Assembly (NCBI GenBank): GCA_009781425.1
Contig: WQYC01000006.1
Coordinates: 7,796-71,795 of the forward strand
Length of the DNA: 64,000 bases
Reading direction: 5' to 3'
DNA from: Oscillospiraceae bacterium
GTDB lineage: Bacteria; Bacillota; Clostridia; Oscillospirales; Ruminococcaceae
A program made the translations under genes and the position numbers. Positions 1-64,000 of the stretch are shown one piece after another. Position 1 is the first letter of the stretch, and each line of letters begins with the position of its first letter. Under the pieces are notes generated by a model. That model was not told the DNA's origin. It did not search any database and saw only the letters and a list, made by a program, of their open reading frames with translations.

Positions 1-311
1 CGGGCAGAGTTCCCGTGTTCGAGCCTTCTCCTAAAATTTCATCAAAATTAATTGTGCTCATTGCAGATAAAGCACCGTCGAGCTCTGAAAGCCCGTCGTC
101 GCCGCCTGCTCCACCAGAAAGTTCAATTTCTTTCCCGGATTCAAAATCCGCTATTTGACTATCGCTCAAGGTATCTCCGCCTCCAAACATTTTAGATATT
201 TCTGCACTGTTATCAACATCGGGCTTTGCGTTTGCGCTCGCTCCGCAGTTTACGCATATAGTTGCGCCGGCAGAAAGCTCTCCGCCGCACTTTGGACAGG
301 AATTCGCCATT
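1..311 (-). CDS. zinc-ribbon domain protein, N-terminal part (gene runs off the window start)
   Basis: Not in the ORF track because it is open at the edge. Reverse-strand ATG at 311-309 follows GGAGGTG. Translates MANSCPKCGGELSAGATICVNCGAS... (CPKC...CVNC ribbon) then an acidic/Gly-rich tail. Confidence 0.6.
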
Positions 312-382
312 TTTACACCTCCGAGTGAGTTTATAACCTGTATTCTATCATTTTACCACGTTTATCTGAAATTGTCAATGAT

Positions 383-410
383 TGACTAAAAATCTGTTTT
401 GTGTTATAAT
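383..410 (+). promoter_or_regulatory. sigma-A-type promoter for the 451 gene
   Basis: TTGACT (383-388), 16-nt spacer, TGtTATAAT extended -10 (402-410), about 40 nt upstream of the start codon. Confidence 0.5.
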
Positions 411-450
411 ATAAAATATATATGAATTTAGCTGAAAAGAAAGGCGCGTA

Positions 451-2733
451 ATGAAAAAAAGCTTTGTTTTTTTATTAATAACGGTGCTCTTGTTTTCCTC
501 CTGCAGTAAGGTTATAAGCACGGAGAATCCTGACGACGCTGTTCATACAGAGGATTTCACGGAAGAGCCGGAGGAAATAATTCCTAAAACCGACATAATT
601 ATAGGCACAACCGGCATGACGGGCAGCTTTTCGCCGCTTCACAGCATGAGCGCGGGCGATATTGACGTCATGAGTGTAATTAATACGCCGCTCGTAACGC
701 TTGACAGGCGCGGCGAGGTCGTTCGTAACGCCGCTGTAGGTGAATGGCGGGCTTTCGGGAGCGGTGAATACTATTATGAGGGAATCGCCGACACCGCGAT
801 AAGTATCTCGGAAGATAATAATACGATTTTAACTTTTCGGCTTCGCGAGGATGTTTTTTTCAGTGACGGCGTGAATATGACCGCCGATGATATTATTTCC
901 ACGCTGTACGCGCTTTGTGATACTAATTACAGAGGGCGGTACGGTGCGGTGGGGCTGCTGCCGATTGATGGGCTTGAAAACTATAAAACAAACGCGGCTT
1001 CGGATATATACGAGAAATATGCCGAAATAGTTGCAAGCGGCGAATTTTCTGCCGAGCAGGCTGAGCTGTACTACGAATGTCAGCGGCAGGCGTGGCTCGC
1101 GCATATCCGCGCTGTCATGGATTATTGTGTGCAGAATTATGCAGATTCCGCCTATATAATCGCGGACGGCGATATACACAGAGACGAATGGCTACAGGTC
1201 GCGTTGGCTATGATGGTTTGGAAAATCGCTGATTTCCCCGAGCTTTCGGCAGGTGAATACGGAAGCTTCACCTCTGTTTCGGGCAGACAGTGGAACTTAA
1301 CGACGCAGTTCCCGTCGCTGATTGACTTATACAACGAGTTTTACGCGCTGTACGACGGCGATTTGGAAGCTTATATAAACGCCGAGCAAATCGGTCAGCC
1401 GTGGCTTGATAATGTGACCCGGCGCGCCGAACTGCTTTTTATCAGAGAAATGGCGGCACTTGAAGAGGAGAACAGCGGCGCGGATAGTATCAGCGGAATC
1501 CGCAGATTGAACAACTACACGGTCGAGGTCTCGCTGACAGGGAATAATCCGTCGGCTGTTTACGCCTTTACCTTTCCTGTAGTGCCGCGGCATAGTAACA
1601 ATACGCCGCTCGGAGCGGGACCTTATAAGCTGATTGCTTACTACAACGGCGTTGCCGCGCTCGAAGCCAACGAGTTCTATTATAAAGGAGCACCGGAGGC
1701 TTCCGAGATTTCTTTTGTGGAAATGAATCCCGATGACTTAATTTACAACGCCGCGTTGGGCGAAGCGGATATTATCGCGGTTACGGCGACAGGCGAGACG
1801 CTCGGCGAGATTTACGCCTACAGTACTGCGGGGCTTGAAGCGCAGGAGTTTGATTACGGCGCGTTCGGTTATATCGGCTTTAACGCTGAAAGAATCAGCA
1901 TTGACGAAGAGCCGCTTAGTGAAGAAAGTGTAAATTTACGCAAAGGCATTGCGGTGATTATGGCGGCGTATCGTGATATTTCTGTTTGGAATTATTACGA
2001 AGGCTCGGCGAAGGTCAGCGAGTATCCTCTTTCAAGCGTTTCGTGGGCGGCTCCGCGCAGAGGAGATAACGCTTTCAGAACAGCCTTCGGAATAAATGTA
2101 AACGGCGAAGAAATATTTGAACCTGACATGAACAAAGCAAGGCGGCTCGAAGCCGCGAAGCGTGCCGCGCTCGGCTACTTTGAAGCGGCGGGCTGTACGC
2201 TCAACGCGGCAGGGAACGCGATTATCGAGCTTCCCGAGGGTATGAGCGGGAATTATGAAGTTTATATAGTCGGTTACGGCGCGGGAAGGCATCCGTCGTT
2301 TTTACTTCTGACAATGGCGGCGGACGCACTGCGCTCTGTCGGGATTAATATTGATATAATCGACGTTTCGTCGTCTGCGGAGTTGTACGAAGCGGTCTTC
2401 GGCGGGACTGCCGATATGTGGTGCGCGGCGTGGCAGGGTGAGGTCTCGCCGAATACGAGCAAGGCTTTTTCAAGCCTCGGCGCAGAGAATTTCTTTGGTC
2501 TTTCGGACGAAGCGATTGACCAGCGGATTGACTTAGCGAATACCTCGCTGAACTTAGAGTTTTACAGGAACGCGCTGGAGCTCGTTCTTGAAAGCGCGGT
2601 TTGCGTCCCTGTTTATCAAAGGCAGAGGTATTATATTTTCAGCGGCGCGCTTGAACAAAGCACGATTGAAGCGGATTTAACGGCTCATTATAGTTGGGCG
2701 GAAATAATATGGAAAATAAAAATAGGAGGGTAA
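451..2733 (+). CDS. ABC transporter substrate-binding lipoprotein, family 5 (peptide/nickel type)
   Basis: 760-aa ORF. Signal peptide plus lipobox (LLFSSC). Size and motif pattern are typical of SBP_bac_5 proteins. No cognate permease genes are adjacent. Confidence 0.75.
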   Translation: MKKSFVFLLITVLLFSSCSKVISTENPDDAVHTEDFTEEPEEIIPKTDIIIGTTGMTGSFSPLHSMSAGDIDVMSVINTPLVTLDRRGEVVRNAAVGEWRAFGSGEYYYEGIADTAISISEDNNTILTFRLREDVFFSDGVNMTADDIISTLYALCDTNYRGRYGAVGLLPIDGLENYKTNAASDIYEKYAEIVASGEFSAEQAELYYECQRQAWLAHIRAVMDYCVQNYADSAYIIADGDIHRDEWLQVALAMMVWKIADFPELSAGEYGSFTSVSGRQWNLTTQFPSLIDLYNEFYALYDGDLEAYINAEQIGQPWLDNVTRRAELLFIREMAALEEENSGADSISGIRRLNNYTVEVSLTGNNPSAVYAFTFPVVPRHSNNTPLGAGPYKLIAYYNGVAALEANEFYYKGAPEASEISFVEMNPDDLIYNAALGEADIIAVTATGETLGEIYAYSTAGLEAQEFDYGAFGYIGFNAERISIDEEPLSEESVNLRKGIAVIMAAYRDISVWNYYEGSAKVSEYPLSSVSWAAPRRGDNAFRTAFGINVNGEEIFEPDMNKARRLEAAKRAALGYFEAAGCTLNAAGNAIIELPEGMSGNYEVYIVGYGAGRHPSFLLLTMAADALRSVGINIDIIDVSSSAELYEAVFGGTADMWCAAWQGEVSPNTSKAFSSLGAENFFGLSDEAIDQRIDLANTSLNLEFYRNALELVLESAVCVPVYQRQRYYIFSGALEQSTIEADLTAHYSWAEIIWKIKIGG

Positions 2734-2735
2734 TT

Positions 2736-3650
2736 ATGATTGACTATTTTGCGGGGAAATACTTTGTACAGGAAGGCTTGCTGAAAGCCGAGAAGCTCAC
2801 GGAAATCATGACGCGGCAGAACGTGGTTCATGATAATTACAACACGCTCAAAAAAGACGCAAACAGCTTTCTTGAAGAAAATCAAGTCATGCTGATTAAA
2901 TTAATGCAGCATACGATTGACGAAAAGCTCGGCGACTTGGCTTTTGAGTATGGCGGTGTTAACGAGGAAAAGTTCAAGTTTACTGTAAAAAAGCAGGAAA
3001 TGCTGAACACTGCGTTCTTTGACCAGCTTATAGTTGAGGGGATTATTACGCCTGATTTAATTGCGCCGCTGCTTGAAAAAATGCGGAATTATTACGGACT
3101 CAACAGCCCGAATATTTCGCATAATCTGAAGCATGATTTTGACGTAATTCTCGGCACACATATCAATACGGGCGAGCGTTATGCAAATGAATACATGAAT
3201 ATCGCGTTGAAATACATTCTACGCTTCGTCGGGACGAACATCAAGCTCGGCAAGGCGAACCCTGTCAGAAGCTATTTTGCGAAGCGTGCGGCGATTCAAA
3301 AGGTAGTCACTGACCCGCGCCGTTATTTTATCGGGATTTGCGGAGAAAAGGAAATTCTGCATAATTTCAATGACGGGCTCGGACACAGCTTCTCGAACAG
3401 CAATAAAAAAGACGCACGTTACAGCGCGATGTGTGCGTTCGTTGATTGCATTTCCAATGTGTTCCAATGCCTGACTATGACTGAGAAAAACGTGCTTCTT
3501 GTTGACGAATCAGCAGTGTATAAATTTGCGACGATTGCTTCTGAAAATAAAATTTACGTTATGCCGCTGACGGTGCGGGATATGGATATTGAAATTATCG
3601 CGGGCTACGGCGATAAGCCTAATTTCGCGGTAATGTCGCACAATCTTTAA
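2736..3650 (+). CDS. hypothetical cytoplasmic protein
   Basis: Start trimmed to ATG 2736, which follows AGGAGGG. The track start at 2694 overlaps the upstream gene. 304 aa, no TM or signal peptide, no motif I can name. Confidence 0.55.
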   Translation: MIDYFAGKYFVQEGLLKAEKLTEIMTRQNVVHDNYNTLKKDANSFLEENQVMLIKLMQHTIDEKLGDLAFEYGGVNEEKFKFTVKKQEMLNTAFFDQLIVEGIITPDLIAPLLEKMRNYYGLNSPNISHNLKHDFDVILGTHINTGERYANEYMNIALKYILRFVGTNIKLGKANPVRSYFAKRAAIQKVVTDPRRYFIGICGEKEILHNFNDGLGHSFSNSNKKDARYSAMCAFVDCISNVFQCLTMTEKNVLLVDESAVYKFATIASENKIYVMPLTVRDMDIEIIAGYGDKPNFAVMSHNL

Positions 3651-3691
3651 CCACCCGCACCTCACACGGAGGGGAATTAACGGAGGGAATA

Positions 3692-4045
3692 ATGGACTGG
3701 TCTTTTATATTTGCTACAGTAATCACAGGGCTTGCGGTTGTGTTCGCAGTGCTGATATTTCTGATTGTTTTACTTAAAATAATGGGCGTTTTATTAACTG
3801 CAAAGCCGCGCAAAAAGCCTGCGGTTATAACGCCGAGACCTGCGCCGGTTATCGCAAAACCCGCGCCGCCTGTGAGTGTTAAACCGAAAGCAGACGACTT
3901 GCAGGTGATTGCAGTTATAACCGCGGCGATTCACGCTTACGGTGAAGCGAGCGGCAAGAAACTGCGGATTGTTGACGTTAAAAAGCGGGAAAATAACGCC
4001 CGCTCGATTTGGGGTAACATGGGTGTAATTGAAAGCATGAGGTAA
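3692..4045 (+). CDS. OadG-family Na+-translocating decarboxylase gamma subunit
   Basis: 117 aa. N-terminal TM helix, Pro/Ala-rich linker (PRPAPVIAKPAPPVSVKP), then VIAVITAAIHAY. This is typical OadG architecture, and it sits directly upstream of the beta subunit. Confidence 0.75.
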   Translation: MDWSFIFATVITGLAVVFAVLIFLIVLLKIMGVLLTAKPRKKPAVITPRPAPVIAKPAPPVSVKPKADDLQVIAVITAAIHAYGEASGKKLRIVDVKKRENNARSIWGNMGVIESMR

Positions 4046-4047
4046 AA

Positions 4048-5217
4048 ATGCAGGTTTTTATTGATTCGATGAAGGGCTTGTGGGAGAAGTCGGGCTTCGT
4101 GAACGGCACGTGGCTTGACCTTGCTATGCTTGCGATTTCGCTCGTGCTGATTTATCTCGCAATCGCGAAAAAATACGAGCCGCTCCTGCTTTTGCCGATT
4201 TCTGTCGGTATGCTTCTGACGAATATTCCGGGCGGAAATATGTTTAATCCCGAGCTGTTCGCAGGCGAAAGCGTTAACTTCGCATTAGTTTTAAACCAAG
4301 GCGGATTTCTTGATTTGCTGTACCTTGGCGTTAAATTGCAACTTTTTCCGCTTTTGATTTTCTTTGGCGTCGGCTGCATGACGGATTTTGGACCTTTAAT
4401 TGCGAATCCGTCGAGCTTTCTGCTCGGCGCGGCGGCGCAGGCGGGGATTTTTATTACCTTTATCGGCGCGTTCGCGCTCGGCTTCCCCGGGGGCGAAGCC
4501 GCGTCAATTGCGATGATAGGCAGTGCGGACGGGCCGACGACGATTTGGCTTGCGACCCGCCTTGCGCCTGAAATGCTCGGCTCGATTGCGATTGCGGCGT
4601 ACTCGTACATGGCGCTCATTCCTGTGATTCAGCCGCCGATTATGAAGCTTTTGACCACAAAAAAAGAGCGCGTTGTACGCATGGCGCAATTGCGTTTCGT
4701 GTCAAAAAAAGAGCGGATTTTCTTTCCGATAATCGTTACAATTATTGTCGGATTCATGATTCCCGACGCGTTAGGCTTAGTCGGAATGTTGATGCTTGGG
4801 AATTTATTTAAGGAGAGCGGAGTGGTTGACCGCCTTGTGAAAACCTCGCAGAACGAGTTGATGAATGTGGTTATAATCATGCTCGGAATGGCAGTCGGCG
4901 CGACCGCGAAGGCTGAAAATTTCCTCAATTTAAGGACGCTGATGATTATAGGTTTAGGCTTGGCGGCGTTCATGCTCGGGACGGCGTGCGGCGTGCTTTT
5001 CGGGAAGCTGATGTGCTTTTTCGGTAAGAAAAAAACTAACCCGCTGATAGGTTCAGCGGGGGTGAGCGCACTTCCGATGGCGGCGCGGGTTACGCAGAAA
5101 ATCGGGCAGGAAGCCGACCCGAACAATCATTTGCTTATGCACGCGATGGGACCGACGGTGTCAGCGATTATAGGAAGCGCAGTGGCGGCTGGGATTATGT
5201 TTAGCTTGTTCGGATAG
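4048..5217 (+). CDS. sodium ion-translocating decarboxylase beta subunit (OadB/GcdB/MmdB family)
   Basis: 389-aa polytopic membrane protein with family-typical segments (GSADGPT, IGSAGVSALPMAARV). Starts 3 nt after the gamma subunit. Confidence 0.9.
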   Translation: MQVFIDSMKGLWEKSGFVNGTWLDLAMLAISLVLIYLAIAKKYEPLLLLPISVGMLLTNIPGGNMFNPELFAGESVNFALVLNQGGFLDLLYLGVKLQLFPLLIFFGVGCMTDFGPLIANPSSFLLGAAAQAGIFITFIGAFALGFPGGEAASIAMIGSADGPTTIWLATRLAPEMLGSIAIAAYSYMALIPVIQPPIMKLLTTKKERVVRMAQLRFVSKKERIFFPIIVTIIVGFMIPDALGLVGMLMLGNLFKESGVVDRLVKTSQNELMNVVIIMLGMAVGATAKAENFLNLRTLMIIGLGLAAFMLGTACGVLFGKLMCFFGKKKTNPLIGSAGVSALPMAARVTQKIGQEADPNNHLLMHAMGPTVSAIIGSAVAAGIMFSLFG

Positions 5218-5223
5218 CAGTAA

Positions 5224-6051
5224 TCACGGCTTTCTTCCCATATATAATTGAAAAACATAATCTTTTTTATATGAACCGCCGTGCTTGTTTATAACGTCCT
5301 TTACGCCTGCGTACAGAGCCGTTCTGTCGCTTTCGGGCAGGCTTCTGTGGTCGGAAAGAGTGTCAAGAAAAGAGATATATTCGTCGGTGCTGTATGTCAG
5401 TGCAGCGTCATAAAGCTTTGCCGAAATATCCGTAAACCCGTATGTTTTCAAGTCCTTAAAACCGAAGCCACGTAAAATTTCTGTCGGCTCTAAATATTCC
5501 TCACGGGGTATTTGGAGCGGTTTTTTATATGGCTTGTGATAATATTTTTTGTATATTTCTTGGATTTCTTCGTAATTTTCGTTGCCGTCAGCCCGAATAA
5601 CATTATAACGGAATAACGCGAAGGTTCCGCCGCTTTTAAGTATACGGAAGACTTTTGGGCAGCCGATTTCGGCGTTAACCCAATGAAAAGCGGACGCGGC
5701 GTAAACTAAATCATAACTGTCATCTTCAAGCGGGGCAATTTCAAAATCAGAAGTAATTACATTGAAATTTTTATATTCATTAAATCGCGATAATAAAAAC
5801 TGCACCATATTTTCGCCAAGCTCCACCGCAGTCACGCTGAAGCCCGCAGAGAGAAAAGGCACAGTCGCTTTTCCTGTGCCTGCGCCTATTTCGAGCGCTT
5901 TATTAGCGGTTGAATAAGTTAAAATATCCTTAAATAATTCGCTCGGATATTCGGGGCGGATTTTATCATAGGTTTCAACAATTTCATCGAAATGAACCCG
6001 CCTTTCGCGCTCCCAGCCTGTGCTGATTTCGGCTTCTTCGTTTTTATTCAT
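5224..6051 (-). CDS. class I SAM-dependent methyltransferase
   Basis: 275 aa with motif I LEIGAGTGK. Overlaps the upstream gene by 8 nt. Confidence 0.85.
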   Translation of the reverse strand: MNKNEEAEISTGWERERRVHFDEIVETYDKIRPEYPSELFKDILTYSTANKALEIGAGTGKATVPFLSAGFSVTAVELGENMVQFLLSRFNEYKNFNVITSDFEIAPLEDDSYDLVYAASAFHWVNAEIGCPKVFRILKSGGTFALFRYNVIRADGNENYEEIQEIYKKYYHKPYKKPLQIPREEYLEPTEILRGFGFKDLKTYGFTDISAKLYDAALTYSTDEYISFLDTLSDHRSLPESDRTALYAGVKDVINKHGGSYKKDYVFQLYMGRKP

Positions 6052-7234
6052 TAATAAATCTCCTCATTAGCTCATGTCCAACCTCCACGAAATCCCCGCT
6101 CGCTTTCGCGGTTTCTTCTGTGAAAACTTTGGCACCTCGTAGCAAACTGCCGTTTGCTACATTTTGCACTTTCGTAGAGTCATAAATTAAGTACGGCACG
6201 GGGTCATTCGTGTGCGTGTGGAGCGACAGCGGTGTTGCGTGGTCGGGACAAATTAAAATTCGCATCGGCTCGTTTTCAAAAGCCGCCAAAAACGGCGCAA
6301 GCACCAGCTCGTCAATAAGCTCGATGGCCTTAACTTTCCCCTCAACCTCGCCCCTGTGTCCGCACTCGTCGGGCGCTTCGATGTGCAGATAAACTAAGTC
6401 TGCACCTGACTTTAAAGCGTTAATCGCGGCGCTTGCTTTACCCGCAAAATTCGTATCAAGATAACCTGTCGCGCCGGGTACGTTTATCACGTCCATACCT
6501 GTAAATTTCCCGATACCTTTGAGCAAATCCACCGCCGAAATCATGGCGGCTTTTTTGTTATATTTGTCGCTGAACAAAGGCAAATCGCGCTTTTTCCCCT
6601 CGCCCCAAAGCCAAATCGAATTCGCTTTTTTTCCTTTAAGAAGCTTGTAAGATTTTTGCATAAGCGTGAGCAGTTCGCTGTTGTTTTCATTCGCTTCAAG
6701 GCAGTCGCCGACGAGCTTTCCTGTAATATCATGCGGAGGAACTATGTTCAAATTCACTCTGCCGTTTTTCCAAATTAAGCAGTGCCTGTATTGAATTCCT
6801 GTGTGGAATTTAAACTGCTCACTGCCTAATTTTTCGTTGACTAATGCGATTAATTTTGCCGCTTCTTGAGTGTGAATATCATCGGCGCAATAGCTCAACA
6901 TAACTGCATTTTCAAAGTCATTTTCGTCGGATAATTTAACGAGATTGCACCGAATTGCAACGTCGTTCGGCTCCATTTCGATTCCGATACTCGCCGCCTC
7001 ATACGGCGAACGCCCCGAATAATAAACCTCGGGGTTGTAACCGAGAATCGACAGGTTTGCGACGTCGCTTCCGGGCTTCATATTGTCCTGAACTGTCTTG
7101 ACCAAACCAAGTTCAGAAACGCTTGCAAGCCTGTCCATTGCAGGCTTTTTCGCGGCTTGCATAGGCGTTAAGCCGCCGAGCTTTTCAAGCGGAAAATCGG
7201 ACATTCCGTCACATAACAGAACGAGATATTTCAT
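6044..7234 (-). CDS. apgM: cofactor-independent phosphoglycerate mutase, archaeal type (the family also contains proposed homoserine kinases)
   Basis: 396 aa. N-terminus MKYLVLLCDGMSD...; metal-site segments HIEAPDECGH and CPDHATP. Confidence 0.8.
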   Translation of the reverse strand: MKYLVLLCDGMSDFPLEKLGGLTPMQAAKKPAMDRLASVSELGLVKTVQDNMKPGSDVANLSILGYNPEVYYSGRSPYEAASIGIEMEPNDVAIRCNLVKLSDENDFENAVMLSYCADDIHTQEAAKLIALVNEKLGSEQFKFHTGIQYRHCLIWKNGRVNLNIVPPHDITGKLVGDCLEANENNSELLTLMQKSYKLLKGKKANSIWLWGEGKKRDLPLFSDKYNKKAAMISAVDLLKGIGKFTGMDVINVPGATGYLDTNFAGKASAAINALKSGADLVYLHIEAPDECGHRGEVEGKVKAIELIDELVLAPFLAAFENEPMRILICPDHATPLSLHTHTNDPVPYLIYDSTKVQNVANGSLLRGAKVFTEETAKASGDFVEVGHELMRRFINE

Positions 7235-8168
7235 AATATTTCTCCAAAAACCATATGTTTTTCACTTCAAATTCGCGGTCTTTTAAGTACTCCAAAATGC
7301 CCGCGTTTGTCTTAAAATCGAAGCGCAATTTATAGCTGTAAAGTGCTTGAAATTTAAACTCCTTTGAAGGCTTTCCATACTTGCCGTCGCCGAGCAGCGG
7401 ATGCCCGATAAACGCCATGTGCGCGCGGATTTGGTGCGTTCTGCCGGTAAGCAGATTTACCTCTAAAAGCGAATGTTTTTCACCGCCATGAATCACACGA
7501 TATGCAGTTTTAATTGTCTTAGAATTCTGCGTTTTTTTGTGCGAAATTTTAACCTTGTTTTGCTCGGGAAATTTTTCAAGCTCGGCGGTAATTGTATCTG
7601 TTTTTTTATCCTTCGCAAACGCGCCGTGAACGGCGCAAAGGTAGAGCTTTGTAAGCTCGCGGTCTTTCAGTTTTTGCGAGATTATACGCAAGCTTTCAGC
7701 ATTTTTCGCGGCGATGACAATGCCGCCCGTGTTGCGGTCGATGCGGTTGCAAAGAGACGGACGGAAGCTGAGTTCGTTTTCGGGCGCGAATTCATTCTTG
7801 CTTTGTAAGTACAGCAAAACTCGATTTATCAGCGTGTCGGGCGAGTTTTCGTTGTCTTCATGAACAGGTAAGCCAACAGGCTTGTCCAAAATTAAAAGGT
7901 TTTCATCCTCATAAATTATATTCAAATCGCGCGGAATTTCGTATGAAAAAGCGTGCTTTTTATCAATGAGAAATTCGTCCATATAAAGCCGCAGAACATC
8001 GTTCTTGATAAGACGATAATCTGCGTTTTCGCGCTTGCTGTTAACCTTTATGCGGTTTTTGCGGAGCGAGCTTCGTATGATTCCCTGACTTAAATTCGGG
8101 AAGGCTTTGCATAAAAATCTATCAAGCCGTTGCCCCGAATCGTTTTCATTTACGACTAATTCCCGCAT
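7209..8168 (-). CDS. RluA-family 23S rRNA pseudouridine synthase with S4 domain
   Basis: 319 aa. S4-like N-terminus (RLDRFL), catalytic NRIDRNTGG, and GRTHQIRAH motif. Confidence 0.9.
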   Translation of the reverse strand: MRELVVNENDSGQRLDRFLCKAFPNLSQGIIRSSLRKNRIKVNSKRENADYRLIKNDVLRLYMDEFLIDKKHAFSYEIPRDLNIIYEDENLLILDKPVGLPVHEDNENSPDTLINRVLLYLQSKNEFAPENELSFRPSLCNRIDRNTGGIVIAAKNAESLRIISQKLKDRELTKLYLCAVHGAFAKDKKTDTITAELEKFPEQNKVKISHKKTQNSKTIKTAYRVIHGGEKHSLLEVNLLTGRTHQIRAHMAFIGHPLLGDGKYGKPSKEFKFQALYSYKLRFDFKTNAGILEYLKDREFEVKNIWFLEKYYEISRSVM

Positions 8169-8371
8169 TATTTCTGAATCCGCAGAAAGCCGTGGCTCTC
8201 GAAATGCGAGCAGACGCGGCTAAAAAAATCGTGCGAATTAGTGCAATCCGCACTGAAATCCGGCAAGGATTTTTTTGCCTTTTCAAACGCTGAATTTTCG
8301 TTGTCGCCCATGAACCAAAGTTGGTTTTTCCAAGTCCCGAAACCGATTGAAATTATGAACGATTTCTTCAT
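8168..8371 (-). CDS. small hypothetical protein (67 aa)
   Basis: ORF exactly fills the ddl-rluA gap. It has a 4-nt overlap with the ddl stop and a 1-nt overlap with the rluA-family start. No recognisable motif. Confidence 0.4.
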   Translation of the reverse strand: MKKSFIISIGFGTWKNQLWFMGDNENSAFEKAKKSLPDFSADCTNSHDFFSRVCSHFESHGFLRIQK

Positions 8372-9546
8372 GTTTTACTTCCTTTCACACCGAGTTTTAC
8401 ATTGGATAAAATGTTCGTTTCAAATGAGAAATTAACTGCCTTATTTTCGCGTTCACGCTTCAGTGCAAGATTGATTATTTTGTCGAGTAATTCAGGATAT
8501 TTCACGCCCACAGGCTCCCACAAATAGAACGCTAAGCTGCCGGGAACTGTGTTGATTTCGTTGTAAAATAATTCACCGTTTTTGTCGTCATAAAGGAAGT
8601 CAATTCGTGCAACTCCCGAGCAGCCGAGTGCGCGGAAGGATTGAACGGCAAGTGTGCGGATTTTCTCGCGCAGTTCTGAGGGAATATCGGCGGGGATTTT
8701 TCTCGAAAGCGATGCCATACCCGCGTTTTTTCTGCCTTTAGAATTGCTCTTATATTTATCATCGTAGCTCAAAATTTCGTCTTTAGAAATAGGCTCTTCG
8801 CACTCGCTCGCCTCTGCGCCGTCCCTGTCGCCAAGCACAGAAACATTGATTTCGCGCAGGTTTTGAACAGCGCGTTCAGCTATGATTTCGCCCGAAAACA
8901 TAAACGCGTGCTCAAGTGCTTCTTCGCAGTTATTTGCACTTTCTGCGACTTTAATTCCCACGCTTGAACCGAGGTTTATCGGCTTAATAACAGCAGGAAA
9001 ACCGATTTTATCTTCGATAGTTTTTATCACTGCTTCAACATCGGCGAAGTACTCGGAAGCGGAAAATTTCACGCAGTCGAGAACAGGAATTCCCTCGTGC
9101 TTGAGCAGAATTTTCTGTGTAAATTTATTCATGCCGACCGCCGCGCTATGCACATCACAGCCCACATAAGGCACGCCGAGAAATTCTAATAAACCCTGTA
9201 ACGCGCCGTCCTCGACGTTGGTTCCGTGACCGAGCGGGAAGGCAATATCTATCTCGGAAATTACTTTTTTTGCGAAGCCTGCGGGGTATTTTACGAGCAG
9301 AGCTTTATTACCGTCGCGCACGGGAAACACGCGTATACTCTGCCTTTTCAAGAGCGCGAGGTCGGCGTAAGACTCGATTCTGCCGGTCATAATTCCGGTG
9401 TACATACAATTATTTTTGTCGATGTAGACGGGAATTACGTCGTATTTAGAAGTGTCAAGCGCACCGATTGCCTGTAGTGCGGTAATCACGGAAACCTCGT
9501 GTTCAACGCTCTTTCCGCCGAAAAAAACAGCTAATTTTATTCTCAT
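8368..9546 (-). CDS. ddl: D-alanine--D-alanine ligase (long form)
   Basis: 392 aa. N-terminus VFFGGKSVEHEVS, ATP-grasp segments, C-terminal EINTVPG. Adjacent to a murF-like gene. Confidence 0.9.
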   Translation of the reverse strand: MRIKLAVFFGGKSVEHEVSVITALQAIGALDTSKYDVIPVYIDKNNCMYTGIMTGRIESYADLALLKRQSIRVFPVRDGNKALLVKYPAGFAKKVISEIDIAFPLGHGTNVEDGALQGLLEFLGVPYVGCDVHSAAVGMNKFTQKILLKHEGIPVLDCVKFSASEYFADVEAVIKTIEDKIGFPAVIKPINLGSSVGIKVAESANNCEEALEHAFMFSGEIIAERAVQNLREINVSVLGDRDGAEASECEEPISKDEILSYDDKYKSNSKGRKNAGMASLSRKIPADIPSELREKIRTLAVQSFRALGCSGVARIDFLYDDKNGELFYNEINTVPGSLAFYLWEPVGVKYPELLDKIINLALKRERENKAVNFSFETNILSNVKLGVKGSKT

Positions 9547-9597
9547 GTTTCCTCCTTATTCCCCTCTGCGGAGGGGTGCCGCGAAGCGGCGGGGTGG

Positions 9598-11310
9598 TTA
9601 ATAATTGTCCGGTAAGTCATTTTCTAACAGAATTACTTTCTGCTCCGAATCAATTTTATAAACGAATTCAAGCCCCTCATTTAACGTTTTAAAGACGTGA
9701 ATTTTCTCATCAGGGAAGTTGTTTTCAAGCAGTCCCGCTTTAATCGGAACAGCCTGCTTTTCCCCGATTAAAACTGCATAATCACAGCACTCGCCTGCAT
9801 GAAAACCGAAGCTTTTATTAAGCTCGAATTCCTTTTCGCCGAGCTCAACCATGCCGGGTGTGACTAAGATTCGCAGTCCGTTAAAAGCCTTCAAAACATC
9901 TAAAGCAGAGCTCGCACCGACAGGATTTGAATTGAACGCGTCGTCGATAATTATGTCTGTGCCTTTGTTTATAATTTGCAATCTGTGCGGGACGGGTTCA
10001 AGCCTTTTCACCGGCAGAACTAAGTCTTTAAGCTCGATTCCGAGCCTGTTTGCGCAGGCGATTGCGCCTGTTATATTTTGCACATTATGCGCGCCGAGCA
10101 GACGCGTTTCAAACCTTACACCGTTCACAGTGAACGCTGTGCCTTTTTCCGAAACGCTGATGTCGGAGGCGCAGTAGTCCTTGTTTCCGGCGGTCAAGCC
10201 GTAGCGGACAATATTTTTTTCAACCTTTCGACTTGCGATATGCTCGTTGTCGTAATTCAGAAAAACCATGCCGTCATCGGTGTTTATAGCGTTTACAATC
10301 TCGAACTTTTCGTTGATTATATTGTCGAGCGTCTTCATTGTTTCAAGGTGCTGAGGCCCGATTGAGGTTAAAATTGAGTGCCTTGGCTTCACTATTTCGC
10401 AAATTTCTTTTATGTCGCCGAGCCACTTTAAGCCCATTTCGCAGATGAAAATTTCGTGCGTTGCTTTGAGGTCATTGCGAATAGTTTTCACGACGCCGAG
10501 AGTCGTATTGAAGCTTTCGGGGGTCATGAGAGTGTTGTATTTCACGCTTAATAATTTGTGAAGAAAAAACTTCGTCGAGGTCTTGCCGTAGCTGCCTGTA
10601 ATGCCGATGGTGATTAAGTTTTTATGGTTGTCTATAATCCTCTTCGCGTCGTTAATGTAGCGCAAATTATTAAGCTTTTCAATAGGCGAGTTGATGATGT
10701 TGGCGATGATGGGGAGGAGGAGGGAGAAGGGAATGAAGAGGGGAGCCAAACCAACTAACCATATCACAGAATCATTATATTGTTCAATAAAAAATGCAAC
10801 CAGAAAATAGAATCCAATAAATAACGCAGCATAGAAAATTCCCGCAGATATGCACATTCTTATAACACGCGGAGTAAAAACTAAACGCTTTTTAACTTTT
10901 ACTTTTCGTCTGCCTAAGATTAATGTAGAAGCGATTAATAATAACGCAATCCCGCCGAGAGTTTGTGCAGAATATGGCTGGGAATAGTATTCATGAACAT
11001 TAATCTCTCCCCATGTGAGGGGATTATTTATATCATCACAACCACAAGGAACATAACCTTCTTCTGCTGTTCTGTGAATCATAACAGGTTCGGCATTAAA
11101 TAATATTATGAGGGCAACTGTTGAAATTAAAGGCGCAATTGAACTTAATAAAATCCATTTTCTATTATGTCCGAACCATTTAAACTGCCCTGCGGCTTTG
11201 TAAGAATTAAGTTGAAACATATGCATTGAGCGAATAAAATAAAATGCTGAGCAAAAAAACAATATTATTAAAAGAAATATACTAACAATCATTTCAATCG
11301 CTAAATTCAT
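9598..11310 (-). CDS. murF: MurF-like Mur ligase (UDP-MurNAc-tripeptide--D-Ala-D-Ala ligase family) with an N-terminal 5-TM membrane domain
   Basis: 570 aa. The first ~210 aa form about five hydrophobic helices. Then P-loop GITGSYGKTSTK, central and C-terminal Mur ligase segments (TSIGPQHLE, DDAFNSNP, LVTPGMVELG). Confidence 0.75.
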   Translation of the reverse strand: MNLAIEMIVSIFLLIILFFCSAFYFIRSMHMFQLNSYKAAGQFKWFGHNRKWILLSSIAPLISTVALIILFNAEPVMIHRTAEEGYVPCGCDDINNPLTWGEINVHEYYSQPYSAQTLGGIALLLIASTLILGRRKVKVKKRLVFTPRVIRMCISAGIFYAALFIGFYFLVAFFIEQYNDSVIWLVGLAPLFIPFSLLLPIIANIINSPIEKLNNLRYINDAKRIIDNHKNLITIGITGSYGKTSTKFFLHKLLSVKYNTLMTPESFNTTLGVVKTIRNDLKATHEIFICEMGLKWLGDIKEICEIVKPRHSILTSIGPQHLETMKTLDNIINEKFEIVNAINTDDGMVFLNYDNEHIASRKVEKNIVRYGLTAGNKDYCASDISVSEKGTAFTVNGVRFETRLLGAHNVQNITGAIACANRLGIELKDLVLPVKRLEPVPHRLQIINKGTDIIIDDAFNSNPVGASSALDVLKAFNGLRILVTPGMVELGEKEFELNKSFGFHAGECCDYAVLIGEKQAVPIKAGLLENNFPDEKIHVFKTLNEGLEFVYKIDSEQKVILLENDLPDNY

Positions 11311-12071
11311 TTTTCTGCCCCCAAATACGAATCCAAAATTCTGCCGAACTGCTCCGGCTGGTCGAAAAAGGCGTAATGCCCTGCGTTTTTGATTACAGCC
11401 AAGCCTGCGTTAGGCATTTTCTGCTCCATTAAAAGCCCGTCAGACAGCGGCGTGCTGTCGTCGTTTTCGCCCCAAATAAGCAGAACTTCCCTGTCAACTA
11501 AGGGCAACAGAGGCGTCAAGTCCTCGTTGACGATTTTCACCAAGCACTGCCTCATCATGGGCGAAGCCGCGCGGTAGTCCGCCGAGCCGCTTCTGCTCTG
11601 CAATTTCGTGTAAAGCTTCGGGAAAGGCCTCAAGAAGACTTTTCCGAGCTTGAAAACGCCTGTTTTTATTCTACGCGGCAGGCTTTTGCGGGGTTTAATC
11701 CCCGCCGCGCCCGTAAGAACTACTTTGCCGTTAGCGGCTTCAAAGCCGCTCGCAATCAGCTTTATGATTATACGACAACCGAGACTGTGCCCGAAAAGTG
11801 TAATATCGCGCAGGTTTAGCTTAGCGCAGAACGAGCGGATTAGCTCTGCATACTCGCCGACACCCCATGCTTCAAGCGGCTCGGGGCTTTCGCCGAAGCC
11901 GGGCAGGTCGGGCGCGATTACGCGGAAGCGGCTTGACAAGCTGTCGATTAACTTACGATAAGTTTCACCTTTACAGCCCCAGCCGTGCAAAAGCAACAGG
12001 GCGGGCTTTTCGCCACCTGTATCTAAAAATTTTAACTGTACATTGTCAATTGTCAATTGTACATTGTTCAT
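11307..12071 (-). CDS. alpha/beta hydrolase
   Basis: Start set at ATG 12071 (MNNVQL...), 6 nt after AAGGGA. Has LLLLHGWG oxyanion region and GHSLGC nucleophile elbow. 4-nt overlap with the murF-like start. Confidence 0.85.
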   Translation of the reverse strand: MNNVQLTIDNVQLKFLDTGGEKPALLLLHGWGCKGETYRKLIDSLSSRFRVIAPDLPGFGESPEPLEAWGVGEYAELIRSFCAKLNLRDITLFGHSLGCRIIIKLIASGFEAANGKVVLTGAAGIKPRKSLPRRIKTGVFKLGKVFLRPFPKLYTKLQSRSGSADYRAASPMMRQCLVKIVNEDLTPLLPLVDREVLLIWGENDDSTPLSDGLLMEQKMPNAGLAVIKNAGHYAFFDQPEQFGRILDSYLGAEK

Positions 12072-12074
12072 TGT
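12040..12074 (-). repeat. 5 tandem heptamers ACAAT(G/T)N (array 1)
   Basis: Minus strand reads ACAATGA ACAATGT ACAATTG ACAATTG ACAATGT. The array covers the start codon and first 10 codons of the hydrolase gene. Confidence 0.8.
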
Positions 12075-12153
12075 TCGTCCCTTTCCAATTCTATCCAAAT
12101 AATTATAGCATTTTTAGTATATGACTGTCAAGTAAATAAAATCGCAAAAACAC

Positions 12154-12182
12154 TTGCTATTATAAGAAATATTTGGTATAAT
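12154..12182 (+). promoter_or_regulatory. sigma-A-type promoter for the receiver/kinase operon
   Basis: TTGCTA (12154-12159), 17-nt spacer, TATAAT (12177-12182). Confidence 0.45.
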
Positions 12183-12214
12183 TAAATTTAGTACTATTAA
12201 AGGGGTCTTGAAAT

Positions 12215-12631
12215 ATGGGAGTTTTATCATCGGGAAAGAGCAGTGTTCTGCTTGTTCACAGCCTTTCGGAGAAGCTTTTACTGCTGAAGGCTACGCTGTC
12301 TGACTTTTTGCGCGTCTACGCGGTGAAGTCGGGGAAGGCGGCTACGCGCTCGCTCAAAATGGTGCAGGGGATAAATTTGATTATGCTGGACTTGGAGATG
12401 CCCGATATGTCCGGCTACGAATTTTTGGACTTTTTGAAGAATTCGGGCGAATACAAGGATATTCCTGTCGTGGTGCTGACGTCAAGCCCGCAGGCAGAAA
12501 TCGCGCAAAAGCTAAAAAGCTACGCAAACGTAGCAGGTGTTATAGATTTAACGAGCAACTCGCGTGAAATCCGCGAAATGACTGCGGAATTCATCGGGAT
12601 TAAAGCTTCGGCTGACGAAAAGGGGGAATAG
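12215..12631 (+). CDS. single-domain response-regulator receiver protein (degenerate active site)
   Basis: 138 aa, CheY-like fold pattern. LIMLDLEMPDMSG keeps the phospho-Asp, but the N-terminal DD pair reads HS (VLLVHSLSE) and no K-P motif is visible. Confidence 0.75.
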   Translation: MGVLSSGKSSVLLVHSLSEKLLLLKATLSDFLRVYAVKSGKAATRSLKMVQGINLIMLDLEMPDMSGYEFLDFLKNSGEYKDIPVVVLTSSPQAEIAQKLKSYANVAGVIDLTSNSREIREMTAEFIGIKASADEKGE

Positions 12632-12634
12632 ATA

Positions 12635-15600
12635 ATGTTAAACGAAAGACAAACGAATAACAAAATAACAAGTATAATCTTGTTTATAGCGCTGATTTCG
12701 GTCGTAGTTGTCATGGCTTGCTTAACGCTGTCGACTACTCTTTCCGGAATGTCTGTAATTGACAACATCGGCGGGCGCAGAGGCGAGGTCGATTTACGCA
12801 GAATCAACAGCTTTGAATATGAAACAGGCTTGTTTTTGCTGACCGGCGAGTGGGAGTATTATCCGAATTCGCTTTTGCTTCCCGAAGACTTCGCGGCGGG
12901 GAACATTCCCGAAACGCAATATATGCAGTTCCCGCATTATTTTCGCGATGAACCCGAAAATTTCCCGAACGGCAGGGGCTACGCTACATACCGCATGAAG
13001 GTTTTAGTGCCGCCGGGCTCGGACGGCGCGGGGATTTTTAACGAGTTCCAGTACGGAGCATACAGAATCTTTCTTAACGGGCAGGAAATTTCCAAGGGCG
13101 GCGTAGTTTCGGACGCTCCGGGTGAATATTTCTTTGCGTATAACGGCGGGAGCGGTTATATATATTCGGCAGATTCGTCAGAAAGCATTTACGAAATTAT
13201 AGTGCAGGTGCAGTGCGAGGACCACATAAACGGCGGACTCAACAACAGCATCATCATGGGCGCGCCGAGCTCGGTTGAGCATTACAAAGCCTTTTTAGCG
13301 GCGTTAGTTGCAATCTCGGGCGGCGCGGTGATGGTTCTTGCGCTTTATTACTTGATTCTTTTCATTCGTAACAGAGACAAGCGCGAATATCTGAACTTTG
13401 CGATTCTTTCGCTTTGTGCTTTATATTTTACGACGACGATTATCGGCAGGGGCTACGCGTATTACTTAGCGCCGATGATAAGCAGCAGTATTCTTTACAC
13501 GCTTGAGCATATGTCGCCGATTTTAGCGGCTTATTTCGCTTCTGTTCATATTTTGAAAAGGCACGTTAAATTTAAACACACGGTTAAGCTTGCCGCAGGG
13601 TACACTATTTTTCACTGTTTGCTTTTGGCAATACTGTCGCCGTATCAGATTAGTACGATTCGTGTGTATTTGGCTGTAGCGGCGATGGGAGTTGCGTTTT
13701 TCGCGCTTGCGGTCAGTGCGAAATGCACTATTAAAGCTAAATTAGCCAAGAAAGTCGGCTATCCGATTCTTGAGCCTGCGAGCCTTTTTGTGCTTTTGTT
13801 GGCGGCGGCGGTAAACAGGCTCGGCGTCGAGGTTATAATCGGCTTTGACTTCTTCCCGATTGGCGTAATCGCGTATTGCTTTATGCATATATTTATTCTT
13901 TCGGGCTATTACAGAAAGGTTGATGAAGACCTTTACGAGCTTACAAAAACGCTTGAAAAGCGGGTCGCAGACAGGACAGCCGCGCTTGTTGAATCGAACA
14001 GGAAGGTGGAAGCCGCGGACAGCGTGAAGAGCGAGTTCCTCACTCGCATGAGCCGCGAAATCCGCACGCCGATGAATGCAATAGTAAGCATCAGCGAGCT
14101 GTTCGATACAGGAAACTTGAACGATACGCAGAGAGAATATTTCCAAAGTATAAAAGAAACCTCAAATACTATTTTGAATTTAATTAACGATATTATGGAC
14201 TTCGCGCGCATTGAAGCGGGGCGGTTAGAGATTGTGCCGTCGCATTTCAATCTCAGTGCGTTCGCTGAAAATATCAGCTCTGCCGCGAGATATTCGGCGC
14301 AGGTTAAGGGCTTAAATTATGAAAGTATAATTGAAAACGGCGTTCCCGAAGCGGTTTACGGCGATGAAGTGCGAATGAAGCAGGTGATTGCCAATGTTCT
14401 GAGCAACGCGGTTAAATACACCCGCGAGGGAAGCGTGAAGCTGAATATCCAAGTAACAGATAATAACAAAAATAAAGAAGCCGAGAAAATGCTGATGTTC
14501 ACCGTGACCGATACAGGCATGGGCATGAGCAAGGAAGAAATGCAACAGCTGTTCGACGCGTTCATGAACCCCGAGCTCGGAAAAAGAAAAGGGCTCAAGG
14601 GCACAGGTCTCGGCATGGCAATCTGCAAAAAGCTCATGGATATGCAAAACGGCGCAATCGAGTTCGACAGCACGGAGGGCAGCGGAAGCGAGGTTAAGCT
14701 TTATTTCCCGCTGACAGAGGGCGATGAAAAGCTTGTCGAGGACATAAACGTAAAAGAAAAGATTTACGCTAAAAACGCAAAGATTCTGATTGTTGAGGAT
14801 AACAGCATTAACGTAACTGTCGCGCTTGATATTTTAGCGGCGCATGATATTCGCCCCGATGTTGCCAAGGACGGCTACAAGGCTCTCAGCATGGTTAAGG
14901 AAAAGGACTACGACCTCGTGTTCATGGACCAGTTCCTGCCCGGAATGGACGGCATAGAAACTACGCAGAGAATCCGCGAGCTCGGCGGAAAATGCCGCAC
15001 GCTTCCTGTAGTTGCGATGACCTCAAACGTAGTTCACGGCGCGCGGGATATGCTGATTTTTAAAGGGCTCAGCGATTATATAGCAAAGCCCGTTGACCAC
15101 AACGCGCTCAATAATATTTTAATCCGCTGGCTCCCGCATGAAAAAATCAGCTCGGCTCTCGGCAAGTTCAATAAAGACGGAAGCGGCGAGCTGCTCAGCG
15201 GGCTTCCCGTCGAGCTTGTTGAAATTACTGAAATTAACTGCAACGCCGCGCTCAAAATCATGGACGGAAGCATTGAGATTTTCATGGGCTTACTGCGCAG
15301 ATTTACAGCGCAGGCGGACGACTATGCGGAAAACCTCAGCGAGTACCTTAAAACAGGCGATTATGTGAACTATATCATAGTTGTAAACGGCGCGAAAAGC
15401 CTGCTCTACAACATCGGAGCGAAAGCCTGCGGAGATATGGCGGCAAGGCTTGAAAAAGCGGCAACCGCTAAGGATTACGAGTTCTGCCTTGAACAAAACG
15501 AAAGATTTTGTGAGCATTTGAGATGGCTTTCGCAGAGAGTTACGCTCGCGCTTCCGCACCAGGACAGCACTACGCCCGCAGAAAACAGAGAATCGGCGGG

Positions 15601-15823
15601 CGAAATCGTAAAGCTTGCAGGAATTATGCACGACTTATCCTTCGATTATTCAATAGGCGACTGCGTTTCTATTGACAAGCGCATAGCGATTCTGAAAAGC
15701 TCGTCGTTCGGCGATGATTACAACGGAATTATTTCCGAAATCATCAGCGAAACGGAAACAATGGAATACGACAGAGCCGCAAAGCTGTGCAAGAAAATTT
15801 TAGACTCTTTAATGAATGAATAA
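12635..15823 (+). CDS. hybrid sensor histidine kinase: 7TMR-DISM extracellular domain, 7 TM, HisKA, HATPase, REC, Hpt-like
   Basis: 1062 aa. DISMED2-like N-terminus (GEWEYYPNSLLLPEDF) and about 7 TM helices. H-box region SEFLTRMSREIRTPMNAI. N/G boxes VLSNAVKYT, DTGMGM, GTGLGMAI. REC segments ILIVEDN, FMDQFLPGMDG, AMTSN, IAKP. Helical Hpt-like tail. Confidence 0.9.
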   Translation: MLNERQTNNKITSIILFIALISVVVVMACLTLSTTLSGMSVIDNIGGRRGEVDLRRINSFEYETGLFLLTGEWEYYPNSLLLPEDFAAGNIPETQYMQFPHYFRDEPENFPNGRGYATYRMKVLVPPGSDGAGIFNEFQYGAYRIFLNGQEISKGGVVSDAPGEYFFAYNGGSGYIYSADSSESIYEIIVQVQCEDHINGGLNNSIIMGAPSSVEHYKAFLAALVAISGGAVMVLALYYLILFIRNRDKREYLNFAILSLCALYFTTTIIGRGYAYYLAPMISSSILYTLEHMSPILAAYFASVHILKRHVKFKHTVKLAAGYTIFHCLLLAILSPYQISTIRVYLAVAAMGVAFFALAVSAKCTIKAKLAKKVGYPILEPASLFVLLLAAAVNRLGVEVIIGFDFFPIGVIAYCFMHIFILSGYYRKVDEDLYELTKTLEKRVADRTAALVESNRKVEAADSVKSEFLTRMSREIRTPMNAIVSISELFDTGNLNDTQREYFQSIKETSNTILNLINDIMDFARIEAGRLEIVPSHFNLSAFAENISSAARYSAQVKGLNYESIIENGVPEAVYGDEVRMKQVIANVLSNAVKYTREGSVKLNIQVTDNNKNKEAEKMLMFTVTDTGMGMSKEEMQQLFDAFMNPELGKRKGLKGTGLGMAICKKLMDMQNGAIEFDSTEGSGSEVKLYFPLTEGDEKLVEDINVKEKIYAKNAKILIVEDNSINVTVALDILAAHDIRPDVAKDGYKALSMVKEKDYDLVFMDQFLPGMDGIETTQRIRELGGKCRTLPVVAMTSNVVHGARDMLIFKGLSDYIAKPVDHNALNNILIRWLPHEKISSALGKFNKDGSGELLSGLPVELVEITEINCNAALKIMDGSIEIFMGLLRRFTAQADDYAENLSEYLKTGDYVNYIIVVNGAKSLLYNIGAKACGDMAARLEKAATAKDYEFCLEQNERFCEHLRWLSQRVTLALPHQDSTTPAENRESAGEIVKLAGIMHDLSFDYSIGDCVSIDKRIAILKSSSFGDDYNGIISEIISETETMEYDRAAKLCKKILDSLMNE

Positions 15824-15850
15824 TAATTTTTAAGCTTCAGGGAGATTTTT

Positions 15851-17161
15851 GTGGAGAATAAAGCCCATAAAGCCCGCCTTCGCGCGCATTTGTATCTGCC
15901 GTATATTGTCATGATTGGCATTTATTTCGGCTTTATATTAGTTGCGTTCGCGATAGACGAGCCGGCAGACGTAATTGACGGCTTCTTTAAAATTGTTACT
16001 TCGCGTTCAATCCTTGTCACGGACTATATAGCGGTCGGTGCGGTTAATGAGGCAAGCGGGATTGGCGCGGCACTGCTTAATGTCGCGCTCGTAGGCTTTA
16101 TGAGCGTGTTTACGCTTATGTTTTCGGGCGTAAAGCCGAACGGCGCGTCGATTATGGCGCTTTGGGTAACTGCGGGCTTCGCCTTTTTCGGCAAGAACGT
16201 CTTGAACATGATTCCGCTGACCTTCGGCGTCTGGCTGTTCGCGAAATATAAGAAAGAGCCTTTTATTAACTACTCGCTGTCCGCGCTTTTAGTTGCGACG
16301 CTTACGCCTGTTGTAAGCGAAATAGGTTTCTTCGGGACTTTTCACCGCCCTGTTGAAATAGCAACGGGAATCGCCTTCGGCTTTTTAATCGGTTTTATTT
16401 TCCCTGCCGTTTCCGCGCACACAGTTAAGATTCACGCAGGCTATGACTTGTATAACATGGGTTTTGCGGGCGGGCTGATTGCGGTGATTTTCTCGACTGC
16501 GTTCCGCGGCTTCGGGCTTGAAATTCTTCCTGTTGACCTTTGGAGCAGCGGAAATAATTTTCCGCTCGCGATTCTGCTTTATTCAGTTTCTGCCGCTATG
16601 CTTCTTTTCGGGCTTTTCGCAGGAAGCATTAAAAATAATTTGATTGAGTTTAAGAAAATCTTCGCTCACCCCGGGCGCTTGGTTACCGATTATTATTTTC
16701 TGCATCAGAACAGCGTATATATAAATATGGGCGTGCTCGGCATATTTGCGACTTCCGTAACACTCGGAATCGGCGCACAGCTCAACGGTATAAGTATTGC
16801 AGGGATTTTCACTATTATCGGCTTCGGCTGTTTCGGCAAGCACTTGAAAAACGTGGTTCCCGTTATGGCAGGGGCAATAATTTCAGCGTATATTTCGGAC
16901 TATCTTGATGTTTGGGATTTCGTTTCTCCCCCGATTGTAGCGGCGATTTTGTTCTCGACTGCGCTTGCGCCGATTGCGGGGCATTACGGTTGGATTTGGG
17001 GCGCGATTGCAGGCTTTCTGCATGTGAACGTCGCAATGTTTGTAGGGGAGATGAACAGCGGGCTGAACCTGTATAACAACGGCTTCGCCGCAGGGTTTGT
17101 AGCGATGTTTCTGCTTCCGCTGATTACTACTTTTAAAAAGGAAAAGGAGAAGGAATCGTGA
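15851..17161 (+). CDS. polytopic membrane protein, DUF1576-like
   Basis: 436 aa with at least 10 predicted TM helices. GTG start 7 nt after AGGGAG. The family name is from memory of similar clostridial proteins and is unverified. Confidence 0.6.
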   Translation: MENKAHKARLRAHLYLPYIVMIGIYFGFILVAFAIDEPADVIDGFFKIVTSRSILVTDYIAVGAVNEASGIGAALLNVALVGFMSVFTLMFSGVKPNGASIMALWVTAGFAFFGKNVLNMIPLTFGVWLFAKYKKEPFINYSLSALLVATLTPVVSEIGFFGTFHRPVEIATGIAFGFLIGFIFPAVSAHTVKIHAGYDLYNMGFAGGLIAVIFSTAFRGFGLEILPVDLWSSGNNFPLAILLYSVSAAMLLFGLFAGSIKNNLIEFKKIFAHPGRLVTDYYFLHQNSVYINMGVLGIFATSVTLGIGAQLNGISIAGIFTIIGFGCFGKHLKNVVPVMAGAIISAYISDYLDVWDFVSPPIVAAILFSTALAPIAGHYGWIWGAIAGFLHVNVAMFVGEMNSGLNLYNNGFAAGFVAMFLLPLITTFKKEKEKES

Positions 17162-17499
17162 AGTTAGAGTTCGAGAAGAAAATGAAGATGGCGAGCGATT
17201 TATTATCCTATTGCCATCTGCACGGCGCGACAGAATATAACCTTGATATAAAACTGAACGACGACTCGGCGACGTTTGTTGTTAAGGCGAGCCCCGCGAA
17301 GATTTCCGACGAGGACATAGAGGAGCTCCGAAAGCACCTCGGCGCACCGCGGCAAAGGGAAGTGGAGCAGGACTACTGGGAGTTAATCGGCAATTCTGAG
17401 GAGGAGTGCGAAATGACGCTGATTGGCATGATGTGCGATGAAGCGGAGGTTGTGCTTGAGGAAGACGAGCTGACGATTACTGTTGTGCGCAATGATTAG
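17158..17499 (+). CDS. small acidic hypothetical protein
   Basis: 113 aa. GTG start overlaps the upstream stop (GTGA) and follows GGAGAAGG. Confidence 0.5.
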   Translation: MKLEFEKKMKMASDLLSYCHLHGATEYNLDIKLNDDSATFVVKASPAKISDEDIEELRKHLGAPRQREVEQDYWELIGNSEEECEMTLIGMMCDEAEVVLEEDELTITVVRND

Positions 17500-18335
17500 T
17501 TTTCGACAAGTGCTTTGACAAAATAATTATTGAAGTTTTCAAGCTCGTCGTAAATAATCCCGTGAGCGGAATTTTTAAGCGAGAACAAGGTTGAATTTCT
17601 AATTGCACTATGCTGATAATCGGTCACGGAAACAGGCACAACTGTGTCCTTCTCGCCGCGAATAATAAAAACAGGCACATTCATGCAATTAATACAATTT
17701 ATGTCGTCGTGTCCGTCCTCGTCGCGCAGAGACACGGCGGCTTTTATTGTGCCGATTCCCGAGGCGGACTGCGCTATACCCGTGAACCAGCTCTTAACCG
17801 AGCGGCTATGCGGCATCGCGAACAGCTTCTCGTCTACGAAGCCTCTGCACAGCTCGGGGCGGTCGCTGTTGGCTTTTTCAATCATCGCGTCAACGTCGCG
17901 GCTGTCAATGCCGTAAGGGAAATCAGCAGACTTGGTGAAGCGCGGCGCGGCGGCGGCAAGAAGAATTAGCTTCTTAACTTGGAAACCCTTGAAAAGCCGC
18001 ATATAACGCAGAGCGACAGCTCCCCCCATGCTGAAGCCGGCGAGCGTGACTTTTGATAACCCAAGGCATTTTATGACTGCGTGAACATCGCGCGCCATCT
18101 GGTTATAATCGTAGCCGAAGGCGGGCGCATCGCTCGCGCCGAAGCCTCGGAAGTCCACGCCGACAACGTGATAGCCGAGCTCTACCAGCAGGTTTACCTG
18201 ATACTCGAAAATAAGGTGCGAAAGCGGCCAACCGTGCAGAAGCATGACCGTACTGCCTGTACCGCACTCACGGCTGCACTCGCGGTTGTATTCAAAAACA
18301 GCGATTTTCACGCCGTTTGAATTAATATGTACCAT
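17496..18335 (-). CDS. alpha/beta hydrolase
   Basis: 279 aa with MLLHGWP and GFSMGG nucleophile elbow. Confidence 0.85.
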   Translation of the reverse strand: MVHINSNGVKIAVFEYNRECSRECGTGSTVMLLHGWPLSHLIFEYQVNLLVELGYHVVGVDFRGFGASDAPAFGYDYNQMARDVHAVIKCLGLSKVTLAGFSMGGAVALRYMRLFKGFQVKKLILLAAAAPRFTKSADFPYGIDSRDVDAMIEKANSDRPELCRGFVDEKLFAMPHSRSVKSWFTGIAQSASGIGTIKAAVSLRDEDGHDDINCINCMNVPVFIIRGEKDTVVPVSVTDYQHSAIRNSTLFSLKNSAHGIIYDELENFNNYFVKALVEN

Positions 18336-18450
18336 AAAAATTACCTCATATTTTTCGTTTTTGATACTTTATTTTATGACGCTTTGTAAATTATGGTTTA
18401 GCGAATAAAACGCGGAATTGTACGAAAAATAAAAGAAAAAGGAGTTTTTT

Positions 18451-18777
18451 ATGAGAAGTACAAGAAATGTGTCTTATTTGAGCATAATTCTTTTTATTAT
18501 AACAGCATGGTTCACAGTATTCTTTTTCTGGAACTTCATTGAATTCAACAACCATGTTAGCGGAATTTTGAGAGCAGGGAACTTGTCTTTCCGCGGAAAC
18601 GCGCACGAAATCATCACTTATTATATGAACGGCTGCGCGCCTTATTTATTTTACGCGCTTGTAATGGGGACGCTCGGCTGGCTTTTAATTAAGCTGAGAC
18701 CTAAGTTCGTGGTCGAAACTACCGCGATTCCCGTGATTCCTGTTTGTAATTGTGAAGAAGAGGATATGGTTGAATGA
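18451..18777 (+). CDS. small membrane protein, hypothetical
   Basis: 108 aa with two hydrophobic helices. RBS AAAGGAG. Followed by a strong terminator. Confidence 0.5.
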   Translation: MRSTRNVSYLSIILFIITAWFTVFFFWNFIEFNNHVSGILRAGNLSFRGNAHEIITYYMNGCAPYLFYALVMGTLGWLLIKLRPKFVVETTAIPVIPVCNCEEEDMVE

Positions 18778-18811
18778 AAAAAACGGGAAGCTAAAAGCTT
18801 CCCGTTTTTTG
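18778..18811. terminator. bidirectional rho-independent terminator
   Basis: ACGGGAAGC-TAAAA-GCTTCCCGT stem flanked by an A-run and a T-run, between convergent genes. Confidence 0.75.
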
Positions 18812-18819
18812 GTTTATAT

Positions 18820-19344
18820 TTAATCTATGCGGATAAATAAAAATGTACCGTCCGCACTTGCGTCAATTGTTTTTTCGTCAATATATCTGAGAAGATGTCC
18901 GCCACCGATAGTGTCTTCCAAGGTTTTGGCATCAAGCATAATGCTTACAGTTGTGTGCTCCTTATTCCAAAAATTCTCCGTCACAACATAATTACGTCTC
19001 GTGCTCCGCCACTCTGCATCTAATTTAACTCCGTATTGGTCAGATTCATTTAGGCTGTCCATATCTTTTAATGTTAACCCGTTAAATAACAGAACAAATT
19101 CTGCAGGGTCGCCGCCGCCGAGCTGAATCGTTTGGTCTTCAAAAACTTCGTAATAAAAATTATCTTTTTCGCCGTGTAAGTAGTATCTGCCTGTTTGTAA
19201 GGCTCCGTCGCCGTAAAGTTCTTTTCTGAAGCCTACTTCATCAGCTGTCGTATTTAAGAAAAACGCGCATGAAATAGCGGCAATAATAAGTAATCCGATT
19301 ATTGGCGCGGTTATGTTTATGATTCTTTTGGTTTTTTGTGACAT
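18820..19344 (-). CDS. signal-anchored hypothetical protein
   Basis: 174 aa with an N-terminal TM helix or signal anchor (IINITAPIIGLLIIAAISCAFF). No known motif. Confidence 0.55.
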   Translation of the reverse strand: MSQKTKRIINITAPIIGLLIIAAISCAFFLNTTADEVGFRKELYGDGALQTGRYYLHGEKDNFYYEVFEDQTIQLGGGDPAEFVLLFNGLTLKDMDSLNESDQYGVKLDAEWRSTRRNYVVTENFWNKEHTTVSIMLDAKTLEDTIGGGHLLRYIDEKTIDASADGTFLFIRID

Positions 19345-19411
19345 GATTATAGTACCTCCTGTTTAGTTAAGAAAAAACAATTTGTGTTATTTATATTATA
19401 TTATATTTACT

Positions 19412-20419
19412 TTAATATGTCAAGTTCGCGCTTTCTTTTGCGCTCTCACAAGCAGAATACCCCCGTTCCAAAAGCATATCAAAATTAGCCGCCGTCGGTG
19501 CGAGCAATGTCGTCGGATAATCGCAATCGCCAATCGGCAAGTACCAGCCGCCGCCCTTGCTCACCACTGAAGCGAAAAAATCCCGCCTGCGCAGTGCGCC
19601 GACTTGATACATTGCAATGTCGAGCAGACGCTTCATGTTCGTGAACGACATACTGCCTCTGCGCTTTTGATAGTTCAGCGGCGGCGACGCGTCGGAAACT
19701 ATCAGAAAATCAATCTCGCTGTCCATGCCTTTGCCGATTTTGTAGAGAGCTTCAAGTCCGAGATTATCATAAACGCCCCCGTCCCATAAGGTTATTTTAG
19801 GAGCAAGGCAGAGCTCTTCGCCGCAACCGTGCTTATCGGCTGTCCAGCGCATATTTCCTGTTTTGAGCGTGTAAGGTCCAATCAGCACAGGAAACCCCGC
19901 AGAAGCCGCCATCATGCGGGAAATCGGCAGATTGGGCTTTTGCGTGTAGCCGAGCGTGTGGTCGCCCATATAGTCGCGCCGAATCCGAAAGCTCCTGCCT
20001 GTCTCGTATGTTGTGCAGTTTATTTCCCAGTACGGGAAGCGCGGCAAATCCTGCAAGGTACCGCAGATTCCCCACTTTTTCTCAAGCATTTCCGCGATGA
20101 TTTCCACGCGGTTCCGCCAGTAAATCGGCGAAACAGGCAGACGGCGCAGAGCGGATTTTTCAATATCATTGTGCAGAATTATTTCGCGGACACGCGGCAA
20201 AACTCTGCACAAAAATTCATCGCCTGTGCACCATTTGTTACCGTTCGCGGCGAAGATTGCACCTATGCACAGGCTTGCACCCGACACCGACGAAATGCTG
20301 ACAATGCGCTCGAAAAGCCGCGCCTGCGCTAAGTATTTAAGCACGCCGAGATGAAAAACGGTTGCGCGGATTCCGCCGCCCGAGAGTGCGAGTCCGATAA
20401 GCTTGTTTTTTAATTGCAT
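19412..20419 (-). CDS. patatin-like phospholipase
   Basis: 335 aa. Oxyanion GLALSGGGIRA, nucleophile region VSGAS, catalytic Asp in WDGGVYDNLG. Confidence 0.85.
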   Translation of the reverse strand: MQLKNKLIGLALSGGGIRATVFHLGVLKYLAQARLFERIVSISSVSGASLCIGAIFAANGNKWCTGDEFLCRVLPRVREIILHNDIEKSALRRLPVSPIYWRNRVEIIAEMLEKKWGICGTLQDLPRFPYWEINCTTYETGRSFRIRRDYMGDHTLGYTQKPNLPISRMMAASAGFPVLIGPYTLKTGNMRWTADKHGCGEELCLAPKITLWDGGVYDNLGLEALYKIGKGMDSEIDFLIVSDASPPLNYQKRRGSMSFTNMKRLLDIAMYQVGALRRRDFFASVVSKGGGWYLPIGDCDYPTTLLAPTAANFDMLLERGYSACESAKESANLTY

Positions 20420-20464
20420 AGTTTTTCCTTTCGATTTTTGTAAAAATTCGTCTGTTTAAATCTA

Positions 20465-20493
20465 TTGACAAATCGTAAAAAATATGTTATAGT
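20465..20493 (+). promoter_or_regulatory. consensus sigma-A promoter of ssrA
   Basis: TTGACA (20465-20470), 17-nt spacer, TATAGT (20488-20493), 12 nt upstream of the mature tmRNA 5' end. Confidence 0.7.
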
Positions 20494-20505
20494 GAAAATG
20501 TATTT

Positions 20506-20853
20506 GGGGCCGCAATGGTCTCGACGGGGGTTATGAACCTCGCTAAGCACGCGGAGTGCGCTGCAAACTCCTTAATCGAGCGGCATTAAATTTTAAACGC
20601 TAACAATAGAAATTTAGCAGTAGCTGCCTAAGGCAGCTTCCGTCCTCCCGAGGAGCACCGCGGCTTCGGCTTGGGCGTCAATTAGCGGTCAACTTTCTGG
20701 GTAAGAGCCTTGTAGCTTAGAAAGTATCAAAGGGCTACCGAGCGACGGTTTTGTTATTTGCACCGTCGTAAGGAAAATTTAAGCGAATGACTAAGCGTGT
20801 AGAAATGAGTGGGAATTAGTTTTCGGACGCGAGTTCGATTCTCGCCGGCTCCA
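20506..20853 (+). ncRNA. ssrA: tmRNA (SsrA), 348 nt, CCA not encoded
   Basis: 5' GGGGCCGCAATGGTCTCGACGGGGG pairs with the 3' acceptor CGGCTCCA. T-arm GGACGCGAGTTCGATTCTCGCC. Tag ORF 20599-20631 encodes ANNRNLAVAA-stop, with the stop inside the GCTGCC-TAA-GGCAGC helix. Confidence 0.92.
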
Positions 20854-20860
20854 TAAATAA

Positions 20861-20892
20861 AAAGGTTGTATTATTAAATACAGCCTTTTTTA
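20861..20892 (+). terminator. rho-independent terminator of ssrA
   Basis: AAGGTTGTA...TACAGCCTT stem (one G-U pair) followed by TTTTT. Confidence 0.6.
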
Positions 20893-20912
20893 TTTGTAAA
20901 GAATCGAACCTA

Positions 20913-20941
20913 TTGACAAAACAGAGCTGTTGTGATACAAT
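20913..20941 (+). promoter_or_regulatory. sigma-A promoter of the toxin-antitoxin operon
   Basis: TTGACA (20913-20918), 17-nt spacer, TACAAT (20936-20941). Confidence 0.6.
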
Positions 20942-20977
20942 AATAGCGTAACTATATTCTAAAAAGGAGTTGTTATT

Positions 20978-21226
20978 ATGCAAATCGCTTTATCTGAACT
21001 TAAAATAAACGTCGGGAAATATGTTGACCTTGCTGAAAAAGAAGATATCTATATCACTCGTAACGGTAAGCAGGTAGCAAAAATCATCGGTACAAACCGC
21101 GACAGGGTGTTAGATATGAAATCCCTTTTCGGCATTGCCAAAATCACCGAAATAGCACCCGAATATACTGACCCGAATTATGACCCGAATTATGACAAAC
21201 TGCGCGAGGAGAGGGTCGGAACATGA
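20978..21226 (+). CDS. Phd/YefM-family type II antitoxin
   Basis: 82 aa. N-terminus MQIALSELKINVGKYVDLAEKEDIYITRNGKQVAKIIG is typical of the family. 4-nt overlap with the PIN gene. Confidence 0.8.
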   Translation: MQIALSELKINVGKYVDLAEKEDIYITRNGKQVAKIIGTNRDRVLDMKSLFGIAKITEIAPEYTDPNYDPNYDKLREERVGT

Positions 21227-21648
21227 AAATCGTCATTGACAATAATGTAGTGCTTGACGCTTTGCTTGCTCGGCAACCATTTAATGAAGCTGCTGAAAGC
21301 ATATTAATTTTCTGTGCTGATACACACATAGGCTTTCTCACGACAAACAGCTTGACAGACATTTTCTTTATTCTTCAGAAAACAATGAATGCACCAACGG
21401 CTAAAGCCGCTATAAAAAAGCTGATTGAGCTTTTTGTTGTTATCGCTGTTGACGAGGAAGACTGTGTGAACGCTCTGTCACTTCCGATGGACGACTTTGA
21501 AGATGCTTTGATTGCTTCATGTGCAAAAAAAGTAGGAGCGGATTACATTGTTACAAGAGACGAAGTGTTTATAAAAGCAGATTCCCCTGTCAAAGCGGTA
21601 TTGCCTTCTACCTTTTTACAAATGAAAAACACTGATAAAAAAGCATGA
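21223..21648 (+). CDS. PIN-domain (VapC-like) toxin
   Basis: 141 aa. Acidic PIN residues present (IVIDNNV, DFEDAL, IVTRDE). Downstream partner of the Phd-like gene. Confidence 0.8.
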   Translation: MKIVIDNNVVLDALLARQPFNEAAESILIFCADTHIGFLTTNSLTDIFFILQKTMNAPTAKAAIKKLIELFVVIAVDEEDCVNALSLPMDDFEDALIASCAKKVGADYIVTRDEVFIKADSPVKAVLPSTFLQMKNTDKKA

Positions 21649-21677
21649 CCCGTATTAAACAGGTCATGCTTTTTTTA
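21637..21677. terminator. bidirectional rho-independent terminator
   Basis: GCATGACC-11 nt-GGTCATGC with an upstream A-run and a downstream T-run. The PIN stop codon lies in the stem. Confidence 0.7.
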
Positions 21678-21689
21678 TATTTCTATGAT

Positions 21690-22667
21690 TTATTTCTTTT
21701 TGCCTTTTATAATGAGCGCAACTACTACGATTACAACAAGTACACCGCCGACAATAACAATCACTATAGGAAATGCGCCGTCTGCACTGTCGCTGTCGTT
21801 GTTAGTCGTAGCTCCTGTCGGTGCTGCGTCGGGAGCGTCGGGAGTAGCTTCGTCAGCTTCTTCGCCTGTTGCCGCTTCGTCAGCGTCGGGAGCAGGTGCA
21901 GCTTCTTCAGTTGCCGAAGCTTCTTCTGCGCCGTCATCTTCATCAACAGGAGGTGCCCACGGGATTGGTTCGGGGAGCACAGGAAGATTTTCCACGCTGT
22001 CCGCGAAGAACGCCGCTGAGCCTAACTGACGCTGAATATCTTCAAACGCGTAAACACTGCCTGTTTCTTCTAAGTCAAGAATAGTCACCTTCATGGTGGT
22101 TACGTCTTCTTCGGGGTAGAATATGCCGAGTTCGATAACGTCAATGCTTTCAACGTAGTCCTTACGCAGGTCTTCGTTCTGCGATTCCTGCCAGTCCATC
22201 GCCGCGCGGAAGGAAACTATCATCTGATAAACGCCGTCGCCGTCGATAAAGTAGAAGTATTCCTCGCCGAAGATTTCTTCCCAGCTCGTGGTGTCAGTAC
22301 GCTCGTTTCCGAGAGCCCAAACTGACGGGGTGAAGCTGTTGATTGCAAGACCGGGCATTACGCGGTAGCCTTCGTCGCCGCCGTCGTAACCGCTGATTTC
22401 AAAAGTAACAATCATGCTCTGAACAAATCCGTCGCCGGGCTCAATCATGATATAAGCCGAGTCGCCCCAAGGGTTCATGATATTCACCCATGCGCCGCCG
22501 CTGTCTTTGAAGTTGAAGTTGTGGCTTCCGTCGTCCTTAACAGCTGTAAAGCTGTTGATTCCGTTAAGGTCGGGCAAGGTGAATAAGGCGGTTGAATTAA
22601 TCGCGAATAAAGCGACTAACGCGAATAAGAGCGTTACTGTGGTTGCAAAAGAAATTAATTTTTTCAT
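21690..22667 (-). CDS. secreted, C-terminally membrane-anchored protein with an acidic Pro/Ala/Glu/Asp linker
   Basis: 325 aa. Signal peptide, ~215-aa globular domain, ~70-aa low-complexity acidic linker, TM helix plus KGKKK tail. Confidence 0.65.
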   Translation of the reverse strand: MKKLISFATTVTLLFALVALFAINSTALFTLPDLNGINSFTAVKDDGSHNFNFKDSGGAWVNIMNPWGDSAYIMIEPGDGFVQSMIVTFEISGYDGGDEGYRVMPGLAINSFTPSVWALGNERTDTTSWEEIFGEEYFYFIDGDGVYQMIVSFRAAMDWQESQNEDLRKDYVESIDVIELGIFYPEEDVTTMKVTILDLEETGSVYAFEDIQRQLGSAAFFADSVENLPVLPEPIPWAPPVDEDDGAEEASATEEAAPAPDADEAATGEEADEATPDAPDAAPTGATTNNDSDSADGAFPIVIVIVGGVLVVIVVVALIIKGKKK

Positions 22668-22712
22668 AGTTCTTTCCTCCGAATAGTTTTAGTTTTTAGT
22701 TTTATTGTGTTC

Positions 22713-24149
22713 TTATTGTGTGTTCCAGGTACGGTCAATCATTGCCTGTGCAGAGTTTTTATACGCTTCGACTGCTTGCGCGGCGGTCATATTCGTATCG
22801 TTGCGGATACGGCTGACAATTGTGTCCATTCCCGTGAAGCCGTAAACAGAGTTCCAGGTGGAATGACGGTCCATTTCAACAGCTAATTCATATTCTTCCA
22901 ACGAGCCGTAAATAAGAATCCGTTCAGCTTCCTGCTTTGCTTCATAATCAGCTTCAGCGGCTTCGTCCTCATGCAGACGCTTGAACAGCATATAAAGTGC
23001 CGCGAGCTCGGGTTCTTTTGACGCGCCCGCAATGCCCTCTCTGTGACCCGAGGCTATGTCAGCCATCGGAATATCAGCAGCAAGGTCAGGACCGCGCGGG
23101 AAGGGTGCGAAGCCTAATTTATCGCCGAGCTCATAGCGCAGACCTTCGTCTACTCCGTTGCCTATTAACCATGCGCCCCAGTACATCATCGCGATTTTCC
23201 CTGCGACTAACATTCCCGGAGGGTCAAGGTCTGGGTCCCACGGTGCCATGACTTCATACTGCTCGTCTAACGCCCGCTCCCATTCGAGAGCGCGGATAGC
23301 CTTCGGGTCGTCGAGACCCTGCACAGGATTGCCGTCTATCCACTGCACATGATTCGCACCGTTAGAATATAAAATCTGCTCCGTCTGCCATGAGTAATAG
23401 CCCCAAATGTCATATTCGCCGTCGCCGTCATAGTCTTCCTTAACGTCCTGCGCTAATCTGACGAAAGCGTCCCATGTCCATTCGCCGTCTAACCACATTT
23501 CATAAGGGTTCTTGAGTCCCGCATTCGCGAAGATGTCGCGGCGGAAATAAAGCTTACTTGAGCCCTCGTGGAAATCCGGAACAGTGTAAAGCTTGCCGTT
23601 AAAAGTAAAGAATTCTTTTGTTCCTGTGCCGAGCGGAATCGTAACCTCGCCGAAGTCAATATAATCGCTGACAGGAATTAAAAAGCCCTTCATAACCCAC
23701 GACGGAATAACTTCACTCATGAAGTAGCAAATGTCGGGGCCTTCACCGGAAGCAATCGCCTTGATTAAGTCCGGCTCGTACATCTCCCACGAGAAGCGGT
23801 TGACAAAATCAACCTTCGCGCCTGTCGCCGCTTCAAAAGCCGCGATATACTCGGCTTCATCATCGCTCAAATCCCAGAATGTCCAGATTGTGAGCGTTTT
23901 CCCCGCGAACTGGTCGGGAGAGAGCCCAAGCTCGTTGCGGTAGCGGGCGGCACTGTTTATGCCGGAGAGGGTAGGTCTTGCGATTTCGCCGCCTTGTATG
24001 TTGCCGTCGGGATTAACGTTGGCGTGACCTGTGTTTGCGTCGGGTAGCTCCGGCGGCACGGTGTTAACGTTACAGCCTGCGAACAGCGCAGTAATCATCG
24101 CGAGCACCAGTGCAACTGAAAGCAATTTTCTTGTTTTAACCTTCATCAT
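22713..24149 (-). CDS. carbohydrate ABC transporter substrate-binding lipoprotein (CUT1 type)
   Basis: 478 aa. Lipobox LFAGC. Family-1 SBP-like composition. Downstream of two CUT1 permease genes. Confidence 0.85.
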   Translation of the reverse strand: MMKVKTRKLLSVALVLAMITALFAGCNVNTVPPELPDANTGHANVNPDGNIQGGEIARPTLSGINSAARYRNELGLSPDQFAGKTLTIWTFWDLSDDEAEYIAAFEAATGAKVDFVNRFSWEMYEPDLIKAIASGEGPDICYFMSEVIPSWVMKGFLIPVSDYIDFGEVTIPLGTGTKEFFTFNGKLYTVPDFHEGSSKLYFRRDIFANAGLKNPYEMWLDGEWTWDAFVRLAQDVKEDYDGDGEYDIWGYYSWQTEQILYSNGANHVQWIDGNPVQGLDDPKAIRALEWERALDEQYEVMAPWDPDLDPPGMLVAGKIAMMYWGAWLIGNGVDEGLRYELGDKLGFAPFPRGPDLAADIPMADIASGHREGIAGASKEPELAALYMLFKRLHEDEAAEADYEAKQEAERILIYGSLEEYELAVEMDRHSTWNSVYGFTGMDTIVSRIRNDTNMTAAQAVEAYKNSAQAMIDRTWNTQ

Positions 24150-24193
24150 TTTCCTCCTATTAAAATTTATTATAATTAATCGGTTTACCCAAT

Positions 24194-25165
24194 TTAACCT
24201 ACTATTCCGCTTCTCTCCACGCTCTGCACGAAGAACCGCTGCCCTATTAAATAAAGAACAATCAGCGGCAGAATAACCAAAGCCACCCCTGCGTATTTCG
24301 CGGGCGTAACATAAGATAAATCAGTCACCTGCGAGTTTCTTGTAATCAGACCGACAACGCCGATTAAACGCATCGAAAGCGTCGGGCTTTCGTTCATGTA
24401 CTGCGCCTGGTTAAATACCTCGCTCCAGTGCCAAACGAAGGACAGCAAGCCTACCGTGATAAACGCAGGAACTGCGTTCGGTGCCATAATTCTAAAATAA
24501 GTACGGATAATTCCCGAGCCGTCAATATAACCTGCTTCCTCTAATTCAACAGGCATACCTCGGTAAAACTGGCGGAAGATGTAAATAAACAGTCCTGTTT
24601 TCAGCCCCTGCCCGAAGACGGCAGGCAGTATAAACGGCGCGATTGAATTATTGAAGTTCAGCGAGCCGCCGAGCGTGGCATTAAATATGCCGAGAATATC
24701 GAAATTCAAGAAGAAAAGATATTGCGGTAAGCTAATCAGCTGCGGCGGTATAATCATCGTAAAAATAACCAACGCGAAGAGAATTCCGCGCTCACGGAAC
24801 TTAAAGCGTGCAAAGCCGTACCCGACAGCCGAGCAGACGAAAAGATTGAGCGCAGTGACGATTCCCGCAATTGAAAGGGTATTTATTAAAGAAGAAGGGT
24901 AGTCGATAAAGCCCCAAACGTCCTTGTAATTCGCAAAGGTAGGGTTTTTCGCGACCCAAATTGTAGTCGTGTCTAACATATCGCCGGGCGATTTTATAGA
25001 CGTTGTAAATATAAAAATCAGCGGATAAATGAGAATATAGCCGATTCCGCAGAAGAGCATAGCGAAGAACAGCCAATAAATAAATTTACGGCTTTTCTTC
25101 GCAAGCGTCGCTTTTTTATGGTCAGACGGCTTTAATGAATTTGCAATATTTTGCAGTTTTTTCAT
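24194..25165 (-). CDS. carbohydrate ABC transporter permease (MalG-like)
   Basis: 323 aa, 6 TM, EAA loop ELEEAGYIDGSG. Confidence 0.9.
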   Translation of the reverse strand: MKKLQNIANSLKPSDHKKATLAKKSRKFIYWLFFAMLFCGIGYILIYPLIFIFTTSIKSPGDMLDTTTIWVAKNPTFANYKDVWGFIDYPSSLINTLSIAGIVTALNLFVCSAVGYGFARFKFRERGILFALVIFTMIIPPQLISLPQYLFFLNFDILGIFNATLGGSLNFNNSIAPFILPAVFGQGLKTGLFIYIFRQFYRGMPVELEEAGYIDGSGIIRTYFRIMAPNAVPAFITVGLLSFVWHWSEVFNQAQYMNESPTLSMRLIGVVGLITRNSQVTDLSYVTPAKYAGVALVILPLIVLYLIGQRFFVQSVERSGIVG

Positions 25166-25174
25166 AAGCTCCCC

Positions 25175-26137
25175 CTAATCGTTCAAGTAGAAAATCTTGC
25201 GCGATAATAACCCGACAGACAATAACAGGAAAATGCTGATGATTGCGAAGAAAATCCAGGCAAGAGCAGCAGAATATCCGAAGTCTAACATCGAGCCGAA
25301 CGCCGTGCTTTGAATATAACGCAGAAGCTCATTATTGTAGTCGGTGAACGAGTCAATAATCGTGTAAACCAAGTTAATAACGATAATCGGCGAAATCATC
25401 GGCAGTGTAATCTTCCAAAAGGACTCCCAGCCCGTCGAGCCTTCCACCTCCGCGCTTTCGTACAGAGCGGGCGAAATCGCTTGCAATCCTGCAATAAAGA
25501 GCAGAATCTGCACGCCCGACTTCCAAATAATCTGATAAACACGGTCGATTGCATCAGTCAGCACTAAAACTGCGCGGTTGTTATTCGTCAGCGTAAGCAG
25601 CATTTCCTTGAAGTCCACCGTCTGAAGCATAGGCATCCCCTGCTGTCCCGCTTCCCCTGCGAACTGCGCGGAAACATCGGATTGCATAACATAAACCAAC
25701 GCTCCCGAGGTGATAATTACAGGCAGAAAGAACACCGCTCGCAGTAACGCGCGCCCTTTGAATTTTCTGTTCAGCATAACCGCGATGAACAGCGAAAAAA
25801 ACGTAATCAGTACGATGTCAACGATTATCACCGTAATTGAGTCGATTAAAAGCGGCACGAATTCCGCATCAAGCGTGAAAGCCTTGACAAAATTATCCAA
25901 GCCGAGCGGAATCAGATTCACGTTCCCGAGGGAAATCTGCACGTTTGAAAAGGCGTAACGAAGCGACTGAAATAACGGCGTCGCGATAAAAATCAGGAAG
26001 CCCAACACCCAAAAATACGTGATTATACGCCCTGCGTTCGCTTTTCGGCGCAGTAATTCGCCCGCTCTCGGGGTTTTCTTCGGCATTTTCGGTGCTTTTC
26101 CGGCTCGTGTTTTGCGCTCGGAATTATTAGTTTCCAT
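25175..26137 (-). CDS. sugar ABC transporter permease (MalF-like)
   Basis: 320 aa, 6 TM, EAA loop LYESAEVEGSTGWESFWKITLP. Confidence 0.9.
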   Translation of the reverse strand: METNNSERKTRAGKAPKMPKKTPRAGELLRRKANAGRIITYFWVLGFLIFIATPLFQSLRYAFSNVQISLGNVNLIPLGLDNFVKAFTLDAEFVPLLIDSITVIIVDIVLITFFSLFIAVMLNRKFKGRALLRAVFFLPVIITSGALVYVMQSDVSAQFAGEAGQQGMPMLQTVDFKEMLLTLTNNNRAVLVLTDAIDRVYQIIWKSGVQILLFIAGLQAISPALYESAEVEGSTGWESFWKITLPMISPIIVINLVYTIIDSFTDYNNELLRYIQSTAFGSMLDFGYSAALAWIFFAIISIFLLLSVGLLSRKIFYLND

Positions 26138-28314
26138 TACCTCGTCACCTCCGTAGCGAACGAACGCGTGTTGTAGTTAACTGTAACAACCACGCCGTTT
26201 TCGTAAGTAGTTTTGAATACGCCCTCGGCAAGCTGTTCATGTCCGCTCATTTTTTGCCCGCGTATAAGCGTATATAAATCGCCGATTTGCGTTGCTTGGT
26301 CAGCGGCAATATCAAGCCAGTCTGTATAATTTGCCGCGAATATTCCTTCGAGTATAGAACGGTTCAGCTCTGCCGACTGCGCGTAAATCCCGAAATAATG
26401 CGGGAGCGCGCCGTATTCAACCGTGCGGAGCAGTGATAATTGCTTATCCGGCGATAAATTCATCGCGCTTCCCGAATATTCGAGATAGCCGTGAATCACA
26501 AGCTGATAAAAAGGCACTTCGTCGCTTTGCAGGAAGAAGCCCGACGCGTTGAGCGGAACATCATAAAGCACGGGCGCAAGCTCCCAAACGTATGCGTTGC
26601 CGTAGGACAAGGCTAAATTATTATCGCCGTTATTATTAAGCGCCGCGACTAATGCGGGGCCTGTTCTGTCGCGGAAAACAGGCTCATATTGGTTATAATC
26701 GGAATAAACTAACCTGCCCGCGTCAGCTACAGAGACGTAATTGCGCGCTCTTACCTGCGCGAACGAATCCTGCCACAGCGCGGGAGAAAGCAGATACCAG
26801 CGACGTGCGTAGGTGTTGCGCGTGCCGTCCTGTATAAAATAGTCGTATTGGAAGTTCAAGCCGTTTCCTGTCGTACGGGCGGCATCGCGGGAGGCTGAAA
26901 AGCCTCTGCCCGTCTTATAAATCTGCATTATTTCGCCTATTAAAAATGCTTCATCGCCCGTCTGCAAGGACGCCACAAACCGATTCCAGCCTTTTTCGCC
27001 GCCGAGCGAGCTGTTGAAGCTGAAGCTCCGCGTCCACTGCGAGTTGAAGCCGCCTGCCTGCGCGCCTGCAAAGAAAACAGAAAGCGAGCCTACGCCTGCG
27101 TTATCAAGCGCGGCGCGGATTTCCTCCGCTTGCTTGAAGGTAGTCAGCGTGATTTCCCTGTCCATCGGAATTCCGAGGAAGGAGGACGGCTTTTCTACTG
27201 CGCCCATCAGCGTTAAATGCGCGCTTTTGGCGTTATTTGACAACATTTCCGTAAACACGCCCGTGCGCTCTAAATAATCGCGGTAAGCGAACGCCATATC
27301 GGTGTAACGGACATCATCGCCCTCTAAAAGTAAATACCTTACTGTCATAGGCACAACCGCCGTGACAGGCGCGGGAATAGTATAGCTTGTAGACACCGAC
27401 GTTTGGCTGTCGCGCAGGAAAACCCTGCCGACATCGCGGTAGGTGAAAATCGCAGCGTTCTTGAAGTAGCGGTTATTACGGCGCATAACGCCTGTATGTA
27501 CCGACGAAATAAACGAGCTGTCACCCTCAATTACAGCAAGATACGAAGCGTCATTAGTCTTCGCGCCGAACACAGGCATACGATAGCCCTCGGTAACGGA
27601 AACAGATTCAACAGTTCCGATTCCGCGGTCAAAGCCGTAAACAGGATGCGTCATATCTGCAGGGTTGTTATAATCCTTCTTGTAATCAGCAATTACGCCC
27701 GAGCCGTCGGGATAGAACAAAAAGCCGTTGTCGTCAGAAGTTCCGCTGTTGAAATAGGGCAGAAGCATAATCTGATTGACTGTGAATGTGCTTGTTTCCG
27801 TAATATCGCCGGGTGCAACCTGTGCCGTAAAGCCGTCGTCAGTCAGCGTAATATCCACAGGCACTGTAATCCCTTGCCGCTCGTAGCTGAAAATAAAACG
27901 TATGCCGTCGGGAATCGCTTCATAGCGCACGGTATTATTTCTTACGCAATGCTCGTAGGAATGAAGCTCTTGCCTTGAAAGCGAAGAATCAAGCGCAGTT
28001 ACAGTTAAAATCGAAGCAAGATTCGGAATCAGCATATCGTGAACCCAGGCAGAATCCTCGAAGTTTTCGGGCAGACTGCGCCAGATTATCGGATTAACGC
28101 CGCTCGCACTGCGGACTTCAAAAGACGCATACTGCGGGTCAACCCAAAGCGAGTACGAGCCGTTTTGTGCAACCTGCGTCAATTCGGTAATAGTAAGAGG
28201 AGTCCCCGCGGCGGCGCGATACGGCGGCACATCGGGAAACTTCCCCTCAGACGCGGAACACGCAGTCATGAGAAGAGCTAAAACTATTAATAATAAAAGC
28301 AGTCGCCGTCGCAT
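26137..28314 (-). CDS. large lipoprotein of unknown function (DUF5696-like)
   Basis: 725 aa, lipobox LLMTAC. Shares nt 26137 with the downstream permease start. The DUF5696 label is recalled from similar Firmicute loci and is unverified. Confidence 0.6.
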   Translation of the reverse strand: MRRRLLLLLIVLALLMTACSASEGKFPDVPPYRAAAGTPLTITELTQVAQNGSYSLWVDPQYASFEVRSASGVNPIIWRSLPENFEDSAWVHDMLIPNLASILTVTALDSSLSRQELHSYEHCVRNNTVRYEAIPDGIRFIFSYERQGITVPVDITLTDDGFTAQVAPGDITETSTFTVNQIMLLPYFNSGTSDDNGFLFYPDGSGVIADYKKDYNNPADMTHPVYGFDRGIGTVESVSVTEGYRMPVFGAKTNDASYLAVIEGDSSFISSVHTGVMRRNNRYFKNAAIFTYRDVGRVFLRDSQTSVSTSYTIPAPVTAVVPMTVRYLLLEGDDVRYTDMAFAYRDYLERTGVFTEMLSNNAKSAHLTLMGAVEKPSSFLGIPMDREITLTTFKQAEEIRAALDNAGVGSLSVFFAGAQAGGFNSQWTRSFSFNSSLGGEKGWNRFVASLQTGDEAFLIGEIMQIYKTGRGFSASRDAARTTGNGLNFQYDYFIQDGTRNTYARRWYLLSPALWQDSFAQVRARNYVSVADAGRLVYSDYNQYEPVFRDRTGPALVAALNNNGDNNLALSYGNAYVWELAPVLYDVPLNASGFFLQSDEVPFYQLVIHGYLEYSGSAMNLSPDKQLSLLRTVEYGALPHYFGIYAQSAELNRSILEGIFAANYTDWLDIAADQATQIGDLYTLIRGQKMSGHEQLAEGVFKTTYENGVVVTVNYNTRSFATEVTR

Positions 28315-28327
28315 AAATTCACCCGCC

Positions 28328-28954
28328 TTATGGCATAAATCTGATTTCCGTAATCACTGTAGTAATGAAGCTGATTAATTGCTGAAAGGTTGAAAAAAGT
28401 ATAATTCCTATGAAAATCGAAGCGGCGATTCCCGCAATCGTGAATAACGCCATCAGAATCGTCTTGCGCATTGTATAGTCCTGAATTGTCATGTTCCCGA
28501 CTAAGAACAAAAACACGCTCCAAATAACCGCAATGCTTGAAATTAAGTAGTAAAACGTTGCTTCCTCATGCGTCATGATGTACGAGCAAATCATTAAAAC
28601 AGGCATTGACAAAAGCACAGGAACTAACGAATATATGCTCTGCACCCATATTTGCTTCATGGTGGCTTTGCCGTCAAGCAGAGTCGAAAGCGCCCAGTTG
28701 AGAATCGTCCACGCCGCAAGAGGCACAACAAAGCTCGAAACATTGAAAATAATATTGTTGCTGTCGCGGTCTAAAATTCCGTAATGGAAAGACGTAAACT
28801 GAATCGAAAGCACGTTCATGAAGCAAAGCAGTGCAAGAATCAGATTCGCCGCGCCGAGCGTCTTAGGCATATGGTTTTTCAGCTCCCAAAAGCCGTCGTT
28901 CGGATGAAAGAGGATATAAAAGGCGTATTTTACTGTCTTTATTGTTTGAATCAT
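28328..28954 (-). CDS. Yip1-like 5-TM membrane protein
   Basis: 208 aa. Short cytoplasmic N-terminus then five hydrophobic helices. 4-nt overlap with the upstream gene. Confidence 0.6.
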   Translation of the reverse strand: MIQTIKTVKYAFYILFHPNDGFWELKNHMPKTLGAANLILALLCFMNVLSIQFTSFHYGILDRDSNNIIFNVSSFVVPLAAWTILNWALSTLLDGKATMKQIWVQSIYSLVPVLLSMPVLMICSYIMTHEEATFYYLISSIAVIWSVFLFLVGNMTIQDYTMRKTILMALFTIAGIAASIFIGIILFSTFQQLISFITTVITEIRFMP

Positions 28955-30372
28955 GCCTGCGCCCTCCTCTTCTTCGCTTTTTTAACAAGCCGCACAGCAA
29001 CGTTAATCCCGGCAATAAGCAGAAGCGTTCCTATAACAAGCGGCGAGAAATAACGCTTGAACCACTCGTTTCGCAGCTGCCCGAACGCTTGTGAATAGCC
29101 CTCTCTGTCCATGCCGAGCTTGAAATATTCCATTGCCGCCGCGTAGTCCTTGCGCCCGTAGTAAGCCTGCCCAAGCGCACTCCACGCAAGAGTGTTCCCC
29201 GAATCCATTTTCAGAACCTCGCGCCACGGAGCAATGCTTTCCTCGTACTCGCCCATTGTATATAAATGATTCGCAAGCAGAATTTTACTGCCGTAATCAG
29301 TTAATTCAAAAATTGTAAGATTCCCGCGCCCCGCGCAGAGTACATATGCTCTTCCGTCGCGTACGTCAATCGCCTGTGCGTCCGAAAAGAGCCCGATTTG
29401 ATTCCCTCTGCCGCCGAACATGAACAGCATTTGCCCTGTGTTGTCGTAAACGAAAACGCGCCCTGTCGAATTGTCAAGTGCGTAAATATTCTCGTCAGAA
29501 TCAGTACTGACCGACTGGAACTGCGCCATTGTGCCGACTCTTGCAGTTGTTGAGGTTATATCGCCGTAAACCTCTTCTCCGATTCCGTCGTGCCGCAGAA
29601 CATCGCCGCCGATGGCGTTGAGCCTTCGGACTTGCAAAGTCCGAGTATTGCGCGTCGTCACATAAAGGAAGCCCATATCGTCAACGTGAGCGTTTGAAAA
29701 CTCAGTCGGGACAAACTGCTCGCGAGCCTGCCGCTGTGCGCGCGTCAAGAACATACGGTATATAACCTCAATCGGGTTCGGTCTGACCCTGTTGCTCCCG
29801 AAAAAGCGCACAAACTCGCCCTCTCTCGTGAGCTGAATCAGCCCCTCGGTCGAGCCCGCACCCACGACATAAACGTGACCGGCTGTGTCCGCGACGACCT
29901 TCTGCGGTCTGAAGGTCAGCATTGAGCCTGTAAGCTCCACGCTGTCCATTAAGGTAACAAGATTACCTTCCGCGTCAAGCACGACCACCCGCCTGTTCTG
30001 CGTATCGGCAATGAAAATCGTTCCGTCTTCCTCGGCGAAAACGCCCTCGGGTCTGTTAAACGTATGCTGCTGACCGCCGTATACAAAGCCGCTTATGATT
30101 TTGAGTAGGTTTAGCTCGCTGTCTAAAACCAAAATACGGTCGTTGTTAGTATCTGCAATATATGCAAAGCCGTCCAAGCCGAAGCGGAAATCATTCGGCT
30201 TATCCAAGTCACCTGCGCCCAAATCAACGCCCGTGATTACCTTTACGGGAACCATGCAGTCTAACATCGCGTGCGCCGTCTCGTCAACAGGGCTGAAATT
30301 ATAAGTAGAATACGGAGCCATTCCGAGCAAAAGCGGAACAGCAAGAATCAGCGCGGTAAGCCGTTTTTTCAT
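28951..30372 (-). CDS. NHL-repeat beta-propeller / TPR protein with signal peptide and C-terminal TM anchor
   Basis: 473 aa. Repeated D-x-x-N-x-R-[IV]-x-V-[LF]D units (NNDRILVLD, QNRRVVVLD, GRVFVYD). TPR-like YYGRKDYAAAMEYF. TM helix plus KKAKKRR tail. Confidence 0.7.
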   Translation of the reverse strand: MKKRLTALILAVPLLLGMAPYSTYNFSPVDETAHAMLDCMVPVKVITGVDLGAGDLDKPNDFRFGLDGFAYIADTNNDRILVLDSELNLLKIISGFVYGGQQHTFNRPEGVFAEEDGTIFIADTQNRRVVVLDAEGNLVTLMDSVELTGSMLTFRPQKVVADTAGHVYVVGAGSTEGLIQLTREGEFVRFFGSNRVRPNPIEVIYRMFLTRAQRQAREQFVPTEFSNAHVDDMGFLYVTTRNTRTLQVRRLNAIGGDVLRHDGIGEEVYGDITSTTARVGTMAQFQSVSTDSDENIYALDNSTGRVFVYDNTGQMLFMFGGRGNQIGLFSDAQAIDVRDGRAYVLCAGRGNLTIFELTDYGSKILLANHLYTMGEYEESIAPWREVLKMDSGNTLAWSALGQAYYGRKDYAAAMEYFKLGMDREGYSQAFGQLRNEWFKRYFSPLVIGTLLLIAGINVAVRLVKKAKKRRAQA

Positions 30373-30399
30373 GGAATATCTCCTTTCAGTAATTAATCT

Positions 30400-30485
30400 G
30401 TAGGGAACTGCATTTCGGCGTTTTCTTTGGAAACCGCCATGCGTTCCGGTGCGTATTTTGCGGAACGGATTAATCCGTTCCCTAC
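30400..30485. repeat. nested-hairpin intergenic repeat, copy A (86 bp)
   Basis: GTAGGGAAC...GTTCCCTAC terminal inverted repeats enclose two GGAAC-initiated hairpins. Second copy at 55623-55692. Confidence 0.85.
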
Positions 30486-30486
30486 G

Positions 30487-31362
30487 TTAATCTTTTAAAC
30501 CGGAAGATTTCATCGTTTCGATTACGTTGCTCTGCGTGACAATGAAAATCGCAATCGGCGGAATCATCAGCAGTAAGCCTATGACGGCGGTCGCGCCGAG
30601 CCGCGGTAAGCCGCCCTGCATAACGTATGTAAGCGCGAGCGGAAGCGTCTTCTTGCTTTCGGTGGTAATATAGAGCATAACAGCATTTGAGTCGTTCCAA
30701 ATCGCTTGGAACGCGAATAGAATCAAGGTCAGATACGCCGGCTTCACGGACGGCATAACGATGAACCACCATGTCGCCCATTCGTTCGCGCCGTCTATCC
30801 GCGCCGCTTCGAGCGTTGCGTCGTTAATCTGCTCCATGAACTGCTTCATAAGGTACAACCCTAAAGTCGTCACCATTGCAGGAAGCATAACAGCAAGGTA
30901 TGAATCTAACCAGCCGAAGCCCGCGATTTGCAAATAGCGCGGAACGTTCAGGATAATCGGCGAGAACATCAGCGCGAATATAATCATAGTGAAGATGAAC
31001 TTTTGACCCGGAAATTTATGCTTTGCAAGCGGATAAGCGGCGAGCGACGCTAACAAAACGTGCCCCGCTGTCCCGAATACGCTGATAAAAAAGCTGTTAA
31101 ATAAGTACCGCGAAAAAGGCACTGCCGAGCTTGAAACAGCGTTGGATAAGTCTGCAAAGTTACGCAAGGTAGGATTCTGCACAAAGAAGGTCGGCGGGAA
31201 GCGCAAAAGCTCACCCATCGGCTTGAACGCTAAGTTAATCGTATAAATCATCGGTGCCGCCATGAACAAAGCCAAAAGCCCGAGGAAGAACACAACGAAG
31301 AAGTCGCCGAGGCGCGAACGAGTCGCTCTTTTTCCGACTTTACCGCCGAAAAACTTACGCAT
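30487..31362 (-). CDS. carbohydrate ABC transporter permease (MalG-like)
   Basis: 291 aa, 6 TM, EAA loop LEAARIDGANEW. Confidence 0.9.
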   Translation of the reverse strand: MRKFFGGKVGKRATRSRLGDFFVVFFLGLLALFMAAPMIYTINLAFKPMGELLRFPPTFFVQNPTLRNFADLSNAVSSSAVPFSRYLFNSFFISVFGTAGHVLLASLAAYPLAKHKFPGQKFIFTMIIFALMFSPIILNVPRYLQIAGFGWLDSYLAVMLPAMVTTLGLYLMKQFMEQINDATLEAARIDGANEWATWWFIVMPSVKPAYLTLILFAFQAIWNDSNAVMLYITTESKKTLPLALTYVMQGGLPRLGATAVIGLLLMIPPIAIFIVTQSNVIETMKSSGLKD

Positions 31363-32269
31363 TTTTATTCCCCCTTTGCAAAATCGCTCTGACCAACTGG
31401 TTGATTCCGAACGTCACGGAGAATAAAACCACGGCAATAGCACAGGCGTAGCCAAGCTCAAAGCGCGGAGCTAAGGCGTAATCTTCCATGTGCATGATTA
31501 GCGTGTGCGCTGAGTACAGCGGAGAGGGCTTGCCGATAAGCTCCTGGCTGATTGTGCCGACTGCAAACGCGTTGGTAATCTGAATCACCGCGCCGAATAA
31601 AAGCTGTTCCTTCATTGACGGAAGTGTAATATGATAGAGCTCCTGCCAGCGGTTTTTAATTCCGTCGATTGAGCCCGCTTCGTACAAGCTTTTGTCAACA
31701 CCCTGCAAGCCCGCGATAAATGCGAGAAACGCCGTACCGAGCGAAAGCCATAACTGCACGATTATAACTACCATTAATGTATACTGCGTATCGTGCCGCC
31801 ATAAAATCGGCTCGGTAATGAAGCCGAAGTTCATAAGAAAAGTATTCAAAAGCCCGTTCGCGTCGGAAGAGAAAATATACTGCCAAATGAAATATACGTT
31901 CGCTGACAGGCTCGGCGCGTAGAACAGTAAAGTCGCCCAGGCACGAAGCTTCGGACCTAAGTCGTTGATAAACCACGCGATTAACAGGCAGGCAACGTAG
32001 CTGATTGGTCCTGTAATAAACGCAAAAACAAAGGTATTACGCAGTGAAATCAGAAATACCTCGTCCTCTAAGAAAAGGCGCAGATAGTTGTCAAACAGGT
32101 TCTGAATCCCGAAAAGCCGCGGTGCCTGCATGACGTTATAACTTGTTAAGCTGTAGAATACTGCAATAAAAACAGGAATAACAGTGAGAATAAAAAACAG
32201 GATAATAAACGGCGCAAGCATCATATAAGACGTGCGATGCCTTTTAAGTTTTTCAAGCATTTTAAGCAT
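31355..32269 (-). CDS. sugar ABC transporter permease (MalF-like)
   Basis: 304 aa, 6 TM, EAA loop LYEAGSIDGIKNRWQELYHITLP. Confidence 0.9.
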   Translation of the reverse strand: MLKMLEKLKRHRTSYMMLAPFIILFFILTVIPVFIAVFYSLTSYNVMQAPRLFGIQNLFDNYLRLFLEDEVFLISLRNTFVFAFITGPISYVACLLIAWFINDLGPKLRAWATLLFYAPSLSANVYFIWQYIFSSDANGLLNTFLMNFGFITEPILWRHDTQYTLMVVIIVQLWLSLGTAFLAFIAGLQGVDKSLYEAGSIDGIKNRWQELYHITLPSMKEQLLFGAVIQITNAFAVGTISQELIGKPSPLYSAHTLIMHMEDYALAPRFELGYACAIAVVLFSVTFGINQLVRAILQRGNKNA

Positions 32270-32286
32270 AACCTGTTCCTCCTGTC

Positions 32287-35166
32287 CTAATCTTCCAAGC
32301 CGAGCTCAATGCGCTTACGCAGAATCTCGGAATTTATTACTTCTGCGTATTTCCGCATAGCGGCACGCGGCGTAACGCCGCCAAGCACGATTTCGTTAAA
32401 TGCGTTGGCAGTGTGCCGTCCGATGAAGTACGAGCCGGGAACGCCCGGAAATTCATTTATATTCGAGAGCGATTCCATAATCGTGTCATAAGAGTGCTTA
32501 TCCCACGGAATCGAGCGCAGTGCCTCGACATTGGCGGTGCTGTAGCGCGCCGCAGGTCCGAACATCGCTTCAAGCTCAAGCGCGAAAATTACTTGTATTT
32601 CCTCTGACATAAACCACTGAATAAATTCCCACGAATCATCAACCCGCGCAGGGCGCGACTTCGTGATGAATCCGCTCGTAGACGCGACTGTAGGCCACGC
32701 GCCGGCAGAGGTAATTATAGAGCGGTCAATTGTGCCGTCTTCTTGCCTTACGCCCGGCACGGGGTACATCGCCCAGTTGCCTTTAATTTCTAATGCGGCG
32801 TAGTCAAGCATATTAAACAAGCTGTAGTCGTTAATTCCGATGGGCATTTCGCCTGTGCGGAAGCGGTTGAAGAAGTCGATTTGCACAGGTGCGCCGTGCA
32901 GAGTAAACAAATTCGTCCATTCGGTTAAAGCGGCGATTCCGATTGCATCATCAAGGACTGTCGCGCTTAAACCTTCATTAAAGAAACAACCGCCGTTTTG
33001 CCGCACGAAAAGCGGTAATAAATCCCCCGCGGCAGACACCTGCAAATTATGCACGCCGAGCGCGCCGATAACAGAATAAAAATCGTCCCACGTTTCGGGA
33101 ATCGTTAGCCCCAAGTCACTGAAAATATCATTACGCACAAACATAACAGGTAACTGTTGAATTACAGGGAAGCCGTAAACCGCGCCGTCCCACGAGTTCG
33201 GAAGCATTGACGTGGGGGCGAAGCGTTTCTCGAATTCATCGTAATTCGGTAACTGCGACAAGTCAACTGCAGAATCACGCAAGCCGAAGTCAAGCGGATA
33301 GCCCTTCGCTATGCTCAAACAAACATCAGGTCCTGTTTTCGCAGCGATATTAAAGAACATCAGGTTCTCGTTGAAAATAATATTGTAGTTGACCTTGATT
33401 CCTGTTTCGGGGGTAAACCGCTCGTCAATCAGGCGTTTCAACAGCTCGGAAGCATCCTTACCGTACATTCCCCAAACCTCAATCAGCCTGTCTTCATCTT
33501 CATTATAGCTGTTGCCTGCGTTTTCCGCGCGCGAAGTGAATGAAGCGAAAAACCGCTGAAGCGCGAAGATGATTCTGCGGAAGAAGCCGGGGCGCACGGG
33601 CGGGAAATCTGTTTCGGGCGCGGAAATGCTCACAGAATACATAGAAAGCGGCATTTCCGAAGCGATTAATATCCAAATCGCAAGGTTTGTGATGTTGTCC
33701 TTGAAGCGCGGCAGGCGGCCCGGTATACTGTCGGGGCGTTTTACAAAGTCATGAAGCTGTGACGCCATGATTGAAATTGAAAGCGCGTCGTTGCGTCCTC
33801 CGCCGAGCGCAGTTATATCCGCGCTGACCTCGTCAAGCTGTTTCGCGAGCTCGGCAAACTGCGGCATGATATGCGGCAAACGCTCGTCAATACGGTAGTC
33901 GCGCATATTATCGGGATAAGGCCCTGTAACCATGATAATCTGTGTGTATATCGCTGACAGCTCGCTCGAAATTTCAGAGACTCGGCGGCAAATATCGGCT
34001 GTTTGACCGAGGGTAACAGTAAGGCTGATTTCATGCCTGCCTGCTGTGAGGTAAACCAACGCTTCCTCGTCGTCTACGTTCAGCGTTAGTCTCTGCCAGT
34101 TTGAGTTATACGGGAAAACGACTTCCATTGCTTCGGCGAAAGGAACTTCGCCGTTAATCGCGAGAATCCGCGTAACGGGCAAGCCGACAACTGCGTCCTG
34201 TTTATAAACAAAGCTCAATGAATAAAGCCCGTCAGCAGGGACTTCCATTTCCCACGCAATCATCTGTCCGGGCATACACCACATATCGCCGCCCATGACA
34301 TTATAGGAAATAGTGCTCAAGCTGAAAGGCTCTAAAAGAGGATTTGTTAAGTCAACAATAGGTAAAAGCGAGGGAGAATTACGCAGTGAGGAATCCACCG
34401 CAAGCACCGTAACAGGCTCTGCGCTTGCAATATCCGCGGGATTATACGAAGCTGAAAGCTCCGCATAGGTAAGCAGGCGCGGCGGAGGCGTAAGCTTGAT
34501 TTCGCTGATTACAACAGGCTCTCTGACCGAACGCAGGGTGATTTCGCGCGTTCCTGCTTCCAAAAAGAAAGCGAAGGGCTCGGTAAAATAACCTTCTTTA
34601 TCTGAAATATACTGCTCGCGCCACATTAATTCCTCTTCGCTGAAAGGACGGAGCATATTCCCCATGTTGTCAAAATCGCGCTCTTCATTGGCGTAACGCC
34701 AAGAACGCGTAAACTGAATAACCTGCGCTTCGCGGAACGGCACGACGCCGTCGATTTCCACCGAAAACTCAATATTAGCGCGGCTTCCCGTTACTGCGGC
34801 ATAAAGCACAGAAATGCAGTAACGTCCGTCGCGCGGAATATCAACTTCGTAAGTAACAAAGCCGTCTTCCATTGAAATAACAGCTTCGGTTATATCTAAG
34901 TAGCCGCGCGGCATTTCGGTTATGCCCGCCGCGTCTGAATATGTATTAGCAGGGAGAATTATTTCACTGTCGGGAGTCAAAGCGTCTTCAACTGCGCCGA
35001 GCGCGACATATGATTGCTCGTGCGAAGCCAAAGGCAAATCGTACTTTTGCGATAGGTGCGACTGATTAACAGCTTCCGCAGGCGATTCTGTTACTGCCGA
35101 AGCCGTAATTTGCAAAAGCATAAACGCACACAGCATTAACGCTGTCAGCCGTTTGATTCGTGTCAA
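32287..35166 (-). CDS. giant extracellular solute-binding protein with two N-terminal CBM-like domains
   Basis: Start moved to TTG 35166, 5 nt after GGGGGTG. This gives the signal peptide MTRIKRLTALMLCAFMLLQITASA. Two internally similar ~170-aa beta-rich modules precede a C-terminal ~450-aa family-1 SBP-like region. Confidence 0.75.
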   Translation of the reverse strand: MTRIKRLTALMLCAFMLLQITASAVTESPAEAVNQSHLSQKYDLPLASHEQSYVALGAVEDALTPDSEIILPANTYSDAAGITEMPRGYLDITEAVISMEDGFVTYEVDIPRDGRYCISVLYAAVTGSRANIEFSVEIDGVVPFREAQVIQFTRSWRYANEERDFDNMGNMLRPFSEEELMWREQYISDKEGYFTEPFAFFLEAGTREITLRSVREPVVISEIKLTPPPRLLTYAELSASYNPADIASAEPVTVLAVDSSLRNSPSLLPIVDLTNPLLEPFSLSTISYNVMGGDMWCMPGQMIAWEMEVPADGLYSLSFVYKQDAVVGLPVTRILAINGEVPFAEAMEVVFPYNSNWQRLTLNVDDEEALVYLTAGRHEISLTVTLGQTADICRRVSEISSELSAIYTQIIMVTGPYPDNMRDYRIDERLPHIMPQFAELAKQLDEVSADITALGGGRNDALSISIMASQLHDFVKRPDSIPGRLPRFKDNITNLAIWILIASEMPLSMYSVSISAPETDFPPVRPGFFRRIIFALQRFFASFTSRAENAGNSYNEDEDRLIEVWGMYGKDASELLKRLIDERFTPETGIKVNYNIIFNENLMFFNIAAKTGPDVCLSIAKGYPLDFGLRDSAVDLSQLPNYDEFEKRFAPTSMLPNSWDGAVYGFPVIQQLPVMFVRNDIFSDLGLTIPETWDDFYSVIGALGVHNLQVSAAGDLLPLFVRQNGGCFFNEGLSATVLDDAIGIAALTEWTNLFTLHGAPVQIDFFNRFRTGEMPIGINDYSLFNMLDYAALEIKGNWAMYPVPGVRQEDGTIDRSIITSAGAWPTVASTSGFITKSRPARVDDSWEFIQWFMSEEIQVIFALELEAMFGPAARYSTANVEALRSIPWDKHSYDTIMESLSNINEFPGVPGSYFIGRHTANAFNEIVLGGVTPRAAMRKYAEVINSEILRKRIELGLED

Positions 35167-35183
35167 GAAAACACCCCCGATAG

Positions 35184-35229
35184 ACAATTTACAATTAACA
35201 ATGTACAATGAACAATGAATTTACAATTA
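35184..35229 (+). repeat. tandem heptamers ACAAT(T/G)N, 5 + 1 units (array 2)
   Basis: Plus strand reads ACAATTT ACAATTA ACAATGT ACAATGA ACAATGA attt ACAATTA. Lies in the 66-nt gap between the GH5 stop and the SBP start. Confidence 0.8.
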
Positions 35230-35232
35230 GAA

Positions 35233-36489
35233 CTATCTTCGTTCCATTTGGGCGATTTCTTTTAGCCCTGCTTCTAATTCGGGGTCTACTACTTCGATTG
35301 CGTAGCGGTCGAAGTAAAACAGCATTTCGCCTCTGCCTGCATTTCTTTGCACACACCACAGCACCGGCGCGAAGCCGCGCGTGAACATAGCTTCCGTCAC
35401 TGCGAGGGTATAATTACGTATTTCTTCCTCCGAAGCTTCCTTCGCCATACCATATTCGCCGATTACAACAGGTATGCCTTTATCGTGGAAGCTCGTGACC
35501 ATTTTATCCATTTCGCGGTTTAACTGGCGGTAATCCTCTTCAGTCCCCCAGTCGAAGCGCGCTTTTGCCCAGCTTTCATCTTTTTCCAAGTGCGTGAAGC
35601 CGAAGGGCTCATAATAATGCACTTTAATCGCTAATCTGCCCGCAGGGTCAGTCGGCATAATAAACATCGCGTCGCAAGTCCAGTCGATGTTTGTGTGATA
35701 GCCTGCGATGAGCAAGTGCCGCGCGGCGTTGTTCCCGCCGGAAGCGCGGACTGTATCTACAAAAGTTTGATTAATACGGTTAACTATTTCATAAGACACG
35801 GCTTTTTCTTCGGCTGAGCCGCCCCACGGATTCCAAATGCTGTGCCAGCCGAGTTCCTCGTTCGCCGACTCAAACAACAGCTTGTCGCCGTAGTCCTTGA
35901 AGTTTTCTGAAATCTGCTGCCAGAACCGCGTGAATCTCAGCATAGCTTCCGCGGATTCGTCAGCTTCGTCAGCTGCGAAGCCGTCCCACCAGCCGCCGTC
36001 CCAGTGAATGTTCACGATTGCGTACATACCATTGCTGAGAACCCAGTCGACGACCTCTGTTACGCGCTCCATTAATTCATCGGAAATAGTATAATCGTCA
36101 GCCATAAGATTCGACCATGCCACGGGAATCCGCATAGTGCCGAAGCCCGCGTCTGCGTAGCCTGCGATGATTTCTTCAGTGATAATCGGGCTTCCCCACG
36201 CTATCTCGAACTGCATAACCATAGTTCCGCGAATCCAGCTGCCTGTCGCTTCTAAGGTATTGCCTAAGTTTATGCCGAGCCCCATGTCGCGAACGAGCTC
36301 CATTGTAGTTATATCGCGCATTTCTCTCGAAACGCTTACTTCTGCGTCGGGAATTACGTCCCCGTCAAGCTCTTGCCCGTCTGTGTCAGCCGGCGGAGCT
36401 TCAACGTCAGTATCCGAAGCGCAAGCCGCAAAAACACTTATCATCAGCGCAAAAGCTAAAATATATGCAAGAATACGCAGTTTTTTCAT
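35233..36489 (-). CDS. glycoside hydrolase family 5 lipoprotein
   Basis: 418 aa, lipobox VFAAC. GH5 signatures NIHWDGGWW, acid/base ESANEE, nucleophile VVIGEYG. Confidence 0.85.
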   Translation of the reverse strand: MKKLRILAYILAFALMISVFAACASDTDVEAPPADTDGQELDGDVIPDAEVSVSREMRDITTMELVRDMGLGINLGNTLEATGSWIRGTMVMQFEIAWGSPIITEEIIAGYADAGFGTMRIPVAWSNLMADDYTISDELMERVTEVVDWVLSNGMYAIVNIHWDGGWWDGFAADEADESAEAMLRFTRFWQQISENFKDYGDKLLFESANEELGWHSIWNPWGGSAEEKAVSYEIVNRINQTFVDTVRASGGNNAARHLLIAGYHTNIDWTCDAMFIMPTDPAGRLAIKVHYYEPFGFTHLEKDESWAKARFDWGTEEDYRQLNREMDKMVTSFHDKGIPVVIGEYGMAKEASEEEIRNYTLAVTEAMFTRGFAPVLWCVQRNAGRGEMLFYFDRYAIEVVDPELEAGLKEIAQMERR

Positions 36490-36570
36490 TGTAAGTAATT
36501 CCTTTATTTCGTTTTAATTTATATTATAACACAAAAAAAATAAAATGCAATAGGGAAAACATATTTTTCC

Positions 36571-36599
36571 TTGACAGAGGTGATTTTGTGTGATATAAT
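36571..36599 (+). promoter_or_regulatory. consensus sigma-A promoter of cheV
   Basis: TTGACA (36571-36576), 17-nt spacer, TATAAT (36594-36599). Confidence 0.6.
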
Positions 36600-36642
36600 C
36601 TTATTTAAGAGTATTTTGGAGTATTATTTTGGAAGGTGAAAT

Positions 36643-37557
36643 ATGCATACTGATATTTTATTGGAAAGCGGCACTAACGAGCTTGAAATAATGGTGTTTA
36701 CTATCGCGAACATTCCTTTCGGAATAAACGTGGCGAAAATCACTGAAATAATGCAGTACAAGCCGGTCAGACCCATACCGAATTCGCACCCCAGCATTGA
36801 GGGTGTGTTTAAGCCGCGCGATTCAATCATCACGGTGTTTAACCTGCCGAGATACCTTGAGTTCCCCGAGGGCGAGGATAATTACCGCGATATGCTTATG
36901 ATTACAGGATTTAATAATATAAACGTTGCCTTTCACGTTCATACGGTTGAGGGTATTCACCGTATCAAATGGAGCGATATTGAAAAGCCCGACAGAATGA
37001 GACACGGCGGCGACAACAGCGTTTCAACGGGAATCGCGAAGATTGAAGGTCGCTTAATAACTATTATCGACTTTGAAAAAATTATTTCCGATATTGCCCC
37101 CGAAACAGGGATTCAATTATCGGAAATCGACGCACTCGGTCCCCGCGAGCGCAGCATGAAGCCTGTTTTAACCGCTGACGACTCGGTGCTTCTGCGGAAA
37201 ATGATTTACCAAGCATTGAACTCGGCGGGCTACGTAAATATAAAATCCTTCTCCGACGGGCAAGAGCTGTGGGATTATTTATCGGCTATCCGCAAGAGAG
37301 TGACAGAGGAGGGGATTCCGCTTGAATCGGAGGTTGCCGCTGTTATTTCTGACATTGAAATGCCGATGATGGACGGGCATCACTTGACTAAATTAATTAA
37401 GGAAGACAAGGTTTTAAGAAAGCTTCCTGTTATTCTTTTCTCCAGTCTGATTGACGAAGCTATGCAAATTAAAGGCAAGAGCCTCGGCGCAGACGCACAA
37501 CTGTCAAAGCCGGAAATCGGAAACTTAGTAACCATGTTAGACACGCATATATTATAA
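36643..37557 (+). CDS. cheV: chemotaxis protein CheV (CheW domain + receiver)
   Basis: 304 aa. CheW-like N-terminus (ELEIMVFTIANIPFGINVAKITEIM). REC segments TADDS, ISDIEMPMMDG, LSKP. Confidence 0.85.
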   Translation: MHTDILLESGTNELEIMVFTIANIPFGINVAKITEIMQYKPVRPIPNSHPSIEGVFKPRDSIITVFNLPRYLEFPEGEDNYRDMLMITGFNNINVAFHVHTVEGIHRIKWSDIEKPDRMRHGGDNSVSTGIAKIEGRLITIIDFEKIISDIAPETGIQLSEIDALGPRERSMKPVLTADDSVLLRKMIYQALNSAGYVNIKSFSDGQELWDYLSAIRKRVTEEGIPLESEVAAVISDIEMPMMDGHHLTKLIKEDKVLRKLPVILFSSLIDEAMQIKGKSLGADAQLSKPEIGNLVTMLDTHIL

Positions 37558-37605
37558 ACAATAAGCAAGGATAAAAAAATATAAGGAAAATAAAGGTAAA
37601 AGCTC

Positions 37606-39630
37606 ATGAAATTTAAAAAATTATCATGGAAAATCGCCGTAATAGTCGTTACAACCGTTGCGATTATTTCGCTGTCTCTCGTTACCTATTATCAAATCCG
37701 CGTGGTTGCTCTGCTGAACCGCTACTCGGAGGAAAACCTCAACAACGAGCTTTCTACGAAAATCGGCGATTATAACCTGCCTTTTACCGACTCGATGTAC
37801 ATAGTGAAAAGTCTGCGTAATTATGCAGAGGCGAGCTTTGAGCCCGCGCTGTTCAGAAGCGGCGCAGAGGATTATTTCGAGAACGAGTTCAGACCGCTCA
37901 TGGAGCCGTTTGTAATAAACACTGTTCTGCGTTCATACTTTATTGACGGTGCGTATTTTTCTGTTGACTATAGAATGTCGGGCAGTGATTACATAGGCGA
38001 AGTATTTATCGTATGTGACGGCGAGGGCGGCTACGAGATAGAAGAGCCGTATGATATTGAGGATTACGCCCCCGACAGCGGCACAGACATGGACTGGTTT
38101 TTCGGTGCTTTTAATTCGGGCAGACCGAACTGGACGCCGCCTTATATGGAAACCGACGGCGAGTACTACGTTTCCTTCGCCGAGCCTGTCGTTATAGGCG
38201 GGCAGACAATAGGTGTCGTGGGTATTGATATTTCAATCGCGATGATTAAAGAGTTAGTAAGTCAGTACAAGGTTTTCGACTCGGGCTTCGCAATTATAAA
38301 ATGCCAAACAGAATTCTTTGACACTAACGATTTTATAACGAGGCTTTCTCCTTCCGAGCGGCAAAAGCTTATTAACGCCGCAAATACCGTTAAAAACGGC
38401 GAGACTTTCACAGTAACGCTGAACAGCACTGCATACGTTGCAATGAGCGGTACTTTAATAAATGATTATGAAGTATTTATTTTAGTGCCGAAGAGCGAAT
38501 ACGACAGAGAAGCGTTCCTGTCCACGCTCAGAATGGTTATACTTTTTCCGATTGTTTTTGCATTAGCTTTCGTTATTTGCTTCTTCATCGGTAAGAGAAT
38601 CAGCAAGCCTATTGTGATAGTTTCCGAGCATCTTGAAACAATCGCGAGCGGCGATTATACCGCGGAGCTTCCGCAGGACGTCTTAAATATCCGCGACGAA
38701 ACAGGGAATCTTGCGCGCGTCTCGCATAATCTGCGTCTGCGGCTTGCGTATCTCACCGACCGCGTGAAGACTATTTCGGAGTGCAATCTTACCGAAACCG
38801 TCGAGCTTTCATTCAACGGCGACATCGCGGGAATCGCGCTGAACGACACGATTGACACGCTGAACGATATGTTCACTAAGCTTAATATCATGGCGCAGGA
38901 GTTTAGGTCTGAATCCGCGAACTTAGCCGACGGCAGTAATATGCTTTCGGACGGCTGTACCGAGCAGGCGAAGGCAGTAGACGAGTTAATGGAAATCATG
39001 GGCAACATCGTCGCCAGCAACAAGGACAACGTGGCTATGCTTGAGGAAGCGCTCAGAATCGAAAGCACTGTTAAGAATGACGCCCGCGCAGGAGACAGCA
39101 ATATGCAGCAGCTTTCGGAAACTGTCCGCGAAATCAACGAAGCGAGCAGGGGTATTCACAAAATCTTAAAAGCAATTGAAGATATTGCATTCCAGACGAA
39201 TATTCTCGCGCTCAACGCCGCTGTTGAAGCGGCGCGCGCAGGTGCGCACGGTAAGGGCTTCGCGGTGGTCGCGGAGGAAGTGCGTAACTTAGCGGCAAAA
39301 AGCGCGGAAGCCGCAAAGGAAACCGCTCATCTTGTCGGCGTTTCCACGCAGAAGGCGGAAGCAGGCGAGGAGCTCGCAATCGTTACGGCGCAGTCGCTGT
39401 CTAAGATTATCGACGGGATTAACAAAACCGAGGAAATTATTAAGAAAATCGAAATTAATTCGCACAAGAACGATGAAGATATTACGCTGATGAACAAAGA
39501 CTTAAACATCGTTTCCGACATTACGCAGAGAACAGCCTCGACAGCGGAACAAACCGCCGCAATGTCAGAAGAAATGAACGGACAGGCGGCTTCGCTTAAA
39601 GAAATTGTAAACGTATTCAGAATCAAATAA
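37606..39630 (+). CDS. methyl-accepting chemotaxis protein (Cache-type sensor, HAMP, MCP signalling domain)
   Basis: 674 aa. TM1, ~270-aa periplasmic domain, TM2, HAMP. Conserved hairpin [37 protein letters not shown]. Confidence 0.9.
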
Positions 39631-39650
39631 AACATAAACAAATACAAAGA

Positions 39651-39688
39651 GCCCGCAAGCCTTGTTTAATGCAGGTTTGCGGGCTTTT
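39651..39688 (+). terminator. rho-independent terminator after the MCP gene
   Basis: GCCCGCAA...TTGCGGGC stem followed by TTTT. Confidence 0.6.
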
Positions 39689-39703
39689 CAAGAGGACATT
39701 TTT

Positions 39704-40633
39704 ATGCAGCCTATTATTTCAGTTAAAAACTTCACAAAAAAATACGGAGGCTTCACAGCAGTTGATAACATCAGCTTCGACGTTGAAGAGGGCAGTATTT
39801 TCGCTTTCTTGGGACCGAACGGCGCAGGGAAGTCCACGACAATCAACACGCTCGTAACTATTTTTGACAAGACAGAGGGCGAGCTGACGATTGACGGCAA
39901 GGACGTTTCTGTGCAGAAAGCGGCAGTACGCAAGGCTATCGGCGTGGTTTTTCAGGACTCTACGCTTGACAAGAAGATGACAATCGAAGAAAACTTAAAA
40001 ATGCACTGCGTTTTTTATAAAGTCCCGAAGTCTGAGGTTGAAGAGCGGATTAAATTCGTGCTGACCTTAGTTGACTTGCTTGATGTCCGCAAGAAAACCG
40101 TCGCGGCGCTGTCCGGCGGCATGAAGCGCAGAGTTGAAATCGCGCGCGGCTTGATTCACTACCCGAAGGTTTTATTTTTAGACGAGCCTACCACAGGCTT
40201 AGACCCGCAGACCCGCGCTCACGTGTGGGAGTATGTTCTGCGCTTGCAAAAAGAAAAAAACATCACGATTTTTCTCACCACGCACTACATGGACGAAGCC
40301 GAAATATGCAATAAAGTGGCGGTCATTGACCACGGAAAAATCATCGCGCACGACACGCCGTTTAATTTAAAAAAGCAGTTTACAAAAGACCGCGCTTATG
40401 TCACGACAACGAATCCCGAAAAGTTAGAAAAACTGCTTGTCGACAAGAGTATTAATTTTATTGCGAAAGAAAAATATCACCGGATTGACGTCGGCGATAA
40501 CGCGGCTTTACTTAATATTTTGAACGAGTGCGGAAGCGATATTACCGATATTGAAATCCGCAAGGGCACGCTGAATGACGTGTTCTTGGAAATCACGGGG
40601 CGCGAAATAAGACAGGGAGGTGGCGACGCATGA
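39704..40633 (+). CDS. ABC transporter ATP-binding protein (ABC-2/DrrA-like exporter)
   Basis: Start trimmed to ATG 39704 after AGAGGA. Walker A GPNGAGKST, signature LSGGMKRR, Walker B LFLDEPT. Confidence 0.9.
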   Translation: MQPIISVKNFTKKYGGFTAVDNISFDVEEGSIFAFLGPNGAGKSTTINTLVTIFDKTEGELTIDGKDVSVQKAAVRKAIGVVFQDSTLDKKMTIEENLKMHCVFYKVPKSEVEERIKFVLTLVDLLDVRKKTVAALSGGMKRRVEIARGLIHYPKVLFLDEPTTGLDPQTRAHVWEYVLRLQKEKNITIFLTTHYMDEAEICNKVAVIDHGKIIAHDTPFNLKKQFTKDRAYVTTTNPEKLEKLLVDKSINFIAKEKYHRIDVGDNAALLNILNECGSDITDIEIRKGTLNDVFLEITGREIRQGGGDA

Positions 40634-41460
40634 GAGTAGTTTATGCACTTTGGCTGCGCAATTTGAAAGCGTTTGTCCGTAATAAGCCCGCGCTGATTTT
40701 CAATTTGATTTTCCCTTTTTTCTTTATATTTGTTTTCGGGGAAATCTTCCGCAATGATTTTATCGAAAACCCGATGAGCTATATGTTAGCGGGGATTATT
40801 GCCGCCACTGTTTTTGATTCGTCCTTCCGCGTTTCGAGCTCAACGATTGACGACATGACCTCGGGCTTCATGAAGGAGGTTTTAGTCTCGCCTGTTTCGC
40901 GGCTTACTGTCGCGGCGGGGCAGTTTATTTCCTCGGCGACGATTGCAACGGTTCAGGGCGTGATTATCTTTGGCGTCGGCTTCTTTATCGGCTTCAGAAT
41001 TACGTCGCCTTTTACAATTATATTAGCACTTCTCGCAATGGTTTTTATTGGCTTGGTGCTTGCGGGGTTCGGCTTACTTATTGCAACCATGACGAAAAAC
41101 ACGCAGACTTTCCAAGCGGTCAGCATAGCGATTACCATGCCTATGACGTTTATGTCGGGCGCGTATATTCCTTTGTCAATGCTTCCGAACGCGCTTCGAT
41201 GGGTGGGATATTTTAATCCGCTGACGTATGTTGTCTCGTTGTTCCGCACGATTACGCTTGAAAAATTAGATGTGCCTGTAGCAGAGCTTATCGCCGAGGA
41301 CTTAGCCTTTGAAATCGGACGAATTACAATAGGACCCGCACAAGCTCTGATGATTCTGACAATCGTTGGAATCGCGTTTATCAGCTTGTCTGCATTAGCC
41401 TTCGCAAGGGTGGACTTCTCAAGAATGAACCGCAGTAAAGACGATTATTTAGAGATATAA
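40630..41460 (+). CDS. ABC-2 type transporter permease
   Basis: 276 aa, 6 TM. 4-nt overlap with the ATPase gene. Confidence 0.85.
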   Translation: MRVVYALWLRNLKAFVRNKPALIFNLIFPFFFIFVFGEIFRNDFIENPMSYMLAGIIAATVFDSSFRVSSSTIDDMTSGFMKEVLVSPVSRLTVAAGQFISSATIATVQGVIIFGVGFFIGFRITSPFTIILALLAMVFIGLVLAGFGLLIATMTKNTQTFQAVSIAITMPMTFMSGAYIPLSMLPNALRWVGYFNPLTYVVSLFRTITLEKLDVPVAELIAEDLAFEIGRITIGPAQALMILTIVGIAFISLSALAFARVDFSRMNRSKDDYLEI

Positions 41461-41473
41461 AAAGGAGTTTATC

Positions 41474-41689
41474 ATGGCAAAAAATAAAAGCAACAGAGCT
41501 CAAAAAATACAGCAAAGAGAAAGAGCTAAGAAAAAAGCCAAGCAGAAAAAAGTTCTGCTCATATGCGGCTGTGTCGTAATAACAGCGGCTTTAGCGGTGC
41601 TTGCGGTGTTCATGGCAAGCCGCGAAAGAAGCGAAAGCCCGCCTGTGAATCCTCTTACTCACATTCACGGTGACAGCTGCCGCCATTAA
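41474..41689 (+). CDS. small basic single-pass membrane protein
   Basis: 71 aa. Lys/Arg-rich N-terminus, one TM helix, C-terminal HIHGDSCRH. RBS AAAGGAG. Confidence 0.45.
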   Translation: MAKNKSNRAQKIQQRERAKKKAKQKKVLLICGCVVITAALAVLAVFMASRERSESPPVNPLTHIHGDSCRH

Positions 41690-41696
41690 AACTATA

Positions 41697-41733
41697 ATAA
41701 AAAAGATTCTTGCAGCTGCAAGAATCTTTTTTT
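41697..41733. terminator. bidirectional rho-independent terminator
   Basis: Perfect palindrome AGATTCTTGCAG/CTGCAAGAATCT flanked by an A-run and a T-run. Confidence 0.8.
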
Positions 41734-41741
41734 GTGAAAAA

Positions 41742-42203
41742 TTAATGCTCGTCGGCTTCCGCTATTGCTTTTGTTTGGTGAACCGTTCCGTGCGCGTGAT
41801 TCGGCGGCGCGTAAATTGAGTATAGTTTAAGCGGCTTGTTGCCTGTGTTTATGAGGTTATGCCAGCTTCCTGCCGGTATGAAAATCGCGCAGTCTTCAAA
41901 GACGGGCTGTTGGAAATTCAAGTAGTCCTTACTGTCGCCCATCTGCGTTAAGCCCTGCCCCGATTCAATCCGCAGAAACTGGTCAACCTGCGGGTGAACC
42001 TCCAAGCCGATGTCTTCGCCGACGGGAATACACATTAAGGTAAGCTGTAAATGCGTTCCCGTCCATAAAACTGTACGGAAAGTATCGTTATGTAATGTCG
42101 CCTTGTTTATATCCGTGATGAAGGGCGCAGGCCCGAAGTCCTGCTTTGCAGACGAGCAGCGGGGCTGCTTCCCGCAATTGTTGTTGTAAAAATTATTCAT
42201 CAT
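41742..42203 (-). CDS. cupin-domain protein
   Basis: 153 aa. Cupin motif 1 variant GLEVHPQVDQFLRIESGQG, motif 2 IPAGSWHNLINTG. Start overlaps the stop of the upstream paralog (ATGATGA). RBS GGGAGG. Confidence 0.8.
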   Translation of the reverse strand: MMNNFYNNNCGKQPRCSSAKQDFGPAPFITDINKATLHNDTFRTVLWTGTHLQLTLMCIPVGEDIGLEVHPQVDQFLRIESGQGLTQMGDSKDYLNFQQPVFEDCAIFIPAGSWHNLINTGNKPLKLYSIYAPPNHAHGTVHQTKAIAEADEH

Positions 42204-42523
42204 GTTCCTCCCTTATATTTTTTTTGGCAGCAGCAGCCGCAAGGCTTAGGCTTCAGAAAATCCTTTGCGAGCTGCATTTTCATTTTGAGCAGAAACTGCA
42301 GGTCAGTGATTTTTTCAATCAGCGAAGCGACGCTGTCGTTCACTGTGATTACTTCGCAGATACTGCTGCATTTATTTGCAAGAACGTATTGAATTTTCTC
42401 GCCCTCGGCGTTTATGATGTGGCTGAGCGCGGTTTCCTCCATAGCGATTGACGTGAGAATTGCGTTCACCGCTTCGTCACGCGTCAGCACTGTTTCCTTG
42501 TCCGGGAATTTCGGCATTGACAT
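42200..42523 (-). CDS. MSMPKFP-family paralog A (107 aa, Cys-rich tail)
   Basis: N-terminus MSMPKFP, then SIAMEETALSHIINAEGEKIQYVL shared with the two plus-strand paralogs. Tail PCGCCCQKKYKGGT. RBS AAAGGAG. Confidence 0.7.
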   Translation of the reverse strand: MSMPKFPDKETVLTRDEAVNAILTSIAMEETALSHIINAEGEKIQYVLANKCSSICEVITVNDSVASLIEKITDLQFLLKMKMQLAKDFLKPKPCGCCCQKKYKGGT

Positions 42524-42650
42524 ATATTTTCGCTCCTTTTATTAATTTACTTTTTATTTTATTCCGCAAGCTTTTTTTATGTGCAGAGCTTGCAGGAACA
42601 CTTTGTCGAGTTTCGCCGTATAATGTAAAAAAATATGGAGGTTAATTACT

Positions 42651-42965
42651 ATGTCAATGCCAAAATTCCCGAATGTCCCGGATTTAGACCTTGAAGATGC
42701 AATCAGTCAGATTATTTCTTCTATCGCAATGGAGGAGCTCGCGCTCAGCCACATCATAAACGCTGAGGGCGAGAAGCTTCAGTATGTTCTCGGAACGCTT
42801 GAAACGCAGAGAGGCGCGGTTCCGATTACCATCACGCTCAAGGATTTATTAAAAATAAACGAAAGCATCAGAGATACGCTCGGAGCTGTTTCGATGAACC
42901 AGATGTTCCTGCTCGGCAAGCTGTCCGCAGCGGTTAACGCCCTGCCAAAACCGAAAAAAGATTAA
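42651..42965 (+). CDS. MSMPKFP-family paralog B (104 aa)
   Basis: MSMPKFP...SIAMEELALSHIINAEGEKLQYVLG...NESIRDTLGAVSMNQMFLLGKLSAAVNAL. RBS GGAGG. Confidence 0.7.
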   Translation: MSMPKFPNVPDLDLEDAISQIISSIAMEELALSHIINAEGEKLQYVLGTLETQRGAVPITITLKDLLKINESIRDTLGAVSMNQMFLLGKLSAAVNALPKPKKD

Positions 42966-42999
42966 AACCAAAGAATATTATTAACGGAGGATAATTATT

Positions 43000-43779
43000 A
43001 TGTCAATGCCTAAATTTCCGGAGCACCCGGATTTTACCCTTGAAGATTCGATAATTCAGATTATTTCTTCCATAGCTATGGAAGAGCTCGCGCTCAGCCA
43101 TGTTTTAAACGCTGAGGGTGAGAAGCTACAGTATGTTCTCGGAACGCTTCAAACGCAAAAGCCCCCGCTCCCGCCTGCTTCAATCGACGATTTACTTGAA
43201 GTGAACGAGAGCATAAGGGAGACGCTTTCTGCGGTTTCCATGAACCAAATGTATCTGCTCGGCAAAATGTCAACAGCTGTTAACGCGCTTTCCGCAAGCG
43301 ATAAAGACGATGATAAAGGCGGCGGCGGTGACGACGGCGGTGACGACGGCAAGCCTAAGCTGTCGCTGATACACGGCGAGGGTCCCTACGACACACGTAT
43401 CGATGAGGGTGACTGGGAGAACAAAAACTTTTCAATGCTGATTAAATACAGACTCGAGCAGGACATAGCCGACCCCGAAATCGTTATATATGAAGAAGGC
43501 GCGGTAAAATTAGAGGATATTCTTAAAACAAATGACTTCAGGGGAATCAGCGTAAGAGCCGAGAATCCCGCGCTGAATCAGTACTTCCGTATTGATATGG
43601 ACAAAACTGATGACCTCTCAATCATTTATAATTATATTCCCGACTTAGATGTTTGGGAAGACGCTCAGCCGGGACTCCCTGTGATTATGGAAACGCTGAT
43701 TTTAAGCAAAGCAGGATACGAAGACGCAAGGATTAAAGTAATTCTGCGTTATAACGGGTCTCTGTTTACAAACGGATAA
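43000..43779 (+). CDS. MSMPKFP-family paralog C (259 aa; paralog domain + G/D linker + extra C-terminal domain)
   Basis: First ~100 aa are roughly 70% identical by eye to paralog B. Then DKDDDKGGGGDDGGDDGKPK and a ~130-aa unique domain. RBS GGAGG. Confidence 0.7.
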   Translation: MSMPKFPEHPDFTLEDSIIQIISSIAMEELALSHVLNAEGEKLQYVLGTLQTQKPPLPPASIDDLLEVNESIRETLSAVSMNQMYLLGKMSTAVNALSASDKDDDKGGGGDDGGDDGKPKLSLIHGEGPYDTRIDEGDWENKNFSMLIKYRLEQDIADPEIVIYEEGAVKLEDILKTNDFRGISVRAENPALNQYFRIDMDKTDDLSIIYNYIPDLDVWEDAQPGLPVIMETLILSKAGYEDARIKVILRYNGSLFTNG

Positions 43780-43798
43780 AAAACAGGAGGAAAATATT

Positions 43799-45067
43799 AT
43801 GGCGAAAGCTGATATTAATAAAATCTTGACACAACCGAATAATTACCGCGTTGTAGTTAAGGATAGAATCGCTGAAATCACAGGCGGAAACCTCTTCGAC
43901 TGTGAAAGCAGTAATCCTGCAATAGCTTCCGTTAGCATTACAGGCGGGAGCGCGAGAGTTACGGGTAAAAAGGCGGGAACTGCCGCTATAGCTCTCGGGA
44001 GCAACCGCGGAATCGTCACGGTATATAATTATCAGGTCAGCGACCCTGACCTGATAAAAGAATATACTTTAAAGCAAGGCGGCGAGGTTCTTTTCGGCGA
44101 CGTCGGGGAAACTAAAGCGAGTCCTGTAAGCGTCCTTCCCGCTTCGGCGTATAATACAATCGCGTGGGAATCGCTCGACACAGACATCGTAACAGCCGCG
44201 CAAAACGGAAATATAACCGCAACAGGAAAAGGCTCTGCGATAGTTTTAGGGAGGTTCACAGATACCTGGGGTGTTGAAAGAGATGTTCATATTTTAGCGA
44301 CTGCGGGCGAATGTAAATACGACTGTCCCGATTGTGACGGCGGCGGAGATGAAGACAAGCCGATTTCTGATAAGCCCGACGCGTCGGACGGCGATAAGCT
44401 TGACACCGCGCACACAGGCGACTCCGAGGACTGGTTTGAAATTGCGAGAAACGGCGATTATTCCTTAATCATGCGCTCAAAGTTTATCAGCACCTATGAC
44501 GGGCATTACGACGACCCTGCGTGGCAGAACACCGACTACGGCACTACGAATGTCTACAGGGATTCAAGAGTTCGCAGAGCTATAAACGCATGGTGGAACG
44601 GAACCGCTCCGGGCGTAGCCGATAAGCTTCCCGCCGGCGCAAGAGTGCGTCAATTTACAATGCAAAACGATGCAGTAAATGTTCTCGGCACAGGTGACAG
44701 GGATTCGGGAGGACTCGAAAACGGCTTCAGCAAGCCGAGCCGCACAAGTATTCCGTCAGGCTCGGAGGACGTCGCGTTTGCACTCAGCTTCACCGAAGCG
44801 GCGAATTTCATTTCAAAAAGCTATTCCACAAACGGAACAGGCGCGACACAAAACAGCAATACGATTGCTGTCAGAAACTTTGAAAAGTTGATTATGCCTG
44901 CAGATAAGCCCTACGGCTTTTGGCTTCGCACACCGAGCGAAACCGTTTCGGCGGGGGGAGCGGTTGACTTAACAGGCAGAGCGTTCCAGTTCCATATATC
45001 CTCGGCAAACGAACAAGGGCTTGTATACCCCGCATTATGGGTGAAGACAGCGATTTTCAACTTTTAA
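43799..45067 (+). CDS. protein with two Big_2-like Ig domains, a Cys cluster and a C-terminal FWLRTP-type domain; no signal peptide
   Basis: 422 aa. Big_2-like segments SSNPAIASVSITGGSARVTGKKAGTAAI and SLDTDIVTAAQNGNITATGKGSAIV. Cys cluster CKYDCPDC. The C-terminal domain is reminiscent of DUF6273 (unverified). RBS AGGAGG. Confidence 0.65.
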   Translation: MAKADINKILTQPNNYRVVVKDRIAEITGGNLFDCESSNPAIASVSITGGSARVTGKKAGTAAIALGSNRGIVTVYNYQVSDPDLIKEYTLKQGGEVLFGDVGETKASPVSVLPASAYNTIAWESLDTDIVTAAQNGNITATGKGSAIVLGRFTDTWGVERDVHILATAGECKYDCPDCDGGGDEDKPISDKPDASDGDKLDTAHTGDSEDWFEIARNGDYSLIMRSKFISTYDGHYDDPAWQNTDYGTTNVYRDSRVRRAINAWWNGTAPGVADKLPAGARVRQFTMQNDAVNVLGTGDRDSGGLENGFSKPSRTSIPSGSEDVAFALSFTEAANFISKSYSTNGTGATQNSNTIAVRNFEKLIMPADKPYGFWLRTPSETVSAGGAVDLTGRAFQFHISSANEQGLVYPALWVKTAIFNF

Positions 45068-45104
45068 TTTTCAGTTCAACTAACCCTTCAAGCCGAAGGG
45101 TTAG

Positions 45105-45133
45105 TTGACGTTTTGAGGGAAATATGCTATAAT
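45105..45133 (+). promoter_or_regulatory. sigma-A promoter of the antiporter gene (probable leaderless mRNA)
   Basis: TTGACG (45105-45110), 17-nt spacer, TATAAT (45128-45133). The ATG at 45140 is only 6 nt beyond the -10 box, with no SD sequence. Confidence 0.55.
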
Positions 45134-45139
45134 GTAAAT

Positions 45140-46339
45140 ATGGATAGTAATATTATTTTAGTTTTCGCGCTGATTTTATTCGCTACTAAATTCTGCGGAA
45201 TCTTAACACGGCGGCTTCATCTGCCGCAGGTGGTCGGTGCGCTGTTAGCGGGAATAATCTTAGGACCGTCGGTTCTCGGACTCGCACAGCCGAGCGAAAC
45301 GCTGACCGTAATCGCGGAGCTCGGCGTGATTGTGCTTTTATTTTCGGCGGGAATGGAGATGGATTTCAAGCAGTTCAAAGCCCTGCTTCGTCCGTCATTA
45401 TTAATCGCGGTTCTCGGGATTTCGCTCGCTGTCGGCGGCGGATTCCTTGCCGCTTATGTAACAGGACTGCCGCCTTTTGAGAGCTTTTTCATCGGCGTTG
45501 TAATTGCTTCTACGTCTACGAGCATTACTGTTGAAGCCTTGCAGGAAATGGGCAAGCTTAAAACAAAGTCGGGTTCTGCGCTTTTAAGCACAGCAGTAAT
45601 CGACGATATTCTCGGAATCATTCTGCTTTCGGTTGTGCTGGGAATCGGCGGCGGTGCCGAAAATAGTGAATTCAGCATTTTTTCCGCGGGAATAATTCTG
45701 CTCAAAATCATCGCGTTCTTCGGCTTTGCATTTATTTGCGGTTTTATTATGAATAAGCTGCTCAGTATAATCCGCAACCGCTCGGGCGAGAGCAGGCGGC
45801 TGTCGATTTTCGCGCTTGCGTTCTGCTTTCTTATGGCGTATCTCGCGGAACAATTCGGCTTGGCGGACATTGCGGGGGCATTTATCGCGGGTGTGGCGTT
45901 TTGCAATACGCGCTACGTTGAATATCTTGAAAAGAACACACACGTGCTTTCCTATATGTTTTTGTCACCTGTTTTCTTTGCGAGCATCGGCATAAACATG
46001 GTGCTTGACGGGTTTGATTCGAGTATGCTCCTGTTCGCGGGGCTGCTGCTTTCGGCGGCTGTGCTTTCTAAGCTTATCGGGTGCGGCTTGGGTGCAAAGC
46101 TGTGCAGATTTAAAAACAGCGAGTGCTTTCAAATCGGCGCGGGAATGGTAACTCGCGGCGAGGTTTCGATTATCGTCGCAAGCAAAGGAATCGCCGCCGG
46201 AATCATGGAAGCAGAGCTGTTCTCGGGAATAATAATAGCGGTGATTGTCACGGTTTTGATTGCGCCGGTACTTTTGAAGTTAGTTTTCACCGATAAATTT
46301 ATAAAGCTTGCAGATAAAACAAAAACGGATTTGACTTGA
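45140..46339 (+). CDS. cation:proton antiporter (CPA2/Kef-type membrane domain)
   Basis: Start trimmed to ATG 45140 (MDSNIILVFALILFATKFCGILTRRLHLPQVVGALLAGIILGP, a typical family N-terminus). About 12 TM helices. Confidence 0.85.
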   Translation: MDSNIILVFALILFATKFCGILTRRLHLPQVVGALLAGIILGPSVLGLAQPSETLTVIAELGVIVLLFSAGMEMDFKQFKALLRPSLLIAVLGISLAVGGGFLAAYVTGLPPFESFFIGVVIASTSTSITVEALQEMGKLKTKSGSALLSTAVIDDILGIILLSVVLGIGGGAENSEFSIFSAGIILLKIIAFFGFAFICGFIMNKLLSIIRNRSGESRRLSIFALAFCFLMAYLAEQFGLADIAGAFIAGVAFCNTRYVEYLEKNTHVLSYMFLSPVFFASIGINMVLDGFDSSMLLFAGLLLSAAVLSKLIGCGLGAKLCRFKNSECFQIGAGMVTRGEVSIIVASKGIAAGIMEAELFSGIIIAVIVTVLIAPVLLKLVFTDKFIKLADKTKTDLT

Positions 46340-46355
46340 ATCAAATCCGTTTTTG
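46321..46355. terminator. bidirectional rho-independent terminator
   Basis: AACGGATTTGA-cttgaa-TCAAATCCGTT flanked by an A-run and a T-run, between convergent genes. Confidence 0.7.
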
Positions 46356-46362
46356 ATTTTGT

Positions 46363-48057
46363 TTATTTTAGTTTAAACTGTGCTACCAAGTCTTCTAACA
46401 TCGCCGACTGCCCGCTCATTTCTTCGCTTGCCGCCGCGCTTTCCTCCGCTGTCGCGCTGTTCTGTTGAATTACCTGTGTGACCTGATTGAGCCCTATGTT
46501 AATCTGCTCAACCGCCGACGACTGCTCCTCTGAAGACGTCGCGATTTCTGCGACGATTCGCGAGCTTTCGTTAATCCCTTCAACGATTTCCGTAAGGCTC
46601 GCGGCGGTTTCCTGTGCGATTCTTGCGCCGAGCTCGGCTTTTTCCATCGAGTTCGCAATCAAGCCGCCTGTGTCCTTCGCGGCTTCCGCGGACTTCGCTG
46701 CAAGATTACGCACCTCCTCCGCGACAACAGCGAAGCCCTTGCCGTGCTGACCTGCTCTCGCGGCTTCAACTGCGGCGTTGAGCGCTAAGATATTCGTCTG
46801 GAACGCTATGTCGTCGATAACCTTGATTACCTTGTTAATACTCTGGCTCGCTTGATTAATTTCATTTACAGCCGACATCATTTCGTCCATTTGGCGGCTT
46901 CCTGTCTCGGCTTTATTTTTAATTGAATTGGCGAGCTCAGCGGCTTTCCCTGCTTTTTCGGCGTTGTTCTTGGTTTTCTCCGAAATATCGGAGACAGAAG
47001 CAGAAAGCTCTTCAACCGCCGCCGCCTGCTGTGTTGAGCCGGAGGCTAACGCCTGCGAGCTGTCTGCGATTTGCTTCGCGCCTGTTGAAACCTGCCCTGT
47101 TGAGCTGTTTATTTCGCCGAACATATTACAAAGGCTGTCTACTGTTTTCTTTAGTGAAACACCCATAGTATCTCTGTCTGAGAGGATTTTTACGTTAACA
47201 GTCAGGTCGCCGCTTGCAACGGTTTCAAGCTCTTTTGAGCTTTCTGCTACGTGGTTAATAAAAGTCGAGCAAGCCCCGATACACTGCCCGAGCTCGTCTT
47301 TGCTCTGCGCGTATTCATTAATAGCTTGAACCTCCTCCGGTTCAAGCGTGATGTCGCCTGTTGAGCCCGCTTTTTTCATGAACGCGGTCAGCACCAACAG
47401 CGGCTTGCTGATTAAGCCCGAAATATAAAACGCGATGAACACCGCGAAACCGAGCGCAAGCGCAAGCACAGTGATAATTGCAACAAGCAGGCGGTCAGCT
47501 AATTTGCTTGCATTATGCGACGCGTCCGCCGCTACGTCGATTTTCATTTGCAAGCAGATATCGAAGTTTTCGACTATTTTATTTGTGGCTTCGGTGTATT
47601 GGCGCATTAGTGCGTATAAATCCGACGGGTCTTCGCCGCTTTTCGCGCCGTTGTAAATTAAATCAATGCACTCTCTGAAGTCGTTGCTGTACAAATTGCG
47701 CGCTTCGTCGAAAAGCCGAATCGCTTCGGGTGCTCTGATAGTGGCGTAATACGCTTCCATGCTCGCGTACATGACGGGGCGGTACGTTTCGACCCGATTG
47801 TAAGCGTCCTCGATTAAATCCATGTCGCCTACAGCCGCACCGATAATAAACTCACGCATACACGCACGCATACGCTGAAGCATTTCTACGGTTTTCCCAA
47901 GCTCGGGCATAGGCACGGTCTGCATTGTGTACATATCGTCGAACGACGAGTCAATCGTGCGCATACCGACGATACCGACGAGTCCTACTATTGCAGTGAA
48001 CGCCGCAACGATTAAAAAGCTTGTGATTAGCTTCTTAGCTACCTTCATGTTTTTCAT
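46363..48057 (-). CDS. methyl-accepting chemotaxis protein (4-helix-bundle sensor, HAMP, MCP signalling domain)
   Basis: 564 aa. Two TM helices, HAMP, conserved hairpin [37 protein letters not shown]. Confidence 0.9.
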
Positions 48058-48206
48058 ATTGCATATCTCCTGTAATTATTTTAAATACTATACTATATTA
48101 TATTGCAATGAGCCGTTTTATGTTATTCGACATATTTTTTATTTGTATCACTTGCAATAATAGCGAAAATATGTTATACTTTTCAAAACCGCAAAAGGAG
48201 ACTTTC

Positions 48207-48764
48207 ATGAAATATATTGCATTAGTTGTTATAATCGCGGTGGCTCTGCTGCTCGCTTCCTGCAGTGAACAGCCTGCGCTTAGCGAACCTGAGCCTGCTC
48301 CCGAAGCTGTTCTTGCTGAAGCTGAAACCGATTCGCTTTATTTTGCTCTGCCGTATGAATTTTCTGCTGTTGATATTTACGGGAACGCGTTAACTGCGGA
48401 GGCTCTCGGCGAAAAGCGAGCGTTCTTCCTGCATTTATGGGCGACGTGGTGCGGGCCCTGCGTGCGGGGAATGCCCGACATGGCGGAAATCTCGCGGGAT
48501 TACGGCGATGACGTGGGTTTTATCGGACTGCTTCTTGATTATGATTCAAACGCGGACGGCGCGGTTAACATTATCGAATCTGCGGGCGTCCCCGATTGGT
48601 TCATCATGATTGACGCGAACGAGCCGAGCGCGGCACCTCTGCTTGAAATAGTCAGAACAGGCTTTGTGCCTTCTTCTGCAATAATTACAAAAGACAATCA
48701 TTTCCCCGAGCCGCTCAGCGGCAGAAATTACGCAGAAATTCTTGATGAAATTCTCGGTTATTAG
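48207..48764 (+). CDS. TlpA/thioredoxin-like disulfide reductase lipoprotein
   Basis: Start trimmed to ATG 48207 after AAAGGAG. Lipobox LLASC. Active site WATWCGPC. Confidence 0.8.
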   Translation: MKYIALVVIIAVALLLASCSEQPALSEPEPAPEAVLAEAETDSLYFALPYEFSAVDIYGNALTAEALGEKRAFFLHLWATWCGPCVRGMPDMAEISRDYGDDVGFIGLLLDYDSNADGAVNIIESAGVPDWFIMIDANEPSAAPLLEIVRTGFVPSSAIITKDNHFPEPLSGRNYAEILDEILGY

Positions 48765-48775
48765 AGGTGGTTACT

Positions 48776-48916
48776 TTGAATAAGATTATGATTTTACGGG
48801 CTTTGCTTTTAACCTTCGGCGTGATTTTAATCGCGCTCGGAATCTTACGCGGCGAGCTTGACACTATATTGCAAAAAGGTGCAGTAATCTGCCTCGAATG
48901 TATAGGAATAGGATAA
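48776..48916 (+). CDS. small CXXC membrane mini-protein (CD1871A-like), 46 aa, absent from the ORF track
   Basis: TTG start 6 nt after AGAGGTGG (alternative ATG at 48788). Translates (M)NKIMILRALLLTFGVILIALGILRGELDTILQKGAVICLECIGIG. Its stop overlaps the next start (TAATG). Confidence 0.6.
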   Translation: MNKIMILRALLLTFGVILIALGILRGELDTILQKGAVICLECIGIG

Positions 48917-49752
48917 TGAAAAAAATACTCGGCGTCCCGAAACGCCTGTTGATTCAGCTTTGTTTTTTTCTGCTTCAGAATCCGTTGCTCGGAAATTTTT
49001 TCAAAGGCAGGATTTATCAAGGCGAGTTCAAAAAAGTCTGCACGCCCGGCTTGAACTGCTATTCTTGTCCTGCGGCGGTGACCTCCTGCCCTGTGGGTGC
49101 GTTTCAGCTTTTTCTCGGCGGCGCGAAGCATAATTTTAATAATATAAGCTTCTTTGTTGCGGGGTTTTTATTAGCAACCGGAGCTGTTTTCGGGCGGTTT
49201 ATTTGCGGATATGTCTGCCCGTTCGGGCTGTTTCAGGACTTGCTGTACAAAATAAAAACGCCTAAGCTTAAACCGCGCTTCAAATACGCGCGCTACATAA
49301 AATACGTAGTTCTCGCGCTGTTTGTGATTATTCTGCCGTATATAATCCGCTGTGAATTATCGGGGCTCGGCTCGCCGTGGTTCTGCGAATATATCTGCCC
49401 TGCGGGAACTATTTTCGGCGCGACTCCGCTGCTTGCGGCTAATGAGCTTCTGCGTTCTCTGCTCGGCTGGCGTTTTATTTTAAAAGCGGCGATTGCGCTC
49501 GCGGTTATTGTTTCTTCTGTTTTTGTTTTTCGTATTTTCTGCCGCGTGCTTTGTCCGCTTGGCGCGATTTACTCGCTGTTCAACAGGTTCGCGGTTTTCA
49601 AAATTAACTGCGATAAAAATAAATGCACCTCCTGCGGAGACTGCCGCGAAGCCTGCAAGGTACTGCTTGAACCTGCGGAAAAGCCGAATTCCCCCGAATG
49701 TATCCGTTGCAGGGAATGTGTAAGCTCGTGCAAATCTAAAGCGTTGAAATAA
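48916..49752 (+). CDS. membrane-bound 4Fe-4S binding protein (NapH/MauN-like)
   Basis: Start trimmed to ATG 48916. Four TM helices carrying CxxCP-type motifs (CPAAVTSCP, CGYVCPFG, CEYICPAG, CRVLCPLG). C-terminal 2x CxxCxxCxxxC-like ferredoxin motifs. Confidence 0.8.
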   Translation: MKKILGVPKRLLIQLCFFLLQNPLLGNFFKGRIYQGEFKKVCTPGLNCYSCPAAVTSCPVGAFQLFLGGAKHNFNNISFFVAGFLLATGAVFGRFICGYVCPFGLFQDLLYKIKTPKLKPRFKYARYIKYVVLALFVIILPYIIRCELSGLGSPWFCEYICPAGTIFGATPLLAANELLRSLLGWRFILKAAIALAVIVSSVFVFRIFCRVLCPLGAIYSLFNRFAVFKINCDKNKCTSCGDCREACKVLLEPAEKPNSPECIRCRECVSSCKSKALK

Positions 49753-49789
49753 AAACACCCTTGAAAGCTTCAAGGGTGTTTTGCTTATT

Positions 49790-51403
49790 TTAGTACCAAC
49801 CTTGCTTTTCGCTGAGTAACTGCCAGTAATCCTCCTGGTCGTACCATTCTAATTCCTCGATTGCATCGGCGTTGCTTGCCCAGTAGTCGGCAATCGGAAT
49901 TCTTCCTTGTAATATACGTTTGGTTTCGTGCCACGGGCCCCACATTTCTTCGTGAACCTCAATTTCGCGTTCAACCTCGATGTAATAATATCCGTCCTCT
50001 TCGTACTGAATATACATGATTTCGTAATTTGCATCATCTATGTTCGTTCTTGTTCTGAGCGTAAGCTCCCCGAACGTCCCCGAAGCAGTATCAAAGAAGA
50101 GCATACTCAAATCAACTTCATTGCTTGTCATCCAGTCGTCGTTGTTATAACGCATCATGGTCACTCTGCCGTCGCGCTCTTCGTTAATGAATAAGAATCC
50201 GTGTACATTCTCGGCGAGCACAGTGACCTCGCCTGTTCTGAGGTTAAGGCTTTTGAGTGCTTCTTCTCTGCGCGAGTGGAAAAAGATTTCGCCGTTTTCG
50301 GGAATGTTCCAGGTGTTGCCGGTGAAGCCGTCGCCCGTGTCGCTGAATATTTCGGTTCTCTGACCGGTTATGGGATTAAACGAGTACATTGAATTCTTTT
50401 GGTTGTTGTAGTAATCCATTTGGTCGTCGTCAGAGTGCCCCCACTGTGGGTAAGTCACTTCATTCACAAAGATTTGCCCGTCCCATAAGCCCATGACGTT
50501 AATGTAAGTGCTGTCTTTATCTTCTTCCCAAGGCTCACCCGCCCAAATTTCAGTCACGGTTTTGTTTTTGTAATCTACTTCGACCATCGCCTGCACACTG
50601 CTGTAGCCCCAGTCGTCTGTCTGAATCATTATATTCACGAGCATATACAGTCTTCCGTTCATGAGCCAGTTCTGACTCCACGAAATGTCGTACTTCTCGG
50701 GAAGGCTCATATATTCGGTTCTGCCGCTTCCGTCAAGCCCCAAACGATAGAAGGTGTTGCCGCTGTTGAGCGCATAGATATAGCCGTCGTCCACGAACAA
50801 GCACGAGCCGCCGCCCCAGCCGCCTCTGCGTGCTGAGAATCCCCACTGATTAAAGTCATCGGGGTCGGAGGGGTCGTCGGGCAGGAACGCGCCGCAGTCC
50901 TCCGAGTCATGCGGGCAGGTGACGCGGTTGCATAAAACCATGTCCTTGCCTGTCGCGCTGTCGATTATATGCACGAGGGTAATCGGCGCGGAATATTCCA
51001 TATCCATGCCCATACCGCCATACTCCATAGAAGTAACCGCGCGTCCGCCGCCGGAAACAACGCGACTGACGCCGCCTCCGCCATACGCCCCGTCCATTCC
51101 GGGCTGTACTGTGTTAACATAATACGCGCCGTGCTCCGTGACCCACATATCGGGGACGAGCAGCGATTCACCCGTAGCCGCGTCGGGTATAGCTGTTAGC
51201 TTCGTGAAGTCTGCCGTGCGGGGCGGCGGCGTCCACCAGTTGTTTTCGATTTCTTCCGCTTCTCTTTCCCGCGCGCTGATTACTTCCCGCGCTTCCTCAC
51301 CTACATCGTCGCCTGTGCCTGTTACTGCCGCGCCTTCTCCGCCGCAGCCCGTGAGCCCGAGAGCAAGCCCCGCAAGCAATAAAACAACCAATAATTTTTT
51401 CAT
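49790..51403 (-). CDS. lipoprotein of unknown function (beta-propeller-like composition)
   Basis: Start set at ATG 51403, 7 nt after GGAGG. Lipobox LTGCGG. Trp/Tyr/Asp-rich repeats. Contains GGGGVSRVVSGGG. Confidence 0.6.
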   Translation of the reverse strand: MKKLLVVLLLAGLALGLTGCGGEGAAVTGTGDDVGEEAREVISAREREAEEIENNWWTPPPRTADFTKLTAIPDAATGESLLVPDMWVTEHGAYYVNTVQPGMDGAYGGGGVSRVVSGGGRAVTSMEYGGMGMDMEYSAPITLVHIIDSATGKDMVLCNRVTCPHDSEDCGAFLPDDPSDPDDFNQWGFSARRGGWGGGSCLFVDDGYIYALNSGNTFYRLGLDGSGRTEYMSLPEKYDISWSQNWLMNGRLYMLVNIMIQTDDWGYSSVQAMVEVDYKNKTVTEIWAGEPWEEDKDSTYINVMGLWDGQIFVNEVTYPQWGHSDDDQMDYYNNQKNSMYSFNPITGQRTEIFSDTGDGFTGNTWNIPENGEIFFHSRREEALKSLNLRTGEVTVLAENVHGFLFINEERDGRVTMMRYNNDDWMTSNEVDLSMLFFDTASGTFGELTLRTRTNIDDANYEIMYIQYEEDGYYYIEVEREIEVHEEMWGPWHETKRILQGRIPIADYWASNADAIEELEWYDQEDYWQLLSEKQGWY

Positions 51404-51420
51404 AATAACCTCCATAAATT

Positions 51421-54012
51421 CTATGTTTTTCCGAATCTTCGGATTACGTACCAGCCGCTGACCGCCGAAGCAATCAGGAATACCAAAACCTGTACAGCTT
51501 TAAAGGCTGACGGTGCGATAAAAAGTCCGTTTGCCGTGATGAGTTCAAGCGCGCTTACAGGCGCGAACAGCTCAAGCCCGAAACGATACATCAGCAGCGG
51601 GAACAAGAGAATCCCTGCACTGATGAGCATTGCGTATACATTATGACGGACTTTGAGCGAGATTGCAAGTATCATCATCATGATTCCCGCGAAGAAGAAC
51701 AGCCGCAGAATCAGCATTAACGCTAAATAAATCAATATCGGCATACCGCTCATAGCGGCAGGGAACGCAATCTCTCCCATTATCGGCGGCAGACTTGCAA
51801 GCGGCGCGGCGATTCCGCCGAAGCCGAAGTACCGCCCTGTGTAAATTAAATCCGGCAGTGAAGCGATGATGAAAGCAACAAATACAGTTCCACCGGAAAG
51901 TAATAGCTTTAACCTTACTGTGTCCGCGTGCCCGCGTGGTGAGGCGTTGAGAATCTTATACATTCCTGTTTTGTATTCCATAGGGAATACGCCGCTCAAA
52001 GTCAGAATCATAATCGCAATCAGCCACATTCCCGCGGTTAGTCCCGCGCTCGGATTATTCAGTCCGAACAGTCTGTAGTAGCCGTCTTCATAGACGAACT
52101 GCGCGTGCTTAGTGTCGCGCACATATAAGAACCGCTCAAAAATCTCTTCAAAGCCCCACATACTGTTTATGGTGTCATAATGAGGGCGCAGTAAGTCCCA
52201 GCTTTCAAACCATTCTATTTCGCCGCGCGCTTCCATTTGATTTATGCGGCTGATTTCGGCGTTTGCCGCGTCAAGCTTTTGACGCTCGGCTATTAAGCCG
52301 TCATGCTTTTCCTGTGTCAGCGGGCCTTGCAAGGACAGCATATATTCCTTGTGGTAGCTGTGCCCCCAGCCGAGGTAGGGCTCGCGGGTATTCATTACGT
52401 CATAGCCTTGAATAATCGTGAAGATTAAAAGTATTAACAGTGCCTTATTCGTGAACGCGAGCTTCTTGAATTCGTAGAATTTATAGCCTGTGTGAACCTT
52501 TGCAGGCAGGCGCAGTTTTTTGAACTTGAATAAATCAAGGTTGCTTTCGAGCGCGTGCTTTTTAAGGTAAGAAATGCAAACGGCAACAGCGAGTGCAATG
52601 AAAGCCGCAATTCCGAAAACTACGAAAACAGGCGCGACGCGAACAGGGCTTCCGAGTACATTTAAGTTGAAATAATCGCCGAAAATAATTTGAGGTCTGA
52701 TTAAAGAATACAGGTTCAAAAAGCGCAGAATATTAAGTCCGGAAATAAGCGGAATCGCAGAGAGCGCGATATTTACGGCGGCGAGCAGAATCGTCACGAG
52801 CATTAAAATAATAGAATGCTTTGCGTGAATCGCAATAAGCATGATTGCAATTCCTATGCAAACAAGCGCAATCGTTTTAGCCGTAAGATAAACACCCATG
52901 AAGCCTGCGACGCTAACGCTCAGCGTACTGCCGAAGAACAGCGGCACAGATTGAATCGAGCGCGAAACGTCACCCAAGCCGAAGGTATATTCGGCGAATG
53001 CCGCTCCCGAAATAAACACAAGAACGCTTACAAAAGTAATTGAAACAGCTAAAGCCGCGAGCTTCGCCAAAATCGTATGAATATGCCCTTTCGGGGTTGA
53101 TTTTACGATGAGAAAGAGCCGCTTGTCCTTTTCGTCGGTGATTAAAATAATGCAAAGCACTACGAGCAATAACAAAATAATTAAATCCGAGGACGGCGAG
53201 TTAAACAATACAGTGACTCCGCGGTTTACGTCGTAGCGGATTTCCGTACCGCGCATACCCTCAAAATCTTCCTGCGTTTTGCTTATGTTGCGGGAAGAGA
53301 AGGAATCGGGGTCGCTTCCGAAAATAGCAGAGCCGAGAAGCCTTGCCGCTTCCTCGTCTATTCTGTCAAGATACGCGGAATATGTATTGACGGTTAAGTC
53401 GTTCATAATCGCTGTGTATAAGCTTTTGCGCGCACTGATTACCCACCACGAAAGGTCTTCATCTAACCTTTCGCCGAAGCGTTCGCGCGCTTCCTCGTAC
53501 TGTATTTCAAGCTCCTCTACGTAGTCGCGGAGCCAATTATTATACCAGTCGTCGCCGTAATATTCATCAGCTTCTTCTTCTTCTTCTTCTTCTTCTTCAT
53601 ATTCTTCTTCGTCAGAAGCGTCGCTTAGTGACAGCGAAACGGCATTGAAAACTACTACTCCTCCGCCTCCGCTTCCGCCGCCTCTGACTACCCTGCTTGC
53701 ACCGCCACCTCCGCCGCCTCTGCGAGCCGACATATTTTCAGCGTACATAGCTCTGTAGTTGTAATAATTTTCTTTAATCTGAAAAGCGTCAGCCAAGTCT
53801 ATTTCGTTTTGAAGCCAGGAGAGCTTTTGCCCGAGCGGGAGGACGCGCAAGGTATCAAACACTTCTTTGACTTCAGTGTGCGGAAGCTGTGTATGCGACG
53901 GGCGGTTCAAAAACCATAGGGCTAACACGTTCACCGCGAGCGCGGCGGCGAGCATACCCCAAAAAAGCTTTTTGGTGACTACTTTATATAATTCGTACTT
54001 AAATAATCTCAT
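51421..54012 (-). CDS. large ABC-2-like transporter permease (two membrane domains) with a Gly-rich and poly-Glu insertion
   Basis: 863 aa with about 12 TM helices in two blocks. 4-nt overlap with the upstream ABC ATPase gene. Low-complexity loop RRGGGGGGASRVVRGGGSGGGG...EEEYEEEEEEEEEADE. Confidence 0.7.
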   Translation of the reverse strand: MRLFKYELYKVVTKKLFWGMLAAALAVNVLALWFLNRPSHTQLPHTEVKEVFDTLRVLPLGQKLSWLQNEIDLADAFQIKENYYNYRAMYAENMSARRGGGGGGASRVVRGGGSGGGGVVVFNAVSLSLSDASDEEEYEEEEEEEEEADEYYGDDWYNNWLRDYVEELEIQYEEARERFGERLDEDLSWWVISARKSLYTAIMNDLTVNTYSAYLDRIDEEAARLLGSAIFGSDPDSFSSRNISKTQEDFEGMRGTEIRYDVNRGVTVLFNSPSSDLIILLLLVVLCIILITDEKDKRLFLIVKSTPKGHIHTILAKLAALAVSITFVSVLVFISGAAFAEYTFGLGDVSRSIQSVPLFFGSTLSVSVAGFMGVYLTAKTIALVCIGIAIMLIAIHAKHSIILMLVTILLAAVNIALSAIPLISGLNILRFLNLYSLIRPQIIFGDYFNLNVLGSPVRVAPVFVVFGIAAFIALAVAVCISYLKKHALESNLDLFKFKKLRLPAKVHTGYKFYEFKKLAFTNKALLILLIFTIIQGYDVMNTREPYLGWGHSYHKEYMLSLQGPLTQEKHDGLIAERQKLDAANAEISRINQMEARGEIEWFESWDLLRPHYDTINSMWGFEEIFERFLYVRDTKHAQFVYEDGYYRLFGLNNPSAGLTAGMWLIAIMILTLSGVFPMEYKTGMYKILNASPRGHADTVRLKLLLSGGTVFVAFIIASLPDLIYTGRYFGFGGIAAPLASLPPIMGEIAFPAAMSGMPILIYLALMLILRLFFFAGIMMMILAISLKVRHNVYAMLISAGILLFPLLMYRFGLELFAPVSALELITANGLFIAPSAFKAVQVLVFLIASAVSGWYVIRRFGKT
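53571..53598 (-). repeat. (CTT)9 / (GAA)9 trinucleotide microsatellite inside the permease gene
   Basis: Perfect cttcttcttcttcttcttcttcttcttc run encoding the poly-Glu tract. Confidence 0.9.
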
Positions 54013-54746
54013 TCTTCAAACACCTTCATATAAACAGATTCCAAGCCGCCCTGCGTAATCTCGAACCTTTCGCATAAGTCGGACGGGCTTCCTCTTTCGA
54101 TTACCACGCCTTTTCTGAGCAGGATAACATCGTCGGCAATGGTTTCAATATCCGAAACGACGTGCGTCGCGAATAAAATAATTTTTTCGCCTGCCATGCT
54201 TTTGACGATTTCGCGGATACGGATTCTTTCCTTCGGGTCAAGCCCTGCGGTGGGCTCGTCAAGCACGATGATTTGCGGGTCGCCGATAATCGCCGACGCG
54301 AATAAAATCCTCTGCTTCATGCCGCCGGAGTAGCCGGAAATTCTGTCGCGCAGTCTGTCAGACAGATTCACAAGTGTTGCTACTCTTTCGACTTCTTCTT
54401 TTGTGCGCTTAGGCGGAATGTCCTTCAAGCCTGCTATGTAGCTTAAAAAATCCACGCCGCGGAAGCCGTCGTACATTCCTTGTTGTTGCGGCATATAACC
54501 TAAAACCGCGCGGTAGTCTTTACCTGCTTCCTCGATTCTGCTGACTGCATCAGTCTGCGATGCGCCTTTCCACAGTACCTTCCCCTCGTCGGCGCGCAGG
54601 CTCAGCGTGAGAATATTCATGAGCGTGGATTTACCCGCACCGTTGGGACCTAAAAGCGCGTAAACGCCGTTAACAAGGTCGAGGCTGATATTATTCAAAG
54701 CCTTGTTCTTTCCGTAAGATTTGCTTAAATCTTTAATTACAATCAT
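54009..54746 (-). CDS. ABC transporter ATP-binding protein
   Basis: 245 aa. Walker A GPNGAGKST, signature YSGGMKQR, Walker B IVLDEPT. Confidence 0.9.
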   Translation of the reverse strand: MIVIKDLSKSYGKNKALNNISLDLVNGVYALLGPNGAGKSTLMNILTLSLRADEGKVLWKGASQTDAVSRIEEAGKDYRAVLGYMPQQQGMYDGFRGVDFLSYIAGLKDIPPKRTKEEVERVATLVNLSDRLRDRISGYSGGMKQRILFASAIIGDPQIIVLDEPTAGLDPKERIRIREIVKSMAGEKIILFATHVVSDIETIADDVILLRKGVVIERGSPSDLCERFEITQGGLESVYMKVFEE

Positions 54747-54814
54747 TTGTTTTGCTCCTTTTCGACGCGTTCTACATATAAGACGAATAAAAATCGGGAA
54801 ATGTTTCCTTTGGA

Positions 54815-54843
54815 TTTGACAACTTATTCAGCTTATGTTAAAA
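54815..54843 (+). promoter_or_regulatory. sigma-A-type promoter of the SDR gene
   Basis: TTGACA (54815-54820), 17-nt spacer, TAAAAT (54838-54843). Confidence 0.5.
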
Positions 54844-54884
54844 TAAGTATAAAATAATAATAACATAAAACAAGGAGAATTGCA

Positions 54885-55613
54885 ATGACAAATGTAAAAG
54901 GAAAATGGGCTTTAATCACCGGCGCGAGCCGCGGAATCGGCGAACAAGTCGCGCTTTTCATGGCAGGTCACGGCTGTAATTTAATTTTGCACAGCAGAGA
55001 ATTGAAAAACACCGAAAAAGTACTTGCGGAAGTAAAAGCTTTAGGCGTCGAGGCGTATTCAGTCGCCGCCGAACTGTCGGATTTAAAAGCTGTTGAAGCG
55101 ATGTTAAACGAAATTGAAGCCAAAACGCACGTCGATATTCTTTTCAACAATGCGGCTGTGCAGGTTGCTTACAGAGGTGCTTATTTCCGCACTCCTGCGG
55201 AGGATTTCACCACGAGCTTCATAATTAACACGACAGTTCCTGCAATGATATGCTATCGTTTAATACCAAAGATGATTGAGCGGGGCTTCGGCAGAGTGAT
55301 TAATACAACAAGCGGCATTAAAAACGAGCCTCAGCAGGCGGGATATTCCGCGAGCAAGGCGGCTCTTGATAAGTTCACGACTGACCTCGCGACTGTTATT
55401 GACGGCACTGACGTGATTTTAAGCTTAGTTGACCCCGGCTGGTGCAGAACTGACCTCGGCGGTCCGAACGCTTTTCACTCGGTTGAAAGCGCGATTCCCG
55501 GAGCGGTAATAGGTGCATTTGTGAATGATAAGAAAAGCGGACGGCTGTTCAGCGCGCAGAGCTTCGCGGAGATGAACTTAGAAGACGCGGTTAAAAAAGC
55601 GGAAGCTATGTAA
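54885..55613 (+). CDS. SDR-family oxidoreductase
   Basis: 242 aa. Cofactor motif TGASRGIG, NNAA, catalytic YSASK. Confidence 0.9.
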   Translation: MTNVKGKWALITGASRGIGEQVALFMAGHGCNLILHSRELKNTEKVLAEVKALGVEAYSVAAELSDLKAVEAMLNEIEAKTHVDILFNNAAVQVAYRGAYFRTPAEDFTTSFIINTTVPAMICYRLIPKMIERGFGRVINTTSGIKNEPQQAGYSASKAALDKFTTDLATVIDGTDVILSLVDPGWCRTDLGGPNAFHSVESAIPGAVIGAFVNDKKSGRLFSAQSFAEMNLEDAVKKAEAM

Positions 55614-55622
55614 ACATAAAAT

Positions 55623-55692
55623 GTAGGGAACGCATTTATGCGTTCCGACAAAAACGTGCATTTTAAGCGGAACGGATAAATCCGTTCCCTAC
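55623..55692. repeat. nested-hairpin intergenic repeat, copy B (70 bp)
   Basis: GTAGGGAACGCATTTATGCGTTCC...GCGGAACGGATAAATCCGTTCCCTAC. Same termini and hairpins as copy A at 30400-30485. Confidence 0.85.
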
Positions 55693-55735
55693 AAAAAAAT
55701 GAGCTATCGTACAATTGTGCGGTAGCTCATTTTTG
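55693..55735. terminator. bidirectional rho-independent terminator
   Basis: ATGAGCTA...TAGCTCAT stem flanked by AAAAAAA and TTTTT, between the convergent SDR and adhesin genes. Confidence 0.65.
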
Positions 55736-55741
55736 TTATTT

Positions 55742-58700
55742 TTAATTTCTTATGAACGCTTTTCTTCTGCGCTTTTTGAACAGCAGAACCGGCAGAAGCG
55801 CCGTAACAGCTAATGCTATATTTATTCCCGCGCTTGTTCTCGGGTTTATGTCTTCGCCCGGCGCAAGCGGTATTAAATTCGCCATGATGTCATATTCCTC
55901 CAGCGTCATATCTAACGGGAGAATAATATATCCCTGTCTAAGTCCTGCGCTGTTGTAAACATAAAGCACGCCGTCCTCGCCCATGACGATAGTGTAGCCT
56001 TCGGGCAGCTGTGATGAATAGAAAACCGTGCCTGCGGGAGCGTTATGCTCGTTTATCCCTTGCGGCTGTGAATTGCTTCCTGTTCCCGAATTATTCGGTT
56101 GCTCGGGTTCAGGCTCAGGTTCGGGTTCAGGAAGCGGGTCGGGAGGACGATTGTTTTGGTTTTGCCCTTGGTTGTTATTATCTTCGCCTTGGTCATTATT
56201 ATTTCCGCTTCCGCCACCGGGTCTGCGGGTGTTATTCGGTGCGGGGATTAATGCGAACTCAACGATTATATCATAATCAGCCGCAATGCTTTCAAACACA
56301 AACTCGCCGTGTTCTATAATTGCTTCGAGAATGTCGCTGATTATATCCTCGTCAAGCTCGTCGCCGCCTGCCGAAACTGCAATCGACTCGATTTTAGAGC
56401 CGCTGTCCGGTGCGACCTCGAGCGTGAAGTCTGCGCCATGCTCGGCACTTGCAGGTGCGGTAACAGTTCCTGTGCCGTCGCCGATTGTGTCAGTTGTAAT
56501 TACATAGCTGATTTTTCTGAAAACAGCTTCGACGAGGGTGTTGTCGGTGATTATAGCTTCAAGCTCGAAGCCGCTGACCTCTGCGGTTTTGTCAACGCCG
56601 TTAACGGCTATCGAAACAAATTCATAGAACTGCGCCGCGTTCGGCTCGATTGTAATTTTTATGACCTCGTTGTAATTCGCTGTCGCCGCGCTTGCGGTTG
56701 TTGTTCCGCCGTCGTCGGTTTCGGTGCTTCCGATGAATGATTTAACAGCGATATTATAATCAATCAAGTCAAAAGTAAATTCAACTGTTTGGTCTTCCGT
56801 GATGTTTGTAAGTGTGAGCTCGCTTGCGGCTTCGACCGTTGTTCCGTTAACGGAAACCGCGCTTACGTAATAGCCCGTGTCAGCAGTTGCACTAATTACG
56901 GAAGAACCGCCGTTAAGAACGATTGCGGGTTCTGCCGAGGCGGTGCCGCCTGTGTCGTCTGTTACGATTACGCTGATATTATGCTTTCTCGTGAAGGTAA
57001 CTATTACGTCCGTGTCGGCTGTGATTGAATTGAGAGTGTATGAATTTGCACTCCGCAGTGCAATAAGTGCGAACGAGTTCGCAGTTCCGTTAATTGTGAC
57101 TGCGGTTATTTCGTAGTCGGCTTCGGTGGTTGTTGTGATTGTCGCGTTGTTGCCGTGCGTTACGGCTTGAGCTTCGGGGAGTGCCGTGCCGCCGTCGTCT
57201 GTAATGCCGCTTGTGCCGTTGATTGTTACTGCTTCCGCTGTTACTGTGTAGGTTCTGAGCTTAAAGGTCACGTGAATAATCGTGTCTTCTATCACGATAT
57301 AATCGCCCGCAAGAAGAATTGCAAGCTCGTCGGAATCCGCGTCATCGCCGTTAATTGTGACCTCGTTTATTTCATAGCCGTCGCTCGTATTCGGGGTTAT
57401 GATTACCGCAGGAGCGTTCGCGCCGTGGAAGACGGAAGCGGGGCTTGTTGCGCTGTTTGCAAACGCAATCGTGCCGTTTGCACCCGAGGTAATGGTAACG
57501 TCATAGCTGATTAAACGGAAGAAAACTTTAATATGCGTGTCGTCGGTGATTGTGACGTCAAGCTCTACGCCGTTAACCTCGGCGGTTTTGTCAACGCCGT
57601 CTACGGTAATGGAAGCGAGTTCATAAAAGCCTGCTGTATTCGGCTGGATTGTAACCTTTACAACATCGCCGATATTCGCGTTCACCGCGCTTAGTGTTGC
57701 TGTTCCGCCGTCGGTGGTTTTATCGTCGCCGATAAAGGCTTCGACGAAAACTTCGTAATTGATGAAGCCGAAGGTAATTTCAATCGTTTGGTCTTCTGTA
57801 ATATTTTCAAGTGAAAACCCGTCCGCGCTCTGCGCCGCGGCTCTGAACTGAGTGAACGTCACGGGAGTATCATAGTTCAGTTGTACGCCGTTTATTGAAG
57901 CCGCGCTGATATGATTTCCCGCGTTCGGGACTGCTTTAATGACAGAAGCTCCGCCGTAGATTGTGCTTACGGGCGTTGCCGTTGCCGTGCCGCCTGTGCC
58001 GGCTGCGCCGTCTTTTATGATTACTTCTACATTGTAAGCTATATTCTCGAACTCAACCATAATCGTGCGGTCAGAAACTATTGCTTCCGGAATTGTCCAG
58101 GTATCATTCGTAGTTAGAACGCTTGAAGCTTCGGTGAATTCCTTAACCTTCATGCCTGCATCGGGAGTTGCGGTGATTATTCCCGCTTGTGCGCCGTGCC
58201 AAACGGTTTGGGTTTCGGGGCTGACTATGCCGCCTGTGCCGTTTACTTCGGCTGTGACTGTATACTGCTTTCTCGTGAAGGTGACATGAACAGCTGTGTC
58301 TTTGGTGATTGAATTTAACTGATACGGATTTCCGCCTTGCAATACCATGAGCGCGGTCGGGCTCGGAAGTCCGTCAACTGTGACCTCGGTTATTATGAAA
58401 GCCGTGTCTGCGGTCGCTGTAATCGTTGCACTGCCGCCGTGCAGCACACTTTGAGGTGCGGACGTTACCGAGCCGCCGTCACCCGTAAAACCGCCGCCGT
58501 TAACCGTATTGAAGGTAGCCGAAATCGCGTACACTCTTGTGAATGTGACAATGATATTCACATTGCTTGTGATTGCAATGACTGTGTACGAAGTGTTGCT
58601 TTTGAGTGCTGTGAGTGCGGCTTCGCTCGCCGCTGTGTCTATTGCAGTTCCTCTTGTTATCACGACAGCGGTGACTTCATGATTGGCAGCTGCGTTTGCT

Positions 58701-61700
58701 GTCAGCGTGTAGCTTGCATTATCCTGCACGATTCGATTAGCAGAAACTGTGCCGCCTGTGCCGCTTGGAATAGTAACCGCAGAAACAGTGACTGTGTGAA
58801 TAATTCTGAAGTTAGCAACGACAGCTGTGTCCGCTGTTATGTTCGTGAGCGTGAAGCTGTGTCCCGCTCTGTTCTCGTCTGTAATCGCGCGCTGTACGTT
58901 GTTAACTGTAATTGAAGCGATTTCGTAGCCGCTGTTCGGTGTTACAATGATTTGCGGAGCGTTCGCGCCGTGAATAACCTCTGCGGAGCTCGTTGCGCTT
59001 CCCGCGAAAGCAATCGCGCCGTTTGCGCCTGCGTCAATCGTGACGTCGTAACGTTTGCGCACATTATGGAAAGTATGCTCGGTGATTAAATCATCATCTT
59101 CATTTCTTATGCCGTCCTCGCTGATAAAAATATCAATCGCTTGCGTCGGCGTCAGTTCATAAGAGTCAGAAACTGCTGTCCTCGTAATCGTATATTCGCC
59201 GAGCGGAAGCGTCACATTAAAGCTGCCGCTCGCAAAAGTGCTGTACGAAACGGGCTCAAAAGTCGTGCCTTTATCGGTTCTCCCCACGATGGTGATTGTC
59301 ATTTCGTTGCTTGTCGCGTTTACAGTAATTCCCGCCGCGTTTTCGCAGGTTCCTTTGATAGTAAAGGGATTCGCGAAGTATTCTAAGGGAACAGAGACTG
59401 TCGTTGTAGGAGCTTGCACCCTAAACGCTACTGTTGTACCTTTGTAAAACGCGGGTACATCATCGTCCTCGGCTACAATCGTATAATTACCGTACAGCAG
59501 CCCGCTTCCGTTAAAATAATTAATTCCGTAGGTCGGGTGAATCGCCGGCGAAATAATCGTGCTTACGCCTGTTGTGCCGTTATACGTAACTATACCTATT
59601 TCATTGCCGTCAGCAAGAAGCTTAAATGTCGCGGTAAGCTTTTGTGCCGTTATTGTTCTGTCGAAAACGTCGAAAGTAACAGCACCTCTGTACTCAATAT
59701 GATTAACCCAGTTTGAGGGGAGCGTGCCTGCTCCGCCTGTTGCGTTTCTGCGGTTTGTCTCTCCCTGTCCTGTTACCGAAACATTGTATTGCTGAAACTG
59801 CCCCGCAGTAGCCGCGGTGATATATCCCGTCGGTCTCCCTGATTCTTCGATTAGATAATCGCCGTACATAACATTTTCAAACGTCATGACGCCGTTCTCA
59901 TTTGTTCTTGTTGGTTGATTAAATAAATTAAATCCGTTAGCGTATTTGAGCGTGAAATTTGCGCCGGTCACTGCGTTTTGCGTCGCGCCGCTGAATCCCG
60001 AAACACCGAAGAACTGATTCCGCTTTGTAAAGCTTATATTCGCCGTCATTACGGTGCTGATATAATCAGCTCCTGAGCTTGCAACTCTGTAGGTTCCCTC
60101 TGCATTAACTGTATGGATTGGATTATAATTGAAGCTGACAGTTCTGCTTGCGGCGGCTGTTGCATTGTATGCCGTGTTTATGTTATAACCCGTCGGCGCG
60201 CTCTTCTGCGTAATAACCGTTCCATGCGTAGCTAACGTTCCCGCAGGAAACGCGCCGCTCGCAGTTGTCGTTACGTCGTAAGCTGCTGCGTTATTTTCGG
60301 CAGCCGTAGCATAGTTCGCGGGAGTGAACGTGAAGGTTACACCCTCGAGTCGATTTATCATAGGCAGAATATTGAACGCAGCTGTGCTGTATATGTTGAC
60401 TAAATTAACGTAATCATGAACAATCGAATGAATCGTAACGTCACCTTCCATGATTATGTATTTCGCGTCAAGGTTTAAAACGCGTGTCGATGGCGAGTTT
60501 GTCATTTGGAAGAAGGGTGTGCTGAGAGGTGTATTGCCGCCGGCGTGGGTCAGAGTTGAATTCGTCAGCCAGTAGCCTTCCGGCGCACCTGCCAATACTA
60601 TCTCGTAGTTTGTATCGTATTTGATTCTGTTGAAGGTCACCTGACCGTTTGTGCCGCTTGTCGCTGTTTGCAGAATATTGCCGAAGCGGTCAAGCAGATG
60701 AAAATCTGCTTTCGATAAGACTTTATCTGTATCTGCGTCCCGCGCGGTGATAACCACTCTGCCGAGCGAGCCGCCTGCGGCGTTCGCGTTGAAGCCCACT
60801 GTAGGCACGCTCCCGGGTGAGCTCGGCGTATTGCTGATGCCCGAAAATGAAACCGTGTTGCTTATAGTGGTGTTTCCCGAGCGGTTAACAAATGTACCGA
60901 AAACAAGGTAATAGGTATCGTTTACAGTCCAGCCCGATGTATTATTAATCGCGTTGGCAAGGCTGAACGTGAATTCGTTTTTTACTCTGTCGTAGGTTAT
61001 ATAGCCGGTTGGGGTTTCGTGAAGCCCTGTTCCGCGGAATAAATTGCCGTCGTTAATATTAAGCCTGTCGCTCGGATTAGTGGGTTCAAGGGCGTTTCTG
61101 TGAAGTTTAATATTATCAATATCAAGCACTAAGGTTGGCGAAAGCTGGTCAACAATGGTTCCCATGGTGCTTAGGTTGAGTGCAGTTTTATGCAGGTTAA
61201 TCGGGACAGTCCAGGTTATATATTCGCGCCCCTCGAGGTCGTTTGCAGAGGATTGCACTGCCGACTTGGTCAGCAGCTCTGACGTGACCTCAACAAAAGC
61301 GTCCTCTTTAAAAGTGGCGATATTATCCCCGCTTAATGTGGCGGTGTTTTTGATTTCGATAGTTTTATCGAGAGAAGTATCGGCAGAATTATAAGCGAAA
61401 AACGCCTGAGGAACTGAGATTTTAGTTACTACGGTGATTGTTTGCGGAGTGGTGAGGACTCTTAATTCAGGCGAGGGATTAACAATTGTTCCCAAATCAA
61501 AGGTAACGGTACCCGTGCCCAAGGTTCCGGTAAGCGGAACGCCGTCAATATCTGCTCTCTCAAAATGCGTTCCGGGGAAAAGCGTGTCGGTGACCTGCGC
61601 GTTTTCGATTCTCGCGCCGATTTCGTTAACTGATATTTTCCATGTTAATTCGTAGTTGCTCGGATTATAAGCGTATGTAATCGGATTTTGCGGGTTTGTA

Positions 61701-63628
61701 TTATCAACATAAGGCACAAAGTCTTTAGTAAGTAAATGCGGAGCTATGCGAATGACGCCGCGCGAGCTTACGGGTTCAATCCCTAAAGGCGCAGTTCCCG
61801 TTCTTCTGTCCGCGTTAAGCGTCACGCGGTTATAATAACTGAAAAGCTCACCCTCAGTACTCCATTCGCTATAATCGTAATTGGTGACTTTTGTAACGAT
61901 TCGGAAGTTGATTTCACCATCAATACTGCCGAAGTCAATTTCTACTCTGTCGCCATTATTAGTATAAGAGGGAATTGGCGTAATCCCCTCGATTCTGACG
62001 AATTCCTGTTCAAACTCAATAAAATCGGTGACGATAACGTTATCTAATGCGGCTTTGTTTTGGTTGAGCGTGACATTCCACGTCAGCTCGCCGTTCGCGG
62101 GGTTAAAGCTGTGACCCTGCTTTGTGATTACGCTGAAGCCCATACCAAAGCCAACGCCGTGCTTTGAACGGGTGTAACCGGGTCCGATACCTCCTGTATA
62201 ATCGTAGTAAAAATCAACATCGTTTAACGCTTCGCCTATGTTTCTGTAAGACGCATTTGACACATCGACAATAGAATCATATGTAACAACAACTTGCTGG
62301 TTGACGTTACCTATTTCGATTTTCATTGTTACGGGATTGCCTTCGCTGTCGTATGTAAATACGGGTGTATGTTCATCTGTGACATCTATTCCGCCGATTG
62401 TGATTTCTACGCTTCCGACGTCGTAATAATGCTCTGCTCCGTCACCCATGGGGCGAAGTGAGTCGTTGATTATAGCATATATCGCGCGGTTATTATTGTT
62501 AGCTGTAACTGTCCAGCTGATTATCCGTTCATTGCCAAGTTGATTTTCTTCAAAAAGTGCTTTTTTGTCAAGCCAGTGCGGCTCAACAGTCACGTCGGCT
62601 TCATCAAAGCTCATAGGAATGGCGGAGGTGCTGCTCTTGCTGTGAAGCTCGGCTCTGTTAAAGAGCGATTCCTCCTCTATATCCTTGTTGCTTGTTATAT
62701 TGAAAACCTCGTCGTTCGGCTCGGATTTATATGTAATTACCGCTGTTTCCCAGCCTGTATCCCATGCGCCGTCGAAGTCGTATGTAAAGCCGTTAGCTGT
62801 TTGTGCAGCTGTTGCGCCGGGTATTTCTGTACCGTCAACGCGTACCTCAAAGCCACCCGCGAATGTATGCGCGCCTTTTGAAGCGGACATAATATCGACG
62901 ACTCTGAGAGCTTCGAGCGGGGAGGGGGAGAATTCGTTGTTTGTGATGGTTATTGTCCAGGTTGCAATGTTTTTATCGCTGTCATATACGCCGCCTTTAC
63001 GTAATCGCGGCAGGGTTTTTGAATTGAAGAGAAGATTTACGTTTTTGAAATCAATCGTAAAGCCGCCGAAATCAAGTCCGTCAAGCTTTTCGCCGCCCTT
63101 AAAAACACTGCTCAAAAGCGTCGCCGTGAAGTAATAGTTCATATAAATACTGCCTGCGAGTATGTATTCTGAAGCAGCCCAGGGTGTGAACACAAACTTA
63201 ATCGCATATCTTCCGCTTCCGCTGTTCTCGGGATATTCAACGACGCTAATATCGGCATAGTCGTCGATTGTCACTCCATAATCATTCAAAGAGTCATGAG
63301 GCGCGAGACCTTGGGGCAGGGGTAGATAATAGGGCGTTTCTCCCACCAAGTCTTCCGGGTGATTCGGAGCTCCCGGAATCATATCAAATTGAAAATGAAT
63401 AATAAAGGCTTCGTCGAGCTCAAGGGGAATACTCGCCGAGTCTGAATTAAATTCTTTTCCGTCGATTTCAAACCATATGCCATCAGAATCAACGGTGTCG
63501 ATTATATCAGGTTTTAATTCATTGATACCTGCCGAAGCGGGCGAAATCGCTTCGGGATATACAAACGCAGTTAAAATGCTGATGCATAAAAACGAAGCTA
63601 AAAGCCTTTTAAACATAGTTTTTTTCAT
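55742..63628 (-). CDS. giant cell-wall-anchored adhesin-like surface protein (2,628 aa)
   Basis: Start set at ATG 63628 after AAGGAG, giving signal peptide MKKTMFKRLLASFLCISILTAFV. Cna-A/Cna-B (SpaA-type prealbumin-fold) modules, then about 12 Ig-like ~78-aa repeats. PEPEPEPEPE linker. C-terminal NPRTS + hydrophobic helix + KKRRRK tail. Confidence 0.85.
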   Translation of the reverse strand: MKKTMFKRLLASFLCISILTAFVYPEAISPASAGINELKPDIIDTVDSDGIWFEIDGKEFNSDSASIPLELDEAFIIHFQFDMIPGAPNHPEDLVGETPYYLPLPQGLAPHDSLNDYGVTIDDYADISVVEYPENSGSGRYAIKFVFTPWAASEYILAGSIYMNYYFTATLLSSVFKGGEKLDGLDFGGFTIDFKNVNLLFNSKTLPRLRKGGVYDSDKNIATWTITITNNEFSPSPLEALRVVDIMSASKGAHTFAGGFEVRVDGTEIPGATAAQTANGFTYDFDGAWDTGWETAVITYKSEPNDEVFNITSNKDIEEESLFNRAELHSKSSTSAIPMSFDEADVTVEPHWLDKKALFEENQLGNERIISWTVTANNNNRAIYAIINDSLRPMGDGAEHYYDVGSVEITIGGIDVTDEHTPVFTYDSEGNPVTMKIEIGNVNQQVVVTYDSIVDVSNASYRNIGEALNDVDFYYDYTGGIGPGYTRSKHGVGFGMGFSVITKQGHSFNPANGELTWNVTLNQNKAALDNVIVTDFIEFEQEFVRIEGITPIPSYTNNGDRVEIDFGSIDGEINFRIVTKVTNYDYSEWSTEGELFSYYNRVTLNADRRTGTAPLGIEPVSSRGVIRIAPHLLTKDFVPYVDNTNPQNPITYAYNPSNYELTWKISVNEIGARIENAQVTDTLFPGTHFERADIDGVPLTGTLGTGTVTFDLGTIVNPSPELRVLTTPQTITVVTKISVPQAFFAYNSADTSLDKTIEIKNTATLSGDNIATFKEDAFVEVTSELLTKSAVQSSANDLEGREYITWTVPINLHKTALNLSTMGTIVDQLSPTLVLDIDNIKLHRNALEPTNPSDRLNINDGNLFRGTGLHETPTGYITYDRVKNEFTFSLANAINNTSGWTVNDTYYLVFGTFVNRSGNTTISNTVSFSGISNTPSSPGSVPTVGFNANAAGGSLGRVVITARDADTDKVLSKADFHLLDRFGNILQTATSGTNGQVTFNRIKYDTNYEIVLAGAPEGYWLTNSTLTHAGGNTPLSTPFFQMTNSPSTRVLNLDAKYIIMEGDVTIHSIVHDYVNLVNIYSTAAFNILPMINRLEGVTFTFTPANYATAAENNAAAYDVTTTASGAFPAGTLATHGTVITQKSAPTGYNINTAYNATAAASRTVSFNYNPIHTVNAEGTYRVASSGADYISTVMTANISFTKRNQFFGVSGFSGATQNAVTGANFTLKYANGFNLFNQPTRTNENGVMTFENVMYGDYLIEESGRPTGYITAATAGQFQQYNVSVTGQGETNRRNATGGAGTLPSNWVNHIEYRGAVTFDVFDRTITAQKLTATFKLLADGNEIGIVTYNGTTGVSTIISPAIHPTYGINYFNGSGLLYGNYTIVAEDDDVPAFYKGTTVAFRVQAPTTTVSVPLEYFANPFTIKGTCENAAGITVNATSNEMTITIVGRTDKGTTFEPVSYSTFASGSFNVTLPLGEYTITRTAVSDSYELTPTQAIDIFISEDGIRNEDDDLITEHTFHNVRKRYDVTIDAGANGAIAFAGSATSSAEVIHGANAPQIIVTPNSGYEIASITVNNVQRAITDENRAGHSFTLTNITADTAVVANFRIIHTVTVSAVTIPSGTGGTVSANRIVQDNASYTLTANAAANHEVTAVVITRGTAIDTAASEAALTALKSNTSYTVIAITSNVNIIVTFTRVYAISATFNTVNGGGFTGDGGSVTSAPQSVLHGGSATITATADTAFIITEVTVDGLPSPTALMVLQGGNPYQLNSITKDTAVHVTFTRKQYTVTAEVNGTGGIVSPETQTVWHGAQAGIITATPDAGMKVKEFTEASSVLTTNDTWTIPEAIVSDRTIMVEFENIAYNVEVIIKDGAAGTGGTATATPVSTIYGGASVIKAVPNAGNHISAASINGVQLNYDTPVTFTQFRAAAQSADGFSLENITEDQTIEITFGFINYEVFVEAFIGDDKTTDGGTATLSAVNANIGDVVKVTIQPNTAGFYELASITVDGVDKTAEVNGVELDVTITDDTHIKVFFRLISYDVTITSGANGTIAFANSATSPASVFHGANAPAVIITPNTSDGYEINEVTINGDDADSDELAILLAGDYIVIEDTIIHVTFKLRTYTVTAEAVTINGTSGITDDGGTALPEAQAVTHGNNATITTTTEADYEITAVTINGTANSFALIALRSANSYTLNSITADTDVIVTFTRKHNISVIVTDDTGGTASAEPAIVLNGGSSVISATADTGYYVSAVSVNGTTVEAASELTLTNITEDQTVEFTFDLIDYNIAVKSFIGSTETDDGGTTTASAATANYNEVIKITIEPNAAQFYEFVSIAVNGVDKTAEVSGFELEAIITDNTLVEAVFRKISYVITTDTIGDGTGTVTAPASAEHGADFTLEVAPDSGSKIESIAVSAGGDELDEDIISDILEAIIEHGEFVFESIAADYDIIVEFALIPAPNNTRRPGGGSGNNNDQGEDNNNQGQNQNNRPPDPLPEPEPEPEPEQPNNSGTGSNSQPQGINEHNAPAGTVFYSSQLPEGYTIVMGEDGVLYVYNSAGLRQGYIILPLDMTLEEYDIMANLIPLAPGEDINPRTSAGINIALAVTALLPVLLFKKRRRKAFIRN

Positions 63629-63737
63629 GGCAGACTCCTTATAGCATATAATTATAATTTCAAAGTATAAAGCGTAAACTATATTGTAGCACAGAGAGCG
63701 TGCCATATGTGTGCCACTTGATTCGCTCTGCAAACAC

Positions 63738-63766
63738 AAAAAAAGCGCAGTCATTTAAGACTGCGC
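63738..63766 (-). terminator. rho-independent terminator of spoVT
   Basis: GCGCAGTC-ATTTAA-GACTGCGC stem followed (minus strand) by TTTTTTT. Confidence 0.7.
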
Positions 63767-63781
63767 CTTATTTTCCGTAGC

Positions 63782-64000
63782 TTATTCTTCCATCTGCTTG
63801 CTAAAATACATTGCAGCCGCGTTGACGAGTGCGGTTTGCTCGGGTGTCGCATACTCGTGACCGTCACCCGAGAGCATCATTACTGCGCCGCTGACATCAC
63901 CCTGCGTGACAATGGGCGTGCAGGCGATTGCATATCTGTCCATGCCCTCAATCGGATTAAGCCGCTTGTCATCGTAGGATTTGTAAACGTGCGTTCTGCG
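63782..64000 (-). CDS. spoVT: stage V sporulation protein T, C-terminal (GAF-like) part; gene continues past the window end
   Basis: Not in the ORF track because it is open at the edge. Translates ...PIVTQGDVSGAVMMLSGDGHEYATPEQTALVNAAAMYFSKQMEE-stop. This parallels the B. subtilis SpoVT C-terminus (...PIVANGDPIGAVVIFSK...AAGFLARQMEQ). Confidence 0.75.
   Translation of the reverse strand, partial: RRTHVYKSYDDKRLNPIEGMDRYAIACTPIVTQGDVSGAVMMLSGDGHEYATPEQTALVNAAAMYFSKQMEE

Follow-up and report, generated by a model that had tools for sequence, protein, structure and literature searches.

A divergent gene cluster in an Oscillospiraceae genome probably encodes a clostridial counterpart of the A-ENA ("sporesilk") appendages of endospores, in which two of the encoded proteins, paralog C and an Ig-like protein, would act as an adaptor and an adhesin. 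The source organism is an uncultured MAG. The cluster lies within the 64-kb stretch of DNA that was analysed (hereafter, the window). The conserved unit includes four genes: that of paralog A on one strand and those of paralog B, paralog C and the Ig-like protein on the other. The fifth gene of the cluster encodes a cupin, which is a neighbour and not a part of the conserved module.

The locus and its A-ENA-type subunits

All five open reading frames proposed in the first-pass annotation of this DNA are present. The minus arm includes paralog A (42200-42523, 107 aa, a subunit of a Cys-rich class) and the cupin gene (41742-42203, 153 aa). The plus arm includes paralog B (42651-42965, 104 aa, a single-domain subunit), paralog C (43000-43779, 259 aa) and the gene of the Ig protein (43799-45067, 422 aa). 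A divergent intergenic region of 127 bp separates A from B. The layout described as translational coupling of A and the cupin is real: the stop codon of A and the start of the cupin gene overlap as ATGA, and the last codons of A contain the Shine-Dalgarno sequence AAGGGAGG. The minus arm ends in a bidirectional intrinsic terminator (41697-41733), whose perfect 14-bp stem GATTCTTGCAGCTGCAAGAATC has A6 and T7 runs on either side (-17.9 kcal/mol). The hairpin noted at the end of the plus arm (45078-45106, plus strand) has a perfect 13-bp stem (-22.7 kcal/mol) and a weak T tail (ACGTTTTG); it was not called by the terminator scan. None of the five proteins has a transmembrane or signal-like segment in a Kyte-Doolittle scan (maximum 19-residue mean 1.45), in agreement with the first reading.

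A, B and C share one domain of about 100 aa, as had been noticed earlier and is confirmed by alignment. The accompanying claim that this domain cannot be placed and that the module is undescribed does not hold: the family has a Pfam entry (PF26595), a cryoEM structure entitled "Ex vivo spore-silk A-ENA fibers" (PDB 9ihh) and a paper of 2026 (PMC13111695). The chain 9ihh_A is matched by A (E 4.7e-15, residues 1-91), B (E 5.1e-14, residues 1-96) and C (E 8.9e-14, residues 1-100), and the shared domain is 40-44% identical to the A-ENA of Bacillus thuringiensis sv. israelensis (Bti). A database protein that is 100% identical to B (P0001) carries a precomputed PF26595.1 (A_ENA) assignment, and PF26595 is recorded on the orthologues of A, B and C in three related loci (L001, L004 and L006). 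The A-ENA fold is an alpha-helical hairpin with an N-terminal lock of about 13 residues (PMC13111695). The lock residues M1, M3, P4 and P7 are invariant in the three paralogs, and each paralog aligns with the solved chain with one indel only, which falls in the hairpin loop. Judged by sequence, A, B and C are alpha-hairpin subunits of the A-ENA family without a signal peptide, their hairpin fold being predicted by homology.

Five intermolecular isopeptide bonds (IPB1 to IPB5) have been described in A-ENA, of which IPB5 is the only bond between protofilaments of the Bti fibre; the mechanism and the residue roles used here come from the same work (PMC13111695). Eight isopeptide residues (E28, E29, E39, E41, K42, Q44, N64 and K84 in Bti numbering) are invariant in A, B and C and 96-100% conserved over 195 unique related domains. 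The triads of the intra-protofilament bonds IPB1 (N-terminus-Q44/E41), IPB2 (K42-N64/E39) and IPB3 (K84-E29/E28) are present in all three paralogs. Residue 2 is Ser in the paralogs and Gly in Bti A-ENA; Ser at this position is compatible with Met removal.

The IPB4 donor, in contrast to Bti A-ENA, is lost in the window. The triads IPB4 (K77-E78) and IPB5 (K76-Q82/E86) are absent from B and C, which carry M76, N77, Q78 and L82. Paralog A carries D76, L77, Q78 and K82, where D76 and K82 make a reversed IPB5-type pair; such a pair (an acceptor at position 76 and K at 82) was found in 84 of the 195 relatives. IPB4 and IPB5 are not universal in the family, so the missing triads lower the mechanistic similarity and not the family membership. 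Without these residues in B and C, the geometry of the fibre may differ from that of the solved one.

The hairpin loop also differs from that of Bti A-ENA: B and C have six extra residues in it, and the loop of A is reduced and contains two Cys (KCxxxCEV). Paralog A ends in the tail CGCCC. Divergently placed orthologues of A in L001, L004, L006 and L008 all keep Cys-containing tails, and three of these four keep the loop Cys pair. B is the presumed major fibre subunit.

The Cpass domain, the Ig protein and the cupin

Paralog C consists of the A-ENA domain (aa 1-100), an acidic/Gly linker (aa 101-118) and a C-terminal domain of about 140 aa (aa 119-259, positions 43354-43776), which we call Cpass; the G/D-rich linker and the extra domain had been correctly recognised. 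Cpass has no match in Pfam or PDB, and a search of 1.84 billion proteins yielded no more than 47 representative clusters with it. It is C-terminal in all 43 single-stretch matches. Cpass is absent from the list of A-ENA passengers in PMC13111695 and is new relative to the Bacillus-centred literature that we searched.

The Ig protein is divided into Ig domains (aa 1-170), a Cys/acidic linker predicted to be disordered (aa 171-194, with CKYDCPDC) and a head (aa 195-422). The two Big_2-like domains proposed earlier stand: Big_2 (PF02368) is matched in two stretches above the Pfam cut-off (E 3.6e-9, 36.9 bits against 22.8). The AlphaFold2 model (pLDDT 93.8 at full length; 96.1 when the head is modelled by itself) has two beta-sandwiches at residues 1-170, and a Foldseek search with the N-terminal half retrieved Ig-domain adhesins and S-layer proteins.

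The C-terminal part, first described as an FWLRTP-type domain, is a real domain, and it reads as DUF6273-like. Its match to DUF6273 (PF19789) is below the cut-off (16.6 bits against 23.5, E 0.0074); PF19789 is matched by 8 of 74 homologues, with E-values down to 2e-15. Foldseek hits of the head include predicted DUF6273 phage proteins (E 3.5e-6 to 6e-4, TM 0.42-0.50). We treat the head as a putative divergent relative of DUF6273. Domains of this family are known from DGR targets and receptor-binding proteins of phages ("tentaclins", PMC10743442) as well as from the IgA protease ThomasA (PMC12402451), and the likeness of these proteins to the 422-aa protein lies in its head. A C-type-lectin-like fold was reported for DUF6273 (PMC10743442). 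This similarity was not reproduced for the head, since its pLDDT-96 model has no Foldseek match in PDB better than E 1.1; a profile search against PDB sequences also found nothing. The combination of two Big_2 domains with a DUF6273-fold head is new relative to the same Bacillus-centred literature.

The layout A, divergent from B, C with Cpass and the Ig-DUF6273 protein, recurs in L001, L004, L006 and L008, and L006 has no separate B. In all eight loci examined the gene immediately upstream of the Ig-DUF6273 protein encodes a fibre subunit that ends in Cpass. Five of these loci are of the A_ENA type and three are SipW/BsaA-like with signal peptides. The latter (SipW-dependent BsaA/TasA-type clusters with TIGR04090 and a class B sortase, e.g., L168 and L170) have the same two-gene cassette: a subunit ending in Big_2 and Cpass, followed by a Big_2-DUF6273 protein that is 42-46% identical to the 422-aa protein over about 55% of the latter. 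Their BsaA match (49.6 bits) is below the NCBIfam cut-off of 60. Unlike the cluster in the window, they have N-terminal signal peptides, a SipW signal peptidase and a scaffold subunit unrelated to A-ENA. The signal peptides and SipW imply export of these proteins from living cells.

The absence of a signal peptide from an Ig-like protein, which had been pointed out as a puzzle, was well spotted. Homologues linked to SipW and sortase have signal peptides, and those linked to A-ENA do not. In particular, an N-terminal signal peptide is present in the homologues P0145, P0147 and P0156, and none was seen by eye in the orthologues from L001, L004, L006 and L008.

We infer from this gene order that the Cpass subunit and the Ig protein form an adaptor-plus-adhesin cassette, with binding between Cpass and the Ig protein suggested by the eight loci. 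Pairing of this kind on two unrelated fibre scaffolds is also new relative to the literature searched. The Ig protein gene probably supplies a detachable adhesive tip. One could instead regard the 422-aa protein, which has no A_ENA domain, as an independent coat or matrix protein that shares the operon and is not attached to the fibre, with a different role for Cpass. We find this rather unlikely, because at least 11 further proteins and loci (P0140, P0158, P0171, P0180-183, P0190, L010, L012 and L065) have the head covalently fused to A_ENA, L013 has a fusion of A_ENA with the Big_2 pair, and the pair of Cpass subunit and Ig protein is kept in every locus examined, on both scaffolds. Cpass is not present in the proteins with the directly fused head.

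The cupin belongs to Cupin_2 (PF07883; E 1.4e-12, 47.6 bits against a cut-off of 27.2). Its sequence aligns with the cupin BH2720 of Bacillus halodurans (PDB 2oa2; E 1.5e-58, residues 21-152), but it begins with about 20 additional residues, an N/Y/C-rich tail that BH2720 does not have. Co-transcription with A is probable in this genome, as the two genes overlap at ATGA and share a terminator. Moreover, promoters of the cupin family contain a strict mother-cell-type motif in 16 of 59 loci (background 1.5%), and CATAWAAT is found upstream in 34 of 59 (background 3.7%). Both observations would fit a functional unit of all five genes, the module of the first-pass annotation, if the cupin were an enzyme acting on the fibre or coat by modification or cross-linking. 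This reading is nevertheless improbable. None of the 87 other A_ENA loci has the cupin, not even the nearest orthologous modules (L004, L006, L001 and L008), and no A_ENA, Cpass or Ig gene lies within 5 kb in any of 80 loci that hold cupins of 62-81% identity. In addition, assembly and autocatalytic cross-linking of Bti A-ENA in E. coli need no helper protein (PMC13111695). The cupin family seems to have mother-cell regulation of its own, and a BH2720-like cupin would have landed in the A operon in this genome.

Promoters and a probable link to sporulation

A SigK-like promoter motif of the A-cupin arm, ACATAAAAAAAGCTTGCGGAATAAAATA (42555-42582, minus strand, AC-N17-AATAnnnTA), begins 59 nt upstream of the ATG of A. 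Its core is read as AC-N17-AATAAAATA, with AATA instead of CATA. A strict form of the motif, AC-N16-CATAAAATA, lies at an identical offset in the orthologous locus L001, and the architecture of the SigK site of Bti a-ena matches that of the motif. Of 198 A_ENA gene starts across genomes, 27 are preceded by the strict SigK-like motif, compared with a background of 0.44% (about 30-fold enrichment).

The B-C-Ig arm has a promoter-like block, GGAAC..TTTGTCGA..N9..TATAATGTA (42595-42627, plus strand), which is invariant in the alignment of the window with L004, L001 and L006. With its TATA and an AC spacing of 17-19, the block is outside the SigK pattern that we used, and the promoter scan found no sigma-70-type promoter in the plus-arm orientation. 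The sequence CATATAAT also contains a sigma-A -10 hexamer. Any sigma factor assigned to this block is putative.

The Bti A-ENA subunit has no signal peptide, has a SigK-type promoter and is expressed only during sporulation (PMC13111695). The spoVT fragment reported at the end of the window is real (TIGR02851, E 8.6e-6 over the last 48 residues, minus strand). Among the 80 related genome loci that were kept, 78 have Bacillota-type names and one is an "Atopobium sp." MAG. Many of the related Bacillota loci come from genera known as spore formers. The A-ENA homology and the SigK-like motifs support, at the level of sequence, the placement of the cluster products on the spore surface or in the spore matrix, as had been suggested before.

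The authors of PMC13111695 call their own extensions to other taxa speculative, and the A-ENA-like proteins of this lineage might have no connection with spores and instead build cross-alpha filaments of a cytoplasmic or vegetative kind. We regard this as very unlikely given the enrichment of SigK-like motifs upstream of A_ENA genes and the origin of nearly all related loci from Bacillota lineages; besides, adhesin-like Ig and DUF6273 domains on the fibre would make little sense inside the cytoplasm unless mother-cell lysis releases the fibre. DUF6273 and Big_2 are frequent in DGR targets and in the receptor-binding proteins of phages, but it is hardly credible that the plus arm is left over from a prophage (a tail-fibre or receptor-binding module) or is a DGR target: the genes directly beside the cluster encode an ABC transporter, chemoreceptors and a Na+/H+ exchanger and are not phage genes, five independent loci have the Ig gene surrounded by A_ENA genes, and the 64-kb window contains neither a template-repeat/variable-repeat pair nor a second copy of the Ig gene (blastn, word size 7), so a DGR variable protein was rejected.

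Known spore fibres and a proposed assembly

The closest known system is that of the Bti A-ENA and A-ENA1 fibres (Q8KNV8/Q8KNV7, PDB 9ihh, PF26595; PMC13111695). The likeness covers the domain from end to end, the lock residues, the IPB1-IPB3 triads, the absence of a signal peptide, a small cluster with several paralogs and a SigK-type promoter motif. The Bti genes are located on a toxin plasmid, whereas the cluster in the window is chromosomal, comes from a gut MAG and has no Cry or Cyt toxins nearby. An amidase/SPOR gene is absent from this cluster and present in the orthologous cluster L008.

A-ENA fusions called "ruffles" combine A-ENA with collagen-like and C1q domains, and SdrD_B/OmcB and 4Fe-4S passengers are also known (PMC13111695). 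Like them, C would be a minor subunit that carries a passenger behind its A-ENA domain and is encoded beside single-domain subunits, with a presumed role in decoration or adhesion. In contrast to the ruffles, the presumed adhesin in the window is a separate polypeptide without an A-ENA domain. Collagen-like tails were found in 127 of 199 A_ENA ORFs in the sampled related loci; the Cpass/Ig architecture was found in only a handful of them. The S-ENA and L-ENA of the B. cereus group have collagen-like tip fibrillae and disulfide cross-links (cited in PMC13111695). They share with the proposed appendage the principle of a self-assembling, covalently stabilised spore fibre that the mother cell makes, and they too combine a separate adhesin at the tip with links through Cys, but they differ from A-ENA in having a beta-rich DUF3992 fold instead of the alpha-hairpin and disulfides instead of isopeptides.

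If the B. thuringiensis fibres are a guide, the mother cell would make the subunits late in sporulation, with transcription from SigK-like promoters between the two arms. They would stack into cross-alpha protofilaments locked by autocatalytic intermolecular isopeptide bonds, which in B numbering would link the Ser2 alpha-amine to Gln44 (catalyst Glu41), Lys42 to Asn70 (Glu39) and Lys90 to Glu29 (Glu28). Since B and C do not have the residues of the inter-protofilament bond, the fibre would be a single protofilament or a pair without that covalent bond. B would provide the bulk of the fibre, and A would serve as an anchoring or cross-linking subunit through disulfides of its many Cys. C would be incorporated as a minor subunit, with Cpass as a docking adaptor. 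The 422-aa protein would bind Cpass and expose a ligand-binding head of the DUF6273 fold on an Ig stalk, a role similar to that proposed for the collagen/C1q ruffles on Bacillus A-ENA.

Gene layout and the shared domain

The divergent cluster consists of five open reading frames, all present exactly as the first-pass annotation placed them: on the minus arm, a cupin (41742-42203, 153 aa) and paralog A (42200-42523, 107 aa); on the plus arm, paralog B (42651-42965, 104 aa), paralog C (43000-43779, 259 aa) and an Ig-like protein (43799-45067, 422 aa). The locus tags of the window, a contig of an Oscillospiraceae MAG, are of the form FWD48_032xx, and the GC content of the cluster (0.44-0.52) is similar to that of the remaining window. 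The reported translational coupling of A and the cupin was confirmed: the TGA of the former and the ATG of the latter overlap as ATGA, with a AAGGGAGG ribosome-binding site ahead. The terminator at 41697-41733 is indeed a perfect stem flanked by A and T runs. For the hairpin described at 45078-45106, a folding energy of -22.7 kcal/mol indicates a strong stem, but the T tail is poor.

The NCBI annotation starts the cupin at its second Met (152 aa) and paralog A at Met3 (105 aa). We favor the 107-aa start of A because the N-terminus MSMPKFP is invariant in all paralogs and orthologues; the choice matters, as residue 2 is a predicted isopeptide donor. The spoVT gene that was said to end the window is present there, but as a C-terminal fragment only, on the minus strand. 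Next to it, 55742-63754 on the minus strand encodes a 2670-aa protein that resembles a giant surface adhesin and contains SpaA, Collagen_bind and InlB-B-repeat domains.

The domain of approximately 100 aa shared by A, B and C had not been placed in any characterized family. This assessment is out of date. Local Pfam and NCBIfam scans of the three proteins gave noise only, because the Pfam copy used predates PF26595. A search of PDB sequences matched A, B and C to 9ihh_A, “Ex vivo spore-silk A-ENA fibers” (E-values 4.7e-15, 5.1e-14 and 8.9e-14, respectively). The alignment spans residue 1 to approximately 95 and has a single indel, in the hairpin loop. The corresponding Pfam family, PF26595 (A_ENA), is precomputed on homologues in a large protein collection.

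A-ENA was described in Bacillus thuringiensis israelensis (Bti) by Sleutel, Sogues and Remaut (Nat Commun 2026, PMC13111695). According to these authors, the 101-aa protein is an alpha-helical hairpin with an N-terminal “lock”; its subunits stack into a two-protofilament cross-alpha fiber around spores, cross-linked by intermolecular isopeptide bonds that form autocatalytically and are of five kinds (IPB1-5), and it self-assembles in E. coli. A SigK site is predicted ahead of its gene, and a promoter reporter was active in sporulating cells only. The same work noted homologues in Clostridia and Bacillales, multi-paralog clusters, and fusions to collagen/C1q, SdrD_B/OmcB and 4Fe-4S passengers.

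Alignment to Bti A-ENA demonstrated that the lock residues M1, M3, P4 and P7 are retained in A, B and C. All residues of three bonds (Bti numbering) are kept as well: IPB1 (N-terminus to Q44, catalyst E41), IPB2 (K42 to N64, catalyst E39) and IPB3 (K84 to E29, catalyst E28). No hydrophobic stretch suited to a signal peptide or TM helix is present in any of the five proteins of the cluster, in agreement with the earlier reading. Sequence similarity, the Pfam family, the IPB1-3 residues and the missing signal peptide place A, B and C in the A-ENA family. The spore-surface role suggested in the first-pass annotation thus appears right in substance.

IPB4 (K77 to E78) is not kept in A, B and C, which have N or L in place of the donor at position 77 and Q at position 78. 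IPB5 (K76 to Q82, catalyst E86), the sole inter-protofilament bond of the Bti fiber (PMC13111695), is absent in B and C (M76, L82) and reversed in A (D76, K82). We compared 195 unique A_ENA domains from the window and 87 other A_ENA sources. Within this set, conservation of the eight side-chain residues of IPB1-3 is 96-100%, and 84 of the domains have IPB5 with reversed polarity (Q/E/D/N at 76 and K at 82). The M76/L82 state characterizes a small subclade, to which the plus-arm subunits of this type of module belong. Of the 195 domains, 189 have Q at position 78, although the Bti donor K77 is lost. These alignments indicate that IPB4 and IPB5 are not universal in the family and that the three axial bonds are its conserved core. 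The presence of Q78 without K77 hints at a different bond network in clostridial fibers. Fibers of B and C may consist of a single protofilament, or of a pair that lacks the covalent bond of IPB5. The conservation of IPB1-3 alone with a frequently reversed IPB5 appears to be absent from the literature searched.

Conservation and predicted expression of the module

The A_ENA domain served to gather 80 genome loci. These, together with several metagenomic contigs, were scanned in six frames with a profile of each part of the cluster. The genome scan confirmed at least 569 A_ENA stretches. Bacillota-type names are carried by 78 of the 80 genome loci; one is titled “Atopobium sp.” MAG. Among the carriers of A_ENA clusters are the cultured strains Anaerotaenia torta DSM 100431 and Anaerosporobacter mobilis DSM 15930. 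The A_ENA genes cluster in groups of two to eight, commonly with one gene divergent from the rest. Among 199 ORFs, the tail behind the domain is collagen-like in 127, absent (single-domain proteins) in 24 and of another kind in 48. Locus L018 (1874-10079) carries eight consecutive A_ENA fusion genes, and L067 (7983-14765) a 2261-aa ORF headed by an A_ENA domain.

The arrangement of the window recurs in four loci: an A-type gene on the minus arm, followed by a B-type gene, a gene for an A_ENA domain with the extra C-terminal domain of C (approximately 140 aa, here named Cpass), and a gene for a protein with two Big_2 domains and a DUF6273-like head. These are L001 (Lachnospiraceae MAG), L004, L006 (without a separate B) and L008 (Oscillospiraceae MAG). 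The divergent A-type subunit forms an orthologue group of its own, with a short loop (KCxxxCEV in four of five loci) and a variable tail, which is Cys-rich in all of them but L008, whose tail carries one Cys. The L008 locus also has a gene (9161-10024, plus strand) reminiscent of the amidase/SPOR gene that lies between a-ena and a-ena1 on the toxin plasmid of B. thuringiensis. In Oscillibacter-type clusters, the place of the Cys-rich paralog A is taken by a divergent A_ENA gene fused to a conserved Cys-bearing domain of approximately 165-200 aa that ends in ...LSLVLDAKxxLCVExAxMDVxEL (for example, the minus-arm genes L024:4748-5719, L039:6916-7839, L046:6906-7781 and L079:6906-7838).

The divergent intergenic region (127 bp) contains two blocks conserved in the window, L004, L001 and L006. 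The A-side block, TGCACA...AATAAAATA, reads as AC-N17-AATAnnnTA and begins 59 nt ahead of the ATG of A; the L001 orthologue has the strict form AC-N16-CATAAAATA. The SigK site reported for Bti a-ena, CACCTTTGGAATAGCTGTTACATATAATA (PMC13111695), has the same architecture. Of 198 A_ENA gene starts, many of them inside operons, 27 have the strict SigK-like motif in the 110 nt ahead of them, against a background of 0.44% of random 110-nt windows. The plus-arm block, GGAAC..TTTGTCGA..TATAATGTA, is conserved and falls outside the SigK pattern used; no sigma-70-type promoter was found in that orientation. An ECF-type reading of this block (GAAC-N16-CGTA) was dropped, as CGTA is not conserved in orthologues. 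Going by these motifs, mother-cell expression of the cluster is likely.

The cupin, which had been counted as a member of the unit, is not part of the A-ENA module: co-occurrence speaks against it in both directions. It is absent from all 87 other A_ENA sources, and none of 80 metagenomic loci with 62-81%-identical cupins, whose neighborhoods vary, contains an A_ENA, Cpass or Ig gene. The protein is close to BH2720 (PDB 2oa2, E-value 1.5e-58), a structural-genomics protein without an assigned function. CATAWAAT occurs in 34 of 59 distinct cupin upstream regions (background 3.7%) and the full AC-N16-17-CATANNNTA in 16 of them (background 1.5%), which suggests that the BH2720-like family may belong to a mother-cell sporulation regulon in its own right. 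In this genome the cupin may have been fused into the operon of A.

The Ig-like protein and the Cpass domain

In an AlphaFold2 model of the 422-aa protein (74 homologues, pLDDT 93.8), residues 1-170 form two Ig-like sandwiches and residues 195-422 a compact alpha/beta head; between them is a disordered Cys/acidic linker (174-183) with CKYDCPDC. The whole model matched only Ig domains of adhesins and S-layer proteins in Foldseek. The head modeled alone (pLDDT 96.1) had no match in the PDB by Foldseek (best E-value 1.1) or by profile search. A viral predicted-structure library was the only one to match it, returning phage DUF6273 proteins (E-values 3.5e-6 to 6e-4, TM 0.42-0.50). The sequence of the head is below the Pfam DUF6273 cut-off, and 8 of the 74 homologues match this family, with E-values down to 2e-15. 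DUF6273 has been reported as a ligand-binding domain resembling C-type lectins that occurs in receptor-binding proteins of phages and in DGR targets (PMC10743442); an IgA protease is reported to have it at its N-terminus (PMC12402451). The lectin similarity was not reproduced for the head, and its reading as a DGR target was rejected since the window holds no template repeat.

Parts of this protein occur fused to A-ENA elsewhere. The head stands directly behind an A_ENA domain in eight homologous proteins (P0140, P0158, P0171, P0180-183 and P0190) and in three loci (L010, L012 and L065), and a Big_2 pair is fused to A_ENA in L013. Cpass has no relative in Pfam or the PDB by profile search. A word-index homologue search with it found one protein only, and an exhaustive search of representatives found more: Cpass is rare, with 47 representative clusters among 1.84 billion proteins. 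It is C-terminal in all 43 single-stretch matches, where it is preceded either by a signal-less A_ENA domain or by a signal peptide and Big_2 repeats.

Long-form homologues of the Ig protein (P0145, P0147 and P0156) have signal peptides, and their clusters encode a SipW-type signal peptidase, a Cna_B protein and a class B sortase. Immediately upstream of them is a 517-aa protein composed of a BsaA-family SipW-dependent matrix-protein domain (E-value 4e-13, below the cut-off), Big_2 and Cpass. In two such clusters (L168:1555-4773 and L170:1734-4878), genes for the signal peptidase, the Cna_B protein, the BsaA-like/Big_2/Cpass protein, the Ig-DUF6273 protein and the sortase lie together. To judge by gene content, they may represent an undescribed vegetative fiber system of gut Clostridia that combines SipW-dependent and sortase components.

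A gene for a Cpass-ending fiber subunit is followed directly by one for an Ig-DUF6273 protein in all eight loci examined, five of the A_ENA type and three SipW/BsaA-like, i.e., on two unrelated scaffolds, mostly from related gut metagenomes. Where the head is fused directly to A_ENA, Cpass is absent. Given this adjacency and this absence, the gene order is most simply explained if Cpass acts as a docking adaptor and the Ig-DUF6273 protein as a trans-acting adhesin. The A-ENA-linked Ig proteins, having no signal peptide, would be released by mother-cell lysis.

A possible portable cassette and its meaning

Tentatively, and with somewhat less than even confidence, we propose that Cpass and the Big_2-DUF6273 protein form a portable adaptor and adhesin cassette that attaches non-covalently or through Cys linkage to the fiber end or side and was grafted onto two unrelated scaffolds. 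One would be the exported SipW/BsaA-type matrix fibers of growing cells, and the other the isopeptide-locked A-ENA fibers of spores. Cys clusters are found in the disordered linkers of short-form Ig proteins (CKYDCPDC, CQYDC and CKCDC; window linker 44309-44380) and in the A-type subunit tails of the same loci (window A tail 42200-42250); a disulfide coupling of linker and tail is possible. The Cpass passenger domain, a separate Big_2-DUF6273 partner without an A-ENA domain, and a cassette common to A-ENA and SipW/BsaA-type fibers all appear to be absent from the literature searched.

Work on A-ENA fibers has to date been confined to one Bacillus strain, in which they stick spores to toxin crystals. 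The 569 or more stretches of the genome scan show that the family is abundant among gut-dwelling anaerobic Clostridia, and its fibers bear very different “business ends”. If the cassette reading is true, this would be the first A-ENA fiber decorated in trans by a protein without an A-ENA domain. As A-ENA self-assembles recombinantly, a natural adaptor/adhesin pair would also be a ready-made functionalization of very stable nanofibers. If the cassette is indeed shared in this way, the spores of gut Clostridia would gain the ligand specificity of their own vegetative fibers. An adhesin docking in trans would also point to a way in which uncultured gut anaerobes fix their spores to particles or to surfaces of a host.
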